Source: Acidobacteriota bacterium (lineage in GTDB: Bacteria > Acidobacteriota > UBA890 > WLXD01). From it: a DNA stretch of 64,000 bases. Within the stretch, counting starts at the first letter, position 1, and each line of letters begins with the position of its first letter. Positions 1-64,000 of the stretch are shown here, one piece after another. The translations under genes were made by a program, and so were the position numbers. The stretch spans positions 1 to 64,000 of the forward strand of contig CBDFKD010000001.1 in NCBI GenBank assembly GCA_965248695.1, written 5' to 3'. The notes beneath the pieces were generated by a model. That model had not been told where the DNA came from. It ran no database searches and saw nothing but the letters and a program-made list of their open reading frames with translations.

Positions 1-4
1 GGTG

Positions 5-23
5 GGTAGTGTCCCATTATGAA
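5..23. repeat. Putative terminal inverted repeat of the IS1-family element
   Basis: GGTAGTGTCCCATTATGAA resembles the GGTAGTG...TGAA ends I recall for this IS1 subgroup. It lies downstream of the transposase; no partner end found. Confidence 0.35.
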
Positions 24-77
24 AGTCACTGAAAGTCAGTTTGGTACGGATTTTGCTGGCCGTTTCGAGGAGCGTTT

Positions 78-539
78 GTGCCTGTTAGCCTAATGGAGGG
101 CGACAGCGCGCCGGATCGGAGTGATCTCAAAAAAATGATCACCGACTACGAAGCGGGCCGGATTTCGGCGTATGCCGAATGGGTAGCTTGGGGTGGTAAA
201 CCCATTGCCGAGGTCGGAGCGCGCAACATCGCGAGCGAAGACTTGCCCGCGTTCGCCAGCGAGCTACAGACTCTCTTGTCCTCGCTATCGCTGCCGATCA
301 GCGGGTTCCTCTTGGAGGTCGAACGCGGCCAGTGGGCGCTAGGCGTATATCGTCACGCCTACGCCCTAGAAGCTCTCTTGGAGACGAGGAAGAGGTGCCC
401 CGATTGGGTAATGGGGCACCTCTTCGGTTACAACAGTGATGCGGTGTCGGGCTACGTTAGTGCTTCGTCGCCCTCACCAGAGTCCACGTCACAGCACGCC
501 GATGCATCGGACACGGTGGAAATCGTTCCCCTCGGCTGA
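78..539 (+). CDS. Hypothetical protein
   Basis: 153 aa ORF, GAGGAG upstream of GTG; 3' end overlaps the YjzC-like gene antisense. Confidence 0.5.
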   Translation: MPVSLMEGDSAPDRSDLKKMITDYEAGRISAYAEWVAWGGKPIAEVGARNIASEDLPAFASELQTLLSSLSLPISGFLLEVERGQWALGVYRHAYALEALLETRKRCPDWVMGHLFGYNSDAVSGYVSASSPSPESTSQHADASDTVEIVPLG

Positions 540-612
540 GGGCGATTTCGTAGCCGCAGTCGCTGGCCCGGTAGATCCCGGACGTGGTGGCAGTCTTGCC
601 TGTAGTTGGCAT
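457..612 (-). CDS. YjzC-family small protein
   Basis: GGGAGGAG RBS; TGKTATTSGIY...CG..IAL.RGERFPPCP...W pattern typical of YjzC. Confidence 0.7.
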   Translation of the reverse strand: MPTTGKTATTSGIYRASDCGYEIALSRGERFPPCPMHRRAVTWTLVRATKH

Positions 613-907
613 TGCAGTTACTCCTCCCGCATAATGCGGGCGCTGCGTTGCCACCCGACAGACGCACCGGGTGCGACTTGACGCTCAAGGTCAGAGCGGC
701 CTATGCTCCGACAGAGCATCAAAGTCCCGGCGCGCACTACGCCGGGTGACAACTGGTTTGGTCAAAGGCCCGACGGTGAACCCGTCGGGTCTTTGTTGTT
801 GTAGCCTGCGGGAAGTCCCGTGGTCAACATCACGACCACAACATGTTGGGGGTCATCATCAACAGGAGCGCCACCCGTTGTGGATATCCTGTGGAAATCA
901 CCGAGCA

Positions 908-1744
908 TTAGTAGCCCGCCTCGAAGGCCAGCAGGTCGTCCATCGCCAACTCGGTACTAACTACTTCGGCCACAACGGCCGGCGTGCTCCGCAGGCTGTC
1001 GTGAATCCGCACGAAGTTGTACCAGGCGAAGTGCAGCGACACAGCGGCTTCCAGGTTGCGCAGCGACTTTGAGAAGCCGTTCGTCAGCCGGGTGAACCGT
1101 CGCATACTCATCCGCATGGTCAGGTTCTGACGCTCGACGTAGCTCGTGGAGATCGCCTCCGGATCTGGATCTCCGGCCACAACCTGAGTTGTGCAGTGGC
1201 TGACCCTTGGTGGTGAGTAACGTCCGAAGGATGGATTCGTGGCCGTATAGCTCTTGGTCTGCTGTGCGTAGTCGATACCACGAGCCGCCACGACTCCGAG
1301 AGCGGCCTTGTAGCCAGCGAAAGCGTCCGTGGTCAGTTGGAACGGCCCGTCGATCCTACGGGCCAGCTCCGAGATCATCTGGTAGGAGTTGTAGCCGTCG
1401 CGCTTGCCGACGATCCAATGCGGCACCAACTTCGTTTCGGCATCGAGCGCGACGAAAACCCATTGATCACCATGCTTGGGATTCACGCGCTTGCCGGACC
1501 TGATCACCGTGGCCTGCTTCTTCTGGACGTAGGTCCAGATTTCATCGACCTGGAGATCGTCAAGGCGCAAACCGGTGAACCGCTCGCGCATCATGGCTTC
1601 GCAGCCTTCACCTACCCGCACGAGCAGCCGGCAGATCGTGTCTCGGTGACAGCCGGTCATGCGCTCGATGCTGCGGATGCTGTTGCCCTCCACCAGGGCG
1701 GCGATGATCATGCGCTTCTTCTCGGGGGCCAGTACGTTCGCCAT
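908..1744 (-). CDS. IS1-family DDE transposase
   Basis: N-terminal HTH (LVEGNSIRSIERMTG), QVDEIW, QLTTD, ISTSYVERQNLTMRMSMRRFTRLTNGFSK motifs. Confidence 0.9.
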   Translation of the reverse strand: MANVLAPEKKRMIIAALVEGNSIRSIERMTGCHRDTICRLLVRVGEGCEAMMRERFTGLRLDDLQVDEIWTYVQKKQATVIRSGKRVNPKHGDQWVFVALDAETKLVPHWIVGKRDGYNSYQMISELARRIDGPFQLTTDAFAGYKAALGVVAARGIDYAQQTKSYTATNPSFGRYSPPRVSHCTTQVVAGDPDPEAISTSYVERQNLTMRMSMRRFTRLTNGFSKSLRNLEAAVSLHFAWYNFVRIHDSLRSTPAVVAEVVSTELAMDDLLAFEAGY

Positions 1745-1975
1745 CGGTCTTGCTCCGGATGGCGGGCAGGACCACAATGGCTGTGAGGGTCCGATGCGGC
1801 CTATGCCCGCGTCTTGGATCTAGCCCGGTTCGCTGTTCGTGCAGCGGGCCGGGCGACTTATAGGTGGCCGGGGAGCATCGTGAGACGCACCCCGGCCCCT
1901 TCGGCGTTCAGGGATGCGCTGACGGTGGTGCTCGCGCTATCATCTGACCCTCCTTGCTGTCAGGGGAGAAAGGTG

Positions 1976-2050
1976 AGGCCCCGCCCGGTGTCGAACCGGG
2001 ATCTCGGGATTTCCAGTCCCGCGACTTGACCGTCTGTTGTCCACGAGGCC
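1976..2050 (-). tRNA. tRNA-like gene, anticodon GGA (Ser) on a short-variable-arm, U73 (tRNA-Cys-like) body
   Basis: Acceptor GGCCTCG/CGGGGCC, D stem GAC/GTC, anticodon stem CGGGA/TCCCG with loop CT-GGA-AA, 4-nt variable loop AGAT, T arm CCCGG-TTCGACA-CCGGG, discriminator T, no encoded CCA. Confidence 0.85.
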
Positions 2051-2101
2051 ATCACAAGTTGTCGGAGCCCGTCGCTGTTACCGCAGCGGCGGGCTCTTTG
2101 T

Positions 2102-2569
2102 TCAGAACGGTGGCCTAGCCTTCTCCTTTTCCATGGCCTCTTTCTCGGCCAGGTCCATGTCTTGTTCTTCCAAGTCAGCCTCGGCATCAAGACCGTAAGA
2201 CTCCTTACCTCGGTCCGATACGCGAACGATCCCCCATCCGCCAGTCTTCTCCAGTTCGCCGCGCTCGATGGCGCGGTTAATCGCCGCCCGAACACCGCTA
2301 TCAGACATATGGCCGAGCCGCATGGCGTTCTTGTGCGTGAGGATGTCCCGGACGCGCCATTCCCGACCATCTTGATTGGCCAGGTATCTCATCAAGTCTC
2401 GGTCTACCTGTTCGGCACGCACGCGCTTGATGCCAGGCGGCTTCGTGGCGTCACCGAGATACTCGCGGATATCGTCACGATCAAGCAGAGCCTGTCGATC
2501 GAGCTGAAGCCAAAGCATGGCGCGCTGGTCGTTTACGTCGTCCAATTCCACCCCTAAGACTACGACCAG
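2102..2569 (-). pseudogene. Probably 5'-truncated gene with a winged-helix-like C-terminal domain
   Basis: Frame stays open up to the IS3 end at 2570; SDSGVRAAINRAIERGELEKTG resembles a wHTH. Confidence 0.45.
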
Positions 2570-2885
2570 TGACCTGACCCCGCGGTTAGTACCATGTCTT
2601 ATCTCAGTAACTCGGTGCTGACAAGAGGTTGTTGAGGCCGGCGAAGCGGAGCGCAGCCGGCTTCAACAACGTCGCTTCGGGTGCGGGCGGCCGATAGCTC
2701 AGCGAGCTGTGCGGTCGCATGCGGTTGTAGTGCTGACGCCATCTCTCGATCAGAACCTTTGCCTCCTTGAGCGTGTAGAAGATCTCTCCATCCAGCAGCT
2801 CGTCGCGTAGCTTGCCGTTGAAGCTCTCCACGTAACCGTTCTCCCACGGCGAGCCCGGCTCGATGAACAGCGTCCCCACGCCCAC
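2570..2885 (-). mobile_element. IS3-family remnant (right end and transposase C-terminus)
   Basis: TGACCTGACCCC...TAGTACCA end at 2570; FIEPGSPWENGYVESFNGKLRDELL...HYNRMRPHSSLSYRPP is the IS3 integrase-core C-terminus. Confidence 0.9.
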
Positions 2886-3171
2886 ATTCGGAGCTGATTG
2901 TTCCGAGGACAGCGGCTTTGTGTGCGTAGTCAAATAGAAAATCCAGGACGACGAGTAGGCCAATCCCTACGCTGGCCACGTGCTGAAGGGTTTCCGGGAG
3001 CTCGGTTACGAGAGGCGCGATTCCGCCAATTGCCGAGACGAGCAACAGGGATCGAATCAGCCGCTGCCTGCGTTGGTATCGATCGGCGAGCGTTCCGTAG
3101 TATCGGGTAACCCGCGCCATGTCGAGCATCTGTTGCCAGATGGCGGTTCGCGTTCGTTCGGTAACTACCAT
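2886..3171 (-). pseudogene. SLATT-like 2-TM effector gene, 3'-truncated at the IS3 remnant
   Basis: RYYGTLADRYQRRQR, TM1, TM2, then FDYAHKAAV; sequence switches to IS3 DNA near 2885. Confidence 0.5.
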
Positions 3172-3234
3172 CGGAACCTCCCCGCTGAATCTTGCCTATG
3201 GATAGAGGATGTACCTACAATACGCGCGAGAGCT

Positions 3235-3259
3235 TGGTGGAGGAGACGGGAATCGAACC
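3235..3259 (-). other. Isolated tmRNA/tRNA-Ala-type 3' end fragment (att-like scar)
   Basis: Minus strand GGTTCGATTCCCGTCTCCTCCACCA: T loop, U70, A73, CCA; no 5' half upstream. Confidence 0.65.
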
Positions 3260-3579
3260 GTGCCGGAGGATCTCAACTCGCCCGGCCTGGCACCAACCAG
3301 CGGCCCCGCAAGCCCGGCACGATCAGGCTGGCGAGCGCTATGTGGGCATCGCCTTAATTCTTTAGTGCGCCCGTAAGCTTCACACCGAAGAGGCCCCCAT
3401 TTGCAATCGCGCATAGAATGAAGATGTTACGGGGCCACTCGGGTACAAAATAAGGCTGGAGCATTTCAAGACTGGCAAACGTCACAGTGACGAGCGATAG
3501 AGGAAAGATGCGGATCGCAAGCCACGTTGTAGCACGCTCCCGCGCCCAAGCGGTTGCGCTCGCACCCACATTGGGGAGT

Positions 3580-3978
3580 TCATTTGCCGGCTTCGGGGGC
3601 AACGAAGATCTCCTTCGCATCGTGTGGTGACAGCGTGATTTCCCGGTCCTCGTTATCGCCGATGTAACCAACGTCTGCGAGCGTCACAGTTCTTCCAACA
3701 TCTTCCGGTGCTACCACGATGCTCAGAGGCAGTTCGGAGGATCTCGGAAACATGTACATTCGCGTTAGGAAGCCGCGATTCACAGCCTCAGCCAACTCAG
3801 CGGCAGCAACGTCTTTCGTGATGCCTTCGATGCTCGCGTATTCAGCTACGTCCAAATAGCGCCCCCCCGTTCGACGGTATACAGTCTCGATCTCGTCAAG
3901 GTCGCCTAGGTGCCGTAGTAGCCACCTATAGAGATGTTTAAGACGCCACAAATCGAACGAACTCTTGGAGCTTTCCAT
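3580..3978 (-). CDS. Hypothetical protein
   Basis: 132 aa globular-looking ORF overlapping the end of the upstream gene. Confidence 0.6.
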   Translation of the reverse strand: MESSKSSFDLWRLKHLYRWLLRHLGDLDEIETVYRRTGGRYLDVAEYASIEGITKDVAAAELAEAVNRGFLTRMYMFPRSSELPLSIVVAPEDVGRTVTLADVGYIGDNEDREITLSPHDAKEIFVAPEAGK

Positions 3979-4690
3979 CGGCCAGCTGTGCAGTAGTTAT
4001 TATTTCGCCAGCTGCTGGATGCAAAATTAACCTTGAATCAGCTGGGATTCCATGCAGCCCTTCGCGGAACCGGAGCACGAGCTTGGTAAGGGTTTCGGCC
4101 TCCTCGATCTTGTCAAAGCTCTCGCGATGCACCGAACGGAGGCCGGGACGCTCCTGCACCGTTCCCACTGTACTATGCTCCGTGTCGACCACGGGACGGC
4201 CGTCCTGGCGCTCAATGTAGCCACTGGCATACGTGTCGACGGGATAGTTGCCATCCTCCTTTACCTTGCCGTGCGCTGGAAGGAGAACATCTAGTAGGTG
4301 CAAACCACCTGTCGAGAGATAGACGACGATCTCGCCCGGTTCGCGCGGATTGTCGGCCCATTGGTCGAGAGCGACACGGTCAACTCTGTAGCCCTCGGGG
4401 TCCAGGTATTCGACGAGCACCCGAACCCTGACATCGTGCTCAGTGTCGTTGGCCATGTAGACCGTCAGCAGTGTTGTGGGACGACCCTCGGCAGCCTCGC
4501 ACCACGACCCGCTAATGCCGAGACCCGGCAGGTATTCGAGTCTATCGTCATCTTGACAGAACCAGCGTTCGTCCATCTCATACCGATCGATGCGGACCGG
4601 ATTAGCTACTACCTCAACTGCTGGTTCATTGGTCGGAGTTCCGCAGGCGACTCCCAGGAGTATTGGCACGACCAGTAGGAGTCGATACAT
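3938..4690 (-). CDS. Putative lipoprotein
   Basis: GGGAGGG RBS; signal peptide with lipobox LLGVAC. Confidence 0.75.
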   Translation of the reverse strand: MYRLLLVVPILLGVACGTPTNEPAVEVVANPVRIDRYEMDERWFCQDDDRLEYLPGLGISGSWCEAAEGRPTTLLTVYMANDTEHDVRVRVLVEYLDPEGYRVDRVALDQWADNPREPGEIVVYLSTGGLHLLDVLLPAHGKVKEDGNYPVDTYASGYIERQDGRPVVDTEHSTVGTVQERPGLRSVHRESFDKIEEAETLTKLVLRFREGLHGIPADSRLILHPAAGEIITTAQLADGKLQEFVRFVAS

Positions 4691-4704
4691 CTGGAGCCCT
4701 CCCA

Positions 4705-4767
4705 GTTCAGTGTTCACGCGACTCTCGGGTGAGGGTGGTTCATCTCACGAACCGCGCTTTGGTCATC
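4705..4767 (-). repeat. Leader repeat copy 0 (degenerate)
   Basis: Plus strand GTTCAGTGTTCAC-GCGACTCTCGGGTGAGG...GCGCTTTGGTC aligns to the copy at 6248. Confidence 0.65.
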
Positions 4768-5590
4768 TGGGCTGCACCTTGACGTAAGGCGCAGCCGCCC
4801 AGGCTCGGTATCCGTCGTCCAGCTGAATCAGGTACCAAGTGACGTTGCTCTGAGACCTCCGCAGAACCGCGACTTGGGTCGAGTGTGGAACTGTCTTGCG
4901 CAACAAATCGCCCTCGAGACCGCCCGGCGCTGCAAAGAGCGGATAGTTTGCCAGCGTCAGATCTTCGTTCTCGATGATTGCCGTTGCCTCGAACGATTCC
5001 CCTAGCGTTGACATCACGCGGTCTCGGGACTCCGCGAGATCAGCGCTCAGCGTGCTCTGTCCGGCGTAATCGCAGCGTTCTAGAACGCGGCTGGTCGCTG
5101 CGGTGAAACCAGCGAGAGAGAAGAGCTTCGTGATCGCCATGGACGCGCTGTTGTAGGTACGTGCCGCGATCCGCGTTCCCGACTTGGATTGTTCGATAAG
5201 TGCTTGTGCTGAACTCCCGGACGCAATGCCTAATCGCCAGTCTAACCTCGTCATCCCGCCCGTAAAGTGAACCCGCACTCGCTCGGAGATGGGATCGTTG
5301 CGGTCCACGCGGTAGATCACCTCTTTTTGGTCGTCGGTACCCGTGTACTCGAACCGGAGAGCAAGAAGCAATTCGAGGTTCCCATTAGCACGACACACTA
5401 GAGCGAGCGTCGCGTCGTCCGCTTCCGTCGCAGCCACCGTCTCGACCGAGTCATCAATGGCGTCCATGCGATCGAAGACTTGCCAATCACCGTGTGCGGA
5501 GGCGTTGTTGTGGGTGTCCTGAGCTTTAGCGGCTACTTCCGTACTCGCGATGATGAGCAGGCTTAGGATTGCTAGGACGGGTGCTTTCAT
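4763..5590 (-). CDS. Secreted protein, VasI/IalB-like domain plus C-terminal SH3-like domain
   Basis: Signal peptide; GDWQV...TLALVC...VIYRVD...FSLAGF..A...VLERC; C-terminal VAVL...WYLIQLDDGYRAW. Confidence 0.6.
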   Translation of the reverse strand: MKAPVLAILSLLIIASTEVAAKAQDTHNNASAHGDWQVFDRMDAIDDSVETVAATEADDATLALVCRANGNLELLLALRFEYTGTDDQKEVIYRVDRNDPISERVRVHFTGGMTRLDWRLGIASGSSAQALIEQSKSGTRIAARTYNSASMAITKLFSLAGFTAATSRVLERCDYAGQSTLSADLAESRDRVMSTLGESFEATAIIENEDLTLANYPLFAAPGGLEGDLLRKTVPHSTQVAVLRRSQSNVTWYLIQLDDGYRAWAAAPYVKVQPR

Positions 5591-5622
5591 TTTGAAGAAA
5601 CATCTCCCGGTTCGGTTTCCCC

Positions 5623-5684
5623 GTTCAGCGTTCACCGGCCCCGCATGGAGGTCGGCCTGTAGCGTGTAGGGTCTCTTGGTCTTC
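5623..5684 (-). repeat. Leader repeat copy 1 (lacks first hairpin)
   Basis: Plus strand GTTCAGCGTTCACCGG...GGTCGGCCTGTAGCGTGTAGG. Confidence 0.85.
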
Positions 5685-5689
5685 GCCAT

Positions 5690-6160
5690 CTACTGACCTG
5701 TGGGTGCCTGTACGAACTGACCGTTGGTCAAAATAATGTCTGGCTCATACGGCACGTTCGGCCAACGGTCTGGCGGCGGTGGTCCAGGCTGACCGTCGCT
5801 ACCTCGTGACGTAATGCTGTAGGTGTCAGAGTCAGTAACGTAGATGAAGGAGTTGCCCCAACCATCGACCGGTAGCACTTCGGGCATGTAATCGAGAGTA
5901 CCGAGTTCTCCCAGCGATTCAGCATAGCGCCCGGTGTCAACACGCATGACTCCGTTCGCGGTAGCAATTTCGCGCATGGCAGCCATGGTTTGGCCCTGTA
6001 GGCCGTGCTGTATAGCATCGGAAGCACCAGAGGTGAACAGAACCCCTAAGATGATAAGGATTCCGACCCCCAATATGACAGTTGTAGCTACGCCGAGAAA
6101 AAACCAAATTACGCGCGTGGTTACCAAAGACTTGGAATAGGTGCCAACGTCAGATTCCAT
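5690..6160 (-). CDS. GspG-like pseudopilin-domain protein
   Basis: Single N-terminal TM; LPVDGWGNSFIY...YSITSRGSDGQPG matches the T2SS G domain; no clear prepilin GFTLxE site. Confidence 0.75.
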   Translation of the reverse strand: MESDVGTYSKSLVTTRVIWFFLGVATTVILGVGILIILGVLFTSGASDAIQHGLQGQTMAAMREIATANGVMRVDTGRYAESLGELGTLDYMPEVLPVDGWGNSFIYVTDSDTYSITSRGSDGQPGPPPPDRWPNVPYEPDIILTNGQFVQAPTGQ

Positions 6161-6247
6161 GTGCTAATCCTGTTCTCCACTGAAATCTCCGGCGTGCAGA
6201 AATCATAGAAGCGTCTTCCCCGTCCATCTGACCAGCCCCCTCCCCCT

Positions 6248-6325
6248 GTTCAGCGTTCACCGACCCTCGGGTGAGGTCGGCCTGTAGGGTGGTAGGGCCT
6301 GCCGTAGCAGGCGCTTTCGGTCCTC
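6248..6325 (-). repeat. Leader repeat copy 2
   Basis: Two hairpins GCCTGC-TACG-GCAGGC and GCCGACC...GGTCGGT, then GAACGCTGAAC. Confidence 0.9.
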
Positions 6326-6382
6326 TGTCGCGGTGCCATACTTCACGATCAGCCCCTCGTCTTTCAGGCACAGGAAACCGCG

Positions 6383-7264
6383 CTACTTGTTCCAGCTGTG
6401 GTAGACGGGGATCGTCCCGCCGAACAGTTCCTTGAACTCCAACCGGCATGTCTTCATGGCCGGGTTCCAGTTCACCATTACTGTGAGTGGAGAAGTCTGG
6501 TTCGCCAGGATCGGGTTGTAATCGATCACTGCATTCCCCGACGTAACGAACTGGCCGTTTGAGTCGTAACAGCTGGCAACCGCGGTGACGTTCTCAAGGG
6601 CGTTGCCTGCAATGTTCTTTACGGATCCCTCGACGATCGCGAACTGACTCCGGTGGCTCCAACTGAATGCCGTGAGCTCGACAGAGGCCTCAGCACGGGC
6701 ACGGCGCTGGGCAGCCGCTCGCGCCTCACGTTGCCGTTCCTCTTCTGCTTCGGCGATTAGCCGTTCTAGATTGCGAAGGTCCCGACGCGCTTTGCTCGCG
6801 ACGGACGTGTCTTCGAAGGTGTTGGCGACCGCCTCCAAGTGAGTCTTTGCGCCGTCAAGATTAGTTCCCGTGTCGATAAGCAGTCCAGCCGCCTTGTATT
6901 TCTGCGCTGCTTGATTCTCTCGGGTGTTCTTCCGTAATTCTGTGGCTGCCTCCTCCACCGACGATCCTGGCCACCGACTAAGGAGTTCATCCAGCACCTT
7001 CTCTGCTTCGACCCAGGAGTTCGATTTCATAAGCTCCAGGGCCCGTTGATAATACGCCGCGTCGGTTTCGCTGAGGCTTGCAACCTCCGCCCGGAGCGTC
7101 TCGGTCTCCGCGGTCAAGTTCGCGACCTCCTCAAGGACCCGATCGTGCTCCTCCTGGGCAACGCCGCAAGCTGCTGTTGCCAGGACAAGGGGTGTAACTG
7201 CTAGCAATGCTGCGGTGTAGTAGATGCTGCGTGGCACAGAGGCTGCTGCTATTAGGTTTTTCAA
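6383..7264 (-). CDS. Lipoprotein with TPR-like repeats and C-terminal FxLYD domain
   Basis: Lipobox LATAAC; helical repeats; IVEGSVKN...NVTAVASCYDSNG...ILANQTSP. Confidence 0.75.
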   Translation of the reverse strand: MKNLIAAASVPRSIYYTAALLAVTPLVLATAACGVAQEEHDRVLEEVANLTAETETLRAEVASLSETDAAYYQRALELMKSNSWVEAEKVLDELLSRWPGSSVEEAATELRKNTRENQAAQKYKAAGLLIDTGTNLDGAKTHLEAVANTFEDTSVASKARRDLRNLERLIAEAEEERQREARAAAQRRARAEASVELTAFSWSHRSQFAIVEGSVKNIAGNALENVTAVASCYDSNGQFVTSGNAVIDYNPILANQTSPLTVMVNWNPAMKTCRLEFKELFGGTIPVYHSWNK

Positions 7265-7280
7265 AGTAAGCTACGCTCCC

Positions 7281-7456
7281 GTTCAGCGTTCGCCGATTCC
7301 GCATGCGACCGGCCTGTAGCGCATAGAGCCTACCGTAGCAGGCGCTTTCGGTCCTCCGTTGCGCCGCCATGCGCGCCTTCTCATCTTCTCCTTGTGTTAG
7401 CAGACAAATGTCTATTATGGTCGCCCGCTTGGTTACGCGCATACTACTCGCTCCGC
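7281..7456 (-). repeat. Leader repeat copy 3 plus duplicated promoter block
   Basis: Core repeat at 7281-7356; 7401-7456 is identical to 9051-9106. Confidence 0.9.
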
Positions 7457-7580
7457 CCGCAGGATCTGTCGAACTTGTCTCATCGGTAGCCTCTTGGTTG
7501 CCATCCATCGCTCCTCCTGGCGTTAGGAGGCGCCATGGTGCCGCACTTGCTACCGATGGATCCCTGCTCTCAGATCCTCG

Positions 7581-7693
7581 CGATCGGCTCCGAAATGAGC
7601 GATCGCGATGGTCCGAAACCAGTGATCGGCATCAACCGAAATCCGTGATCGCGATAAACCGAAACGGGCGATCGGGATGCTCCGAAATACGCA
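7581..7693. mobile_element. IS21-family terminal remnant
   Basis: Five GATC..CCGAAA units at mostly 23-bp period ending in ...AATACGCA (TGCGTATT end); no istAB. Confidence 0.75.
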
Positions 7694-8152
7694 CAAGGTG
7701 GGCAATGCTCTTGCTTCCCTCCAACTCATCGAGGAAGGAATCCTCAGCGAGGATGATTTCGACGGGTTGACTACGAAGCAGGCCGAGAAATTCCTTCAGG
7801 ATGCTCTCCGAGGACCTTGAACTGTCCGACGAGAGTCCCCATCGGTGGCATGCCGTCGCGACCCGTCCGGGTTCCGTTCGCACTTGAGACCGAGTACGTA
7901 GGCTCACCGACCGCCACCAAAGCCGCGCTCTACAAGAAGCGGGTCAAGCAGATCAGCGATTACGAGCCTGCGCGTCCCAAGTCGAATTTACGATTGAGAT
8001 AAGTCCACCGAAACCCGGTTACTGTCGACGATCACGAAACATGAATCAATGAATTCCTGTGTCGTTATCTCAAAGTCGACGAGCTTCTTAATGTCGCTGG
8101 CCAACGCGTAGATGGCGACAACGGGGCGTTGCGGCGGCGCTTCATCGAGTGT
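7694..8152 (-). pseudogene. Gene fragments (start-less C-terminal piece; ORF cut by the IS21 end)
   Basis: ...VVAIYALASDIKKLVDFEITTQEFIDSCFVIVDSNRVSVDLSQS* has no start; ILKEFLGLL...IAHLV runs into the IS end. Confidence 0.35.
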
Positions 8153-8163
8153 CTAGGAGAGCT

Positions 8164-8928
8164 TCACTCGAGCCTCGTCAGAAGGGCTGCTGCGATTTCC
8201 ATGCAGTCGAGCCTTGGCATGCCCGCGATAATCGACTCCTCCATTGCTCCGAGAAAGGCCAGGTGCGTCATCGTCTTGCCGTTCTTGGCGAGGTCCCCGA
8301 CTGAGAACACCGCGATGTCGGTGAGGCTGGGACCATTCGTCGTATCTCGCCTCTGTTGGCACTTGGACTCCAGGCTGGAGAGAACGGCGTCGAACTGCTG
8401 AATCAGGCGTCGCTCGACCGTTCGTGTTCCGACCTGAATCGAAGCGATCTTCGCTTCCGCCGGCGAAGCAGCTGTTACATCAACGGTCGTCGAGGTTGGT
8501 GGACGGCTAGTGGCACTAGATCCCGAGGAGGTGTTCGGTCGAGATGAGGCTTTGGGGGTCGTGGTCTGCGGCGCGGGCGCAACAATCCTCCCTACGTAGC
8601 TGAGTAGCCCAAGTACTACTAGAACCAAGACAACCAACCTGAACGCCGCTTGCTTATGAACCGGCGGTGCCGCATGGCCGGAGTCGGCAACCGTCACTGC
8701 AGGCGGATCTGCCGCTGCAGCTGCGGGTTCCTCGGGGATCGCATCCGTACTCGCCGCCGCTACCTCGTCCGGCAGGCTGTCCGCTGAGGGTTGATCCGAG
8801 ATCGGCGAAGACTCAACGTCGGCGGCCGACTCCTGAGCCGCTACCGCTGCAGCGAATCCGCACTGCGGACAGGCTGCCGCCTGGTCGGAAATCTGAGCCT
8901 TGCATTCAGGGCATTCGATCAGAGCCAA
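8164..8928 (-). CDS. Zinc-ribbon, single-TM membrane protein
   Basis: MALIECPECKAQISDQAAACPQCG, acidic linker, TM, Ser/Thr-rich stalk. Confidence 0.85.
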   Translation of the reverse strand: MALIECPECKAQISDQAAACPQCGFAAAVAAQESAADVESSPISDQPSADSLPDEVAAASTDAIPEEPAAAAADPPAVTVADSGHAAPPVHKQAAFRLVVLVLVVLGLLSYVGRIVAPAPQTTTPKASSRPNTSSGSSATSRPPTSTTVDVTAASPAEAKIASIQVGTRTVERRLIQQFDAVLSSLESKCQQRRDTTNGPSLTDIAVFSVGDLAKNGKTMTHLAFLGAMEESIIAGMPRLDCMEIAAALLTRLE

Positions 8929-8941
8929 CGTCAGTCTCCCC

Positions 8942-9106
8942 GTTCAGCGTTCACCGATCCCGCATGAGTATCGGCCTGTAGCGTGTAGAGCCTACCGTAG
9001 CAGGCGCTTTCGATTCCTCCCAGCGTCGCTCTTGTCTCCTCTTGTGGCAACAGACAAATGTCTATTATGGTCGCCCGCTTGGTTACGCGCATACTACTCG
9101 CTCCGC
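8942..9106 (-). repeat. Leader repeat copy 4 plus duplicated promoter block
   Basis: Core at 8942-9012; block has a CATAAT -10-like hexamer and the palindrome AGACA-TT-TGTCT. Confidence 0.9.
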
Positions 9107-9158
9107 AACCGGAAGCAGCCCCTCGTCTCCCGGTTCGGGATGCTGGGAGGCAGAGGAC

Positions 9159-9287
9159 ATGGAGTGGTGGTCGTTCGGAATCGGGTTGGTAATCGGATGG
9201 CTTTCGTTCACGCCCATCGCAATCGCCGCGTACACACGTGGCCTATGTAAAGGCGTGGATGTTGTTAAAAGTCTTCGAAAGTTATGA
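9159..9287 (+). CDS. Small membrane peptide (42 aa)
   Basis: AGAGGA RBS; MEWWSFGIGLVIGWLSF hydrophobic segment; convergent with repressor 1. Confidence 0.5.
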   Translation: MEWWSFGIGLVIGWLSFTPIAIAAYTRGLCKGVDVVKSLRKL

Positions 9288-9653
9288 GTCCACACCATCA
9301 ACTATCAGTTCCCACGATCTAACCTCGGCCACGAACTCTTCGACCGACATACCGTAGCGCTTCGCTAGTGTTTCGGCATCGCGCTTGAGCCTGTCATGAA
9401 GCTCCGAGGCGTTGCTGCTCGTTGCCGCTACGCGTAGGGGCTTACCATCCGGGTCAATGAACAGAGCGGCCACAGGCACGCCTAAGCCGTCTTCGGCGAG
9501 CCTGCGAAGCGTCTCTAGCTGGACGTTTGTCTGCTGTCCCGTTTCCAGCCTTGAGATCGCGGCAGCATCGATTCCTGTGCGCAGCTGAATCTGCCCCTGG
9601 CTCCGGCCGCACTCCTTACGGAGACGGCGGATGTTCTCCCCAAGGGCGATCAT
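9282..9653 (-). CDS. XRE/CI-like repressor 1
   Basis: LGENIRRLRK...SQ...TGID...ISRLETG..NVQLETL HTH_3 pattern. Confidence 0.9.
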   Translation of the reverse strand: MIALGENIRRLRKECGRSQGQIQLRTGIDAAAISRLETGQQTNVQLETLRRLAEDGLGVPVAALFIDPDGKPLRVAATSSNASELHDRLKRDAETLAKRYGMSVEEFVAEVRSWELIVDGVDS

Positions 9654-9779
9654 CCGACCACCTTACGAGGGTGTCTTAGAAAACAACAAGATTTCTTTAA
9701 AACAAGACTTGTTTCGTAAAGCAATAGCGTTTAGGATCATTGTATGATTAAACAATGTTCTTCAACACACATAGTCGCT
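9654..9779. promoter_or_regulatory. Divergent promoter/operator region 1
   Basis: AT-rich; palindrome AAACAAG-A-CTTGTTT; TAAGGT 6 nt before the repressor ATG. Confidence 0.7.
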
Positions 9780-9995
9780 ATGGAAGAGAACACGCCGCTT
9801 CAAACCGCCCTCGACGAGCTCGGGAAGCCTCAGTCGTGGCTCGCCAGCAAGACCGGTCTTGACCGCGCTCATGTGAATCGACTGTGTCGAGGAAAGGCCG
9901 ACAACAAGGATCTGACCAACGGGGTTTGCCAGCGTGTGTCTCGTGCTGTCGGGAAGCCTGTTGAAGTGCTTTTCCCTGTGCCTGAGGCCGCCTAG
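9780..9995 (+). CDS. Cro-like HTH protein 1
   Basis: QSWLASKTGLDRAHVNRLCRG...VEVLF; divergent from repressor 1. Confidence 0.85.
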   Translation: MEENTPLQTALDELGKPQSWLASKTGLDRAHVNRLCRGKADNKDLTNGVCQRVSRAVGKPVEVLFPVPEAA

Positions 9996-10007
9996 GAAGC
10001 CCCATCC

Positions 10008-10066
10008 ATGACGCTACCGAGCCCCACCACCCCCACGCCACTGCGGAATCAGGCAGACGGCGCAGT
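10008..10066. repeat. Post-cro boundary repeat copy 1 (also 10716-10774; diverged at 12763-12823)
   Basis: 55/59 identity between the first two copies. Confidence 0.9.
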
Positions 10067-10079
10067 GGGGGGCGTACGG

Positions 10080-10352
10080 CTAGTCGAGCTCGTGGCCGCA
10101 CTTGGGGCAGGTGCGATTGGCTGCCGTCAACTCGGCAGCGGGCGTGGGGTCGTCGGTGAGACCGACCAAGTAATCGATCGAGACGCCAAAGATACGCGCA
10201 GCCCGCACGACAGACTCGAATCGCAGGCTCGATTGGTTGCTCTCGACGCGCGAGATCACCGACTGGTCGTATCCGCCACCGAGCTCGATGGCCAGGTCGA
10301 TTTGGGTAAGGCCCGCCCGTTTACGCAGCTTTGCCAGCCGTTCGCCGATCAC
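10080..10352 (-). CDS. XRE/CI-like repressor 2 with C-terminal CxxC
   Basis: IGERLAKLRKRAGLTQIDLA...ISRVESN...FGVSIDYLVG. Confidence 0.9.
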   Translation of the reverse strand: MIGERLAKLRKRAGLTQIDLAIELGGGYDQSVISRVESNQSSLRFESVVRAARIFGVSIDYLVGLTDDPTPAAELTAANRTCPKCGHELD

Positions 10353-10379
10353 ACGCGGAAAGTTATCAACAAAAAGATA

Positions 10380-10416
10380 TTGACAAATGCATACCGTACA
10401 TACATAGTTAATGTAT
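10380..10416 (+). promoter_or_regulatory. PR-like promoter and operator 2
   Basis: TTGACA-17-CATAGT overlapped by the palindrome ATACAT-N5-ATGTAT. Confidence 0.7.
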
Positions 10417-10429
10417 GGAGTGCATAGAC

Positions 10430-10708
10430 ATGAACCGCTCAATGAGCCTCAAGGGTTTTCCAAAGCTCCGAGCCCGGATCGCGGAACTTGGTGTGCGGCA
10501 AGGGGATGTCGCCGTGCAACTCGGTATTCACCCGACGCTCTTGAGCAGCATCCTGAACGGTCGCCGCCAACCGCCCGCCGATTTCGAGGCCAACGTCACC
10601 GCCGCTCTGGACCGCCTGGAAGCGGCCGAGAATGCGGCGGCGGAGGCACGGGAGCGGGTACTGGAGCAGACCGCCGACGAGCCAGCGCCAAGCACCGAAG
10701 CTGCCTAG
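10430..10708 (+). CDS. Cro-like HTH protein 2
   Basis: LRARIAELGVRQGDVAVQLGIHPTLLSSILNGRR. Confidence 0.85.
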   Translation: MNRSMSLKGFPKLRARIAELGVRQGDVAVQLGIHPTLLSSILNGRRQPPADFEANVTAALDRLEAAENAAAEARERVLEQTADEPAPSTEAA

Positions 10709-10866
10709 GAGCCCCATGACGCTACCGAGCCCCACCACCCCCACGCCACTGCGGAGTGAGGCGAACGGCGCAGTCAACCTCGACATCGTCAAGGTTTCGC
10801 GTGCAGCGCTGTTACGCGTTGGCGTGTACGTGACGCCGAGCTTTGATGACACGTGGTGCCCCCACC

Positions 10867-11193
10867 TCATTCCGATGGGGCTTGTCGGAGCGCGGGCGGA
10901 TAGCCCCCTTTGCTCTCCATCTGGTCTTGTTGATTGTCCAGAAACAACTGAACTCGAAGCAGGGCCTGACGAAGAAGCCAAGGAATCGACTCGGACTGGA
11001 AGCTCCCCGCACAAGGAATGCGCACTGTCAACAGAAGTTCTTCGTCGTCATCTTCAACGCCTTTGCCGGGAGATACCGGGCCTTCTGGAGGAGCTTCGCT
11101 TCCTGTCGGAAACGCTAGCCGCATGCGGATCTGAACCGTGCCCCCTTCGAGAGGAAAAATCGTGAAGCCGGGTCGATCTGGGTATTGGTACAC
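10867..11193 (-). CDS. Hypothetical protein downstream of repressor 3
   Basis: GGAGG RBS before GTG; 108 aa. Confidence 0.55.
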   Translation of the reverse strand: MYQYPDRPGFTIFPLEGGTVQIRMRLAFPTGSEAPPEGPVSPGKGVEDDDEELLLTVRIPCAGSFQSESIPWLLRQALLRVQLFLDNQQDQMESKGGYPPALRQAPSE

Positions 11194-11224
11194 GGATTCC
11201 TCCGAGTCGTTGGCGAGCGGAGAG

Positions 11225-11428
11225 CTAGTCGAACTCGACGCCTTCAAGAAGCTCGCTGAGGGTGACGCCAAGAGCGCGGGCGATCTTCGCAACGGTGTCA
11301 AGCCGAACCGGCTCGCCTTTCTCGATGCGATAGATCGTCCGGAAGCTGCATTTCGAGGCGGAAGCAAGATCTTCTATCCGCCAGTCGCGCGCCTCGCGCT
11401 CCGCTCGGATTTTCGCGCCCAAGTTCAT
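11225..11428 (-). CDS. XRE-like HTH protein 3
   Basis: LGAKIRAERE...IEDLA...TIYRIEKG...KIARALGVTLSELL. Confidence 0.9.
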   Translation of the reverse strand: MNLGAKIRAEREARDWRIEDLASASKCSFRTIYRIEKGEPVRLDTVAKIARALGVTLSELLEGVEFD

Positions 11429-11445
11429 GGACCCAAGGAGGCCGC

Positions 11446-11655
11446 GTGAGCGTCGGCGAGATCGCTGGAATCGTTACGTCGCTCGGGCTGCTGTTCACCG
11501 CCATCGTGAACGTGCTGGCTACGCGTCGCCTCCGCTGGCTATCGGGAGACCTGATACAGGCCATCCACACCCTCCGAGCCATGCGGCGCGACGCAGCATC
11601 GAACGGGTACTCGACGGCGAACTCTGGGCTGGGCCCTGAGGCGAACCGTGAATAG
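11446..11655 (+). CDS. Small membrane protein
   Basis: AAGGAGG RBS, N-terminal TM. Confidence 0.5.
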   Translation: MSVGEIAGIVTSLGLLFTAIVNVLATRRLRWLSGDLIQAIHTLRAMRRDAASNGYSTANSGLGPEANRE

Positions 11656-12075
11656 CACGGTAAAGGGCCCATGAACATCGCGGTGAAGCAGACACTGCCC
11701 CTTGCTAAGTGGCGGTTCGAAGACAACGCGGCGCTGCCAAGAGCCGTCGCTGAGCCACCGCCCATCCCCGAAACCGTCCTGGATGAACTGTGCCGCTACC
11801 GTCAGGATCGGGCGGCGTTGCATACCGCGAACGCGGGCCGCCGCGATCATCCACTTGGCTGCATCCGCATCGTTCAGGTGGAAGTCGATTATATGGGGCA
11901 GGTCTTCCGGGTCGCCCTCGTAATCATCCAAGATATTGCCCGTTATAGGGGGCTGCGCGTGCGCCTCCGCCAGCACCGGCGGGGTGTCGTAGTACCTCAT
12001 GTAGCGGTCGAGAGCAGCTATTACAGCGGTCACAACGACACCGATCGCGGTAACGATCTGCCAGAAGGTATCCAA
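11539..12075 (-). CDS. Single-TM hypothetical protein
   Basis: GGGAGA RBS; N-terminal TM FWQIVTAIGVVVTAVIAAL; start uncertain. Confidence 0.55.
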   Translation of the reverse strand: MDTFWQIVTAIGVVVTAVIAALDRYMRYYDTPPVLAEAHAQPPITGNILDDYEGDPEDLPHIIDFHLNDADAAKWMIAAARVRGMQRRPILTVAAQFIQDGFGDGRWLSDGSWQRRVVFEPPLSKGQCLLHRDVHGPFTVLFTVRLRAQPRVRRRVPVRCCVAPHGSEGVDGLYQVSR

Positions 12076-12207
12076 GCTCAGGACTTCTCCCTGGGGCGAA
12101 AGCAACGTCAGGGGGGTCGCGGGGCGGCCGGTCGACTCGGCCGCCCCGCACATCTTTGTCGCCGCTCGCGCCGCTGCGCAAGAGAGAAGCGCATTGCGGG
12201 CAGAGAG

Positions 12208-12438
12208 CTAGTCGAACTCGACGCCTTCAAGAAGCTCGCCGGGATGAACGCCGAGGGTGCGAGCAATCTTCAGCAGGGTGGACGCTCGCGGATCTATCTG
12301 ACGCCCCTTTGTGCTGACGACACGCCAGAAGGTTCGGCGGTCGTTAGCGGTAGGCATCGCCTCTGCCACCTGCGTCAGGGTCATTCCGCAGTCATCCACC
12401 AGCGCTCTGAGGCGATCCCGAAGCTCCATCGGAATCAA
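12208..12438 (-). CDS. XRE/CI-like repressor 4
   Basis: LRDRLRALV..GMTLTQVA...PRASTLLKIARTLGV; last 37 bp region identical to HTH 3. Confidence 0.85.
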   Translation of the reverse strand: MIPMELRDRLRALVDDCGMTLTQVAEAMPTANDRRTFWRVVSTKGRQIDPRASTLLKIARTLGVHPGELLEGVEFD

Positions 12439-12490
12439 AGCCTAGGCACCAGTGTGCGATACGTCAACGGCAGAAAAAGCACTGACGCTC

Positions 12491-12519
12491 TTGACGGTAT
12501 TTGAGACACGGACTAATAT
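12491..12519 (+). promoter_or_regulatory. PR-like promoter
   Basis: TTGACG-17-TAATAT. Confidence 0.75.
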
Positions 12520-12553
12520 GACAGTGATGATTAAAACAAGGACACATAAGGTC

Positions 12554-12754
12554 ATGCGATACACGATCCAGGACGTACTCGACCGGCACGGTGTTAGCCA
12601 GCGTGAAATGGCTCGGCGCACCGGGCTCGACTATTCCTACGTGAACCGGCTCGTCAACGGCCGGTTTGTGCCTCGGGTCGATAAAGCGTTGCGCCTCGCT
12701 GCTGCCTTGGAAGTGCAGGTCGAGGATCTGTTCGCACTCGACGAGGCCGCTTAG
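12554..12754 (+). CDS. Cro-like HTH protein 3
   Basis: GVSQREMARRTGLDYSYVNRLVNG...LAAALEVQVEDLF. Confidence 0.9.
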   Translation: MRYTIQDVLDRHGVSQREMARRTGLDYSYVNRLVNGRFVPRVDKALRLAAALEVQVEDLFALDEAA

Positions 12755-12762
12755 GAGGCCCG

Positions 12763-13179
12763 ATGACGCTACCGAAAGCAGGTACCCACACGCCACTGCG
12801 AAGGATCGGCCCGCGCGCAGTGGACGCCGCTCTTGCCTCCAGCCCTGCCGATGTCCTCACGCTGATCGAGTGCGATTCCTGCAACAGGAGGATCGAAGCG
12901 CCGCGCGATGAGTACTTGGCTTGTGGCGCCGTCGAGGAGTGGCTGGAGGAAGAGGGCTGGTGCCTGCGCGGCTACTTGGCCTATTGCCCCACCTGTGTGC
13001 GCCTGTGGCCGGTGTGCGATTCCTGCGACCAATCCACCCACCCACGCGAGATCGCCGATCACAACCCCCCGGTGGTGTGCATGGCCTGCGCGCAGTGGGA
13101 CGACGATCAGCGCCCCGACGACGATGGTGAGCTCGTCGCCGCCTTCGGCTCCCAGGCCGTGTTTGGAGTGGGGCGCTAG
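12763..13179 (+). CDS. Cys-rich phage protein (four CxxC)
   Basis: AGGAGG RBS; CDSC, CPTC, CDSC, CMAC. Confidence 0.7.
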   Translation: MTLPKAGTHTPLRRIGPRAVDAALASSPADVLTLIECDSCNRRIEAPRDEYLACGAVEEWLEEEGWCLRGYLAYCPTCVRLWPVCDSCDQSTHPREIADHNPPVVCMACAQWDDDQRPDDDGELVAAFGSQAVFGVGR

Positions 13180-13181
13180 CG

Positions 13182-13829
13182 ATGCGCCGCGTCAGGGGAT
13201 ACGAGATCAAGCCAGAAGCCGACCTCCAGGATGCCGATCTCCAGGATGCCGATCTCCAGGATGCCGACCTCTGGGATGCCGACCTCTGGGAAGCCGATCT
13301 CCGGGGAGCCTGCCTCCGGGATGCCGACCTCTGGGAAGCCGATCTCCGGGGAGCCTGCCTCCGGGATGCCGACCTTCGGGGAGCCGATCTCGGGTTTGCC
13401 GACCTCCAGGGAGCCGACCTCCAGGAAGCCGATCTGCGGGGAGCCGACCTGTCGAAAGCCAACCTCCGGGGTGCCAACCTCCAGGGAGCCAACCTCCAGG
13501 GTGCCGACCTACGGGGAGTCGGCCTCCGGGGTATCAAGCTGTCCGATACAACGATCCTGTCAACGGGCCAGACGTGGCCGGAGTACCTGGCGGACTTGCC
13601 AGCGCTTCTGACCGCCGGCGGCAAGCCTCTAGCAGCGGTGGCTACGGAAGCAGCCTGGAGCTGCCATGACTGGGACAACTGCCCGATGCATGTGGCCTTC
13701 GACGCCAAGGGTGTCGGCGACGTACCCGAGCCATGGCGGTCCCAGGCGAAGCTGTTTGTCGCCCTGTTCGACGCCGAGCTGATCCCGCTGGAGGCGGTGA
13801 GAGCCACGTCCATGAGCGGAGCGGAGTGA
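13182..13829 (+). CDS. Pentapeptide-repeat protein 1
   Basis: A(D/N)Lxx repeats; exact 45-bp tandem duplication at 13275-13364. Confidence 0.9.
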   Translation: MRRVRGYEIKPEADLQDADLQDADLQDADLWDADLWEADLRGACLRDADLWEADLRGACLRDADLRGADLGFADLQGADLQEADLRGADLSKANLRGANLQGANLQGADLRGVGLRGIKLSDTTILSTGQTWPEYLADLPALLTAGGKPLAAVATEAAWSCHDWDNCPMHVAFDAKGVGDVPEPWRSQAKLFVALFDAELIPLEAVRATSMSGAE

Positions 13830-13834
13830 TAGCC

Positions 13835-14017
13835 ATGCGACAACGGCGTATCGACTGCCTAGCCCACTGGTGCCAGGAGTACTGCGAGCGCCGGGGGCTG
13901 GACTATGCCGCCACGCGCCGTGCCTTCGCTAAGCACCAAGGCTGCACGGCTCGGGATCTCAGCGCTGAGGACTACCTGGATTTCTACGTGGATCTGTACA
14001 CCGGGAGGGCGGCATGA
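13835..14017 (+). CDS. Phage hypothetical protein
   Basis: GGAG RBS, ATGA overlap with the next gene. Confidence 0.6.
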   Translation: MRQRRIDCLAHWCQEYCERRGLDYAATRRAFAKHQGCTARDLSAEDYLDFYVDLYTGRAA

Positions 14018-14250
14018 GCGACCGGACCCGGTTCGTTGACACCCGCCACCACGAAGGCCCCCTGTGCCCGGCATGTTTCAGGGAGCTCCCGGAGACACCG
14101 AGCGAAGCTGTGAGCCGGCTGCTCGAATACTACGCGCGGCTCGATGAGCAGGACCAACTCGCATTCGTAGCGACTCTGATTGGCGACGTGGTGACGCAGC
14201 GAATGGTTGCGCGCCTTCAGCCGGTCAGCGAGCCCCAGGGGGCGGCGTGA
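14014..14250 (+). CDS. Phage hypothetical protein
   Basis: Coupled ORF, CPAC motif. Confidence 0.65.
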   Translation: MSDRTRFVDTRHHEGPLCPACFRELPETPSEAVSRLLEYYARLDEQDQLAFVATLIGDVVTQRMVARLQPVSEPQGAA

Positions 14251-14429
14251 GCGTCGGCGAGATCGCTTGCCTGGCCTGCGGCCTGGACGCTGCTTTCGAC
14301 TACGAAGCGGACTGGGTGTGCACCTCGGGGTACTGCGACGACTCGGTAGCTACGTGTGAGTGCTGCGGCGAGCTGGCGCATGCCTGTACGTGCAATGAGG
14401 CTGCCGAGAGCGCATCGAGGGCAGCGTGA
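14247..14429 (+). CDS. Small Cys-rich protein
   Basis: GTGA overlaps at both ends. Confidence 0.6.
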   Translation: MSVGEIACLACGLDAAFDYEADWVCTSGYCDDSVATCECCGELAHACTCNEAAESASRAA

Positions 14430-14749
14430 AGGGTTATTGCAACGGTGCGAGGCTGCTTTCGGACGAAGAGGCGGCGTGGGTTCGCCGCGAGATCGAATGG
14501 CTTCAAGAGTTGGATCGGGCGTTGGCTAGAAAACCCGTAGGTCGCCGTCGGCGTCCGTTACCAACCCGGCAGCACGGCGCCGAGCCTTCTCGAAGCAGTC
14601 TTCGAACACTGCCTTTCCTATTCGTTCTGCTTGTCCTATCTCCTGTTGCCGCCATCGTTCGTCGTCGTAACCGAATTCGCTCCGCACGATCCTCTGCGTT
14701 GCGATCAGCCGAACATACGTCTGTTCGAGAACTTGGTACAGAGCTTTGA
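14426..14749 (+). CDS. Coupled ORF, distal part antisense to 14526-14786
   Basis: GTGA and TTGA overlaps. Confidence 0.4.
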   Translation: MKGYCNGARLLSDEEAAWVRREIEWLQELDRALARKPVGRRRRPLPTRQHGAEPSRSSLRTLPFLFVLLVLSPVAAIVRRRNRIRSARSSALRSAEHTSVRELGTEL

Positions 14750-14786
14750 CTTCCACCTCCAGATCTCGAATTCGTTGTTCGTCCAA
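14526..14786 (-). CDS. Antisense-inserted hypothetical protein
   Basis: GGAGAG RBS, helical 86 aa, extended -10 TGGTAGCGT upstream. Confidence 0.6.
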   Translation of the reverse strand: MDEQRIRDLEVEVKALYQVLEQTYVRLIATQRIVRSEFGYDDERWRQQEIGQAERIGKAVFEDCFEKARRRAAGLVTDADGDLRVF

Positions 14787-14793
14787 GTATCTC

Positions 14794-14850
14794 TCCGGGG
14801 TTGTGGTGGCTGTTGGTTTGGGCGAAAGCCGACGCTACCACGACCCCGGA
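14794..14850 (+). repeat. Long hairpin carrying RBS and -10 of the antisense gene (homolog at 19968-20032)
   Basis: TCCGGGGTTGTGG...CCACGACCCCGGA; G-U pairs form on the plus strand. Confidence 0.8.
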
Positions 14851-14931
14851 TTCGTTCTGGGGGGTTCAACCGCGTCGCACAGTGCGGCGTTATCCGTGAT
14901 CGGGGTGGGCTCGATAACGGAGAAGGCGACG

Positions 14932-15459
14932 ATGTCCACACGAAGCCAACAGGACACACCCCGCGACCCGGCAGGTACCTACCCGTGGGATGCGATGCGC
15001 GATTGCATCGGCCCGTACACCAACGGCGTAGCCCGACATCTCGGGCTATCGGCCTCGCTGGTGCAGAAGTGGCAGCGGCCGGTCGGCGAGCACACCGACA
15101 CCGGCGTGCGCAGCCCGCTGGCGAGGTTGGATCTAATCATCGAGGCATCGGTGGCTCTGGGGCAAGAGCGGTACTACGCCACGGCCCCGGCCCGGTACCT
15201 GCACGAGCAACACCTGACCGAGCCGCTGCCACCGTACTCCTCGGGCCACGCGATGACCGCCGATATGACGCAGACGGCAGGCACGCTGGAATCGCTTGGA
15301 TCGCTGGCGTTCGTGGACGGCGTGATCGACATACAAGAATGGCGACAGTGGGCGTCCTGCTGCGAGCGACTCAAGGCGATCCTGCTGCGTTCCGCGTCAA
15401 CGATGAGGGTCAACGCGGCGACGAACTGGCGGCCCGACGAGAGGCAGATGGGGGCATGA
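14932..15459 (+). CDS. Phage CII-like regulatory protein
   Basis: VARHLGLSASLVQKW...GVRSPLARL...DGVIDIQEW. Confidence 0.6.
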   Translation: MSTRSQQDTPRDPAGTYPWDAMRDCIGPYTNGVARHLGLSASLVQKWQRPVGEHTDTGVRSPLARLDLIIEASVALGQERYYATAPARYLHEQHLTEPLPPYSSGHAMTADMTQTAGTLESLGSLAFVDGVIDIQEWRQWASCCERLKAILLRSASTMRVNAATNWRPDERQMGA

Positions 15460-15514
15460 AGTACACGCCAGATCTGCTCTACAAGTACACCGGCCCTGAG
15501 GGTGAGGCGTAGCG

Positions 15515-15712
15515 ATGGGTAACCCGTGGTGGGTGAACGCTGGGCTGGCCACCTTCGCGGTCTGGTGTCTGGCGGTGTGCATCTACACGGGCCGGGAGAT
15601 CTTCCGTACTCGCCGTCGCCGGCCGTTTCGGCTGGGGCAGCTATCGCCCGAGTACATGGAGGCGCTGCGGCGCTACGAGGGGCTGCAGAACCCGGAGGAT
15701 CGAGCGGCATGA
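15515..15712 (+). CDS. Small membrane protein
   Basis: GAGG RBS, N-terminal TM. Confidence 0.6.
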   Translation: MGNPWWVNAGLATFAVWCLAVCIYTGREIFRTRRRRPFRLGQLSPEYMEALRRYEGLQNPEDRAA

Positions 15713-16143
15713 CGCAAACGTCGCTGTTTTCGACCCCTCCGTACCAGCGCCACTCCGAGGAGTCCAGGGCCGCCGCCGAGGCGATCGTGGATTCCCTCAG
15801 CAAGCTCCAAGCCCGGGTGCTGGCCTACATCGCCTCCTGTCCGTACGGGGCCACCGACGAGGAGATCCAGCACGCACTCAGGATGAACCCCTCCACACAG
15901 AGACCTCGGCGTTTGGAGCTGTACAAGCTCGGTCGGATCCTCAAGGCCACCTACACGCGCAGGACGCGTTCGGGCCGCAAGGCCGCTGTCTGGATCGTGT
16001 ATCCCGCACAAGACCCGTGCACGGCAGCCGTGGCGCCCCCGGGGCCGCTTTGTGGTGTGTGCCACACGGTATTGAGAGGCAAACAGCAGTACTTCTGCTC
16101 GGATGAGTGCCGGATAGTGTGGCATGGGCGGAGGGCGTCATGA
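15709..16143 (+). CDS. Winged-HTH phage protein with C-terminal Zn finger
   Basis: GATDEEI...STQRPRRLEL...RRTRSGRKAAVW; CGVC...FCSDEC. Confidence 0.75.
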   Translation: MTQTSLFSTPPYQRHSEESRAAAEAIVDSLSKLQARVLAYIASCPYGATDEEIQHALRMNPSTQRPRRLELYKLGRILKATYTRRTRSGRKAAVWIVYPAQDPCTAAVAPPGPLCGVCHTVLRGKQQYFCSDECRIVWHGRRAS

Positions 16144-17129
16144 AGCAGACGTTAACGCACTCGCGTCTGGCCACCTTTCGGTCCTGCCCGCACAAGCACT
16201 ACATCCGCTACGAGCTCGGCCTGGTGCCCGACAGCGACTCGCTGGCACTGCGCGTTGGCTCAGCGTTCCACCTGGCCCTGGACACGATCAACAAGGGTGG
16301 TGATCTGGATGCCGTAATGGAGGCGGCTGTAGAGGATCCGTACGACCTCGCCCTGGTGGCCGCGATGGTCAACGCCTACCAACTGCGATGGGCCGACCAC
16401 CAGCTGGAGAGCGTGGAGTCGGAGTACGAATTCAATCTGCCGCTGCGCAACCCTGAGACGGGCGCTCCCACTTCGGTGTGGGATATCGCAGGGGTGATCG
16501 ATCGCATGGTGCGGCTGCCGGACGGTCGTCTGGCACTCAAGGAGAGCAAAACCACATCGCAGGACTTTAGCCCGGGATCGGACTACTGGACACGGCTGCA
16601 TCTGGACCAGCAGTTGTCAATCTACATGTTGGCTGCACGCGAGTTGGGCTTTGATATCGACACGATCCTGTACGACGTGACGCGACGGCCGGGCCTACGG
16701 CCGTTGAAGGCGACACCCGAGGACAAGCGCAAGTACAAGGGCAACGGACAGCTGTACGCGAAGCAGCGCGACAGGGACGAGACGCCAGCGGAGTACGCGA
16801 TGCGCGTCGCCGAGGCCATCGACAAGCGCCCCGAGCACTACTTCACGCGCATCGAGATAGCACGCCTAGACCAGGACCTCGAAGAATGCGCTGCCGAGCT
16901 ATGGCAGCAGCAGCTAGCGATGCGCGCTGCTCAGAAGGCTGGCCACTGGTACCGGAATCCCGGGGCGTGCTTCTCCAACTTTGGGTCGTGCCGGTACCTG
17001 CCGATCTGCCAGCACCGAGACCTGGAGCACACCACTCCGATCGGATTTGTCCGGGTGGATGACGTTCACCCGGAGCTTGCTGAGTCGGGAGCTAGCCCGA
17101 CACGCCACGCCCAGGCCAGTGGGCAATAA
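16140..17129 (+). CDS. PD-(D/E)XK (RecB-like) exonuclease
   Basis: SRLATFRSCP, GSAFH, GVID...ESKT, QLSIY, C-terminal Cys cluster. Confidence 0.9.
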   Translation: MKQTLTHSRLATFRSCPHKHYIRYELGLVPDSDSLALRVGSAFHLALDTINKGGDLDAVMEAAVEDPYDLALVAAMVNAYQLRWADHQLESVESEYEFNLPLRNPETGAPTSVWDIAGVIDRMVRLPDGRLALKESKTTSQDFSPGSDYWTRLHLDQQLSIYMLAARELGFDIDTILYDVTRRPGLRPLKATPEDKRKYKGNGQLYAKQRDRDETPAEYAMRVAEAIDKRPEHYFTRIEIARLDQDLEECAAELWQQQLAMRAAQKAGHWYRNPGACFSNFGSCRYLPICQHRDLEHTTPIGFVRVDDVHPELAESGASPTRHAQASGQ

Positions 17130-17135
17130 GGGAGG

Positions 17136-17966
17136 ATGACAATGGCTACACTCGCCTCGCAGCTGCCACCACCGCTGCCACCGACAGGTTCTCAGCAACA
17201 GCAAGTGCCTCAGGAGTTCCCCGTCACGTCGGGGAGGCTTGATGCGCCGCAACGGACTGTCCTGTACGGCACGGGCGGCATTGGCAAGTCCACACTTGGA
17301 GCGCTCGCGCCCGGCGCGGTGATGCTCGATATCGAGTCCGGCACGCTGGAGCTCGATGTGCAGCGGATCGACAACATCGACACGTTCGCCGCGCTGCGGG
17401 CCTGTCTGCAAGGTGACGCGCTGGATGGCTACCGCACGGTAGTCATCGACTCGGCCACCAAGGCTGAAGAGCTGGCGGTCGCGCACACGCTATCAACTGT
17501 CAAGCACGAGAAGGGTCACCACGTCTCGCGCATAGAGGACTATGGGTTCGGCAAGGGCTACCAGCACGTCTACGAGACGTTCCTGCTGCTGCTGGCGGAC
17601 TTAGACCGGCAGGTGCGGTTGGGTCGCAACGTGGTGCTGATCGCGCACGAGTGCATCGACAACGTGCCCAACCCCGTGGGCGATGACTGGATTCGCTACG
17701 AGCCGCACTTGCAGCGGCCCAAGTCGGGCAAGGCATCGATCCGCAACCGGGTCGTGCAGTGGGCCGACCACGTGCTGTTTGTCGGCTACGACGTGGTGAC
17801 CGAGGACGGCAAGGGCAGGGGCGGAGGAACACGGACCATCTGGCCGAACGAGCAACCGAGTCATATCGCTAAGTCGCGACGTATTGCCGAGCCGATCCAA
17901 TTCCGTGACACAACCGACGACACAGTGTGGCAGCAGATCTTCAGGGACAACGGAGGACAGTCATGA
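17136..17966 (+). CDS. Sak4-like AAA_24 ATPase (ssDNA annealing)
   Basis: YGTGGIGKST, TVVIDS, GFGKGY, LIAH. Confidence 0.85.
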   Translation: MTMATLASQLPPPLPPTGSQQQQVPQEFPVTSGRLDAPQRTVLYGTGGIGKSTLGALAPGAVMLDIESGTLELDVQRIDNIDTFAALRACLQGDALDGYRTVVIDSATKAEELAVAHTLSTVKHEKGHHVSRIEDYGFGKGYQHVYETFLLLLADLDRQVRLGRNVVLIAHECIDNVPNPVGDDWIRYEPHLQRPKSGKASIRNRVVQWADHVLFVGYDVVTEDGKGRGGGTRTIWPNEQPSHIAKSRRIAEPIQFRDTTDDTVWQQIFRDNGGQS

Positions 17967-18535
17967 AGAACCTGGACCGCGAAGGGATCTTCAAAGCGCG
18001 GCCGATCAGCTGGAGCGTGCTGGATGCCGACTCGGGGGCCGTGGCGGTGTCATTGGAGTTCGAGATCCTCGCTCAGTGGGACGGTGAAGGTGGCTGGATC
18101 GACTGGGCCGGTTACGAGATGCACCGGTGCTTTGGCTCCTGGTGGGTGGTGAAGAAGAACGGACAGATCAACACCGGGGCTGCAGAGCAGCTAGCCGTAT
18201 CGCTTGGCTGGGATGGCGACCTGCGTAGCGTGTTCGGGGGCCCACCGAGCAGAATCGTGCAGGTCTCGGTGAAGGCTGAGGAGTACGACGGGCGTACTCG
18301 GTACAGAGCGGGGTGGATGAACCCGGAGGATTACGTACCGCAACAGGCAGGAGCCTCTGAGGAAAAGGTCAACGAGCTGCAATCTCGCTATGGCTCTCTG
18401 CTGCGGGCTGCGGCAACCGCGACGGGAAACAGCGCGCCTGCCAGTACGTCGCCGGCTGATGCTTCCGGTACGCAGCAACCGCCCCCAGCGGGCAACGAGC
18501 CGCCCCCGGTTACCGACGCCGACGTGCCCTTCTAG
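17963..18535 (+). CDS. Phage SSB-like protein
   Basis: Follows the Sak4-like gene; acidic tail ending DADVPF. Confidence 0.75.
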   Translation: MKNLDREGIFKARPISWSVLDADSGAVAVSLEFEILAQWDGEGGWIDWAGYEMHRCFGSWWVVKKNGQINTGAAEQLAVSLGWDGDLRSVFGGPPSRIVQVSVKAEEYDGRTRYRAGWMNPEDYVPQQAGASEEKVNELQSRYGSLLRAAATATGNSAPASTSPADASGTQQPPPAGNEPPPVTDADVPF

Positions 18536-18562
18536 GAAGCTGGACCACCGGAGGAGACAAAG

Positions 18563-18856
18563 ATGACGGTCAACGAGCAGACGAGCAACGCGGTGTCCGA
18601 GGCGCTCAAGGCAGTGGTGCGACAAGAGCTGCCGAAGGTATCGAGTGCCGTGCATGAGACCGGCAAGGCTGGATCGTTGAGCATCAAGATCGACTTGAAG
18701 CCCGACAAGGAGCTGCTCAGCCGGGTGGGCCTGGTGATCACGCCGAAGCTGGCGTTGCCGGGCATCGGGGGGTTGTTCAGAGGCAAGACCCAGAAAGTGG
18801 GTGGCGTGGTGCAGCTGTCGCTGCTGAGCGCCTTGGAGGACGAGGAGGCGGCGTAA
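18563..18856 (+). CDS. Phage hypothetical protein
   Basis: GAGGAG RBS; VHETGKAGSLSIKI motif. Confidence 0.7.
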   Translation: MTVNEQTSNAVSEALKAVVRQELPKVSSAVHETGKAGSLSIKIDLKPDKELLSRVGLVITPKLALPGIGGLFRGKTQKVGGVVQLSLLSALEDEEAA

Positions 18857-18858
18857 CG

Positions 18859-19380
18859 ATGCAGGTTGTCCTAGCGATCGATCCCGACCCACAGGGTGGC
18901 TCGTGGGTGTTGTGCGACGAGTGCGGCGAGGTGCGCGCGCATGAGCGCAACTGCCCGATGGGGCACCTGAAACAAGCGATCAACGGTGTCGATGAGACCA
19001 CGACGCAACAAGTCGTCGTCGAGGACGTTGTCTCCTACGGAATGCCGGTCGGACGTGAGGTGTTCGACACGGTCAAGAACATCGGCGAGATCCGAGGAGT
19101 CTGCCGCCAGCGCTCGGTTCCGTTCGATCTGCTGAGCCGTGTGCAGGTCAAGACAGCACTGTGCCGTAGCGCACGCGCCAAGGATGCCAACGTGCGGGCG
19201 GCACTGATGGATCTGTACGGCGGCTCTCGTAAGGAGGCTGTGGGCACCAAGGCATCGCCGGGGCCGCTGTACGGTCTCGTCGCTGACGAGTGGGCCGCAC
19301 TGGCGCTCGCGCTCGTGTGGCTGTCGCGCCAAGCGCTGGGACCGTTGGTAGGGCGGGATGGACCGGGGGTGGCCGCGTGA
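18859..19380 (+). CDS. RuvC-like Holliday junction resolvase
   Basis: VLAIDP, VVVE, VKTAL...AKD, DEWAALALA. Confidence 0.75.
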   Translation: MQVVLAIDPDPQGGSWVLCDECGEVRAHERNCPMGHLKQAINGVDETTTQQVVVEDVVSYGMPVGREVFDTVKNIGEIRGVCRQRSVPFDLLSRVQVKTALCRSARAKDANVRAALMDLYGGSRKEAVGTKASPGPLYGLVADEWAALALALVWLSRQALGPLVGRDGPGVAA

Positions 19381-19495
19381 AGAGGCAACCACTGGTGCTG
19401 TGCCGGGAGCCGTCACCGTGAAGAACCTGTACCGCTGTGCGTGCCTAGGAGTCGGGACGTGAACAGACAGCTTGGAATGACCAAACGCAATACAA

Positions 19496-19963
19496 CTATC
19501 GATCCTTCGAAAGGCTGTCCTCAATGCGCTGAAGAGCCTCCTCGATGCGTTCGCATTGTTCCTGGATCTCTTTCTGGTTGTTCAAAATCTCCAGCAAGAC
19601 ACGCTGATCGTGTTGGGCATGCTGATCAATCGCCGCCCAAGCTAGACCTAGCCCGCCTTCAAGAGTTTCGGGAAGTTCTCGTCGAAGAGATTCAAGAAGC
19701 TCGCGCCATGTTTCGGCGCCACGAAGCATGTCTTCAGCAAAAGCTCTCGGAACTTCGAGAACTTCACGAGCGAGATGCTGAACGTTCCGCGCGAATGCTA
19801 GTTGATCTTCGCCAAATTTTTGAGCGTCACCAAAAGGCTCTTGAAGCCGCGGCACAAGGGCTTCCTGAACTTCAGCGCCTTGGTCAAGCATCCGTGCAAG
19901 CGCTCGCTGAGATTCGAACACTTTGGTTAGCGAATCGATTCGACGACCAGGGTCTGAAGCCAT
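19496..19963 (-). CDS. Antisense-inserted coiled-coil protein
   Basis: GGAGG RBS, heptad-rich, extended -10 upstream. Confidence 0.6.
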   Translation of the reverse strand: MASDPGRRIDSLTKVFESQRALARMLDQGAEVQEALVPRLQEPFGDAQKFGEDQLAFARNVQHLAREVLEVPRAFAEDMLRGAETWRELLESLRRELPETLEGGLGLAWAAIDQHAQHDQRVLLEILNNQKEIQEQCERIEEALQRIEDSLSKDR

Positions 19964-19967
19964 GTTG

Positions 19968-20032
19968 ACCTCCGGGGTTGTGGGATGCGCGAGGTGTCAC
20001 CAGCGCCAGGACGCTACCACGGCCCCGGAGGT
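19968..20032 (+). repeat. Long hairpin homologous to 14794-14850
   Basis: ACCTCCGGGGTTGTGG / CCACGGCCCCGGAGGT 16-bp stem. Confidence 0.8.
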
Positions 20033-20367
20033 GCCTTTCGGTCGCTATGGAATGCCGCGGCTGTCGAGGCCGAGCGCTTTGGAGGACGAGTTGTCGTGAG
20101 TACGAGACAGTGAAAACACAGCTACCGACACGGCTACAGGCTCAGCTTCGTCAGGTCATGCGCGAGCTGTCGTGCAAGGGCGGCAATCTCACGCTGCTTC
20201 CCGTGAAGCATGCGCCGTTCCTGTTTTCCTGCCAGTGGTGTCGGTTGCGTCGGGATGCTCGGGCAGCGCTCGAAAGTGACGACTGCGAGCTGGCCTTGGA
20301 CGTGCTGGAGCGGGCCGGGCTGTCGGATGCCGGGCTGTCGGATGCCGAGCACAAGGGGGCCGCGTGA
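19978..20367 (+). CDS. Phage hypothetical protein (start uncertain)
   Basis: ORF ends in a GTGA overlap with the next gene. Confidence 0.45.
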   Translation: MWDARGVTSARTLPRPRRCLSVAMECRGCRGRALWRTSCREYETVKTQLPTRLQAQLRQVMRELSCKGGNLTLLPVKHAPFLFSCQWCRLRRDARAALESDDCELALDVLERAGLSDAGLSDAEHKGAA

Positions 20368-20630
20368 AGGGGGGCGTACTGGTGCTGTGTCGGGAGCCCG
20401 ACGGCAAAGCCGTGGCCAAGCGCGTGCTGTCGGTACGCGAGCAGTCTGTTGAGGTTACCGCCTACGGAGGAGTACCCGCTTGGTACATGCGCGACAACGT
20501 GTTCGGCATGGACGCGGCGCTGTTGACACAGCTGATGCGCGCCTATGCCGCCCGCGATACCGAGCAGCTGGCGGCGCTCTGGGAGCGGGCGGTGCCCTGG
20601 TCACCGAGCAAGGAGCGAGGGGAGCAATGA
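20364..20630 (+). CDS. Phage hypothetical protein
   Basis: Coupled at both ends. Confidence 0.65.
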   Translation: MKGGVLVLCREPDGKAVAKRVLSVREQSVEVTAYGGVPAWYMRDNVFGMDAALLTQLMRAYAARDTEQLAALWERAVPWSPSKERGEQ

Positions 20631-21661
20631 GCGGTAGGGGGGTGAAGGCGTTCATGCCGTTCTACGTGAGCGACTACCTCGCGGACACGATGGACCTGAC
20701 GCTCCAAGAGCACGGTGCGTACACGCTGTTGCTCTGGAATCTCTGGGCAAAGGACGGAGCGATATCCGCCGATTCAGCGCGGTTGGCCCGCATGCTCGGC
20801 GTGTCTATTGAGGAGTGGGAGTCGTTGTGGCCCGGAATCTCCGGCTACTTCACGGAGATCGATGGCTGCCTGACGCATACCCGGATCACGAAAGAGCTTG
20901 AACGAGCCAAGGAGCTACGCCGGAAGCGTGCGGAGTACGGCAAGAAAGGCGCAGAGTCTCGATGGCAAAAGAACGGCGAAAATGATGGCAAAAGCTATGG
21001 CAAAAGCTATGGCAAAAGCTATGGCAAAAGCTATGGCAAAAGCTATGGCAAAGCCATGCATTTGCCAATGGCAAAAACATGCCAACCACCTTCACCTTCA
21101 CCTTCACCTTCACAACCAGAACCAGAACCACCAAGTGGTGGTGGTCAGAAACCTCGGTGCTCGAATGCAGGGTCGGGGCGCGACCCGACCGCCGCCGCCA
21201 CCACCACCGCCACCACCGCCACCACCGGCAAGCCACCGCCCGCCGGCCAGGGCGAGCACGACGAGGCGATGCTGGAAGTGCTGGCCGTCTTCAACGATCG
21301 CTTCTGCCGCACTGCGACTCCCGGCTCCGGCACCCGGTACCTGCAAGAGCGCTTTGAGGCCGGCGGCACGGTCCAGGAAGCGCTCGCGGTTATCGAGCAC
21401 GTTGCCGTCTCGGGCCGGCACGTGGGCTCGCCGCAGGCCGTGTTCAACGCGGCAACCTGGAACGCCGTGCATCCGCCACCGAAGATCCAAACCGGCAGCG
21501 GGCCGGCCGCGCCCAGCGAGACGGACTGGGAGGCTGAGGCACTCCGCGTCAAGCGCGAGAAGCAGTGGCGTCGGCAGGCCAACGCGGCGCTCGATGCCGG
21601 ACAGCAGCCCGACTGGGATGCCATCAAGGCGATCCGCCAAGAGGCCAACAAGCCGCCGTAG
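20627..21661 (+). CDS. DUF1376/YdaU-type replication initiator
   Basis: FMPFYVSDYLADTMDLTLQEHGAYTLLL...GKKGAESRW. Confidence 0.85.
   Translation: MSGRGVKAFMPFYVSDYLADTMDLTLQEHGAYTLLLWNLWAKDGAISADSARLARMLGVSIEEWESLWPGISGYFTEIDGCLTHTRITKELERAKELRRKRAEYGKKGAESRWQKNGENDGKSYGKSYGKSYGKSYGKSYGKAMHLPMAKTCQPPSPSPSPSQPEPEPPSGGGQKPRCSNAGSGRDPTAAATTTATTATTGKPPPAGQGEHDEAMLEVLAVFNDRFCRTATPGSGTRYLQERFEAGGTVQEALAVIEHVAVSGRHVGSPQAVFNAATWNAVHPPPKIQTGSGPAAPSETDWEAEALRVKREKQWRRQANAALDAGQQPDWDAIKAIRQEANKPP
20985..21055. repeat. Iteron-like 12-bp tandem repeats (putative ori)
   Basis: ATGGCAAAAGCT x5 plus a partial copy; related boxes at 20962, 21061 (inverted) and 21068. Confidence 0.8.
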
Positions 21662-21720
21662 CCAGCCGCCAGACCGCATGCCAACCGCCCCCACGTGACG
21701 ACCGCCACCGACCGGAAAAC

Positions 21721-22434
21721 ATGATCGAAACCGCAACCGGAACCACAAGCCCAGCGACGCAGCCAGTCTGCTCAGCGTGCAACGGGGTCGGCTGGGTGGA
21801 GAAGCCGCAAGATGGTATGGCGCGCTGCGCCTGCAAGCTGTCGCCGAAGGCCGTGCTAGCCTCCCGCGGCGTGCCGGCGCGGTTCCTGAGCTCGTCGTTT
21901 CAGACGTTCCAGCCAGGCGGCGGAAACACCGCCGATGCTCTGGCCGAGTGCCAGCAGTTCGTTGAACGCTTCGAGCCATCGGGGCGGGGCTTGCTGCTGT
22001 CCGGGCCGTCCGGCACGGGCAAGACACACTTGGCCGTCGCGACCCTCCGAGCGCTGCGATCCGCCCATGGCCTGCGCGGTCGTTTTGTGCGCGCAGCGCG
22101 CCTGATCCAAGAGCTCAAGGACGCCATCGAGGCTGAGGGCGTGCGTGTCGGCGACATGCTGGATCGCGTCGTCGGCGCCGACGTTCTGGTGCTCGATGAC
22201 CTGGGGGCGATTCGCGAGACGGACTGGGCCGTGGAGCAGCTGGTGTACGTGCTCACACAGCGCTACGACGAGATGCGCGCGACGATCGTGACCACGAACC
22301 TGAATCAGCGAGATCGAGCCCGTCACGTCGGAGAGCGTGTCGCGGGACGGCTCAGCGAGACGTGCCAGGAGGTCGTGTTCGCAACGCCCGACTATCGAAC
22401 GCTGGGGCAAGCCTGCGTGAAGGAGGCATCGTGA
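21721..22434 (+). CDS. DnaC/IstB-like helicase loader ATPase
   Basis: CxxC..Cx[25 protein letters not shown]. Confidence 0.9.
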
Positions 22435-22658
22435 GCGAACGACCGAGCCTCGATCTCGCCGAGCTACCCGACGGCGAGCTGATCGAGCTTCTGCTGGATG
22501 CGAGCCACCGGCGCTTCACGGAATGGGAGCTGGAGGTCCTGGACTCGATTGCAACGAGGCAGAGACGGCGGCTGCACCCGAGCGAGCGGGCGCTGTGCGA
22601 AGTGCTCGTGGTGCGGATCGGGGCGAGTCTGAATCAGACAACGCGGAGGGCGTCGTGA
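22431..22658 (+). CDS. Phage hypothetical protein
   Basis: AGGAGG RBS, coupled. Confidence 0.6.
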
Positions 22659-23173
22659 CAGTCAACGGGTACGAAATAGAGCCGGGTGCGGATCTTCGGG
22701 GAGCCGATCTCCGGGATGCCGTCCTCCGGGGAGCCAACCTCCAGGGAGCCAAGCTTAGGGATGCCGACCTCCAGTGTGCCGATCTGCGGGGAGCCGACCT
22801 GTCGGAAGCCAACCTTTGGGGAGCCAACCTCCGGGGAGCCGACCTTCAGGGAGCCAACCTCGGGGGAGCCTGCCTCCAGCTCGCCGGCCTGTCGAACAAC
22901 ACAGTTCTGCCAACGGGGCAGACGTGGCCGGAGTACTTGGCGGATCTGCCCGCGCTTCTGACGGCCGGCGGTAAGCGCCTACACGAGGTCGCCACGCCCG
23001 AGGTCTGGAGCTGCCATAGCTGGAAAAACTGTCCGATGCGTGTGGCCTTCGACGCCAAGTGCTTCGTCGACGTACCTGAGCCGTGGCGGGCTCAAGCGGA
23101 GCTGTTCGTCACCCTGTTCGACACCAATCTGATCCCGCTACCGGCGGTGCAACCGGCGGAGAAGGCATCATGA
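22655..23173 (+). CDS. Pentapeptide-repeat protein 2
   Basis: Paralog of 13182-13829 including the C-terminal domain. Confidence 0.9.
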
Positions 23174-23391
23174 GCGACTCCACGCACCTGGACGCCACCG
23201 CTCCCGAGCTCAACTCCGCTACCGACACCGCCATGTCGGAACTCGCTGATCTGCATCAAGAGATCAACCGGGTGTTTGATGAGGTGGGGTTGATTATTGA
23301 CGAGCGCGACGAAGCCATCCAACGCGCCAAGAAGGCCGAAGCGGCACTCGCGCGCGCCCTCGCTACCCAGCAGGAGAGCGTTAGCAAGTGA
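23170..23391 (+). CDS. Small coiled-coil protein
   Basis: Coupled ORF. Confidence 0.6.
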
Positions 23392-23681
23392 CCGAGCCGG
23401 CACTATTTCGCAACCTGCGCGAGCGCCGCGTGCGTGGAAACTCGGACGACGCCTACGACCTCGTCATCGACGCCCTAGAGGCGGAACACGAAGCCCGCAT
23501 GTCGCTCAGCTTCCGTTTCCGCCGGGGGCCTGGGGGAGAGGAGTACCTAGTCGTCTTCGACGAGGGATGGAGACAGGGCGAGAAGATCGCGGCGCACGTA
23601 GTCACCGCTACCAGTAAGTTCGAGGCTGCAGAGGTAGCTATCGAGAAATTGCGCCACGCCTACTACGAGTGGTTCAAGTGA
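23388..23681 (+). CDS. Phage hypothetical protein
   Basis: AGGAG RBS, coupled. Confidence 0.6.
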   Translation: MTEPALFRNLRERRVRGNSDDAYDLVIDALEAEHEARMSLSFRFRRGPGGEEYLVVFDEGWRQGEKIAAHVVTATSKFEAAEVAIEKLRHAYYEWFK

Positions 23682-24079
23682 CCGAGCCGGCGCGCCTGTG
23701 GACGGCTGACGAAGCTGCGAAGTATCTGAGCGTCTGTCCAGAGACCGTGCGAACCAAGGCCAAGGCTGGTGAGATTCCATCCTGTAGGATCGGGCGACTA
23801 CTCCGGTTCGATCGTGAACTGTTACGGAGGTGGGTGCATGACCAAAGCGTTCCATCCGGCGCCCGCCCCGTGTCGGGTCCGGGGCAAGACGATATGGGAG
23901 GTGGACTGCCGACCGTGGGCCGCGCTGATGAATCGCCTGGGCGAGCCGAAGCGTCGGAGGTTCAAGAGCGAGGAAGCCGCCCGCGATTGGTGTCAGGATC
24001 TGATCGTCGCTCGAAAGATGGGGCGAAAGATCGCATCCCAAGAGGTAGCGGTCTCTTCGTTCGTCGACCGCTTCCTTAG
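23678..24079 (+). CDS. xis: Excisionase-like HTH_17 protein
   Basis: WTADEAAKYLSVCPETV...GEIPSCRIGRLLRF. Confidence 0.8.
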   Translation: MTEPARLWTADEAAKYLSVCPETVRTKAKAGEIPSCRIGRLLRFDRELLRRWVHDQSVPSGARPVSGPGQDDMGGGLPTVGRADESPGRAEASEVQERGSRPRLVSGSDRRSKDGAKDRIPRGSGLFVRRPLP

Positions 24080-24953
24080 AGCATGCGACCGATCCGACAA
24101 GGCACCACTCACCGTCAAGCTGTACGGCGACGTGCTCATCAAGTCGTTCTCTCCGTTCATGCGAGAGGTCGGGTGCGACTACCTGGACCAAGTGTCGCCG
24201 CTGCAGATCGAGGAGTACCGCCAGCACCTCGCCTCCTTCTGCGCGCCGGCCACGGTCCGAACGTGGATGACGATCGTGCGCGCCGCCTTCACCTGGGGCG
24301 TGAAGCTCAACCTGTTCGACGCCAACCCGGTGAAGGGGCTTGTACCCAAGGCGGTGCCGAGCGACAAGCGCTCACTCACCGATGCGGAGCGCAAGCTGAT
24401 CATCACGAAGGCACCGAGCCGGGACATCTGGCTGGCGTACCTACTCACCGGACTACGCGCTTCGGAGTTCGGCAATCTGCCGGTTGCGGCCGTGAAAGTG
24501 GTCCACGATTCCGCAGCGCATCTCGTGGTGAAGGGCAAGGGATCCAAGAAGCGCATCGTCTACCTCGAGGGGCAGGCTATCGAGCACTTCCGCAAGCTGG
24601 TGGCTACTGCTCAGGCTCGCGACGACGTGATGGTGGCGCCGTGTCGGACCAACACGCTGCAAGGTCGCTGGATCAAGGAGCGCGACGAGCTCGGGCTACC
24701 TCCCGACATCTCCATCCACACGTTTCGCCACACTTACGGCACGTACATGGCGCAGAGGGATCTGGTCGGAACGCAGCGAGCGATGGGGCATTCCAAGATC
24801 ACGACGACAATGGGATACGTGCATCCGGACGACCGTCTGATACGCGAAACGTCGGCGCAGTGGAGCGCAGCATTGCACAGGGATAAACAAAGTGGTGGTA
24901 CTAAATCGGTACCAGAATCTGAGAGAGTCAATGGTACCAATGGCAAAGGCTAA
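23838..24953 (+). CDS. int: Tyrosine integrase
   Basis: TGLRASE, KGSK, HTFRH, GH, TTMGY catalytic motifs. Confidence 0.93.
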   Translation: MTKAFHPAPAPCRVRGKTIWEVDCRPWAALMNRLGEPKRRRFKSEEAARDWCQDLIVARKMGRKIASQEVAVSSFVDRFLRACDRSDKAPLTVKLYGDVLIKSFSPFMREVGCDYLDQVSPLQIEEYRQHLASFCAPATVRTWMTIVRAAFTWGVKLNLFDANPVKGLVPKAVPSDKRSLTDAERKLIITKAPSRDIWLAYLLTGLRASEFGNLPVAAVKVVHDSAAHLVVKGKGSKKRIVYLEGQAIEHFRKLVATAQARDDVMVAPCRTNTLQGRWIKERDELGLPPDISIHTFRHTYGTYMAQRDLVGTQRAMGHSKITTTMGYVHPDDRLIRETSAQWSAALHRDKQSGGTKSVPESERVNGTNGKG

Positions 24954-24974
24954 ACCGTTGCTACACTTGCATCC

Positions 24975-27041
24975 GTGAGGTTTGCACTATCCCGCTGGAT
25001 GATCCCGCTTGGCGTCGCGCTTCTTGTCGTCGCCGTCACCGGCTTGCCGGCCGTTGAGCAGTCGCATGTCCTGACCGCGTTGATCGGCGCCCTGCTACTG
25101 GCGGTGTCGGCGGGATGGTACTGGACCCTGGACGCCCGCGCGCAGCCCGAGCCGCTGGCACGCATGCGAGTCGCCGGCGTTGCCCTCGCCAGTCTCCTGC
25201 TGACGCTGCTGTACGTCTTGTTGGTTGCTGCGGTCGGCCTGCCGGCTGGCCTGGCGCGGTTTCTGTACGCACTGTGCCTGGGCGTGTCGGCGATCGCGCT
25301 CGTGGTGGCGCTCTCTGCGGCCATCGACCTGGCCCAGCTGACCCGGCTGCGCGCCGCGCGCTATCTCGCCGTCCTCGTCCTGGCGGGCGTGGCGTTCACG
25401 CTCGTAGCGACGGTTGCACGCGCTCACCCCGGCGCTGAGCCGAGCTCGTTCACTGATCCGACGTTGGCGCAGGCGTTGCTCGTTGTCTGCGCCGCGCTGC
25501 TCGGCTACATCGCGCCGACCGAGTGGGTACTGGTTCTGGACACCAGGCAACGGTTGGCGGTATTCGTCGGCTGGCTCGTTGCGCTGATGCCTCTGGCCGC
25601 TGCGACGGCGGTCGCGCGCCTGGTGCCGCTGGAGCATCAGCACCTGCTGGTCGCCTTCGTTCGGCTGGCGGCGCTGCTGTGCCTCGTCTACCTGGTGGTG
25701 CTGCTGGCGCGGGCAACGCTGGCGCTGCCGGGCGCCCGCGCCTTTGAGCGCAAGGTCCGTGAGCTGGACGCCATCTATGATTTCAACCTCACCGCTGGCT
25801 CGGCGTTCAACCCGCAAGAGCTCCAAGCCGTGGTGCTCGACTCGATGCTCGCCGTGGCCGAGCCCGACGTCGGCGCCGTGGTCGAGCCCGACCCCACCGG
25901 GCCGGGCTGCTCGTGCGTCCTCCTGCGCGCCGACAGTGGCGAGAAGCATGTCTATCGGTTCAACAGCCGCGCCCCGTGGGCTGCCCTGGCCGAGCGCTTT
26001 AGCGACCGTCGTCCCGTGGTGGTCGCCGATCATCGCAAGGCGCCTCCCGGAGTGCTGGAGCGGATCTGGGAGCCGGAGTCAGGGAGCTCGGTGGTCGTTC
26101 CGGTGATCACGCACGACGGAACGCCGCGCGCGGTGCTGATCGCTGGCCGCTTCGAGACCTACGGCTTTGACAGTGGAGAGGTACGCAGCCTCGCCGGCTT
26201 CGGCAACCAGGTGGCTCTGGCGATGGATCATGCGCGGCTGCTGCGCGACACGGTCGAGGCCGAGCGCCGCCAGCGCGAGCTCGAGATCGCGCGAGAGTTT
26301 CAACTCAATCTGCTGCCGGCGGAGGCGCCGGTGGTGGTCGGAATCGACATTGCCGCCCGCTCCGACCCGGCCACCGAGGTTGGTGGCGACTACTACGACT
26401 ACCTGACGCTGCGAAACGGCAACCTCGGCATTGTGGTCGGCGACGTCTCTGGGCACGGGATGCGTGCCGGGTTACTGATGGCGATGGCCAAGAGCGCCAT
26501 CTATACGCACGGGCAATCCGATGAGTCACCCACTGTGCTGATGGAGCGGCTCAACGAGACGCTGCTCCACATGTCCGCCGACAACCAGTTCATGACGATG
26601 GTGTTCGTCGAGCTGGACCGGAATCGGCGCTCGTATCGATATTCCAACGCCGGCCATCACTATCCGCTACATATCCGCAACGGTTCCGGCACGGTGGAAG
26701 AGCTGGAATCCAACGGTCTGCCACTCGGCATGTTGCCGCGTCCTCCGGGGCCCTTCATCGAGCGCGAATTGGGGCCAGGAGACGTTCTGGTTTTCTACTC
26801 CGACGGTGTTGTGGAGGCCGGCGATCAGGACGGAGAGATGTTCGGTGTCGAGCGACTCGGCGACTTGGTACTTGCGAATCGAGCCCGAGATGCGAAGACT
26901 GTTGTTGAGGCTGTCTTCCGCGCAGTCCACAAGTTCAGCGGGGACGAGCCCCTTGCAGACGACGCTACGATCGTTGTCGTTCGCGCGCTCCAAGACGAAC
27001 CCCTGACGGAGGCAAGCAATGCCGACACGGCGGATGGCTAA
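24975..27041 (+). CDS. Membrane PP2C/SpoIIE-family phosphatase with GAF domain
   Basis: Multiple TMs, GAF, EVGGDYYD, GDVSGHG, YSDG, DDAT. Confidence 0.92.
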   Translation: MRFALSRWMIPLGVALLVVAVTGLPAVEQSHVLTALIGALLLAVSAGWYWTLDARAQPEPLARMRVAGVALASLLLTLLYVLLVAAVGLPAGLARFLYALCLGVSAIALVVALSAAIDLAQLTRLRAARYLAVLVLAGVAFTLVATVARAHPGAEPSSFTDPTLAQALLVVCAALLGYIAPTEWVLVLDTRQRLAVFVGWLVALMPLAAATAVARLVPLEHQHLLVAFVRLAALLCLVYLVVLLARATLALPGARAFERKVRELDAIYDFNLTAGSAFNPQELQAVVLDSMLAVAEPDVGAVVEPDPTGPGCSCVLLRADSGEKHVYRFNSRAPWAALAERFSDRRPVVVADHRKAPPGVLERIWEPESGSSVVVPVITHDGTPRAVLIAGRFETYGFDSGEVRSLAGFGNQVALAMDHARLLRDTVEAERRQRELEIAREFQLNLLPAEAPVVVGIDIAARSDPATEVGGDYYDYLTLRNGNLGIVVGDVSGHGMRAGLLMAMAKSAIYTHGQSDESPTVLMERLNETLLHMSADNQFMTMVFVELDRNRRSYRYSNAGHHYPLHIRNGSGTVEELESNGLPLGMLPRPPGPFIERELGPGDVLVFYSDGVVEAGDQDGEMFGVERLGDLVLANRARDAKTVVEAVFRAVHKFSGDEPLADDATIVVVRALQDEPLTEASNADTADG

Positions 27042-28134
27042 TCGCAGCTCCATCTCATTGGTGCTGACAGGCGCGGCGGCGATGGTCGCAGCGTTCGCTT
27101 TCGCGACAACCCCGGCCGCCGCTCAGGGTGTCGCAGGGCCGGCGGAGGGGGAGTCGATCGCTGACTGGACGATGCGCTGGCTGGACGGCCCGGTATCGCT
27201 GATCGCCACCGGTGACGAGCAGGAGACCTTCAGCGCCTTGAACACGACGCAGGAGCGCCTGCAGTTCATCCGGCTGTTCTGGGAGCGGCGCGACCCGGTC
27301 TTGCGGGGCCCGCGCAACGAGTATCTCGACGAGTTCGAGCGCCGACTGGCGTACGCAGTGGAGAACTTCGAGCCCCGGAGTGGGCCTGCCTGGGATACTC
27401 CCTTCGGTCAGATCGTCATGCATTTCGGTCCGCCGGATCGCACCCGTCGCGAGCTCTCGTACCCGGACGGCTTCTCCACCCGGCCGCCGATCCTGTGGGC
27501 CTACGACAAGAGGTACCCGGGCTTGGAACCGAACGAGATGATGCTGTTCGTCTATCGTTCCGGTCGATGGAAGCTGATGCCTCCCCAACCCATCGGCGTG
27601 ACGGGTATTCCCGAAGAGATGCGGCGAGCCGAAGCGCGCTCGGTGCTTGTGGGAATGCCGACCGAGTACCGGCAGGCCATCGATTTGGCCATCGAGCGCT
27701 CGCTGGTCAACCCGGTCAACTACGAGGCGGCGATCAGCGATGTGCGCAGCGCGGTGATGCTTCCGGACGCCCAGATTCCTTTCGGGTGGTCGACGCGACA
27801 GGCGGCGGCCGACGGCGGCGACGTGGGCGTAGAGGTCGAGCTGACGTTCCGCCTCGATTCCCTCATCTTTCACCTCGTGGATGGCGAATTCACCACCGAC
27901 ATGGTCATCGACGCCCAGCTGCTGAGCGGCGACGAGCCCGAGGCGGTGGCGTCGGAGCGAGTGGTGATTACCATCCCGGAGGCGGACATGGAGGGACGTC
28001 GCGGCGAAACGGTTCAGCGCACGATCACGATGCAGACGGCGCCCGGCGAGTACACGCTCGAGCTGTTGCTGTTGGACCAGTTGCTCGGCTATCGGACGGT
28101 CTACAGGGAGGAGCTCCAGGTACGGTCGCCCTGA
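27019..28134 (+). CDS. GWxTD-domain protein (variant motif AWDTP)
   Basis: FIRLFWERRDP...NEY..EF..RLAYA..NF...G....FGPPD. Confidence 0.8.
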   Translation: MPTRRMANRSSISLVLTGAAAMVAAFAFATTPAAAQGVAGPAEGESIADWTMRWLDGPVSLIATGDEQETFSALNTTQERLQFIRLFWERRDPVLRGPRNEYLDEFERRLAYAVENFEPRSGPAWDTPFGQIVMHFGPPDRTRRELSYPDGFSTRPPILWAYDKRYPGLEPNEMMLFVYRSGRWKLMPPQPIGVTGIPEEMRRAEARSVLVGMPTEYRQAIDLAIERSLVNPVNYEAAISDVRSAVMLPDAQIPFGWSTRQAAADGGDVGVEVELTFRLDSLIFHLVDGEFTTDMVIDAQLLSGDEPEAVASERVVITIPEADMEGRRGETVQRTITMQTAPGEYTLELLLLDQLLGYRTVYREELQVRSP

Positions 28135-29132
28135 GGCTCGAGCCGATCGTCTTGGGCTTGCTGGATCTCCTGTAGCCGCTCCCAGTTGTCCTCCAGGAGC
28201 CGTAGCTCTTCGAGAAAATCTACGTCGATGCCAGCACCGCCGTGCGCCACCGGCACCAGCCGGGTGCCTTTCTCGGCCCGCAGCACACGGGCTCCGTGTC
28301 GCTCGATCCGACGCCGGCTGACGAGCATGGAGAGCGCGTAGCGCAAGGTGCGGCCGATGCGTCCGCGGATGCCGCCGCGTCGCCCGACCTTCTCCATCTC
28401 CTTGGCGACCGACAGAATCAGGGTGTCGACCAAGGCCGACGGTGCGCGGCCGCCGAGCCATGAAGCCACCAGACGCAGCAGACCGAGCAACGCGCCGAGC
28501 TGCTCTTGTTTGCGTACGCCGTACAGCTCGTCCAGTACACGCAGACGATGCAGTCGGGCCGGGATGGCGAGGTTCAGGCCGCTGGCGCGGCCGGACATCT
28601 CGCGCAGGTGAAGGCAGGTTCGACGAAAGAACGGCATGTACTCGGCGTAGGCCTCCTGCAGGGCGACACCGTGAAAATAGTCGGCCCTATCGACCTGAGG
28701 CCCGCAGCTGGCCAGGAAGTCGCGAACTGCCGCCGGGGTAGTGAGCGGATGATCACCGAACAGCACAAGCACCGGCTCATCGGGCTGCGGATCGATTCCC
28801 GTGTAGGCGAGCGACAGATTGGCCGCCAGGGTCGCGCCGGGACGCTGGATCAGCGGCTGGAATCCGTAACGAGCGGGAATTCGGCGCAACGAATGCTCCG
28901 GTGCCAGGATCCACACGCGCGACAGCCCGCACTCCTCCAGAGTGTCGAGCATGTACTCGATGACGAGTCTGCTGCGCAGCCGCAGGAACGCCTTGTTCTC
29001 CAGCGGAACCTCGGGCTCACCGCGTCCGAGCCGGTCCGCACGTCGGCGGCGCCGTCGATCGGAGACGGAATTCGAGCCCGCGAGCACGAGGACCTTGAGG
29101 TCGGAGTCGAACGGGGCGGGTAGGTCAACCAT
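28101..29132 (-). CDS. MobA-like NTP-transferase-domain protein
   Basis: VLVLAG...NKAFL...IEY.LD...GDHPL. Confidence 0.65.
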   Translation of the reverse strand: MVDLPAPFDSDLKVLVLAGSNSVSDRRRRRRADRLGRGEPEVPLENKAFLRLRSRLVIEYMLDTLEECGLSRVWILAPEHSLRRIPARYGFQPLIQRPGATLAANLSLAYTGIDPQPDEPVLVLFGDHPLTTPAAVRDFLASCGPQVDRADYFHGVALQEAYAEYMPFFRRTCLHLREMSGRASGLNLAIPARLHRLRVLDELYGVRKQEQLGALLGLLRLVASWLGGRAPSALVDTLILSVAKEMEKVGRRGGIRGRIGRTLRYALSMLVSRRRIERHGARVLRAEKGTRLVPVAHGGAGIDVDFLEELRLLEDNWERLQEIQQAQDDRLEPQGDRTWSSSL

Positions 29133-29194
29133 GGCGGCGATTATAGCGTTGGGGGCGACCGGCGCTCCGGGGATCTCCGCTGATCCCCAGCGCG

Positions 29195-29899
29195 CTACGG
29201 TGCCGTCGGTGTGACCGGAGCGCGCTGCGCCAGAACCTCGCGCGTGTACGACGGCGCCGCCTGGATCTCGCAGGCGGCGAAGCGCGACAGCATGAGGCGA
29301 ATCTCGGCGTCGACCCAGTTGGTCGGCAACCGTCTGGGGACGGCCGCCGAGGTCACCTGCAGGCTCTGGCGGTCCACGACCTGGTATTGCCGCCGGGTGT
29401 CGAGCCGCCCGTCAGCGTCGAGGAAGACGGCGTGCATCAGGCCGGACTGGCGAAGCAGGCGGTGGCACTCACGGGCGAACTGCCGCGCCAGTACGAACGG
29501 CAGTCGCGAAAGCACGTTCCACGAGCAGATTGCCGAATAGCTACCGTCGTCGAACGGCAAGCGCTGTTGCCGTAGGGTGTCGCTCGAGAGCGTCATCGGC
29601 GTGACCTCGAGCTGTCCAAGGCGTCGGGTCTCGTGCGCGAACAGATCGTAGCAAGTGACGTCGAAACCTCGTTTGGCCCAGAACTGGATGTTGTCGTTGT
29701 TCGTGGGCCCGAGGTCGAGGATTCGCGCCGGCGGCGTCCAGGCGTCCAACCCGCCGGTCATGCGCCACAGGAGGTTCGAGGGATAGGAACGGTTGGGGAG
29801 AAGGTCGTCTCCCGAGCGTTCGGCGATATCCAAGGTGGCGGTCGCGAAGTCACGCGTACGAAGGTCGCGCGAGCCTTTCGTATCGGTGGAGTCGACCAC
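29195..29899 (-). CDS. Class I SAM-dependent methyltransferase-like protein (start uncertain)
   Basis: ILDLGP, LPFDDGSY, ECHRLLRQSG. Confidence 0.7.
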   Translation of the reverse strand: MVDSTDTKGSRDLRTRDFATATLDIAERSGDDLLPNRSYPSNLLWRMTGGLDAWTPPARILDLGPTNNDNIQFWAKRGFDVTCYDLFAHETRRLGQLEVTPMTLSSDTLRQQRLPFDDGSYSAICSWNVLSRLPFVLARQFARECHRLLRQSGLMHAVFLDADGRLDTRRQYQVVDRQSLQVTSAAVPRRLPTNWVDAEIRLMLSRFAACEIQAAPSYTREVLAQRAPVTPTAP

Positions 29900-29960
29900 C
29901 TTCAGCGGTCCGCCCGGCTCGATTCCGAGCGCCGGAAGTCGACGGTCAACGCCCGGTCGC

Positions 29961-30755
29961 TCAGCGCTCGGGCGGAACTGCCGTGTCCACACCGAAGAGG
30001 CCTTGCAGCGCGGCGACCTCATCCGGAAGCAGGCGGAACGACTCGTGTTGGCCGCCCAGCCACTCACTCAGGTCGAACGACTCGCGCATCAGACCCGCAA
30101 CCGAATGGTCCAGCTTGTTGAGCAGGATGTGGACCATCTCGTGGGCTGCAGCGCGGGCGACGACGAGTGGCGCCAAGGCGGGCAGGTAGTCACCGCACTC
30201 AGGGGGTGCGAGCAACGCGATTGCCGGATCCGGTTCGACGCCGGCGGCTACCGCCTGCGCCCGCGCGCGTGTGGCCTCGCGACAGCGCAGCACGGCCTGC
30301 TGGCGAAACCACAGGGCCTGGCGGTAGAACACGAAGCAGTTGCGACCGACGCCTGCGTCGTCGTGTGGCGCCAGCCCGATGACGTTCGAGGGACCGTGGA
30401 ACCATCGTGTCCCGTCCGACGCCAGGATCAGGAAGCGCAGCTCGCCCTGCCGGAGCCGGCGGCGTGGCGAATCGTTGAGCACCCAGCGCACGGTGACACC
30501 GGCCTGAGCACGGAACACTGCCTCGATCTCGGTCTGAATCGTCACCAACTCGTCGCGTGAGACCAGCTGGTGGTCGATGAGGTAGACGACCAGCTCGCCG
30601 TCGCTCTGCGGTTGAGGCCCGGCGCCGAGTGCCGCCGGCGCGCTGCCGATGAGCACGAATACCGCCAGAGTTCCGCAGACAGCCTTGGCGCGGAGTTTTC
30701 CTAGGTCTTTGAGCATGAGTTTCACGATCGCTGAACGGAAAGGTGACGAGCGCAT
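29961..30755 (-). CDS. Secreted zincin-like protein
   Basis: Signal peptide; AHEMVHILL...H...GLM. Confidence 0.65.
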   Translation of the reverse strand: MRSSPFRSAIVKLMLKDLGKLRAKAVCGTLAVFVLIGSAPAALGAGPQPQSDGELVVYLIDHQLVSRDELVTIQTEIEAVFRAQAGVTVRWVLNDSPRRRLRQGELRFLILASDGTRWFHGPSNVIGLAPHDDAGVGRNCFVFYRQALWFRQQAVLRCREATRARAQAVAAGVEPDPAIALLAPPECGDYLPALAPLVVARAAAHEMVHILLNKLDHSVAGLMRESFDLSEWLGGQHESFRLLPDEVAALQGLFGVDTAVPPER

Positions 30756-30848
30756 GCCACTATATCATTCGTCGACTCTGGGACGCCGGAGTGGCACTCC
30801 GCCGGTCCGTGGCCTGGATCACGGGAGTATCCCAGAGCCCGCGGCCCG

Positions 30849-31193
30849 CTAGCCGACTACGGAAACGCCATCCGGCTCCCAGACGAGCTTGTGGTCGCCG
30901 CGGATGCCGTTGTGGATGGCGCCCTCGATGATCTCCACACCCTTGCCCTGAACGAGTGCCTGCAGGGCGCCTGGATCGGCGACGGAGTTCTCGCTGAGAA
31001 CACCGCGCGAGATTTCGAGGCGCAGGGCGAACCCGACGCCGTCGTCGCCAACGACATGGAAGGCGCATAGCGCCTCGTCGTGCTTGGCGCCCTCGCCGGG
31101 CGGGTCCCAGTCCGGGAGGTCGAGACGGATGCGAAACGTCTGCTGTGTCGCGCCGTCTACGAAGATCCACGGTAGCCGCGGTGGCTTCTTCAA
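30849..31193 (-). CDS. Hypothetical protein
   Basis: GGAGG RBS, 114 aa. Confidence 0.65.
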   Translation of the reverse strand: MKKPPRLPWIFVDGATQQTFRIRLDLPDWDPPGEGAKHDEALCAFHVVGDDGVGFALRLEISRGVLSENSVADPGALQALVQGKGVEIIEGAIHNGIRGDHKLVWEPDGVSVVG

Positions 31194-31301
31194 CGTGGGG
31201 TGTCCTCCGAGGGAGCGATCCCGCGTCGCCTCGCGCAGCCTGCCGACGCCGGGTATCGGTTGGGGCGCGAGCCTACACCATCACCATGCCGGGGGTGGCC
31301 T

Positions 31302-32576
31302 TCAAGCGGCTCGGATCAGCCGCACGATGGCGCTTACCGTCGGGCGTTTGCCGGACATGAGCAAGGTGAACCGGAACATCTTCGCCGTCAGCCAGACCAG
31401 TGCCATGGTTGCGGCCAGCAGTAGCAGAATGCCGAGCCAGATCTCCCACGTCGGGGGTGGCAGGACGTTGATTCGCGCCAGCATCACCAGCGGCGTCGCG
31501 GGCGGGAACAGCGAGATCAGACGGGTGATCGTGGCGGTCGGATTGGTGATCGCGTAGAACACGAACATCAAGCTGAACACCATCGGCATTACCAGCGGAA
31601 ACGCGATCTGCTGAAGCTCTTCCGACGAGGTGCAAGTCGAGGCAGCCGCCGCGTAGATGACCGAGTAGAACGTGTAGCCGAGCAAGTACAGGATGGCGAA
31701 GTAGAACATCAGCGACGGATCGAAGAATTCCAACAGGTCGGTGCCCTGCATCGCCGCGCCCATCGCCAGAGCGGGAAGGACCACCAGCCCGACGACCATC
31801 GCCAACAGGGCCCAGATGGCCAGTTGAAGAAGGCTTGCGGCGAGCACGCCGAGGATCTTGCCGGAGATGAACTCGGTCGACGTCACGGCGCCGAGTATGA
31901 GCTCTATCAGCCGCGTAGATTTCTCTTCGATGATCGAATTGCCCATTTGCTGGCCGCCGATCAGAACGGTCATGTACAGCAGCATCGCCAGCATGAACGT
32001 GCTGACGTAGGCACGCGCGAAGCCGCCTTCCTCCTCGCCGTCAGCGGACACTGTGATCGCCTCGAGATCCCACGCAATCAGCGCGTTGATGCGGTCCGAT
32101 TGCAGGCCGCTGCCCTGCAGGTAGTCCTCCAATGCGACCCGGCGAACCGCGCGTTCGAGCCTGCTGCTGACCACGAGGTTGCCCGTCTCCCGCGCGTAGT
32201 AGCGGCCCCGGAGGCCGAGCTCCTCGTCGGGCTCCAAAAGCAGATAGCCGTCGAGAGTCTCGTCAACGATCTGTTGTTGGAGCGACGTGGTGGCATCCGT
32301 GATTTCGGATGCTGCGAGCGAGCGCACCGCGGTGACCTCGAGGGTGAAGTCGTCGATCTCGGCGAGACGATCAGCGATCTGCGAACCGCTACCGGTACCG
32401 ACGTCGACGACGGCAATGCGGAGCTCCTCGATGTCGGCCCGCTGCAGCAGGCTGGGAATGAAAACCCACATCGACATGAATACCGGAACCAGCAGGGTTC
32501 CGATTACGAACCACTTGTTGCGCACCTTGGCGATGAACTCCCGCCGAGCAATATTGAATACCTGCGTCACGCTCAT
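31302..32576 (-). CDS. ABC-2 transporter permease (NatB-like)
   Basis: IARREF, IIEEKSTRLIE...GKILG, TMs. Confidence 0.9.
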   Translation of the reverse strand: MSVTQVFNIARREFIAKVRNKWFVIGTLLVPVFMSMWVFIPSLLQRADIEELRIAVVDVGTGSGSQIADRLAEIDDFTLEVTAVRSLAASEITDATTSLQQQIVDETLDGYLLLEPDEELGLRGRYYARETGNLVVSSRLERAVRRVALEDYLQGSGLQSDRINALIAWDLEAITVSADGEEEGGFARAYVSTFMLAMLLYMTVLIGGQQMGNSIIEEKSTRLIELILGAVTSTEFISGKILGVLAASLLQLAIWALLAMVVGLVVLPALAMGAAMQGTDLLEFFDPSLMFYFAILYLLGYTFYSVIYAAAASTCTSSEELQQIAFPLVMPMVFSLMFVFYAITNPTATITRLISLFPPATPLVMLARINVLPPPTWEIWLGILLLLAATMALVWLTAKMFRFTLLMSGKRPTVSAIVRLIRAA

Positions 32577-33544
32577 GACGCTCCCGCCTCGCTCACCAGC
32601 TCACCCTCCTCGGTGAGCACCAACTGCGGGTCCCCCTCGGCGCGGTGTCCCACCTTGTCGAGGAAGATCTCCTCCATGGACGGCTGCTCGGCACTGAACG
32701 AGCTCAGCTGGACACGCTCCAGCAGCGCGCCCAACAGAACCTGTGTGTCGGCTCCGGGTTCCAGCTCCAACCGCGCTGACCGCCCGGAATCATTGATCTT
32801 CGCCACGCCGGGCAATCCGTTCAGCCCGTCGCCCGATCCGTCGTACTGGATGGCCAGCGTGTTGCGGCCGTGCGCTGCGCGCACGTCGCTGAGCGCGCCG
32901 TTGAGCACCAAGTCGCCGCGATGAATCAGCCCGACGAAATTGCACATTGCTTCGACCTGCTCCATGCGGTGCGACGACAGGATCACGGTGCAGCCGCGCT
33001 CGTTCTGTTCCAGGATCAGCTCCTTTAGCAGCCGCGTGTTGATCGGATCGAGCCCGGTGAACGGCTCATCGAGGACGACCAGCTCGGGCTCGTGAATCAC
33101 CGCCGCGGCGAACTGCACCTTCTGCTGCATCCCCTTGGAGAGCTCGTTGGTGGCCGACTTGGTGCGATCCCCGAGCTCGAGCCGTTCGAGCCACGCCGTA
33201 GCCCGGCGGGTTGCCTCGGCGTGGCTCAGGCCACGGATGGTTCCCAGGAATGAGAGTTGCTCGAGCACCTGCATCTTGGGGTACAGGCCGCGCTCCTCCG
33301 GCAGGTAGCCGACGCGAGCCCGAATCTCCAGCGGGTCCTTGGATCCGAGCAGTCGGACCTCGCCGCGGTCGGGCAGATAGATGCCCAGACAGGTACGGAT
33401 CGTGGTCGTCTTGCCGGAACCGTTCGGACCCATGAGGCCGAAAATGCAGCCGGTCGGCACCTCCAGGTCAAGCGAGTTGACGGCGACGACGCCGTCGAAC
33501 TCCTTCACCAGGCCAGTCGTCCGAAGTGCGGGCTGCTCAGTCAT
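32573..33544 (-). CDS. ABC transporter ATP-binding protein
   Basis: GPNGSGKTT, LSKGMQQK, LDEPF. Confidence 0.93.
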   Translation of the reverse strand: MTEQPALRTTGLVKEFDGVVAVNSLDLEVPTGCIFGLMGPNGSGKTTTIRTCLGIYLPDRGEVRLLGSKDPLEIRARVGYLPEERGLYPKMQVLEQLSFLGTIRGLSHAEATRRATAWLERLELGDRTKSATNELSKGMQQKVQFAAAVIHEPELVVLDEPFTGLDPINTRLLKELILEQNERGCTVILSSHRMEQVEAMCNFVGLIHRGDLVLNGALSDVRAAHGRNTLAIQYDGSGDGLNGLPGVAKINDSGRSARLELEPGADTQVLLGALLERVQLSSFSAEQPSMEEIFLDKVGHRAEGDPQLVLTEEGELVSEAGAS

Positions 33545-33701
33545 GGGTCGACGGTAGCCTCGGGGCCTTGCCCCCACAAGCCGCCTCCGCTCGGGCGGCG
33601 GCGCAGACCACTGGACGGTTCGCCGCCGCCGCTGAGCGGTAGATGCAACAAAGGCCGGGAATGTCGCCGACATCCCCGGCCAAGGTCACGCCGAAAAGAG
33701 C

Positions 33702-34316
33702 TCAGCCGCTGGCTTGCGCCCGCCGACGGTCGACCTCATCCCAGTTGACGACGTTCCAGAATGCGCCGATGTAGTCGGGGCGCCGATTCTGGTAGTTCAG
33801 GTAATAGGCATGCTCCCAGACGTCCAGCCCGAGGATAGGCGTGTGCCCCTGCATGTGCGGGGAGTCCTGGTTGGCGGTCGAGTAGCACTGCAGGGCGCCA
33901 TCGCCGTCGACGACTAGCCATGCCCAGCCGCTACCGAAGCGGGTGGCGCCGGCCTTCGAGAAGGCGTCCTTGGAGGCGTCGAAGCTTCCGAACGCGGCGT
34001 CGATCGCCGCAGCGAGATCTCCGCCCGGCGCGCCGCCTGCGTCCGCTGACATGATCGACCAGAACAGTGAGTGGTTGGCGTGGCCGCCACCGTGATTGCG
34101 CACCGCGCCACGGATGCCCTCGGGCACCGAGTCGATACCGCCGAGCAGGTCGGGAAGGCTCTTTCCCTGGAGGTCGTCATGGCCGTCCAGTGCGCCATTC
34201 AGTCCGGCGACGTAGGCGGCATGGTGCTTGTCGTGGTGAATCTCCATCGTGCGCGCGTCGATATGCGGCTCGAGCGCATCGAAGGCGTATGCGAGATCGG
34301 GAACTTCATGGGCCAT
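33702..34316 (-). CDS. sodA: Superoxide dismutase (Mn-type signature)
   Basis: [24 protein letters not shown]. Confidence 0.92.
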
Positions 34317-34480
34317 CGAAGGGTCCTCCATCGGATAATCGCGTGGGGCCGGCGCCGCGGGTCAGCTGATCCATCGAGCTCCCGCTCCACGGCAGCAAGG
34401 CTTGCCGGCGCCGTTGTCTGACGCCGGCACGGTTACGGGAGCCGCGACGGCATCCTCTCATATCCTCGCCGCGACGGCGA

Positions 34481-36163
34481 TCAGCGCTGGCGAGATGCTG
34501 CCCGGGCGGCGCTGAACTCGGATCCCTCCGACCACGCTGGCCAGTCGGCGCCCTCGCTTAGCTCGAAGCCGGCGGCGAAGAGCGCGCGCAGATCTGCCTC
34601 AGCTCCGGCTAGATTCCAGGTCGCGTCGAACTCGTCGCTGGGGCGATGGTAGTGGAGCGAGTTGTACTGTCGGCGGACGAGATCGGAGTAGTCGTCGGGG
34701 CGTCCGATAAAACGGACGCCGGCATCGGTGTACAGCGCCGGTATGCCGATCTTGGCCAAGGGAAAGTGGTCGGATCGATAGTAAAAGCCCTTGTCCGGCT
34801 CAGGATCGGGGCTGAGCGTTCGGCCCACGGGCTCGATGGCGCGAAGCAAGACATCGTCGAGCTGCGAGTTCCCGAGGCCGACCACCGTGATGTCCTCGGT
34901 CTGGCCCCAGATATTGAGGCCGTCGATATTGATCGCCGCCACCGTAGCGCCCGGCGCCACCAGCGGATTGGCAGCGTAGTACGCCGAACCGAGAAGGCCC
35001 TTCTCTTCCAGCGTCGTTGCAACGAACAGATGCGAGCGGCGCGTGGGTTGCTCGAGCGACGCGTAGGCCTCGGCGATCTCGAGCAGGCCGGCGACGCCGG
35101 TGGCGTTGTCGAGCGCGCCGTTGTAGATGCCGTCGCCCTCGATTCCTGGATCCTCTCCGAGGTGATCCCAGTGGGCCGTCCACAGGATGTACTCGTTGGC
35201 GGCGTCTTCGTCGCGTCCGCGCAGCTGGCCGACGACGTTGTACGAGGAGATTCGGCGCAGGTTGTTGTCGATGTGCACCGTCATCGCGGCGCCGAGGTCC
35301 ACGGGCTCGAAATCGGGGCTCGCAGCGTCGGCAATTGACTCGGCAAGGATGAGCCCGGCGGCGGTGAATAGCTCGTCGGCGGTACGCTGCGAGACCCAGC
35401 CTTCGAAGCGAACCGGGGCTGGCTGATCGGTTGGCGCCGGCAGGCTGAACTGTGGCCCGGTCCAGGAACTGCGAACCACGTCCCAGCCGTAGCCCGCCGC
35501 GTCGGTCTCGTGCACGATGAGCACGCCGGCGGCCCCCTGCCGCGCCGCTTCCTCGTACTTGTACGTCCAGCGGCCATAGTAGGTCATCGCGTCGTCACCG
35601 AACTTCCCGGGCACCGGCGGGTCGTTGACTAGCAGCACGACGATGGCACCGCGCAGGTCGCGCTTGTAGTCGTTCCAGTCCTCTTCGGGCGCCACCACGC
35701 CGTATCCGGCGAAGATCAGCGGGGCGGTGACATCGATTGCCGGCTCCTCGTGACGCGTCCACGCGACGAAGTCGTCGCCGTAGGCCAGGTCGTCCAGCTG
35801 GCCGCGCTGGGCAGCTGCACGGCTCCGGGGGGCCCGAAGACGCGCAGTGGTGGGGTTAACCGTTATCTCGGCCACCGGAACCCGTTGTCGCCATGTAGCG
35901 GCGCCGTCCGCGCCAGGGTCGCCGAACGGCTCGACACCGATGCGCTCGAGCTCTCCTTGCAGGAAGCTGAGCGTGATGGGCTCGCCACGACCGGCGGGTC
36001 CGCGTCCGGCGAAGTCGTCGGAGGCCAGCGTCCGTGTGAGGCGGGCGACGTCGGCCGCGCTGATCGTCGCCGCGCCGCTATTGGCATCGGGGCCGGAGCA
36101 CCCCGCCGTCAACAGCGCCACGACCATCGTCGCCGCGGCGACGGGCCGACGTTCCGAGCTCAT
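34481..36163 (-). CDS. M28-family peptidase with PA domain
   Basis: AHWDHLG, NGALDNATG, EEKGLLGS, RSDH, YH. Confidence 0.92.
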   Translation of the reverse strand: MSSERRPVAAATMVVALLTAGCSGPDANSGAATISAADVARLTRTLASDDFAGRGPAGRGEPITLSFLQGELERIGVEPFGDPGADGAATWRQRVPVAEITVNPTTARLRAPRSRAAAQRGQLDDLAYGDDFVAWTRHEEPAIDVTAPLIFAGYGVVAPEEDWNDYKRDLRGAIVVLLVNDPPVPGKFGDDAMTYYGRWTYKYEEAARQGAAGVLIVHETDAAGYGWDVVRSSWTGPQFSLPAPTDQPAPVRFEGWVSQRTADELFTAAGLILAESIADAASPDFEPVDLGAAMTVHIDNNLRRISSYNVVGQLRGRDEDAANEYILWTAHWDHLGEDPGIEGDGIYNGALDNATGVAGLLEIAEAYASLEQPTRRSHLFVATTLEEKGLLGSAYYAANPLVAPGATVAAINIDGLNIWGQTEDITVVGLGNSQLDDVLLRAIEPVGRTLSPDPEPDKGFYYRSDHFPLAKIGIPALYTDAGVRFIGRPDDYSDLVRRQYNSLHYHRPSDEFDATWNLAGAEADLRALFAAGFELSEGADWPAWSEGSEFSAARAASRQR

Positions 36164-38238
36164 CGAGTCGTCTTGGTCGCCGACACGTTGCTACCGGGCC
36201 GCATGTCGAACGTAACCGATAGCGACCGCGGCGGCCCGAGGAGTAGCACTGAGGTGCGCCCTACCTCCAGACGCTCATCGAGGAGGTTCTGGGCCCGAAG
36301 CCCTAGCGTCAGCTGATCGGAGAAATGCCAGTCGAACGCTGCATCGAGGCTGCTGCCGGAGGCCAGTGGGCGGAAGTTGAGGTCGTCCTCGAACTGCTCT
36401 CCGGTGAGGTGCAGGCCGACCAGCGCCCCCCATCGATTCTCGGTCCACGCCAGCGATCCGCGCAGACGATAGGTGGGCACCTGCGGCAGCCGGTTGCCAA
36501 CCAGCGACACCAAGGGCTGTCCGGACACCACCAGATTCTCATCGATGCGTGTGCTGATCAGCGAGCTGACCACGTTGGCGGTAAACCCACCACGCTGCAG
36601 CGACGCGTCGATCTCCACCCCACGTACGGTTGCAGCGCCGAGGTTGAGGCGTTGGCGCAGAAGTAACGTGGGCGTGCTGCCGACGGTGGCATTGATCACC
36701 GCGTTGCGCAGCCGATTCCAGTAGCCGGTGATCCCAAGGCGGAATCGGCCTCCGGAGACCGCACTTCCCGACGACCAGTCGGCGCCGATCTCGGCGCCGG
36801 TGAGGCGCTCCTCGGTGAGCTCGTCGTTGGCGCGTGTGGAGACGTTGCCGACGCGGAACGCCCGATAGAGCTCGTTGAGAGTCGGAGCACGGAACGATCG
36901 ATAGCCGGCGGCACGCAGTCGCCAGTCACCGGTAGGGCTGAAAACCACGCCAGCACGAGACGACAACGTCGATCGCGAGCGCGACGGATCGTCCGGATCG
37001 CGCGGGTTGTTATGCCAGCTGTCGCCGCGCAACGAGGCGTCGAGGTGCCACGAATCTCCGGCGCGCGCCTGTGCCGAGACGAACACCCCGCCAACGTTCT
37101 GCGTGCCCCCCGGATCGCGCGAGAACCCGGCTAGAAGCACGTCCTCGTTGCTCACTCCGCCGACCCGGCGCCAGTCCGCTCCGGCGCCGAGCACCAGGCC
37201 CTCACCGTACTGGCGCCAGGCATTGGCGGTGAGCCCGGTTTCCCAGGACGGTACTTCTTGATCTAGCACCGCCAGCTCGCGCGAGCGCGCCGCGATGACG
37301 GCGGAGAAACGGCTGTTGAACCGCTGCCGCCGCACGAACCCAGCTACCCGGTGTCCGTCGGTACCCGTGCCGCCGCTGTAGGACACGCTGAGGCCGAATG
37401 CGCGCGTCGAGTTTGTTTGTTCTGGCGTGCCGTTGTCGCGCGCCTCGTGGAACGCCTCGAGCCCCACGAGCAGTCCCGGCGCCAGATTGGCCCGTAGCAT
37501 CGCCGTCTGATGGCTGGTCCCAACCTCCTGGTCCACCGCGCCGCGGTCGGCGTCGCTGACTGCGATGTAGCCGCCTGTGTCGAAGGCGTCCGCAGCCAGG
37601 ATTAGGTTTTGCTTGGCGTTGCCAGCCGTCAGCGCGAAGCCGCCGCCGAAGGTTGACTGATTCCCGGCCCGACCATGGACCTGCACGCTCCCGCGACCAG
37701 CCCGCGGCGGACGGGACACGATCTGGAGCGTACCGGCCAGCGCCTGGTTGCCGAACGATCCCGAAGCTCCGCCGAGCACTATCTCGACGCGCTCGATGAG
37801 TAGCGTGGGCGTGCGGCTCCAGTACACCCAGCCGCCGAACGCATCGGTGTGCGGCAGGCCGTCGAACAGCACGAGTGCGCGACTCGTTCCGCTGGGAGAC
37901 ACGCCGCGAAGATTGAGTCCCTGTGACGTCGGGTGCGCGGCGCGCGCCGGGCTGCGTCTGAGAAGGCTGAACTGCGGCGCCCAGCGCAGCGCCTCGTCGA
38001 GCCCGAGCCCCGGGCGCCGGCGTAGTTCGTCGGCACTGACGATAGTGGCGTGTGCGGAGATCTCCTCCAGGTCGAAGGGCCGTCGCGTCGCGGTGACCGT
38101 GATGATCTGTTCGAGGCGCTGCTCCTGCGGTTCCTCCTGTGTCTGCGGTTCCTGCGCCGACGCTCGAGGTGCGGTCAAGGTCATGGCACCCGCCAGAAGG
38201 ATGGCACCAGCGCTCACCGCTGGGCTTTTGCTCGTCAT
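36160..38238 (-). CDS. TonB-dependent receptor
   Basis: ITVTATR, plug domain, FRAPTLNELY, QNLLD. Confidence 0.9.
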   Translation of the reverse strand: MTSKSPAVSAGAILLAGAMTLTAPRASAQEPQTQEEPQEQRLEQIITVTATRRPFDLEEISAHATIVSADELRRRPGLGLDEALRWAPQFSLLRRSPARAAHPTSQGLNLRGVSPSGTSRALVLFDGLPHTDAFGGWVYWSRTPTLLIERVEIVLGGASGSFGNQALAGTLQIVSRPPRAGRGSVQVHGRAGNQSTFGGGFALTAGNAKQNLILAADAFDTGGYIAVSDADRGAVDQEVGTSHQTAMLRANLAPGLLVGLEAFHEARDNGTPEQTNSTRAFGLSVSYSGGTGTDGHRVAGFVRRQRFNSRFSAVIAARSRELAVLDQEVPSWETGLTANAWRQYGEGLVLGAGADWRRVGGVSNEDVLLAGFSRDPGGTQNVGGVFVSAQARAGDSWHLDASLRGDSWHNNPRDPDDPSRSRSTLSSRAGVVFSPTGDWRLRAAGYRSFRAPTLNELYRAFRVGNVSTRANDELTEERLTGAEIGADWSSGSAVSGGRFRLGITGYWNRLRNAVINATVGSTPTLLLRQRLNLGAATVRGVEIDASLQRGGFTANVVSSLISTRIDENLVVSGQPLVSLVGNRLPQVPTYRLRGSLAWTENRWGALVGLHLTGEQFEDDLNFRPLASGSSLDAAFDWHFSDQLTLGLRAQNLLDERLEVGRTSVLLLGPPRSLSVTFDMRPGSNVSATKTTR

Positions 38239-39224
38239 TGGATCGCCCTCGACGCGTTCGGGGAAATGAGTGCGGGTAGGGTAGCGAGATCGACATTGCC
38301 TCCGGAGAGGACGACGATCACGCGGCTACCTGGCTCTAAAGGTAACCGGCGCTCCAGCAGTGCCGCGACTGGTGCGGCGGCGGATGGCTCGATGAGCAGC
38401 TTCGCCCGCTCGATGACCAGGCCGAGGGCGGCGCCGATCTCGTCATCGGAAACCAACACGACCTGCTCGACGAACTGCTGCGCGGCGTCGAGGTTCAGAT
38501 GCCCGACGAACGGCGGAGAGAGACCGTCGGCGATCGATTCCACATGGTCGAGCTGCACCGGCTCACCGGCAGCGAGGGCAGCGGTCATCGTCGCCGCGCC
38601 TTCTGGCTCGACGGCGAACAGGCGCATGCCCTTGTCAAGGCCGCCGTAGGCGACCCCCAGACCGCCGCACAGTCCGCCGCCGCCAACGCCACAGACGATC
38701 GCGTCCGCGTCGGGCATCTGCGCTTCGATCTCCAGGCCGAGTGTGCCGTGACCGGCGATCAGCATCGGATCATCGAACGGGTGCAGCAAAGTGAGCCCGC
38801 GCGACAGGCGCAGCTCCTCGAGCTTCTCGAAGGCCGCGTGCACGTCGCCGTGCAGCACCACCTCGGCGCCGTAGTCGCGGGTTGCCGCGACCTTGCTGGC
38901 CACCGCGTTCTCCGGCATGACGAGTACCGCGTGGACACCGGCGGTGCGCGCCGCGAAGGCTACCCCCTGGGCATTGTTGCCTGCCGAGATCGTGATCACC
39001 CCGGCGTCGCGCTGCTCCTGCGACAGCGTCGCGATGCGGTTCAGCGCCCCGCGTGGCTTGAACGAACCCGTCTTTTGCAGGCACTCGCACTTGAGCCAGA
39101 CTTCCAGACCAGTGCGCTCCGACAGGGTGCGCGACGACAGCAGCGGGGTGCGATGCAGGTGCGGCGTCACCCGTGGTACGGCGGCGCGGACATCGTCGAT
39201 TCCCGGCAGCTGCAGATTCCCCAT
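38235..39224 (-). CDS. PLP-dependent threonine/serine dehydratase
   Basis: LQKTGSFKPRGA, SAGN, GGGGL, SGGN. Confidence 0.9.
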   Translation of the reverse strand: MGNLQLPGIDDVRAAVPRVTPHLHRTPLLSSRTLSERTGLEVWLKCECLQKTGSFKPRGALNRIATLSQEQRDAGVITISAGNNAQGVAFAARTAGVHAVLVMPENAVASKVAATRDYGAEVVLHGDVHAAFEKLEELRLSRGLTLLHPFDDPMLIAGHGTLGLEIEAQMPDADAIVCGVGGGGLCGGLGVAYGGLDKGMRLFAVEPEGAATMTAALAAGEPVQLDHVESIADGLSPPFVGHLNLDAAQQFVEQVVLVSDDEIGAALGLVIERAKLLIEPSAAAPVAALLERRLPLEPGSRVIVVLSGGNVDLATLPALISPNASRAIQ

Positions 39225-39334
39225 GGGGCGGCACACTAGCAGGTCGCTGCACGATACGTTCCGTCACCGTATACTGGCCGCGGCCCGGCGCATCCTGGTG
39301 CGCCTCTTGGCCCGAGCGACTCCGGAGCTAGGCG

Positions 39335-39949
39335 ATGCTGAGCGACTTTCTACACGCACTGCGGCGCGGCCGCTTCGACCAGCTGCGCTACTTCCGCCAC
39401 ACTCACTCGCCGCTGTCTCCATGGCGCGCCACGATCAACGAGGTCGTGCGGGCTGCGGCGCAGGAGGCGGAACGGTACGGCATCCGCGCCGGGGTCGATC
39501 GCCGCCGGGCGTATCAAGTGGCGCGCATGGTGGTTTCCAACCGCCATGGCGAGCATCTGTCGGATCAGGTTCCGGATGCGTACCTGGCGTACTCGCCACC
39601 GTCCGCGGCCACTTTCCACAACGGCAAGCGGAGCTACCCAGCGCCGCAACAGCGTCGGCGCGAGTTCCTCGCCCATCCACAGACACTGGCTTATATGTAT
39701 ACGCCGCCCAAGCTGTCGCGGCTCGGGCTGGGCGGATCGATGGCGGGTGGCGTGGCGGTGATCGAGCCCGGCGACGAGGCCGGGATAGCCTCCAAGACCG
39801 TCATGGCCCGGCTTCAGAAGCTCGGCGCCGGCAAGGCACCGCCGTCCGATTTGGGCGCCTACGCCGATGTCCTGTTGAAGTTGCACGCTGGCCTGCCGGT
39901 CGAGGCGCCCGCCGACGATCCCGAGGAGCCGCAGGAACAGGCCGCCTGA
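39335..39949 (+). CDS. Hypothetical protein
   Basis: GGAG RBS, 204 aa. Confidence 0.65.
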   Translation: MLSDFLHALRRGRFDQLRYFRHTHSPLSPWRATINEVVRAAAQEAERYGIRAGVDRRRAYQVARMVVSNRHGEHLSDQVPDAYLAYSPPSAATFHNGKRSYPAPQQRRREFLAHPQTLAYMYTPPKLSRLGLGGSMAGGVAVIEPGDEAGIASKTVMARLQKLGAGKAPPSDLGAYADVLLKLHAGLPVEAPADDPEEPQEQAA

Positions 39950-40025
39950 CGCACGGGTAGAACGCACGCGAATGTCGGCCTCACAGGTCGAGCACACGGA
40001 CGCGTGCCTCCCGGGTCGGATGCAC

Positions 40026-40060
40026 AAGAAAGGGCGACCGATCAGCGATCGGCCGCCCCT
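40026..40060 (-). terminator. Intrinsic terminator
   Basis: GGGCGGCCGATC-GCT-GATCGGTCGCCC followed by TTTCTT on the minus strand. Confidence 0.65.
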
Positions 40061-40078
40061 TGATGTCGAGATCCGAGC

Positions 40079-40858
40079 TCAGGGCTTGCGGAACTTGAGC
40101 ACGTAGCGGTCGGTCTTGTAGCGCCCGTCATCGAAACCGGACGTAGTGTGGTCGTCGTCCGGGTTGCGCAGGATGTCGGAGCTGCCGGCAAGCTCGAACC
40201 CGCCGGCGGTGAACTCGTCGATCACCGTTTGCTCGTTCAGCCGGTGGGTCTCCTCGTGCCAGCCCTCATGCGGCGTGGCAACCTCGACGATGCCGACGAT
40301 GCCACCGGGCTTCATTGCTCCCAACAGCTGTCCCACGGTGGCCTGGCGACCGCCGCCGAACTGCTCGGCATCGTGGTAGTTGCGCACGGCGATCGCCACA
40401 TCGAGGCTGCCCGCCGGAACGTCGGCAATCCCGTTGACGACCTGGACGTTTCCGAGCCCGTCGCTGGCGACGCGCTCATTGATGGCGTCGAGCGTCGCGA
40501 ACTGCCCGTCGGCATAGAACTCCATCACCGCGTATACAGTACCGGCGTCACCCATGAGTCGGGACAGCAGGTGCGTGTTGTATCCGCCGCCGGGCCACAC
40601 GTCGGCCACGGTCGTTCCCGGCTCGACGCCGAAGAACTCGTACACTTCGAGCGCCTTGCGATACTCGTCCTGGGCGACCTCTTCCTCGGGCCGGGCTGCG
40701 TCAGCCAGCACGCCGCGGTCGAGTCCGGGGGGCATCTCCTCGGCCGGCTCCTCGGCCGCTGGTGCCTCCGCGGTCTCTTCGGCTGCGCCGCAACCGATGG
40801 CGCCAACCGCGACGATCAGCACGAACGCCAGTGTCCAAGGCCAGGTTCGTCTCTGCAT
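40079..40858 (-). CDS. COG4798-type methyltransferase-like lipoprotein
   Basis: Lipobox AIGC; ADVWPGGGY, RNYHD, LRNPDD. Confidence 0.85.
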   Translation of the reverse strand: MQRRTWPWTLAFVLIVAVGAIGCGAAEETAEAPAAEEPAEEMPPGLDRGVLADAARPEEEVAQDEYRKALEVYEFFGVEPGTTVADVWPGGGYNTHLLSRLMGDAGTVYAVMEFYADGQFATLDAINERVASDGLGNVQVVNGIADVPAGSLDVAIAVRNYHDAEQFGGGRQATVGQLLGAMKPGGIVGIVEVATPHEGWHEETHRLNEQTVIDEFTAGGFELAGSSDILRNPDDDHTTSGFDDGRYKTDRYVLKFRKP

Positions 40859-40946
40859 CCTGTGGCTCTCCCTGTTTGAGGCGGCTATGGACCGCGAGTC
40901 GTGACCCATCCACGACTCCGCGGAGCAGGACCGCCGAGGCAACCGG

Positions 40947-41756
40947 CTAGTTGGCCGGCTTGCGGTATTTGTGAACGAAACGGTGCACGTAATAGCGGTG
41001 GATCGGGGCGTCGGCTTCCTCGCCTCGCTCGCCCGCGCGCTCGCGCCCATCGAAATCGTACGTGTCGTCGGGGTTCAAAAGCACGTCCGACGCCTCGACG
41101 AACTCGAATCCGGCCGAGGTGATCTCTTCGCGCGACAGGTCGTCATTGATGCGATGGACCGGCTCGTCGCGCTCGTCGGTCTTGTTCGTGTAGGCATCGA
41201 CGACAGCGAAGATCCCGCCGGGCTTGAGCACGCGCATGAAGGCCGGTAGGGCGGCCAGTCGGTCCGGAGCCTCGCCGAGGTCGTGGTAGTTGCGCACTGT
41301 CAGCAGTACGTCGAGCGAGTTCTCCGCCACCTCGGTCGGGTCGGCGACAACCTCGAGGTTGCTGAAGCCGAAAGGATCCAGCCGTCCGGCGAAGCGCTCG
41401 CGGCTCCGTGCCACGCGCTCCGGATCGGCAGGTGCGGGCCCCAGAATCGCCACCACGCTTCCGGTGTCGCCGACGAGCTGGGTCACGATCGCGGTGTTGT
41501 ATCCGCCGCCTGGCCACAGATCGCCAACCGCGACGCCCTCTTCGATGCCGAAGAACTCGTAGACCTCGAGCGGCTTGAAGCCGGCATCGCGGTAGTGATC
41601 GTCTTCGCTGCGCGCCGGATGATCGAGCGCCGATACGGCAACGGGCTCTGGGGCAGCAGCGGCCGGTTCAGCGGGGGGCTCGCTGCCACCGCCACATCCG
41701 ACGGCGAACATACCGACTGCGAGAAGGCTCACGGCAACGGAACAGGACTGGCGCAT
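40947..41756 (-). CDS. COG4798-type methyltransferase-like lipoprotein (paralog)
   Basis: Lipobox AVGC; GDLWPGGGY, RNYHD, LLNPDD. Confidence 0.85.
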   Translation of the reverse strand: MRQSCSVAVSLLAVGMFAVGCGGGSEPPAEPAAAAPEPVAVSALDHPARSEDDHYRDAGFKPLEVYEFFGIEEGVAVGDLWPGGGYNTAIVTQLVGDTGSVVAILGPAPADPERVARSRERFAGRLDPFGFSNLEVVADPTEVAENSLDVLLTVRNYHDLGEAPDRLAALPAFMRVLKPGGIFAVVDAYTNKTDERDEPVHRINDDLSREEITSAGFEFVEASDVLLNPDDTYDFDGRERAGERGEEADAPIHRYYVHRFVHKYRKPAN

Positions 41757-41990
41757 CGTTACTCTCCTTGAGGGGGGACTCCGTAACTCGTTTCGCGGCG
41801 TCGGCGGTGCGCTCGGGGCGGCCAGCCAGTTCTGACCAGCTGATCTTGCACTGCGCCGGTTTCGGATTCGCGCCCGCCTAGGATAGTCGCCGACCTCGGG
41901 CAGCGATAGGCCGACCGCGCAGGCGCATTGTCCGCCCGGCCACTAGAGTATCGGGCACGGGTTCCGGTCAACTGCGAGGGGGTGGGGGAG

Positions 41991-42512
41991 ATGGCAAAGG
42001 TCGCGGTAGCGATGGTGAAGGCGCTCAACGCCCAGGTGGCGCGGGAGCTGCAGGCGAGCCACAACTACCTCGCCATGGCGGTGTACCTGGAGGGCCGGAG
42101 CCTGGAGCACCTGGCGGCGTTCTTCATACGCCAGGCCGACGAGGAGCGCGTCCACGCGATGAAGCTCGTAGCGTATCTCCAGGAGGTCGGTCAGGCCCCG
42201 GTCGTCCCGGCACTGAAGCGCCCGAAGGCCCGCTATTCCTCGGTCAGCGATGTGTTCAAGACATCGCTCAAACAGGAACAAGCGGTCACCAGGGCGATCC
42301 ACGAGCTCGTTGATTCGGCTCAGCGGAGCAAGGACTACGCTACATTCCAGTTCCTGCAATGGTTCGTTACCGAGCAGGTCGAAGAAGAGGCGTCGTTTGG
42401 CAAGCTGATCGACGTGATCGAGATGTCGCAGAACGTCCTGCAAGTGGAGCATTACGTGCGCCACATGATGGGCGGGCCGGCGGAGTCGGGCGGCGATTCG
42501 TCAGACGGCTAG
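41991..42512 (+). CDS. ftn: Ferritin
   Basis: LNAQV..E...Y, EERVHAMK, FLQWFVTEQVEEE. Confidence 0.9.
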   Translation: MAKVAVAMVKALNAQVARELQASHNYLAMAVYLEGRSLEHLAAFFIRQADEERVHAMKLVAYLQEVGQAPVVPALKRPKARYSSVSDVFKTSLKQEQAVTRAIHELVDSAQRSKDYATFQFLQWFVTEQVEEEASFGKLIDVIEMSQNVLQVEHYVRHMMGGPAESGGDSSDG

Positions 42513-43492
42513 TCCGCGACGCTATCTCTCTGGTTCGCGCCGCCACGTGCGCTGGCCCAGGCCGCCAGTCCGGGAAGCAGCGCGATCAGCAGCGTGATTG
42601 GCGAAACCAGGAACGAGATCGCCGCCGCCGGGGCATGCCCCATGAGCCCGAGCCAGGTTGCCGCGTAGGCAAAGCCACCCTGCTCCACGCCGATGCCGGC
42701 GGCCGAGATCGGCAGCCGTGCCACCAGATAGACGATCGGCACGACGGCCGCCATCTCGACCATGGTGGTTGGCACATCGAGCGCCGCCGCTGCTGCCAGA
42801 TAGGTAGCGATCGGGAAGAGTCCCTCCAGCAAGGTCAGTAGCAGGAATACCCAGATCTCACGCGGGTGATCCCGCCAGCTGGCGTACTCGCCGGCCAGCG
42901 CCCCGAGTTTCCCGGGCAGCCCGGGGCGCTGCCCGAGTCGGGCGTGTGCGCCGGCTGCGATCCTGAAGGACAGCGGCAGGCTCAGGCTGAGCACCAGCAC
43001 CGCAGCGGCCGCCGATACCATCAAGGTCGAGCCCTCGATCGGTACCTGCATTTGAAGCGCCAGGATGAGCCCCACGCTGAAGGCGCAGAACACCGCCTGC
43101 GCCAGAGCGCCCAGGGCCCGCTCCAGTGCGATGGAAGCGATCAGCGTATCCGTGCGAACCGGACCGTCGCGCATGACGCCGATGCGCACGACGTCCGCAC
43201 CGACCGTCATGGGCAAGAAGATGCTCGCGAACGAAGACACGTAGTAGGCGCGCGTGGCCTCGCCGAGACCCACGTCGACACCCTTTGCGAGCAGCAACCG
43301 GCGCCACTTGTAGGCCATCAGCAGCCGATCGCCGGTGTGCAGCAGCACGACGACGGCGGCGCCCGCCAGCGACACTCGCCCGAGGTTGGCGGCCACCTCG
43401 CCGAGCCCGGCACGCCACAGCACCAAGGCCACCAGGCCAAAACTCACGGCCATGCGCACCGCGAGCTGGAGACGTCGCGGACTCCGGCTCAT
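42509..43492 (-). CDS. Lysylphosphatidylglycerol-synthase-TM-domain (flippase-like) protein
   Basis: KWRRLL, FLP..VGADVVR, LPIS.AGIGV. Confidence 0.85.
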   Translation of the reverse strand: MSRSPRRLQLAVRMAVSFGLVALVLWRAGLGEVAANLGRVSLAGAAVVVLLHTGDRLLMAYKWRRLLLAKGVDVGLGEATRAYYVSSFASIFLPMTVGADVVRIGVMRDGPVRTDTLIASIALERALGALAQAVFCAFSVGLILALQMQVPIEGSTLMVSAAAAVLVLSLSLPLSFRIAAGAHARLGQRPGLPGKLGALAGEYASWRDHPREIWVFLLLTLLEGLFPIATYLAAAAALDVPTTMVEMAAVVPIVYLVARLPISAAGIGVEQGGFAYAATWLGLMGHAPAAAISFLVSPITLLIALLPGLAAWASARGGANQRDSVAD

Positions 43493-43677
43493 GCTTTCTG
43501 TTGCTCCGGCGCTAGCGTCCGCATACGCTCCCACCCCCTGAGGTCGCTCGGCACCAATCCTACCGGAATGACCCGATCAGCCCAGTTCGCTCGGAGACAA
43601 CCCGGAGATGACCGGACTTCCCCTGCCGGCGTACATCCGGGCCGTTGCGTTACGGACGAATGTGCGACGCGATTGCG

Positions 43678-45399
43678 TCACGATGCTCCTTCGGAATGCG
43701 GCTTCAGGAGAACGTCGCCCGCCAGCGCTCCGGTGTGGCGACCCTCATCGATCGAGATCACCCCGTTCACCAGCACGAGCTTCACGCCGGTGGCGTACTG
43801 GTGAGCGTCGGCGTACGTGGCGTGGTCGGAGATTGTTGTGGCGTCGAAGACGACCACGTCCGCCTTGAAGCCCTCCAGCAGCAGGCCTCGGTCCTTCATG
43901 CCCAGAAACTGCGCCGGCAGCGAGGTCATCTTGCGCACGGCGTCGGGGAGGGTCAGCAGACCCTCGTCGCGAACGAAGCGACGCAGCACGATCGATTGAC
44001 TGGCGTACGACCGCGGATGGGCGCGTACCGGTGGGGCGCCGTCGTTCACGGGGGCGAAGCCCTCGCCGTCGCTGCTGATCATCACCCAGTCCTGAGGGAG
44101 CGCGTGCTGCATGTCGTCGGGCGATTGCGATGCCGCAGCGTAAAGAATGTCTGGCTCGTCGAGGATCAGGTCGGCGACGATGTCGAAGCCATCCCTGCCT
44201 TGATCCTCCATCAGCTCGTCGATCGTCCTGTCGAGCAGTTCGGGGTGCTTCTCGGTGACCTTGATGCGGAAGTCATGCCACCCCCAGCGCGCTACCCAGC
44301 TGGGATCCGTCCGCCGGGGCTCATAGGTGGAGGCGCGAAGCCGGGCACGCATGGCGTCATCGCCAAGGGCGCGCTGTAACTCCGCCACGAACTGGCGCCG
44401 GATCGCGTCGCGTTCCTGCACCGAGACGTCGGCGCTGCGCTCGCTGCGCCGCATCCGGCGACGCAAGTCGGCCAGCGGAACCAGATCGGTGGGAACGTCG
44501 ACCAGATCGGTGATGAAATCGATCGGAGCGCCCTGCAAGAAAGGGTATTGATCGGCGGTGATTGGCACACCGCGAGCCCGTGCCTCGTTGACCATGGCCA
44601 CGACGCGGCGCATCTCGTCCCAGTTGTCGCGACCGGTGGCCTTCAGGTGAGTGATCTGCACCGGCACGCCGGTATCTTCGCCGATGCGGATGATCTCGTC
44701 GGCGGCCTCGAGGATGCTCCCCGCCTCGTCGCGCATGTGCGAGATATACACGCCGCCGAACTCCGCCACGGGCTCGCTGACCGCGACGACCTCCTCGGTG
44801 CTGACGTGGATATTGAGGCCGCCGTACTCGAGCCCGGTGCTGATGCCCCAGGCGCCCTCGCTCATTCCCTGGCTCACCAGCGACCTCATGCGGGCGATCT
44901 CTTCAGGGGTCGCGGGGCGCTGATCATCGTCGCCCATCACCTCGCGCCGGATGCGGTTGAACGGCGCCATCATGACGGCGTTGGCGCCGATTCCACCGGC
45001 CTCCCAGCGCGCCTTGGTCGCCGCGATTCGGAAGCTGCCCGAGCCGTCGCTTCCGGTGCGCACCGTGGTGACGCCCTGAATCAGGTAATTGAGGATGGCG
45101 TTGGCCTCGGTGCTCTCGAAGGCGTCGTCGACGTGAGTGTGCAGATCGATGAAGCCCGGTGCCACCACCATCCCGTCCGCATCGATCCTCCGGGAGGCAC
45201 CGCGGCTCGAGAGGTTGCCAATCTCGGCGATCGTGTCGCCGCGGATACCGACGTCGGCGACGAACCACGGGTTGCCGGTGCCGTTGACGATGCGGCCGTT
45301 GATGATCAGCAGGTCGAAGTCGGCGGCCGGAATCTGCGCGCTGGCGGTCGGAGCGATCGAGGCGGCGACGACAGCCAGAACAAGTGTGCGAGATCTCAT
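43678..45399 (-). CDS. N-acyl-D-amino-acid deacylase family amidohydrolase
   Basis: APGFIDLHTH, SHMRDE, HPRSY, KMTSLPA. Confidence 0.9.
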   Translation of the reverse strand: MRSRTLVLAVVAASIAPTASAQIPAADFDLLIINGRIVNGTGNPWFVADVGIRGDTIAEIGNLSSRGASRRIDADGMVVAPGFIDLHTHVDDAFESTEANAILNYLIQGVTTVRTGSDGSGSFRIAATKARWEAGGIGANAVMMAPFNRIRREVMGDDDQRPATPEEIARMRSLVSQGMSEGAWGISTGLEYGGLNIHVSTEEVVAVSEPVAEFGGVYISHMRDEAGSILEAADEIIRIGEDTGVPVQITHLKATGRDNWDEMRRVVAMVNEARARGVPITADQYPFLQGAPIDFITDLVDVPTDLVPLADLRRRMRRSERSADVSVQERDAIRRQFVAELQRALGDDAMRARLRASTYEPRRTDPSWVARWGWHDFRIKVTEKHPELLDRTIDELMEDQGRDGFDIVADLILDEPDILYAAASQSPDDMQHALPQDWVMISSDGEGFAPVNDGAPPVRAHPRSYASQSIVLRRFVRDEGLLTLPDAVRKMTSLPAQFLGMKDRGLLLEGFKADVVVFDATTISDHATYADAHQYATGVKLVLVNGVISIDEGRHTGALAGDVLLKPHSEGAS

Positions 45400-45504
45400 G
45401 GGTCGAGTTGCCGTCGCCGAGCGGCGTGTCGGCGCGTCGCCATGCCTCGGTGAGGTGGAGCGATGCCGTATAGGATGCCGGCAGCCGGAGGGAGGAATTC
45501 GCGC

Positions 45505-46803
45505 ATGTCACTGCTGTCTGGCCGCATCGCGGCCCTGGGTACCGAGAACGCATTCAAGCTGGGTGTCGACATCCAGCGCTGCCTCGATCGTGGGATGGAG
45601 GTCATCAAGTTCAATCTGGGCGAGCCCGACTTCGACAGTGCCGAACACATCAACCGCGAGGCTATCGCACAGATCAATGCTGGAAATTCTCACTACTGCG
45701 ACCCTGCCGGAATCCCGCGGTTTCGCGAGAGCATTGCACAGCACGTCTCGAGCAGTCGCGGGATCGAGGTCGATGCCGACCGCGTGGTGGTCACTTCGGG
45801 TGCCAAGCCGCCGATCAGCTACGCGTTTCAAACCTACGTCGACGCCGGCGACGAGGTTATCTACCCGAGCCCGGGGTTCCCGATCTACGAGTCGTGGGTC
45901 ACGTACCTCGGCGCCGTGCCGGTGCCGTTGCAGCTGTCGGAGGAGGCGGGCTTCGCCTTCGACGCCGACGAGCTGGCGGCGCTGATCACCGAGCGTACCA
46001 AGCTGATCATCCTCTGCTCACCGTCGAACCCGACCGGAGGCGTGCTCTCCGACGAGGTCCTGGGTGAGATCGCAGCGGTGATTCGCGAGCGCTGCCGCCC
46101 GGAGGTCAGGATCTACACCGACGAGGTCTACGAGCACATCCTGTTCGACGGTGAGACACACCACAGCATTGCCTCCCACCCCGGGATGCCCGAGCGCACC
46201 GTCCTGGTAAGCGGCCACTCGAAAGGGTTCGCGATGACCGGATGGCGGCTGGGGTACGCGGTGTTGCCGACGGTCGAGGAGGCGGCGATCTTCAAGCAGC
46301 TCAACATCAACATCGTCTCCTGCGTGCCGGCGTTCATCCAGGAAGCCGGGCGCGAGGCGTATGAGAGCCCGGAGTCCGAGCGCACCGTGAGCGAGATGGT
46401 GCAGGCCTTCGAGAGACGCCGTGACTGGGTGGTCCCGGCTCTGGGTGACATCGACGGCATTCGCTGCCAGAATCCGAAGGGTGCCTTTTACGTGTTCCCG
46501 AACGTCGCCGGAGCCTGCGAGCGACTCGGGATTTTAGAGGCCCACGTGGCCATGGAGCCGCAGGCGCGGGCGCGCACGAGCCCCTCGGGGCTGCTGCAGA
46601 TGTTCCTCCTGTATCGCCACGGCGTGGCGACGATGGATCGTCCATCCTTCGGCGCGATCGGTGCCGAGGGCCAGCACTTCCTGAGGCTGTCCATCGCCAC
46701 CGGGATCGAGCAGATCAAGCGCGGTGTGGCGCGCATCGCCGAGGCGGTCGAGGATCCGCAGGGCTTCGCGAGATTCCTCGAGGAGGAGCGTCTGTGGGAC
46801 TGA
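45505..46803 (+). CDS. Class I/II PLP aminotransferase
   Basis: GEPDF, SPSNPTG, DEVY, SKGFAMTGWRLGY. Confidence 0.92.
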   Translation: MSLLSGRIAALGTENAFKLGVDIQRCLDRGMEVIKFNLGEPDFDSAEHINREAIAQINAGNSHYCDPAGIPRFRESIAQHVSSSRGIEVDADRVVVTSGAKPPISYAFQTYVDAGDEVIYPSPGFPIYESWVTYLGAVPVPLQLSEEAGFAFDADELAALITERTKLIILCSPSNPTGGVLSDEVLGEIAAVIRERCRPEVRIYTDEVYEHILFDGETHHSIASHPGMPERTVLVSGHSKGFAMTGWRLGYAVLPTVEEAAIFKQLNINIVSCVPAFIQEAGREAYESPESERTVSEMVQAFERRRDWVVPALGDIDGIRCQNPKGAFYVFPNVAGACERLGILEAHVAMEPQARARTSPSGLLQMFLLYRHGVATMDRPSFGAIGAEGQHFLRLSIATGIEQIKRGVARIAEAVEDPQGFARFLEEERLWD

Positions 46804-46837
46804 GTCGTGTTTTCCGACGCCGCCCGGGAGGAGCCGT

Positions 46838-47872
46838 GTGAGTGATTCGAGGATCTTCGTGACCCGCAAGATGCCCGACCCTGGGATGACGATCCTCGCC
46901 GACTCAGAAGCGGTGATCACTCTCGGCACGGAGGTCGAGGCGGAGGGCCTGAGCCGGGAAGAGCTGTACGAGGGCGTGCGCGGCTGTGATGTGCTCGTGT
47001 CGTTGCTCACCGAGCAGGTCGACCGCGACCTGATGATGGTCAACGAGGGCCTGCTCGGCGTTGCCAACATGGCGGTGGGCTTCAACAACATCGACATCGC
47101 CGCGGCCACCGAGCTGGGGATCCCGGTATCCAACACTCCGGGCGTTCTGACCGACACCACAGCGGATCTGGCGTGGGCGTTGTTGCTGGCGGTGGCGCGG
47201 CAAATCCCGCAGGCCCACGAGTACATGGTGCGGGGCGACTACAAGCTCTGGGGGCCGAACCTCTTCCTCGGCGGCGACGTAAGCCCGGGGGCGAGTGGCG
47301 GGCGCAAGGTGTTGGGCATCGTCGGGTATGGGCGCATCGGCGCCGCAGTGGCCAAGCGGGCGCTCGGGTTCGACATAGACGTGCTGGCATTCGATCCCTA
47401 TGCCCGGAAGGCCATCGACGAATCGCAGTGGGCCAGCTGGGCCGACCTCGAAGAGCTCCTCGAGCGCAGCGACTTCGTCAGCCTGCATCCGCTGCTCACC
47501 GACGATACGCATCATCTGATCGGCGAGGCGGAGCTGCGCCGCATGAAGCCCACCGCCTATCTGGTCAACACCTCGCGAGGCCCGGTGGTGGACGAGGCGG
47601 CGCTCGTGTGCGCCCTCCGTGAGGGCTGGATTGCCGGCGCCGGACTCGATGTCTACGAGGACGAGCCGGCAATGGCGCCGGGCCTCGCCGAGCTGGACAA
47701 CGCCGTGCTGCTTCCGCATATCGCCAGCGCCTCGCTCGACACGCGCGGCAAGATGAGCGCCATGGCGGCAACCAACGGGCTGGCGCATCTGCGCCGCGAG
47801 CGCGCTGCCAACCCGGTCAACCCCGAGGTCTACGGCACAGAGCCCTATCGCCGACGTACGGGCGCTGTTTGA
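46838..47872 (+). CDS. D-glycerate dehydrogenase / glyoxylate reductase
   Basis: NTPGVLT, GYGRIG, NTSRG, LDVYEDEP, PHIAS. Confidence 0.9.
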   Translation: MSDSRIFVTRKMPDPGMTILADSEAVITLGTEVEAEGLSREELYEGVRGCDVLVSLLTEQVDRDLMMVNEGLLGVANMAVGFNNIDIAAATELGIPVSNTPGVLTDTTADLAWALLLAVARQIPQAHEYMVRGDYKLWGPNLFLGGDVSPGASGGRKVLGIVGYGRIGAAVAKRALGFDIDVLAFDPYARKAIDESQWASWADLEELLERSDFVSLHPLLTDDTHHLIGEAELRRMKPTAYLVNTSRGPVVDEAALVCALREGWIAGAGLDVYEDEPAMAPGLAELDNAVLLPHIASASLDTRGKMSAMAATNGLAHLRRERAANPVNPEVYGTEPYRRRTGAV

Positions 47873-47918
47873 TCTCGCTGGCGTCGCCGAGTCATCCCCG
47901 CGATGGCCAACCGCGAAC

Positions 47919-49076
47919 TTAGAGATCCGCGAGCGCAGCCATCCGGTCCAGGGCCAGACCGCGGCACCACATCCAGAACGCCCCGAATCCCAGCAACGAG
48001 ACGGTTGGCGCTACCAGTCGGCCAACGTGCGGCAGACTCGATAGCAGTCCGAGCAAGAGCAGGCCGATCAACAGGGGCAAGGTCCGGGCCGCGGCCCCGC
48101 TCAGCTCGGCGCCCCGCAGCAAGCGCTCCCCGACAGTCGAACCGACGATGACCGGAGCGACGACGCCGACCATGGCGGCGACGACGATGGTCACCAGTCC
48201 TGCGGCCACCAGCCCGAGGCCGAGGGCCGGCCACAGCAGGCTCCACAGACCTGCCACGCCGAGGACGAGGCCAATCACTCCCGTCAGGAGCACCACCAGG
48301 AGCCCAGAGGCGATGACGCCGACGGCTGCAATGGCCCCCTGACGCAGCACTCCCAAGGGTGAATGCTCGAGCTCGAGGCGCAGCCGGCGCGGCCACTCCG
48401 GGACAAGCCGAATCAGCAGCATCCCGGCGAGCATCAGCACAGCAACTCTCCTGGCTTGGCGGCCGAGGTCGACGCGGGACGCCTGAGCTGCCGCACCGTC
48501 GGTCGGAGTGCCTTCGTCGGCGTGAACGCTGCCGGCGATGCTTCCGGCGACGCTTCCGGGCAACGCCACTTCCGACGCCTCGACCACCGCGTTGCCGCCG
48601 ATGTCGCCGGCCAGGCGTGCCTGGTACCCCGCCAGTAGCAGGTCGCCATCGATCCTGCTCCCGGTCTCGGCAACGAAACCGAAGCCACCGGCCAACACGG
48701 CGTCCCCGACCCGCGCTTCCGAGTTCAACGTGAGCATCCAGCCGGCGGCGCGAAGATCGTCGCCGACGGTGCCGTTGATGATCACCGACCCGCCGCAGGC
48801 GGTGAGGTCGCCGCCCACGGTGCCGTTGAGCGTGATCAGAGCCCCATGCGCCATGACGTCGCCGGTGACGGTTCCGTCGATGACGATGGTCGTGCCCAGC
48901 ACGTAGAGATCGCCTTCGATCACTTCGCCGGCGCGCACTACCACGGTGTCTCCGATGCGGTGCTCGAGCGCCACGACAGGGTTCGGCGTGAGGGTCATGA
49001 GCACCGCTGCCGCCCCCTGCACGAGGCTCCGCAAAGCACCTCGACGGAGGCCCTGGCGGATCTTGTCGGCGCTCAT
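47919..49076 (-). CDS. Bactofilin-like repeat membrane protein
   Basis: Repeated IxGxVxGD motifs followed by several TMs. Confidence 0.75.
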   Translation of the reverse strand: MSADKIRQGLRRGALRSLVQGAAAVLMTLTPNPVVALEHRIGDTVVVRAGEVIEGDLYVLGTTIVIDGTVTGDVMAHGALITLNGTVGGDLTACGGSVIINGTVGDDLRAAGWMLTLNSEARVGDAVLAGGFGFVAETGSRIDGDLLLAGYQARLAGDIGGNAVVEASEVALPGSVAGSIAGSVHADEGTPTDGAAAQASRVDLGRQARRVAVLMLAGMLLIRLVPEWPRRLRLELEHSPLGVLRQGAIAAVGVIASGLLVVLLTGVIGLVLGVAGLWSLLWPALGLGLVAAGLVTIVVAAMVGVVAPVIVGSTVGERLLRGAELSGAAARTLPLLIGLLLLGLLSSLPHVGRLVAPTVSLLGFGAFWMWCRGLALDRMAALADL

Positions 49077-49471
49077 TCGTCTTCACCTTCTGCAGCCATC
49101 GTCGCGTCGCCTTCGGCATTCGTCGTCGTGTCACCGTACCCCTGACCCAGCAGATCCTCGATGAACGCCGTCGCTGCATCCGGTCCACGGACAGCGAGTC
49201 GAATGGGGCCGCTCTCGGATTCGAACGACAGTTCGAACGTCAACGTCGGGCAACAACGGCGCTCCATGTCGATGAGACGAACAAGCTGGGGGAGTAGATC
49301 GACTGTCCTGTCGTCGCCGGGAAACTCGAGCACGTGGCCGTCATCCAGCTCGCGCAGGCGCCGCGTTCGTTGCAATAGCTCCAGGATCTGCTGCCGTCGC
49401 CGGGGTAGCTCCTTAGCGCTCAAGCTGCATACGGAACGCATCTCATCTGCCGCGGTCGGGTCCGTCGCCAT
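49073..49471 (-). CDS. Small Cys-containing protein divergent from the MerR-type regulator
   Basis: AGGAGG RBS; CSL...ELDDG...ERRCCPTLTF. Confidence 0.75.
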   Translation of the reverse strand: MATDPTAADEMRSVCSLSAKELPRRRQQILELLQRTRRLRELDDGHVLEFPGDDRTVDLLPQLVRLIDMERRCCPTLTFELSFESESGPIRLAVRGPDAATAFIEDLLGQGYGDTTTNAEGDATMAAEGEDE

Positions 49472-49544
49472 CTCGCCTCCTGTTGCTGGCACGAATCGGG
49501 GCTCCCCGACCCGCCTGTCGTGGGATCGCTCGTCTGCAGGTGCT

Positions 49545-49575
49545 ACGCTAGAACTTAAAGTCAACTTCAAGTCAA
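49545..49575 (-). promoter_or_regulatory. MerR/SoxR-type promoter with 19-bp spacer
   Basis: TTGACT-19-TAGCGT containing the soxbox-like dyad CTTGAAGTTGACTTTAAG. Confidence 0.85.
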
Positions 49576-49597
49576 GAGGCTTGTGAGGGACCGTGCG

Positions 49598-49984
49598 ATG
49601 AGCGTGATGAGAATCGGCGAGGTTGCCGAGAAGGCGGGCCTGCGGACCTCGGCGTTGCGATACTACGAGCGCGTCGGATTGTTGCCGGCGCCGATGCGGC
49701 AGAGCGGCCAGCGCCGTTACACGGAGGAGGTGTTGACGCGACTGGCGGGGATCAAGGTGGCGCAGCAGGCGGGCTTCTCCGTCGAGGAGATCAAGCAGCT
49801 GTTCTACGGCTTTCGGCAACACGCGGCACCGTCGGAGCGCTGGGCCGACCTGGCTCGCGCCAAGCTGCCGCAGATCGAGGCGCTGATGCTCCGTACCGAA
49901 GCGATGAAGGCGCTGCTGGAAAAAGGAATCCGCTGTGGCTGCAGCTGCCTCGACGAGTGCGACCTGATCGAGAACGAATCGTGA
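49598..49984 (+). CDS. MerR-family SoxR-like regulator
   Basis: IGEVA...SALRYYE..GL...SGQRRY; C-terminal CGCSCLDEC. Confidence 0.88.
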   Translation: MSVMRIGEVAEKAGLRTSALRYYERVGLLPAPMRQSGQRRYTEEVLTRLAGIKVAQQAGFSVEEIKQLFYGFRQHAAPSERWADLARAKLPQIEALMLRTEAMKALLEKGIRCGCSCLDECDLIENES

Positions 49985-50343
49985 GCGCGGCGTCGACGGC
50001 GCGTGCGTTCGCAGTGGATGAGCAACACCAGAACGGTGAAGCCGTCTACGCTCGGGCCCCCGCGTACCGCTTGGCGGGTCTTGATTTTCGCCGTCGCGAT
50101 AGTCGGCCTCCGCTGGTGATCTACGACCTCGAGGGCAACCCGGTACATCGGTTCGCCGAGGGCTATCACCGGGTATTCCAGCCGGTCTGGTCGCCCGACG
50201 GCCGGTCGATTGCCTACGCCGCGCGCCGGCGAGAGGGGGAGGGCGCCGAGATCTTCGTCGAGGGTGTCCTGACGTTGCCTGCCGGTGACGGATCGGCGGA
50301 GCCACGCTGGCCACCTGGCCTCAGTGCCCAAGAGAGGACTTGA
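49981..50343 (+). CDS. PD40/TolB-repeat-containing short ORF (possibly a fragment)
   Basis: QPVWSPDGRSIAY; ends inside the att duplication. Confidence 0.45.
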   Translation: MSAASTARAFAVDEQHQNGEAVYARAPAYRLAGLDFRRRDSRPPLVIYDLEGNPVHRFAEGYHRVFQPVWSPDGRSIAYAARRREGEGAEIFVEGVLTLPAGDGSAEPRWPPGLSAQERT

Positions 50344-50381
50344 ACCTCCACGAGCCTAAGCTCACTAGGTCTGAACTTAGC
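50323..50381 (-). repeat. Displaced 3' half of tRNA-Leu (att site)
   Basis: 50323-50352 identical to 53051-53080; similarity continues to the anticodon arm. Confidence 0.9.
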
Positions 50382-50646
50382 TGGAGCGTCCTGATCAGGA
50401 TTGCGGACCATTGTGAAATAGAGGGAATCGCTAGCAACGGCGCATGGTTGCGCGGCTTTGCCGAGTGCGCAGGTTTGCGAAGCAGTGTGAAGCGATGCAA
50501 CGGCTGGTTGGTGCGACTCTTGCTGACAGGTCCCCAGGACTCACGAGTCTCAGCTCAAGGTTCATTGTGGAACATTGTTTCGCCACCCTGCCGGCCTCAG
50601 TAGCTCAGGCGAGAGCAGTTGGCTCGCAAGCCCCGGCGGCGGGCCG

Positions 50647-52530
50647 CTACGGCACGATCACGATTGCCTCGTTCGAGGGAACAACCTGAACGCCGCAATT
50701 GTTGCCGGGATAGATGCGAACGTGGTAGATGCCCGACCCAACTGAGTTTGCCACTAGCGTCGTGTTCGTCCTGCCGAGGTCGAGGTTGGGCACCAGGTTC
50801 GACAACCCCGGCCCAGAGCCCGCCCGTAAGAAGTACGTGGTGGGAGCGTTCCCGCCGCCGGGGTTATTCCAGGTCAGCGTCACAGTTGACCCGCTAACTG
50901 TGAAGGAAAGGCCCGTTACTGCACCTGGTGGGCCAGTACACGGTCCGGGGCCGCCTCCAACAACCAACAGCACTTCGTTCGACCGTCCACCTGTGCCCGC
51001 TGAGCTAGTGGCTCGCATAGCGAGGTAGGCCGTCAAAGGTTGCACGTTCTCGGCGATCAGCGGGTTTCCAAGCCCCACGTTCGAGACGAGGATGTCCGTG
51101 CCTCCTGAAAATGACCCTACTTCCAAGATGTAGGCGGTCGGTGTGTCACCGGAGGCGGGTGGGTTCCACGAGATTGTGACCGTCGAGCCGTCGGCTGACG
51201 CCGTCAGGTTCGATGGAGCGCCCGGAACGCTGTCTTCACCGCCACCACCACCGCTTCCGTTGCCCGATCGGAAGTTCGCCACAGTACCGGCAGTCTCCCC
51301 GATGACACGAGCGTTATTGGAAACGCCTTCAATGCCCGTGGGGCCTGCTTCCGATCCGGTGTAGGACACGTTCGGGTTCGAGAAGACGTTGAGCCGTTCA
51401 CAGACAGCCGCGAACGTGTCTACACATAGGTTCCAATACGACATGACGGTTCGCCACGACTTAGCCGCCGATGGTCCGATGTGGACATGGCCCCGAGAGT
51501 CCTCGAGGTAAGCTCCGCCCCCCCCGTACGGGTCGTGTCCGGCTCCCAAGTTGTGCCCGATCTCGTGGACGAAACTAAGGTTCGACAAGCAATCGAAAGA
51601 GATCACGCTGGTCCCCCAGTAAGCCAAGGAGGGGGTGGCGAATCCGTAGAGCCAAGCGGATCCGCAGAAGCTGATTGAGTACGTGAGCATGGCGACGAGG
51701 TCTGCAGCGTACTGGTCCCGGACCCCGTCGATTGACCCCGACTCCGTGAGCCACTGCAAGTCTCTTCCTGTGGAGGATGATTCCGAGTAGTCGATCTCCT
51801 GGGTATTGGCCATAGTCAACCGAGCGGCTTGGCCACTGACGAGGAAGGCGCTGTTAGTCTGGGCAACCCCCAAATATGCGAGATTCTCAATTGCTGTCGT
51901 ACCACCTGCGAGCCGACGTGCGTTCGGCGTGTACAGCACTAGGATCCTGATATCGTCGGCAGAGTCTTCGGTCGTTGGCGATGATCGCTTCGTTTCCGAG
52001 TTAGCTGTGCCGCTCGGAGGAACGGGGAGGTGCTCCGGTGGAAGCAGCGTCGGGTCAACCTCGAGAACCCGATGTTGCCCAGCCCGCCCCGGTCTGATGC
52101 TGAAGGTTCGTGGCGCGTCGCTGATCTCCGCCGTCAGCACCCCTTGGTGAACAACGAAGATGGCCTCCTGGTATGGCCGATCTGCAACGTAGCCGACCCA
52201 GACATATCGCCCGGATGCGTAGCGCTCGAAGCGAGAGAGGATCACGACAAGTGACGCGTCAGGAAACAGGTCGAGGCGAATCGTGGCTCCTGGGCGTGGA
52301 TCTCTACGAGCCGTTGTGTCGCGACCCGGACCAGCTAGAACATCGAAGTTGACGCCAACACGGCGCTCGCGGACGACGTAGGGTTCCCGTGCCACCCGCG
52401 GCTGACTCACCGGTTCGAGTTCGACGAAGAGGCTCTCGGCAACTTCTTGCGCACTGCCGTGGCTAGCAGGCATGAGCAGCGCCGCGAGCGCAACCGCCGG
52501 CATCCCTAGGCTCGTCATCGATGGCCGCAT
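50647..52530 (-). CDS. Secreted reprolysin-like (metzincin) metallopeptidase with two Fn3 domains
   Basis: HEIGHNLGAGH, Met-turn TVMSY, PGAPSNLTA...VTISW. Confidence 0.88.
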   Translation of the reverse strand: MRPSMTSLGMPAVALAALLMPASHGSAQEVAESLFVELEPVSQPRVAREPYVVRERRVGVNFDVLAGPGRDTTARRDPRPGATIRLDLFPDASLVVILSRFERYASGRYVWVGYVADRPYQEAIFVVHQGVLTAEISDAPRTFSIRPGRAGQHRVLEVDPTLLPPEHLPVPPSGTANSETKRSSPTTEDSADDIRILVLYTPNARRLAGGTTAIENLAYLGVAQTNSAFLVSGQAARLTMANTQEIDYSESSSTGRDLQWLTESGSIDGVRDQYAADLVAMLTYSISFCGSAWLYGFATPSLAYWGTSVISFDCLSNLSFVHEIGHNLGAGHDPYGGGGAYLEDSRGHVHIGPSAAKSWRTVMSYWNLCVDTFAAVCERLNVFSNPNVSYTGSEAGPTGIEGVSNNARVIGETAGTVANFRSGNGSGGGGGEDSVPGAPSNLTASADGSTVTISWNPPASGDTPTAYILEVGSFSGGTDILVSNVGLGNPLIAENVQPLTAYLAMRATSSAGTGGRSNEVLLVVGGGPGPCTGPPGAVTGLSFTVSGSTVTLTWNNPGGGNAPTTYFLRAGSGPGLSNLVPNLDLGRTNTTLVANSVGSGIYHVRIYPGNNCGVQVVPSNEAIVIVP

Positions 52531-52633
52531 CGATGTCTCTTGTCGGCGGGATGGCAGTCGCGCGCGGGGGGTATACGTCGCACATCTTCTCCGTACGGGC
52601 GCTCGTTAACCGGTTTCGGCGCCGTGTCGGCTG

Positions 52634-53029
52634 GTGGGTTGTGCGGCCCCCAACTCACCTGCCCATGTAAGTACGCTCAGGGAAGCGGTTTCGATTATCG
52701 GGGACAAGGGGGAGAAACGTAAAGCCTCAGCACGGGACCGGGTGACGCCCCATACGCTGCGGCATTCGTGGGCGACCACGCTGGCCGGACACGGAGTCGA
52801 CCGGCACGACCTCAAGAGGTGGGGTGGGTGGACGCAAGACACCACTGTGAGTCGTTACGTCGACGAGGCGCGCACCGCGAAACGCCAGGTCAAGACGGTG
52901 CGGATCGACGAGATTCGATTCTTCGAGCCGACGCTGGAGGTGCTAGGCAGCGTCGCTCCCACAGATAACTTGGTGCGAATCTTGGTGCGACTCGGTCAGA
53001 TCGGCTCGAAGGCCGTTTCCGGCGCGTGA
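52634..53029 (+). pseudogene. Tyrosine integrase C-terminal remnant
   Basis: PHTLRHSWAT...GGW...TTVSRY; N-terminal part missing. Confidence 0.75.
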
Positions 53030-53052
53030 CGTAAACCCCCATGAACATCAAG

Positions 53053-53136
53053 TGCCCAAGAGAGGACTTGAACCTCCACGGGGTTGCCCCCACTAGGTCC
53101 TGAACCTAGCGCGTCTGCCAATTCCGCCACTTGGGC
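53053..53136 (-). tRNA. tRNA-Leu(CAG)
   Basis: GCCCAAG/CTTGGGC acceptor, CTAGG-TT-CAG-GA-CCTAG, long variable arm, GTTCAA T loop. Confidence 0.97.
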
Positions 53137-53200
53137 AATAGCGGGCGAGTATAGCAAGGGTGGAGCAGACCGTGGCGACATGCTGTCGAGCTCTGGTAGC

Positions 53201-55030
53201 TCAGCGCATCAGGGGCAGATCGGGCTCCACCGACGGACGTACGAGGACGCCGAGGTTGCGGGTGTCGCCGCTTCCTTCGGTGTCGAACATCGGTAGCGTC
53301 CCCTGCTCGGACCAGATGCTGAGCCGGTACAGCCAGCTGGGTCCCTCGATGTAACGCTGCGTTTCGTCGATCGGGAGAGTGAGCTCGATGGCGGTGCGTG
53401 GCTCGATGTGCCGCTCGATCACCTGGCTGCCGAAGCGCACCACGACTCGGTTGGGCAGCGAGCGATTGCGGATCCGGAGCGTGATGCTCTCGGCCGGAGC
53501 GGCGGTTCGCAGCACAACCTCGGCCTCGCGCCCTCCTTTGGTCCAGAATCCGCCGATGCCCGCCTCTGACAGATAGGTGTTGTCGTCGAGGAAGTAGGCG
53601 TGAAACATCGCCGGTCGCATCTGGCGCCGCGCTCGCGGGTTGGTGTTGAACGGCAGGTTGTGGAGAATCGTCAGCTCTACCGGGAACAGCGTGTACGGCA
53701 TGCGTGTCGTGTGTGCCGCCGGTCGGAGCGAAGCGGTTACTGGGCTCAGCACGATCTGCGCCAGGCAGGCGCCCCAGACGACCCACGAGGCCGCCGAAGC
53801 GGTGACGCGTGAGGCGGCGGGCAGCAGGAAGAAGAGCACCGGGTAGACGTTGGCGAAGTAGCGGCTGCCGACGGTTCCGCCGCCGCCGATCCAGTTACCG
53901 CGCACGTAGAGCAGGATCGCCACAATCTCCAGAAGCCAGAACGCCGCCAGCAGGCCGCGCGGGCTAAACAGGCGCCGGCGGGGACTGACCAGGAACAGTC
54001 CCAGAGCCAGGACCGCGGGAAACATGTAGAGCACCATGCCGCCGTTGCGCCCGATCCAGACATAGACGACGTCGCGGGCGAACGTGTCGAGCGGCGGCAG
54101 CGCGGCCGCAAAGTCCGCCAGGTTGGTGGTCATGTCGATGCCGATCGAATCGAACGTCGCATCGGGACCCATGAAAGGGTACGAGGTGTTGACGTTGAAC
54201 TGCCGGCGGTCCCCGCCCTGGTAGTTGGGGCTTCCGATCCACGCCCAGGTGACGGCGAACATCGCCACGATGACGCCGGCGCAAAGCGTGCCGCAGGCAA
54301 AGGCGCGGCCCCAGCGTCGTCGCGACAGTTGCCACAGCAACAGCGGGGCGATGAGCAGCAGGTTGGGTGGCTTCGAGAAGATCGCCAGACCGTAAACAAC
54401 CGCTGCAGCATAGTCGGTCCACTCACCGTCAAGCAGCGAGCTGCCAGCCGTGCTGGCGGATCCGGTGCGCGCTTCCTTGTACAACCAAAGAAACGTCGCC
54501 AGGAACATCAGCGTGCAGTTGAACCACTCCGGCGTCATCCAGAAAAAGTAGAGGGTTACGACGGAGCCGAGGACGTACGTAACGGTGAACAGGCTGGCCG
54601 TCGCCGACGAGGATTCGCGGCGCGCATAGGCAAAGCCGGCGGCGAGCATCGCTGCCAGCAGCAGCGCGTGCAACACGAAGAAGCCGTTGTCGCCGAACAG
54701 TCGGACGAAGGGCGCAGCGACAAACGGGTAGATCCATGCCTTGGAGTAGTAGAGGTGCCCGTTGGCGGGATTGCGGACGAGGAAGATGCCCGACGGGCCG
54801 CCGCCGTAGCCGGCGGCGTAGACGCGCTCGAGGTCCTTGCGCTCGTAGCGGATATCGCCGTCGAACGCGAAGCTGTGGGCCATCGAATGGTAGACGGCCT
54901 CGTCGCTCCAGAAGATGCCCGTGTGGGTGCCGTTGGTCTTGTTGTCGGCGACGCGCAGGGTGGCGGCGTATCCCAGCGCGGCCAGTGATATGAGCACCAG
55001 GACCAGCGCTGGCAGGCGGCGTCCGAGCAT
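53201..55030 (-). CDS. Polytopic membrane protein, GT-C glycosyltransferase-like
   Basis: WSDE..Y in the first loop, many TMs, G.RY. Confidence 0.65.
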   Translation of the reverse strand: MLGRRLPALVLVLISLAALGYAATLRVADNKTNGTHTGIFWSDEAVYHSMAHSFAFDGDIRYERKDLERVYAAGYGGGPSGIFLVRNPANGHLYYSKAWIYPFVAAPFVRLFGDNGFFVLHALLLAAMLAAGFAYARRESSSATASLFTVTYVLGSVVTLYFFWMTPEWFNCTLMFLATFLWLYKEARTGSASTAGSSLLDGEWTDYAAAVVYGLAIFSKPPNLLLIAPLLLWQLSRRRWGRAFACGTLCAGVIVAMFAVTWAWIGSPNYQGGDRRQFNVNTSYPFMGPDATFDSIGIDMTTNLADFAAALPPLDTFARDVVYVWIGRNGGMVLYMFPAVLALGLFLVSPRRRLFSPRGLLAAFWLLEIVAILLYVRGNWIGGGGTVGSRYFANVYPVLFFLLPAASRVTASAASWVVWGACLAQIVLSPVTASLRPAAHTTRMPYTLFPVELTILHNLPFNTNPRARRQMRPAMFHAYFLDDNTYLSEAGIGGFWTKGGREAEVVLRTAAPAESITLRIRNRSLPNRVVVRFGSQVIERHIEPRTAIELTLPIDETQRYIEGPSWLYRLSIWSEQGTLPMFDTEGSGDTRNLGVLVRPSVEPDLPLMR

Positions 55031-55307
55031 GGTCGAGAGGGTACAACAGCCGGAGTCGGCGTGTTCCTGCGGCAGATGCTATGCTTCGAGCGTGGCCGTA
55101 CGCTGACCGGTACCACGGGTTGCGGCCGCGCGAAGGGCCTTACGTTTCGCTCACCCACCCCGATCTCGGGGCGCGAACGGTATGGCGGCCCCGCGGCGCG
55201 ACCACTCAATGCGCAGCATCGTAAAGGCGCAGCATCGCACCAGACACTCGCACGTGAACATACGATGAGACTGCGCGCACGAGACAACTGTCAGCATAGA
55301 GCTGTAA

Positions 55308-58109
55308 ATGACCATCTCCACGTCTGCCGAGCCTACGCTCGACCCGACCCGTCTCCTTACTCACCTGCGCGATTCAGCGCGCGGCCCGGTGTCTCCCGAC
55401 ACCCTCGCCAGCGAGCTTGAGCTCGACGCCGAACACGCTGCCCAACTCCAGGATCTGCTCGACGAGCTCGTAGCAACCGGTGCGGTCGTCGAAACGCGCG
55501 GCCGCTACGGTGCGCCCGAGCGCATGAACCTGGTCGTCGGACGCCTGAGCGCCCACCCCGATGGGTTCGCGTTCGTCGTGCCCGCGGCGGCGACCGGCCA
55601 GGCGGATCTGTTCATACCCGGCCATCAACTGCGTGGTGCGCTCCACGGTGACCGTGTCATTGCTCGCTTCGAGCACCAGCGACGCAGCGGCAAACGAGAG
55701 GGCCGGGTGATTCGGGTGCTCGAGCGCTCGCGCACCAAGATCGTTGCCAAGCTCGAGGCCGCCGGTGGGCTCGCCTACGCACGGCCGATCGATCGACGCC
55801 TCGGCAACGAGATCGTCGTTCCGCCGGATGCTCTCGGTGAAGCCACCGATGGTCAGATCGTTGCCGTCGAGATCACCGAGTACCCCCACGGCCGTCGCAG
55901 CGCCGTTGGCAAGGTCGTAGAGGTGATCGGAGACGCCGCCGACGCGAAGGTCGACGTCGAGATCGTCATCCGTGAGTACGCCCTGCGCCACGAGTTCCCT
56001 GCCGAGGTGCTGCAGGAGGCGAGCAAAGTCGCTACCGAGGTGAGCGCCGAGGAAATCGAGGGCCGCCAGGACTTCCGGGCGTTGCCAGTCATCACGATCG
56101 ACGGTGAGAACGCTCAGGATTTCGACGATGCGGTCTATGTGGAAGCGCAGCCGGACGGGACCTATCGGCTGCATGTCCACATCGCCGACGTGGCGCACTA
56201 CGTGGCGCCGGACTCGTTGGTTGACGCTGAGGCACGCGAACGCGCGACCTCGGTGTACTTCCCCGACCGCGTCCTGCCGATGTTGCCGGAATCGCTTTCA
56301 AACGGGATCTGTTCGCTGAAACCCGATGTCGACCGGCTGGTGCAGTCGCTCGTCGTCGATATCGATCGCCAGGGCCGCACGGTGAACTACGAGTTCCACG
56401 ACGGCGTCATCCATTCCGCTGCGCGCATGACCTACCGACAGGTGGCGACAATACTGGACGGCGACGAGAGCGCCCGAGAAGGGCAAGAGGCACACGTCGA
56501 GAACCTCGAGCGCATGCGCGATCTGGCGAAGATCCTCATGGACGCGCGTCGGCAGCGCGGCAGCATCGACTTCGACCTGCCGGAGCCCGAGCTCGTCATC
56601 AACCTCCGTGGCGAGACCGAGGACATCGTGCGCGCCGAACGAAACACGGCGCACCGGATCATCGAGGAGTTCATGATCCGGGCTAACGAAGTCGTCGCCA
56701 GCCACATGACATGGGAGGGCGTCGAGGGCTTGTACCGCGTGCATGAGGGCCCGGACGAGACGCGCGTGGACGCCTTACGCGATTTCCTGTCTGGCCTCGG
56801 CTACACGTTCGGCGGTGGACGTACACCCACCCCGCGCCACTTCAGCGAGCTGCTCGAACGGCTCGAGGGTCGTCCAGAAGAGCGCGTCGTGTCGATGCTG
56901 GTGCTACGCACGATGAAACGGGCGCAGTACCAGGTCGAGAACGACGGCCACTTCGGTCTGGCGTCGGAGCGTTACGCGCACTTCACCTCGCCCATTCGGC
57001 GATACCCCGACCTCACCGTGCACCGGGTATTGAAGCTCGAACGCGACGCCACCGCAGAGTCAGACACTGCGGCGACTCCGCCGATGGATCTCCAGAGCAT
57101 CGCCACCGACTGCTCGACCCAGGAGCGTCGCGCCGAGGAGGCTGAACGCGAGTACTGCGCCTGGAAGAAGGTGCAGTTCATGTCCGACAAGCTCGGGGAG
57201 GTCTACGAGGGCCACATCGTCGGTGTGCAGGCCTTCGGTTTCTTCGTCGAGCTCGATCAAGTGTTGGTCGAGGGAATGGTGCCGGTTTCGACACTGAGCG
57301 ACGATTACTACAAGTTCGACGAGGCCAAGCACAGCCTGCGTGGGGAGCGCGGCAGCCGTGTGCTGGCGCTCGGTGATCAGGTGCGCGTACGGGTCGCCAA
57401 GGTAGACCTGGAGCGCCGCCGGTTAGACTTCGCGCTCGAAGAAGGGCCGCTCGCCAAGACGGCGCCGGCGCCGGAGAAGCGACCCCGGCGTCGCGGTGGA
57501 CGTCGCCGTGGCGGGCGTGGACGAGCGCAACCGCTAGCGGCAGACGCCCCACCCGAGGGCGAAGAGGGGCGGCAGCCCGCGCAGGGGGCCGAGAGCGAGG
57601 GTTCGGCGGCACCGTCGGATGGCTCGAAGCCACGTCGTCGTCGCGGACGTCGCGGTGGCCGGCGTCGCCGGCGCACCACAACGGCTTCGGGTGCCGAAGA
57701 TGCGAGCGCCGGAAGCGCATCAGCGGCTAGTGACGCGGTCGATACGAAAGACGAGAAAGTGGCCAGCAAGCGCGGTAGCGGCGCCAGCGCCCAGCAGGGA
57801 CGCGGTGGTCGCCGGCGCGGTGGCCGAGACTCCGATAGCGGCGCAGGGCGTGGGCGCAGCAAGTCGTCCGGGGATCGCAAGCGCTCCGCTGGCGACGAGG
57901 CCGGCGCGAAGTCGAGCTCCGAATCGCGCGGTCGCGGTGGGCGAGGTCGCGGGCGCAACGATCGACGTCCTGGTGGGCGCGGACGACGGCCCGAGGGTGC
58001 GATGCCGGCGCCGACACGTCCGGAGCCAACCGAGCAGACGACGAAGCCCAAGGAAGACGGCGCCGAGCGTCCGTCGGTCAACCCGTACCTTACCGATGTG
58101 GACTTCTAG
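55308..58109 (+). CDS. rnr: Ribonuclease R
   Basis: HPDGFAF, TIDGENAQDFDDA, HFGLA..YAHFTSPIRRYPDL, S1 domain. Confidence 0.95.
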   Translation: MTISTSAEPTLDPTRLLTHLRDSARGPVSPDTLASELELDAEHAAQLQDLLDELVATGAVVETRGRYGAPERMNLVVGRLSAHPDGFAFVVPAAATGQADLFIPGHQLRGALHGDRVIARFEHQRRSGKREGRVIRVLERSRTKIVAKLEAAGGLAYARPIDRRLGNEIVVPPDALGEATDGQIVAVEITEYPHGRRSAVGKVVEVIGDAADAKVDVEIVIREYALRHEFPAEVLQEASKVATEVSAEEIEGRQDFRALPVITIDGENAQDFDDAVYVEAQPDGTYRLHVHIADVAHYVAPDSLVDAEARERATSVYFPDRVLPMLPESLSNGICSLKPDVDRLVQSLVVDIDRQGRTVNYEFHDGVIHSAARMTYRQVATILDGDESAREGQEAHVENLERMRDLAKILMDARRQRGSIDFDLPEPELVINLRGETEDIVRAERNTAHRIIEEFMIRANEVVASHMTWEGVEGLYRVHEGPDETRVDALRDFLSGLGYTFGGGRTPTPRHFSELLERLEGRPEERVVSMLVLRTMKRAQYQVENDGHFGLASERYAHFTSPIRRYPDLTVHRVLKLERDATAESDTAATPPMDLQSIATDCSTQERRAEEAEREYCAWKKVQFMSDKLGEVYEGHIVGVQAFGFFVELDQVLVEGMVPVSTLSDDYYKFDEAKHSLRGERGSRVLALGDQVRVRVAKVDLERRRLDFALEEGPLAKTAPAPEKRPRRRGGRRRGGRGRAQPLAADAPPEGEEGRQPAQGAESEGSAAPSDGSKPRRRRGRRGGRRRRRTTTASGAEDASAGSASAASDAVDTKDEKVASKRGSGASAQQGRGGRRRGGRDSDSGAGRGRSKSSGDRKRSAGDEAGAKSSSESRGRGGRGRGRNDRRPGGRGRRPEGAMPAPTRPEPTEQTTKPKEDGAERPSVNPYLTDVDF

Positions 58110-58164
58110 GTTCTGCCGCATCGAATCCACGAGGGCCGGCCGGCGGGTCCACTAGAATCACCGT

Positions 58165-59619
58165 ATGGGCAGCGTCGCCGGGGCAGCGTACGAGACCGTC
58201 ATCGGGCTGGAGGTGCACGTCCACCTGCGCACCCGAACGAAGCTGTTCTGCGGCTGTGCGCCAGAGTTCGGAGACGCGCCGAACCTGCACACCTGTCCGG
58301 TGTGTCTGGGCCTCCCGGGGGCGCTTCCGGTCGTCAACGAGCGCGCCATACGGCTGTCCACCGTGGTCGCGGTGGCGCTCGGCTGTGAGATCGCCTCGCG
58401 TGCCGTCTTCGCGCGCAAGAATTACTTCTACCCGGACCTGCCGAAGGGATACCAGATCTCGCAGTACGACTTGCCGATCGGCACTGGCGGACAGCTTCGC
58501 TACCACAGCGAAGATGGCGCCGAGTGCACTCGTATCCACCGGGTTCACCTGGAGGAGGACGCCGGCAAGTCATCGCATGGCGGCAACGGCGCCGATGGGC
58601 AGACGCTGATCGATCTGAATCGCTGCGGGACACCGCTGCTGGAGATCGTCACCGAGCCCGACTTGGACAGCCCGCAACAGGCAAGCGATTTTCTCGCCGC
58701 GCTGCGCATCACGTTGCTGCACCTCGGTGTCACCGATGCCAACATGGAGGAGGGGAGCCTGCGGTGTGACGCCAACGTCTCGCTGCGACCGACCGGGCAG
58801 GCCGAGCTCAATCCGAAGACCGAGCTCAAGAACCTCAACTCGTTTCGGTTTCTCCGTCAGGCGCTGACGTTCGAGCAGCGGCGCCAGACGGCCCTGCTCG
58901 ACGCCGGCGGCACGCTTCACACTGCTACCCGTCTCTGGGACGTGGAGAGTGGAGAGACGGTTCAGATGCGTTCGAAGGAGGAGGAGCACGACTATCGCTA
59001 CTTCCCCGATCCTGACTTGGTGCCGTTGCAGATCGACGCGGCGGCGGTGGAAGCGGCGCAGCAACGTGTTCCGGAACTGCCCTTCGAGCGCGCCGAGCGT
59101 CTCGCGCGCTCGAGCGACCTACCCACCGACGATGCCCGGTGGCTGGTCGAGGACCCGGAGCGCGCCGGGTACTACGAGGCCGTAGTGGAGGCGGGCGCGG
59201 ACGCCTCCGTGGCGAGCAACTGGATGCGTGGCGAGGTCGCTGCTTGGCTGCGACAGCACGACGTTGAGATCTCTGCCTTCCCGGTCGGTGCCGGCGCGCT
59301 CGCCGATCTGCTGGAGGCCATCAGCGACCGAACGATCTCGAATTCTGCCGCCAAGAAGGTCCTCGAGCGGATGGCGGCGACGGGAGCGGCGGCGCGTGAG
59401 ATCATCGCGGCCGAGGCGCTCGAACAGGTGGGTGACCCGGCCGTGCTCCGGCCGATCATTGCCAGCGTGGTGAGCGCGCGGGAGGCCGAGGCTCGGGCGT
59501 ACCGTGATGGCCGCCACCAGGTGCTGGGCGTTCTCATCGGAGAGGTCATGCGTGAGAGCCAGGGCCGAGCCGACCCTGCTCTGGTACGACGATTGCTCGA
59601 GGAGAAGCTGCAAGAATGA
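58165..59619 (+). CDS. gatB: Asp/Glu-tRNA amidotransferase subunit B
   Basis: IGLEVHV.L.T..KLFC, RKNYFYPDLPKGYQISQ, DYRYFPDPDL. Confidence 0.97.
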   Translation: MGSVAGAAYETVIGLEVHVHLRTRTKLFCGCAPEFGDAPNLHTCPVCLGLPGALPVVNERAIRLSTVVAVALGCEIASRAVFARKNYFYPDLPKGYQISQYDLPIGTGGQLRYHSEDGAECTRIHRVHLEEDAGKSSHGGNGADGQTLIDLNRCGTPLLEIVTEPDLDSPQQASDFLAALRITLLHLGVTDANMEEGSLRCDANVSLRPTGQAELNPKTELKNLNSFRFLRQALTFEQRRQTALLDAGGTLHTATRLWDVESGETVQMRSKEEEHDYRYFPDPDLVPLQIDAAAVEAAQQRVPELPFERAERLARSSDLPTDDARWLVEDPERAGYYEAVVEAGADASVASNWMRGEVAAWLRQHDVEISAFPVGAGALADLLEAISDRTISNSAAKKVLERMAATGAAAREIIAAEALEQVGDPAVLRPIIASVVSAREAEARAYRDGRHQVLGVLIGEVMRESQGRADPALVRRLLEEKLQE

Positions 59620-60293
59620 TCCGCGCCTTCCACGTGACCAAACGCTACGGCAGCATCACTGCGCTACGCGACGTCAACGTGCAGATCCGCCCGGGCGAGT
59701 TCGTCTTTCTCACCGGCGCCAGCGGCGCCGGCAAAACAACCCTGTTGCGGTTGCTGTATCGAGCCGAGCTTCCGACCAGTGGTCAGCTACTGGTTGACGG
59801 CCGCAACGTCGCCAGCTTCAGCCGTCGCGAGGTGCCGCCGTTTCGCCGCCGCATCGGCCTGGTGTTCCAGGACGCGCGACTGATCGAGGACCGCAGCGCG
59901 CTGGAGAACGTCGGTTTCGTCGGCCGTGTGCTGGGCCTGTCGCGTGCCGAGGCCGGACGCCGCGCCGCCGAGCTGTTGAAGCTCACCGGGCTCGAGCACC
60001 GTGCCGACCTGTACCCGGCGCAGCTGTCCGCTGGTGAGCAGCAGCGCGTCGGCCTGTCGCGGGCCCTGATGTCGGCCCCCGTGCTGTTGTTGGCCGACGA
60101 GCCTACCGGCAACCTGGACCCGGATACGGCGATCGAGATGTTGCGCATCTTCAGAGCGATCAATCGTCGCGGAACGACCGTCGTGCTGGCAACACACGAT
60201 CCCGACATGATCGCCGCCCTTGGCCGACGCACGTTGCTTATCGAGCAGGGGCGATTGCGGTCGCTCGATCGGCGTCACGCAGCGACAGGCTGA
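59616..60293 (+). CDS. ftsE: Cell division ATP-binding protein
   Basis: FLTGASGAGKTTL, RRRIGLVFQD, ADEPTGNLD; precedes ftsX. Confidence 0.9.
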   Translation: MIRAFHVTKRYGSITALRDVNVQIRPGEFVFLTGASGAGKTTLLRLLYRAELPTSGQLLVDGRNVASFSRREVPPFRRRIGLVFQDARLIEDRSALENVGFVGRVLGLSRAEAGRRAAELLKLTGLEHRADLYPAQLSAGEQQRVGLSRALMSAPVLLLADEPTGNLDPDTAIEMLRIFRAINRRGTTVVLATHDPDMIAALGRRTLLIEQGRLRSLDRRHAATG

Positions 60294-60295
60294 AC

Positions 60296-61207
60296 GTGAA
60301 CCTGCAGCACTACGTCGTGCTCTGCTCCGAGGAGGCCGCTCGCGGTCTGTGGTTCCACCGCAACTTGGTGGCGCCCGCCCTCGTGGTGATGATTGTCTCG
60401 CTGACGGTGTTGGGTGCGTTCGTGTTGGTGTCGGAGAACCTCAACGACGTGTTGACGACCTGGCGTGAGCGCGGCCAGCTGCAGGTGTTCCTGCAGCCCC
60501 AGTTGGCCGACGCGGATCGAGCCGGTATCGAGGCGGCGCTACGAGCCACACCGGCAGTCGAGGAGTTCCGATATATCAGCTCGGACGCTGCGGCCGAGCT
60601 GTTCCGTGCCGACTCCGCCGAGCTCGGGGAAGTCCTCGGCTTGCTGGAGGACAATCCGTTGCCGGCGTCCTACACCGTCACCATAGCGCCGGCGATGCGC
60701 AGCCAGCGGGTGCTGCAAGGACTCTCCGCTCAGCTCACCGAGCTGCCGGCGGTGGAAGGCGTGCAGTATGACCTGCAGATCATCGGTCGTCTCGAGCTTG
60801 GTGTTCGCGCGCTGCGGTTCATCGGAGTGCTGCTCGGCGGCACGGTCCTGATGGCAGCAGTAGTAACGACAGCGAACGTGATTCGCGTCCTCGTGTTCAC
60901 CCGGCGGCGAGAGATCGAGACGATGCGCTTGGTGGGTGCCTCGGAGTCGATCGTCGTCGGTCGCTTCCTCGCCGAGGGTGCGTTGCAAGGCCTGATCGCC
61001 GGCGTCGTCTCGGTTCTGCTCCTGTACATTGTCTACAGCGTCGGGTTGGCGTACCTGGACCGCGAGGCACTGGGTTTCCTCGCCGCGCTGCCACTCCGCT
61101 TCCTCGGTGTTGCATGGATCTTGACGCTCGTGGTCGGCGGCGCCGCGACCGGCGTCGCAGGTTCGTGGCTGGCCTTCGGTCCGGGCGGCGTGCGGTCGGA
61201 GGTTTGA
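60296..61207 (+). CDS. ftsX: Cell division permease
   Basis: NPLPAS, RRREIETMRLVGAS, four TMs. Confidence 0.9.
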   Translation: MNLQHYVVLCSEEAARGLWFHRNLVAPALVVMIVSLTVLGAFVLVSENLNDVLTTWRERGQLQVFLQPQLADADRAGIEAALRATPAVEEFRYISSDAAAELFRADSAELGEVLGLLEDNPLPASYTVTIAPAMRSQRVLQGLSAQLTELPAVEGVQYDLQIIGRLELGVRALRFIGVLLGGTVLMAAVVTTANVIRVLVFTRRREIETMRLVGASESIVVGRFLAEGALQGLIAGVVSVLLLYIVYSVGLAYLDREALGFLAALPLRFLGVAWILTLVVGGAATGVAGSWLAFGPGGVRSEV

Positions 61208-61213
61208 GGCGTC

Positions 61214-63631
61214 ATGACGTCGACCTGCAGAGTCACCGGGGACTCGCGTCGGGTCCTGGACCTCGATCTGGTGCTCGACCAGGTGGCCGGCAACGCCCAG
61301 TCGAGCCTCGGCGGGTCGCGTGTGCGGGCCGTGCTGCCGGCCACCGAGCTCGACGAGGCCGAGCGTAGGCACGACGCGGTACAACAGGCGCGGGAGTTCG
61401 CTGCTGCCCACGGCCTCGTGGCGCTCGGCGCCGCGGTGCCGATCGATCGTGAGCTCGCGGCGGTGGCGACCTCCGGAGTCGTGCTGGAACCGAAGGCACT
61501 GCAGCAGGTGGCCGCCACGGCGCGCGTCTGCAACGAGTTGCGTCGGCGCTACCTCGTCGATCCCGACCGCTGGCCGGCGCTGGCGGCGCTCGTGCGGGAG
61601 GCACCGTCGCTCCGTCCGCTGTGCGACCAGATTGACCAGGTGGTCGATCAGGAAGGACAGATCCGCGACGATGCCTCACCGGAGCTGCAACGCATCCGGC
61701 GGCGAGCGCAGCGACTGCGCGCCGGATTGCGTACGCGGCTCGAGAAGATTGCCCGCGATCCGGACCTTGGCGAAGTTCTTCAGGACGCGCTGGTCACCGA
61801 GCGCGGCGGCCGCATGGTGGTACCGGTGCGCTCTGGCCAGCGCGACCGGATGCCCGGTGTCGTACACGACGCCTCGTCGTCGGGCCAGACGATCTTCGTG
61901 GAGCCCCTGGAGCTTGTCGACGACCAGAACCGGGTGGCGGAGCTGGTAGCCGCCGAGCGCGACGAGATCCGGCGGCTGCTGGCCGAGGCCAGCGCTCACG
62001 TCGGGGCGGCACGCGACGCGCTGGCGCTGGCGCAGTCAACCGTGGCCGATGCCGATGCTCTGCAGGCAACCGCCCGGTATGCCGAGGCCGAGGAGGCAGT
62101 GCGACCTCAGTGGGTCGCCGACGGTCTGAGGCTGCGTGGGGCGCGACACCCGTTGCTCGCATCGGAGAGCGTTGTTCCACTGGATCTGGAGGTGCCGTCA
62201 GGAGTGGGCGCGCTGATCATCACGGGGCCCAATACCGGCGGCAAGACCGTCGCTCTGAAGACCGTCGGCCTGCTGGCAGCGATGGCGCAGAGCGGCATCC
62301 CGGTGCCCGCCGCCGAGGCGCGGTTGCCGCTCTTCCCGCGCATCCATGCCGACATCGGTGACGAGCAAAGCGTTACCGCCAACCTCTCGACGTTCTCCGG
62401 CCATCTGCGCCACATCGTCGATTTCCTGAGCGATTGTCCGGCCGGAGCCCTTGTGCTCCTGGACGAGCTCGGCACCGGCACCGATCCGGCAGAGGGCGCC
62501 GCGCTCGGCATCGCGCTGGTCGAGCGCTTTCTCCAGGGTGGCGCCGTCGTCGTCGTGTCGACGCACCACGACGCGCTCAAGTCGTTCGCTCATCGGCGTG
62601 CCGACGTGCTGAACGCCGCGATGGAGTTCAACGTCGAGACCCTGGCGCCGACCTATCGCGTCCGGCTCGGTAGGCCCGGACGCAGCAACGCGCTGCAGAT
62701 CGCAGCGCGCCATGGGGTCGACGAGACCCTCATCGGGCGGGCCAGGGAGCTGCTCGCGTCCGACACGGTCCAGCTGGATGCTGTTATCCGTGATCTCGAG
62801 GCGGACACGCGCGCTATTGAGCTCGAGCGCGCCGAGCTCGCCGGCCAGCAAGCTCAGCTGGATGCGGAGCGCGAGCAGCTCGAACGCCTCGATCGCGAGC
62901 GCGTCGAGGCGCAGCAGGCTCACGAGCGCCACGCCGACGATGCGGTGAAGCGCGTAGTCGAGGATCTCCGCCGCCGTGGTGAAGAGAAGTTGGCGGAGCT
63001 CGAGTCCCAGACCGACTCCGGCTCGGAGCTCGCCCGTGCCGACCGCAAGGCGCGCTGGTCGGCCAGCGCCGGGCAGCTGCGCTCCGAAGCGCAGCGCGAG
63101 GTGCGCGAGACGGTGCGCGGGCGGAAGTCAGCTGGCCAGCCCCCATCGACCGCCTCGGAGTCGGATCTCGGGGAGCTCGGACGCGGCGAGTCGGTGCTGG
63201 TTGCGCCGTTTGGCCTCAGTGGCTCGGTTCTTCGGGATTGGGCGCCGGAGTCCGACGACGCGGCGGCGGTCGAAGTGGGCGTGGACGGTAAGCGGCTGGT
63301 GGTGCGCCGGGACCAGGTCGCGCGGGATACCACGGGTCGGAGCAAGCGCCGGTCACAGTCGGCGGCGTACCATCGCCGTCCGGATGTCGGCTGGGAGATC
63401 GATTTGCACGGAAAGCGAGTGGAGGAGGCGATCGCCGATGTCGAGCGCTACCTCGACGACGCGGTGCTGGCGGGGTTGCCCGAGGTGCGTTTGATCCACG
63501 GGTTCGGCACGCTGCGGCTGCGGGATGCCATCCATCGCTATCTCGGCAAGCGTCCCGACGTCGTGCGCTTTGCCACCGCCGATCCGATGAGCGGCGGGGG
63601 TGGGGCGACGATCGTACGGTTGGAAGACTGA
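61214..63631 (+). CDS. mutS2: MutS2 endonuclease
   Basis: ITGPNTGGKT, LDELGTGTDP.EG, Smr domain IHG.GT. Confidence 0.93.
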   Translation: MTSTCRVTGDSRRVLDLDLVLDQVAGNAQSSLGGSRVRAVLPATELDEAERRHDAVQQAREFAAAHGLVALGAAVPIDRELAAVATSGVVLEPKALQQVAATARVCNELRRRYLVDPDRWPALAALVREAPSLRPLCDQIDQVVDQEGQIRDDASPELQRIRRRAQRLRAGLRTRLEKIARDPDLGEVLQDALVTERGGRMVVPVRSGQRDRMPGVVHDASSSGQTIFVEPLELVDDQNRVAELVAAERDEIRRLLAEASAHVGAARDALALAQSTVADADALQATARYAEAEEAVRPQWVADGLRLRGARHPLLASESVVPLDLEVPSGVGALIITGPNTGGKTVALKTVGLLAAMAQSGIPVPAAEARLPLFPRIHADIGDEQSVTANLSTFSGHLRHIVDFLSDCPAGALVLLDELGTGTDPAEGAALGIALVERFLQGGAVVVVSTHHDALKSFAHRRADVLNAAMEFNVETLAPTYRVRLGRPGRSNALQIAARHGVDETLIGRARELLASDTVQLDAVIRDLEADTRAIELERAELAGQQAQLDAEREQLERLDRERVEAQQAHERHADDAVKRVVEDLRRRGEEKLAELESQTDSGSELARADRKARWSASAGQLRSEAQREVRETVRGRKSAGQPPSTASESDLGELGRGESVLVAPFGLSGSVLRDWAPESDDAAAVEVGVDGKRLVVRRDQVARDTTGRSKRRSQSAAYHRRPDVGWEIDLHGKRVEEAIADVERYLDDAVLAGLPEVRLIHGFGTLRLRDAIHRYLGKRPDVVRFATADPMSGGGGATIVRLED

Positions 63632-63633
63632 AG

Positions 63634-64000
63634 ATGGCCTGGCCGCGTTCCTTCATCGACGAGGTGAAGCGTTCCGCCGACCCAGTGCAGCTCATCGGCG
63701 AAGTGGTGGCGCTGAAGAAGCGCGGTACCCGCTGGGTCGGGCTGTGCCCCTTCCACCAGGAAAAGACGCCGTCGTTCACGGTCAACGACGAGGGGTTGTG
63801 GCACTGCTTCGGCTGCAGCGAGGGCGGCGATCTGTTCAAGTTCGTCCAGCAGCACGAGGGCATCGACTTCGCCGAAGCGGTGCGCAGCCTGGCGGAGCTG
63901 GGTGGTGTGGCGATCCCGGAGTCGAGTCGCGGGCCCCGTCAGCAGGGGCCGCAGATCGATCGGGAGCGGATCCTGCAGGCACTTCGCGCGGCGGCCGAGT
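63634..64000 (+). CDS. dnaG: DNA primase (partial, runs off the window)
   Basis: GLCPFHQEKTPSF...WHCFGC..GGD zinc finger. Confidence 0.93.
   Translation, partial: MAWPRSFIDEVKRSADPVQLIGEVVALKKRGTRWVGLCPFHQEKTPSFTVNDEGLWHCFGCSEGGDLFKFVQQHEGIDFAEAVRSLAELGGVAIPESSRGPRQQGPQIDRERILQALRAAAE

Follow-up and report, generated by a model that had tools for sequence, protein, structure and literature searches.

Why should a row of unrelated genes for membrane and secreted proteins in an Acidobacteriota genome each be headed by the same short non-coding sequence? The question is raised by the first 10 kb of the 64,000-nucleotide stretch analyzed here (the window; contig CBDFKD010000001.1). The repeat is about 80 bases long, contains two small hairpins, and precedes many different membrane- or secreted-protein genes of related prophages, which belong to two genomes of soil Acidobacteriota. 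From sequence comparison, the best explanation is that the element represents the shared 5′ leader of accessory ("moron"-type) genes in one temperate siphovirus-like phage lineage of Acidobacteriota. A fuller reading, to which we give about an even chance, is that it would be an mRNA leader and translation-initiation module specific to a phage lineage, doubling as a homology patch for cassette shuffling.

Leader copies, their cargo, and their distribution

The window contains four clear leader copies and one degenerate 3′ remnant, all on the minus strand (Table 1). A preliminary description of this DNA had counted five copies: four are unambiguous, being recovered by nhmmer and by a covariance model (R1; 63–99 bits), and the fifth, at 4705, is only the remnant, whose last ~40 nt align with the leader copies and which was detected neither by nhmmer (E ≤ 10) nor by R1. 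The nhmmer values for the window copies (E 1e-28 to 3e-20) are strong by construction, the profile having been built from these same four; the independent result is that this profile also recovers six additional copies, on contig C2 (E 9e-24 to 3e-7). Together with the signal-peptide start behind it, the remnant matches a full leader of G007, a genome of another genus in the same family (88% over 93 nt, BLAST). Alignment bears out the earlier remark that the copy at 5623 lacks hairpin 1; this copy begins directly behind the TAG of the pseudopilin-like gene, and the same TAG-AUG overlap starts copy G7_L016b.

Table 1. Leader copies, cargo genes, and neighboring features in the window
Feature	Position	Strand	Evidence and remarks
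Leader copy 1, full (hairpin 1, linker, hairpin 2, GUGAACGCUGAAC, SD)	8936..9017	-	R1 97.1 bits and alignments; precedes Zn-ribbon/TM gene
Leader copy 2, full	7275..7355	-	R1 88.1 bits and alignments; precedes FxLYD lipoprotein gene
Leader copy 3, full, intergenic	6242..6324	-	R1 98.9 bits; precedes 25-codon uORF overlapping start of pseudopilin-like gene
Leader copy 4, without hairpin 1	5617..5690	-	R1 63.3 bits; precedes SH3/VasI-like gene
Degenerate remnant (3′ part of hairpin 2, GUGAACACUGAAC, SD)	4699..4765 (approximate)	-	Aligned; precedes lipoprotein gene
33-codon uORF (AAGGAG-N3-AUG) through leader copy 2	7283..7384	-	Ends at second UGA of GAACGCUGAAC
25-codon uORF using SD of leader copy 3	6150..6227	-	UGA overlaps next gene start (AUGGAAUCUGA)
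Zn-ribbon N-terminus plus TM protein, 254 aa, TTG start	8164..8928	-	PF13248 E 4.6e-5, below gathering score
FxLYD-domain lipoprotein, 293 aa, TTG start	6383..7264	-	NF038353 24.6 bits vs cut-off 23
GspG/pseudopilin-like protein, 156 aa	5690..6160	-	PF08334 E 4.4e-6; TIGR01710 E 8e-7, below its cut-off
Exported protein, C-terminal SH3_3-like part, 275 aa	4763..5590	-	SH3_3 weak, E 1e-4
Lipoprotein, 250 aa	3938..4690	-	Lipobox read from sequence
Promoter/operator-like region 5′ of copy 1	9018..9152	-	Repeat, 9-way alignment; palindrome AGACA-TT-TGTCT at 9052-9063
Second promoter/operator-like region	7356..7456	-	Palindrome 7402-7413; upstream truncated by 238-bp dispersed repeat 7457-7694
Divergent 42-codon single-TM ORF	9159..9287	+	Far side of promoter/operator-like region
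cI-like HTH_3 repressor gene	9282..9653	-	Directly upstream of array; PF01381 E 9e-11; PHROG transcriptional regulators

Domain matches, some of them weak, and a lipobox agree with the claim that different exported or membrane genes stand behind the leaders; the PHROGs that these genes match are families of unknown function. The frame of the SH3_3-like gene stays open back to an ATG at 5689, and its product and a G007 protein with a VasI domain fall in one PHROG, phrog_1848. The signal peptide of the last lipoprotein, MYRLLLVVPILLGVACG, also heads G007 lipoproteins with different bodies.

R1 matches 10 sites in the source genome (G000) and 10 in G007, and none in the order's 24 remaining genomes; across 61 relatives, the other 59 yielded one weak match (27.6 bits). 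The 5.9-Mb source genome has no leader match outside prophage arrays, and searches for exact patterns in collections of genomes, viruses, and metagenomes returned chance-like matches only. The element is uncatalogued, as first supposed: a gathering-score scan of the whole window against Rfam 15, whose families include the glycine riboswitch, c-di-GMP, Acido-1, and ribozymes, found two tRNAs only, and a scan of 4300–9600 at E ≤ 10 gave two chance matches (mir-6715 and HOTTIP_3), neither on a leader. The suggested echo of a glycine aptamer found no counterpart in that scan.

Start signals, hairpins, and upstream reading frames

In 19 of the 20 R1 hits, as well as at the 4705 remnant, a same-strand ORF of 20 codons or more begins 12–34 nt past a GAAC core, behind a purine run. 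Each resolved copy closes with the invariant GUGAACGCUGAAC, after which comes a ribosome-binding site rich in purines. We propose that the leader would supply a ready-made translation-initiation region, comprising a strictly conserved, presumably single-stranded stretch (CUACAGG ... GUGAACGCUGAAC) and a Shine-Dalgarno (SD) sequence 5–10 nt before the start codon, with the two short hairpins serving to insulate or stabilize it; any gene placed behind it would therefore be expressed alike.

Hairpin 1 carries a UACG loop and varies solely by G-C/G-U or C-G/U-G exchange. In hairpin 2, one pair switches among C-G (9 copies), U-A (6), and U-G (2), and the closing pair is G-U in 16 copies, A-U in 1, and G-C in 1. 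Pairing is retained in 96.9% of cells for hairpin 1 and 92.9% for hairpin 2, and the roughly 29 G-U or U-G wobble cells would become A-C mismatches on the opposite strand. Two hairpins on the mRNA-sense strand, tolerant of G-U and kept through wobbles and one compensatory C-G/U-A change, are thus as originally described, and the orientation is mRNA-sense in every resolved copy. Cells altered on both sides of a pair number 9, compared with 3.2 ± 2.1 in shuffles (1 of 500 shuffles reaches 9). The covariation is nevertheless modest and rests on few independent events, since the effective sequence number of R1 is 1.71 and all copies come from two genomes with the same phage lineage; exchange of whole hairpins between copies could mimic compensation. 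Fold energy is clearly better than that of shuffled sequences in two of six copies (z −2.4 and −2.2), the others ranging from −0.9 to +1.0.

These mostly unremarkable fold energies would also suit a neutral hitch-hiker, that is, a common 5′ flank left behind by repeated cassette duplication and by recombination, illegitimate or homologous, and kept by recency and gene conversion, with no role beyond that of an ordinary ribosome-binding site. The confinement of the family to one phage lineage in two genomes fits such a history, as do the decay of two copies (4705 and C2:2747351) and the existence of array cargo genes without any leader. Divergence points the same way: in a stretch orthologous between G000 and G007, the leaders carry 6 differences (83 nt) and 8 differences (73 nt), whereas the 471 nt of the gene between them show 5 substitutions and one 3-nt indel. 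Conservation within the leader is, however, strongly uneven. The 11-mer GAACGCTGAAC is exact in all four strong window copies and nearly all others, beside columns that vary in up to 8 of 15 copies; in blocks that were picked after the data were seen, substituted cells number 6 in the 16 columns of hairpin 1, 9 in the 18 of the linker, and 5 in the 16 of UCGGUGAACGCUGAAC, as against 39 in the 12 of the 5′ flank, 37 in the 14 of the hairpin 2 interior, and 27 in the 6 of the SD region. With hairpin pairing maintained through wobble and two-sided changes, and spacing to the start codon held, we consider passive carriage unlikely.

The alignment speaks against a conserved peptide, as had been argued from indels, and against an N-terminal coding module: 1–2 nt indels separate the copies in the alignment, and variable columns fall 7/16/15 by codon phase, without codon periodicity. 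Short upstream ORFs (uORFs) are nonetheless frequent. Eight of nine promoter-proximal copies carry AAGGAG-N2-3-AUG and a uORF of 31–36 codons, which in seven of the eight stops at a UGA inside the invariant motif; the uORFs run in shifting frames across copies, and third positions in the uORF frame are those that change least. The 25-codon uORF behind leader copy 3 is identical in four copies. A promoter-proximal uORF, with its own strong SD, would be translated through the hairpins as far as the UGA in the invariant stretch; this could unfold the leader and link uORF translation to the cargo gene.

That uORFs terminate within the invariant motif is also compatible with a sensor RNA (a small riboswitch, a translational operator that binds a protein, or an attenuator that depends on the uORF) through which a signal or a phage or host factor would switch the envelope genes jointly. 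Conservation is higher at the junctions and in the linker than in the stems, distal hairpin 2 is variable, and the hairpin is bordered by ACGCUA and ACGCUG. Phage T4 RegA acts on shared translational operators, which the multi-copy, regulon-like layout resembles. Yet hairpin 1 is missing from three copies and seems dispensable, and Rfam offers no match. The stems are 6–9 bp long without a U tract; alternative pairing, a terminator, and a convincing SD-masking helix were sought in the leaders and not found, the candidate SD-masking helix being 74% paired only. The first 26 kb of the window contains no complementary RNA partner longer than expected by chance. We regard a sensor as improbable.

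Prophage arrays and cassette exchange

Leader copies are confined to accessory-gene arrays of siphovirus-like prophages, in keeping with the earlier view that they head prophage accessory genes. The paralogous prophage on C2 is complete: genes for head, tail, and tape measure come first, followed by the array, an immunity region, early genes, and an integrase. Each array starts from a conserved palindrome that resembles a promoter/operator; the window has two of these palindromes, where 0.13 would be expected. The palindrome-bearing region would act as a promoter. It contains no sigma-70 consensus promoter, and a sigma-70 scan of 3500–10500 gave 2 sites against 2.5 expected, neither in a leader; promoters of this phylum may deviate from the consensus. 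The 42-codon ORF on its far side has no family match; the conserved 5′ region of this ORF, with its SD, is found again in most modules. Each array would be transcribed leftward from the repressor side and this region, with the leader lying within the resulting mRNA.

Several HTH regulators are encoded beside the array, and one of them might instead bind the invariant asymmetric 14-mer GGTGAACGCTGAAC as double-stranded DNA, damping or timing array transcription in the manner of a stoperator. Strict conservation, short intergenic spaces, and constant orientation to transcription would be expected of such a site, and for the ESAS repeats of cluster K mycobacteriophages the available part of one source considers a role as DNA sites likelier than one as RNA hairpins (PMC3203893). 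The motif is, however, absent from the cI/cro intergenic region, whose repeats are AAACAAGAYTT-like, and was not found elsewhere in the prophage. The neighboring hairpins carry sense-strand wobble pairs, and the SD invariably adjoins the motif, an arrangement that favors mRNA. A DNA site accordingly seems to us a rather slim prospect.

The eight arrays compared differ in gene sets and order. BLAST homology stops at the 3′ edges of leaders (5618–5619, 6241–6248, 7276–7281, and 8931–8939), whereas the 5′-side junctions are ragged (5669–5674, 6319–6341, and 7350–7456). The window has the order pseudopilin gene, leader, SH3 gene, remnant, lipoprotein gene where G007 has pseudopilin gene, leader, lipoprotein gene. 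A fixed gene order, which would have told against the cassette idea in the preliminary description, is thus not seen: related arrays differ in content, with homology breaking at leader edges. In the reading that we favor, the leader, being the sole sequence common to otherwise unrelated cassettes, would also be a place of homologous recombination through which cassettes are swapped, inserted, and deleted.

Cassette-type arrays with variable content and junctions at a repeat could also be produced by site-specific recombination, with a recombinase adding and removing cassettes at leaders of attC type. The inverse core of attC has the consensus RYYYAAC, from which the leader's GCTGAAC differs by one mismatch. 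The integron-like mechanism first suggested is not supported, however. The R″-L″/L′-R′ pairing of attC was not found, the leader ends not pairing with each other, with two local hairpins in place of an end-to-end imperfect inverted repeat. The locus has neither an integron integrase nor an attI; the nearest tyrosine recombinase (23769–24953) lies at the end of the prophage, at a distance of 15 kb; it scores 38 bits, the TIGR02249 integron-integrase cut-off being 265, and belongs to a phage-integrase PHROG. Ragged 5′-side junctions are what homologous exchange would give, and the short-read contigs show paralogue junctions only, without a circle-type joint. We consider this route very improbable.

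Comparison with known systems

Integron arrays share with the leader arrays a single orientation of promoterless genes with a repeated structured element between them, and cassette content is variable here too. The leader is conserved in sequence, whereas attC conserves only structure.

The promoter-early stem-loop (PeSL) cassettes of T4-type phages are said to have been treated by Comeau et al. in 2014. As described in the available part of Arbiol et al. 2010 (PMC2839356), PeSLs are repeated intergenic motifs of hyperplastic regions. Each begins at the stop codon of the preceding gene, includes a stem-loop, and extends to the SD and start of an ORFan, and PeSLs bound insertions, deletions, and replacements between related phages as recombination joints; in all this the leader resembles them. 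That text gives PeSLs a sigma-70 consensus promoter and a terminator-grade stem-loop and places them in lytic myoviruses, whereas the leader has no consensus promoter, has short stems, and belongs to temperate prophages. A promoter-like region precedes only the first leader of each array, and in the short-read contigs mini-circles were not observed for leader cassettes.

The SAS and ESAS elements of cluster K mycobacteriophages are close in layout. In the available portions of the two sources (Pope et al. 2011, PMC3203893; Front Microbiol 2025, PMC12699233), they are conserved asymmetric sequences with many copies per phage genome, all pointing the same way and placed a few nucleotides before the start codons of non-structural genes that are unrelated to one another; like the leader, they include or adjoin the ribosome-binding site, have inverted repeats just upstream in a subset, and are missing from the host genome outside the phage. 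The same portions define SAS as GGGATAGGAGCCC, unrelated to the leader sequence, give 13 bp plus 17-bp repeats for SAS/ESAS where the leader has ~80 nt, and distribute them across the whole right arm, whereas the leader occurs only in a lysogeny-side accessory array; ESAS repeats, unlike the leader hairpins, do not keep RNA pairing with G-U wobbles (PMC3203893, in part). The leader's host phylum is Acidobacteriota. Since the leader consensus lacks GGGATAGGAGCCC at up to 2 mismatches, the leader is an analogue of SAS/ESAS and not a member.

Stoperators are 13-bp repressor-binding DNA sites, found genome-wide and related to the true operator. Those of cluster A mycobacteriophages, in the available account (PMC3203893), resemble the leader in being short, conserved, asymmetric sites that occupy small intergenic gaps, follow the direction of transcription, and are numerous in each phage. 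The leader motif differs in being unlike the cI/cro-region repeats and in being tied to an SD and RNA hairpins.

The morons of lambdoid and other temperate phages, as far as the available part of PMC3594210 describes them, are accessory, horizontally shuffled, and prophage-expressed genes that lie between late genes and the immunity region and often have envelope or exclusion functions; the leader-headed genes would resemble them in this. Classical morons each have their own promoter and terminator, by that account, and no common leader sequence. If our main reading is true, the leader would give membrane- and secreted-protein genes a portable start signal and, at the same time, a joint through which recombination can swap them.

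A repeated leader in a prophage array

The minus strand of the window carries, from 9020 to 4690, a run of envelope-protein genes with the same noncoding element, a leader of about 80 nt, before each. Five copies had been claimed in the preliminary description; four are clear, whereas the one at 4705 is a decayed remnant, missed by profile and covariance model, in which nothing is left but the 3' part of hairpin 2 and the core in a GTGAACACTGAAC version. A repeat finder returned two groups (5612-5674, 6237-6299, and 8931-8993; 6279-6336, 7310-7367, and 8972-9029), and a profile made from the window's four copies recovered six more on C2, the assembly's other contig, with E values from 9e-24 to 3e-7. 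The consensus begins GGACCGAAAGC-[GCCUGC UACG GCAGGC]-UCUACACGCUACAG and continues [GCCGAYCUC ... GAGRRUCGGU]-GAACGCUGAAC; a purine run (GGGGAG-like) follows, then 5-10 nt and the start codon.

Distribution is narrow. BLAST with one leader copy and its upstream region matched three genomes among 61 relatives: that of the window itself, that of another genus of the same family (G007, at 10 places), and, weakly, G027 (E 0.001). The covariance model built on the leader (R1) gave 10 matches in each of the first two genomes and a single weak match, of 27.6 bits in G034, among the remaining 59. By covariance model the leader is absent from 24 of 26 genomes of the order, and it is absent from the four other genomes of the window's genus. 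Searches with the exact patterns CTACAGGCCG/CTACAGGCYG-N10-24-GAACGCTGAAC returned three stretches from genome, none from viral, and five from metagenome contig collections, all lacking the hairpins and with profile scores at chance; the pseudopilin-like protein of the array has no related locus in the genome or viral contig collections. Presence in two genomes and absence from congeners indicate that the leader travels with a mobile element rather than with the host lineage.

Features of the window and of related C2 loci
Feature	Location	Strand	Remarks
Leader	8936-9017	minus	
Leader	7275-7355	minus	
Leader	6242-6324	minus	
Leader	5617-5690	minus	
Leader remnant	~4699-4765	minus	
Single-TM ORF	9159-9287	plus	42 codons; homologous modules at loci L001, L003, L012, L014, L009
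Third GC hairpin	7313-7413		between uORF AUG and hairpin 1; also in homologous promoter-proximal copies
238-bp segment	7457-7694		100% identical to two C2 places (near 337178 and 2754150)
Decayed gene fragments	7700-8130	plus	
Shared early ORF starts	10006-10066, 10714-10774, 12761-12821	plus	three ORFs opening with the same ~60 nt (ATGACGCTACCGAGCCCCACC...)
Pentapeptide-repeat gene	13173-13576		early region; Pfam E 1.6e-42
Pentapeptide-repeat gene	22650-22900		early region; Pfam E 9e-24
Tyrosine recombinase	23769-24953		38 bits against an integron-integrase cut-off of 265
tRNA-Ser	1975-2050		
Duplicated contig end	3-2561		C2 5222489-5219932, 2.56 kb, 99.96% identical; IS-type transposase gene and tRNA-Ser(GGA)
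~315-bp repeat	2570-2884		>60 copies on C2, mostly 100% identical; a diverged subfamily at ~79-82%
CGGTGAACAYYGAAY cluster	G000:C2:2302406-2302540 (L002 2406-2540)		four copies within 135 nt, iteron-like
Scaffold and major head genes	L063 905-3115 (G000:C2:5196905-5199115)		C2 prophage; the two genes lie ~290 nt apart

The mobile carrier is a prophage. Along with the array, the first 24 kb of the window include a cI-like HTH gene, a divergent early region (with genes for a PD-(D/E)XK nuclease, AAA_24, DUF1376, and a DnaC-like protein), and an integrase. Much of the region is repeated on C2 at 95-99% identity, and the C2 copy has as neighbours the genes for head morphogenesis, scaffold, major head protein, major tail protein, and tape measure. 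The array shares the repressor's strand and lies where the late genes give way to the immunity region, the usual site for accessory genes expressed in lysogeny. Its cargo comprises Zn-ribbon/TM proteins, lipoproteins (several of which join one signal peptide, MYRLLLVVPILLGVACG, to differing mature parts), an FxLYD lipoprotein, a pseudopilin-like protein, VasI- and SH3-like exported proteins, a TM2-domain protein, and a 402-amino-acid protein whose N-terminus, judged from the sequence by eye, has no evident export signal; several match PHROGs of unknown function.

Other repeats were noted in the same region. The early ORF start based on ATGACGCTACCGAGCCCCACC recurs in the C2 prophages and is a second shared gene start of the phage, of coding type. 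The pentapeptide-repeat genes are visible as a 15-nt periodic DNA repeat and have paralogues in all C2 prophage copies. R1 gives no match in the gap between scaffold and major head genes of a C2 prophage. Because the first 2.56 kb of the window are duplicated in a C2 prophage, the contig end is probably a repeat-induced assembly break inside a prophage; the ~315-bp repeat looks like a very recently active MITE-like element.

Structure and identity of the leader

Conservation is very uneven along the leader. In blocks chosen post hoc, with the data already seen, substituted cells are few in hairpin 1 (6), the linker CUACACGCUACAGGCCG (9), and UCGGUGAACGCUGAAC (5), and numerous in the 5' flank (39), the interior of hairpin 2 (37), and the SD region (27). 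Over 19 distinct leader sequences, hairpin 1 is 96.9% paired, its changes being only G-C/G-U and C-G/U-G, and hairpin 2 is 92.9% paired, with one pair appearing as C-G in nine copies, U-A in six, and U-G in two, and a closing pair that is G-U in 16. Two-sided changes occupy nine cells compared with 3.2 +/- 2.1 in column shuffles, a value reached by one of 500 shuffles, in a set where every copy comes from one phage lineage and the effective sequence number of the covariance model is 1.71. Shifting the partners by 1-3 columns lowers pairing from 92% to 23-49%; in single-sequence folding, only two of six copies have a fold energy better than shuffles.

About 29 wobble cells become A-C mismatches when read on the opposite strand, which assigns the structure to the mRNA-sense strand, as the preliminary description had argued from the G-U pairs. 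A site for a regulator acting at the DNA level, of the stoperator type, seems improbable to us, and we think equally little of a true sensor or operator RNA. A gathering-score Rfam scan of the whole window reported two tRNAs only, and a scan of 4300-9600 at E<=10 gave two chance matches, both off the leader. The suggested resemblance to the glycine aptamer is thus without support, and the leader is indeed unrecognised by any Rfam family. A full-text literature search, with the SAS and PeSL supplements outside its scope, found no description of it. The leader is a real, uncatalogued, narrowly distributed element with a putative function.

Further pairings were considered and set aside: a helix masking the SD is weak (74% paired), an extra 2-bp GC/GC helix contributes little, and a 4-bp closing helix, which would give promoter-proximal copies a four-way junction, is too weak and irregular to be put forward. 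Promoter-proximal copies also have a third short hairpin, constant in length and variable in sequence (GGUGC/GCACC, UGCGC/GCGCA, and GCGCGU/GCGCGC among its forms); it folds in eight of eight copies, with shifts of register, and is left out of the leader structure counted here.

The 1- and 2-nt indels between copies speak against a conserved peptide, as had been proposed, and so does the spread of variable columns over the three phases (7/16/15), which has no coding-type pattern; in the sole frame with a plausible start, third positions are the least changed. The integron-like mechanism once envisaged for the array fared less well. The inverted repeats of the leader amount to two local hairpins, not an attC site, and the nearest tyrosine recombinase is an ordinary phage integrase scoring far below the integron cut-off. 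We regard a recombination site of attC-like kind as highly improbable.

Several other identities were rejected. The nearby tRNA-Ser has no similarity to the leader that would mark a tRNA-end integration scar. With regard to an RNA anti-CRISPR or a solitary CRISPR repeat, a crude scan of the genome turned up just one 80-nt tandem repeat and no CRISPR array. The leader and the 5' end of 16S rRNA have only GAACGCTG in common, and the best complement to the leader in the first 26 kb, its own antisense excepted, is one 11-mer at ~15532, near chance for a trans-acting RNA. The CGGTGAACAYYGAAY cluster on C2 superficially resembles the invariant 3' motif of the leader; the adjoining ORF, judged from its translation alone, is IS3-type transposase orfA-like, and the cluster is probably part of an IS3-like element, not of the leader.

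Array anatomy and cassette exchange

All eight arrays, four in each of the two genomes, open with a conserved region of ~110 nt that holds the palindrome AGACA-WW-TGTCT (two in the window, 0.13 expected). No sigma-70 consensus promoter was found in it; its position and conservation suggest a promoter/operator role. In most arrays a small single-TM ORF runs divergently from the palindrome region; its 5' region (CCGGAAGCAGCCCCTCGTCTCCCGG ... GGGAGGC) is kept in most modules while the peptide varies, and the ORF could be the array's partner. The 238-bp segment abuts the upstream side of the window's second promoter/operator-like region, separates it from decayed plus-strand gene fragments, and is probably another small mobile insertion.

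Eight of nine promoter-proximal copies carry a strong SD (AAGGAG) and an AUG opening a uORF of 31-36 codons across both hairpins, which in seven of the eight ends at either UGA of GGUGAACGCUGAAC, ~10-25 nt ahead of the cargo start. In two copies without hairpin 1 the start overlaps the preceding gene as TAG-AUG, and the pseudopilin-like gene is coupled to a 25-codon uORF that uses the leader's SD. Translation through or up to the leader, as read from these uORFs and overlaps, is therefore a recurrent feature, and the peptide is not conserved. One elaborate reading would give the leader a new class to itself among small, structured RNAs that regulate in cis, in which ACGCUA-hairpin-GUGAACGCUGAAC is read by a phage or host factor, or by translation of an Arg-rich uORF ending in the invariant core, so that an envelope-remodelling regulon is switched jointly; the leader would also be a docking joint capturing pre-wired cargo in an integron-like but recombinase-free way. 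We consider this a long shot.

The proposal that cassettes vary at the repeats is borne out: gene content and order differ among the eight arrays, and BLAST homology between arrays ends at the 3' edge of the leader (5618-5619, 6241-6248, 7276-7281, and 8931-8939) and at ragged positions on its 5' side. Window segment 5618-6332, made up of a leader, the uORF, the pseudopilin-like gene, and a second leader, matches G007 at 96.6% identity; behind this second leader G007 goes straight to the lipoprotein gene, and the window places an SH3-like gene and the remnant leader ahead of it. In short-read contigs from four runs of one sample, none of them an RNA run, breaks and apparent joints at leaders represent other paralogous or related arrangements; no circle-type joint occurs among these contigs, which are uninformative on excision.

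Within the orthologous stretch the leaders differ at 6 of 83 and 8 of 73 nt, and the gene between them by five substitutions and a 3-nt indel in 471 nt. Since the leaders are more diverged than the gene that they enclose, the comparison does not establish purifying selection on the leader as a whole; that it is a hitch-hiking flank without function we think unlikely. The same divergence fits patchy exchange among leader copies. Most economically, and with a probability that we put near even, the leader would be a lineage-specific mRNA leader that gives any cargo a standard translation start and also serves as a site of homologous exchange. Its initiation region would combine insulating hairpins with an invariant single-stranded stretch beside the SD and, in many cases, uORF coupling; the leader, the one sequence common to the cassettes, would be where they recombine.

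Comparison with known start-associated motifs

Start-associated motifs in phage accessory regions, namely the SAS/ESAS of cluster K mycobacteriophages and the PeSL of T4-type phages, have been known for 15 years, and their mechanism is unsettled. The leader is unrelated to either and makes a third example, from a soil phylum that has received little study. If our preferred reading is true, it is a means by which temperate phages bring newly captured envelope genes under uniform expression and reshuffle them, and it offers a compact portable expression leader for Acidobacteriota; at present it is a narrow lineage-specific element with a putative role.

SAS are 13-bp asymmetric sequences lying 3-7 bp ahead of the starts of unrelated nonstructural genes, half of them with inverted repeats upstream, and their function is still unverified (PMC3203893; PMC12699233). 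PeSLs begin at the upstream stop codon and extend, by way of a promoter and a stem-loop, to the SD; they occupy hyperplastic regions and mediate the shuffling of modules (PMC2839356). The leader is of the same kind as SAS/ESAS and PeSL and a member of neither: its sequence is unrelated, it has no internal consensus promoter, its hairpins keep RNA pairing, and it occurs only in the lysogeny-side array of temperate phages of Acidobacteriota. Among the three, hairpins that keep RNA pairing and a uORF ending in the invariant core are features of the leader alone.
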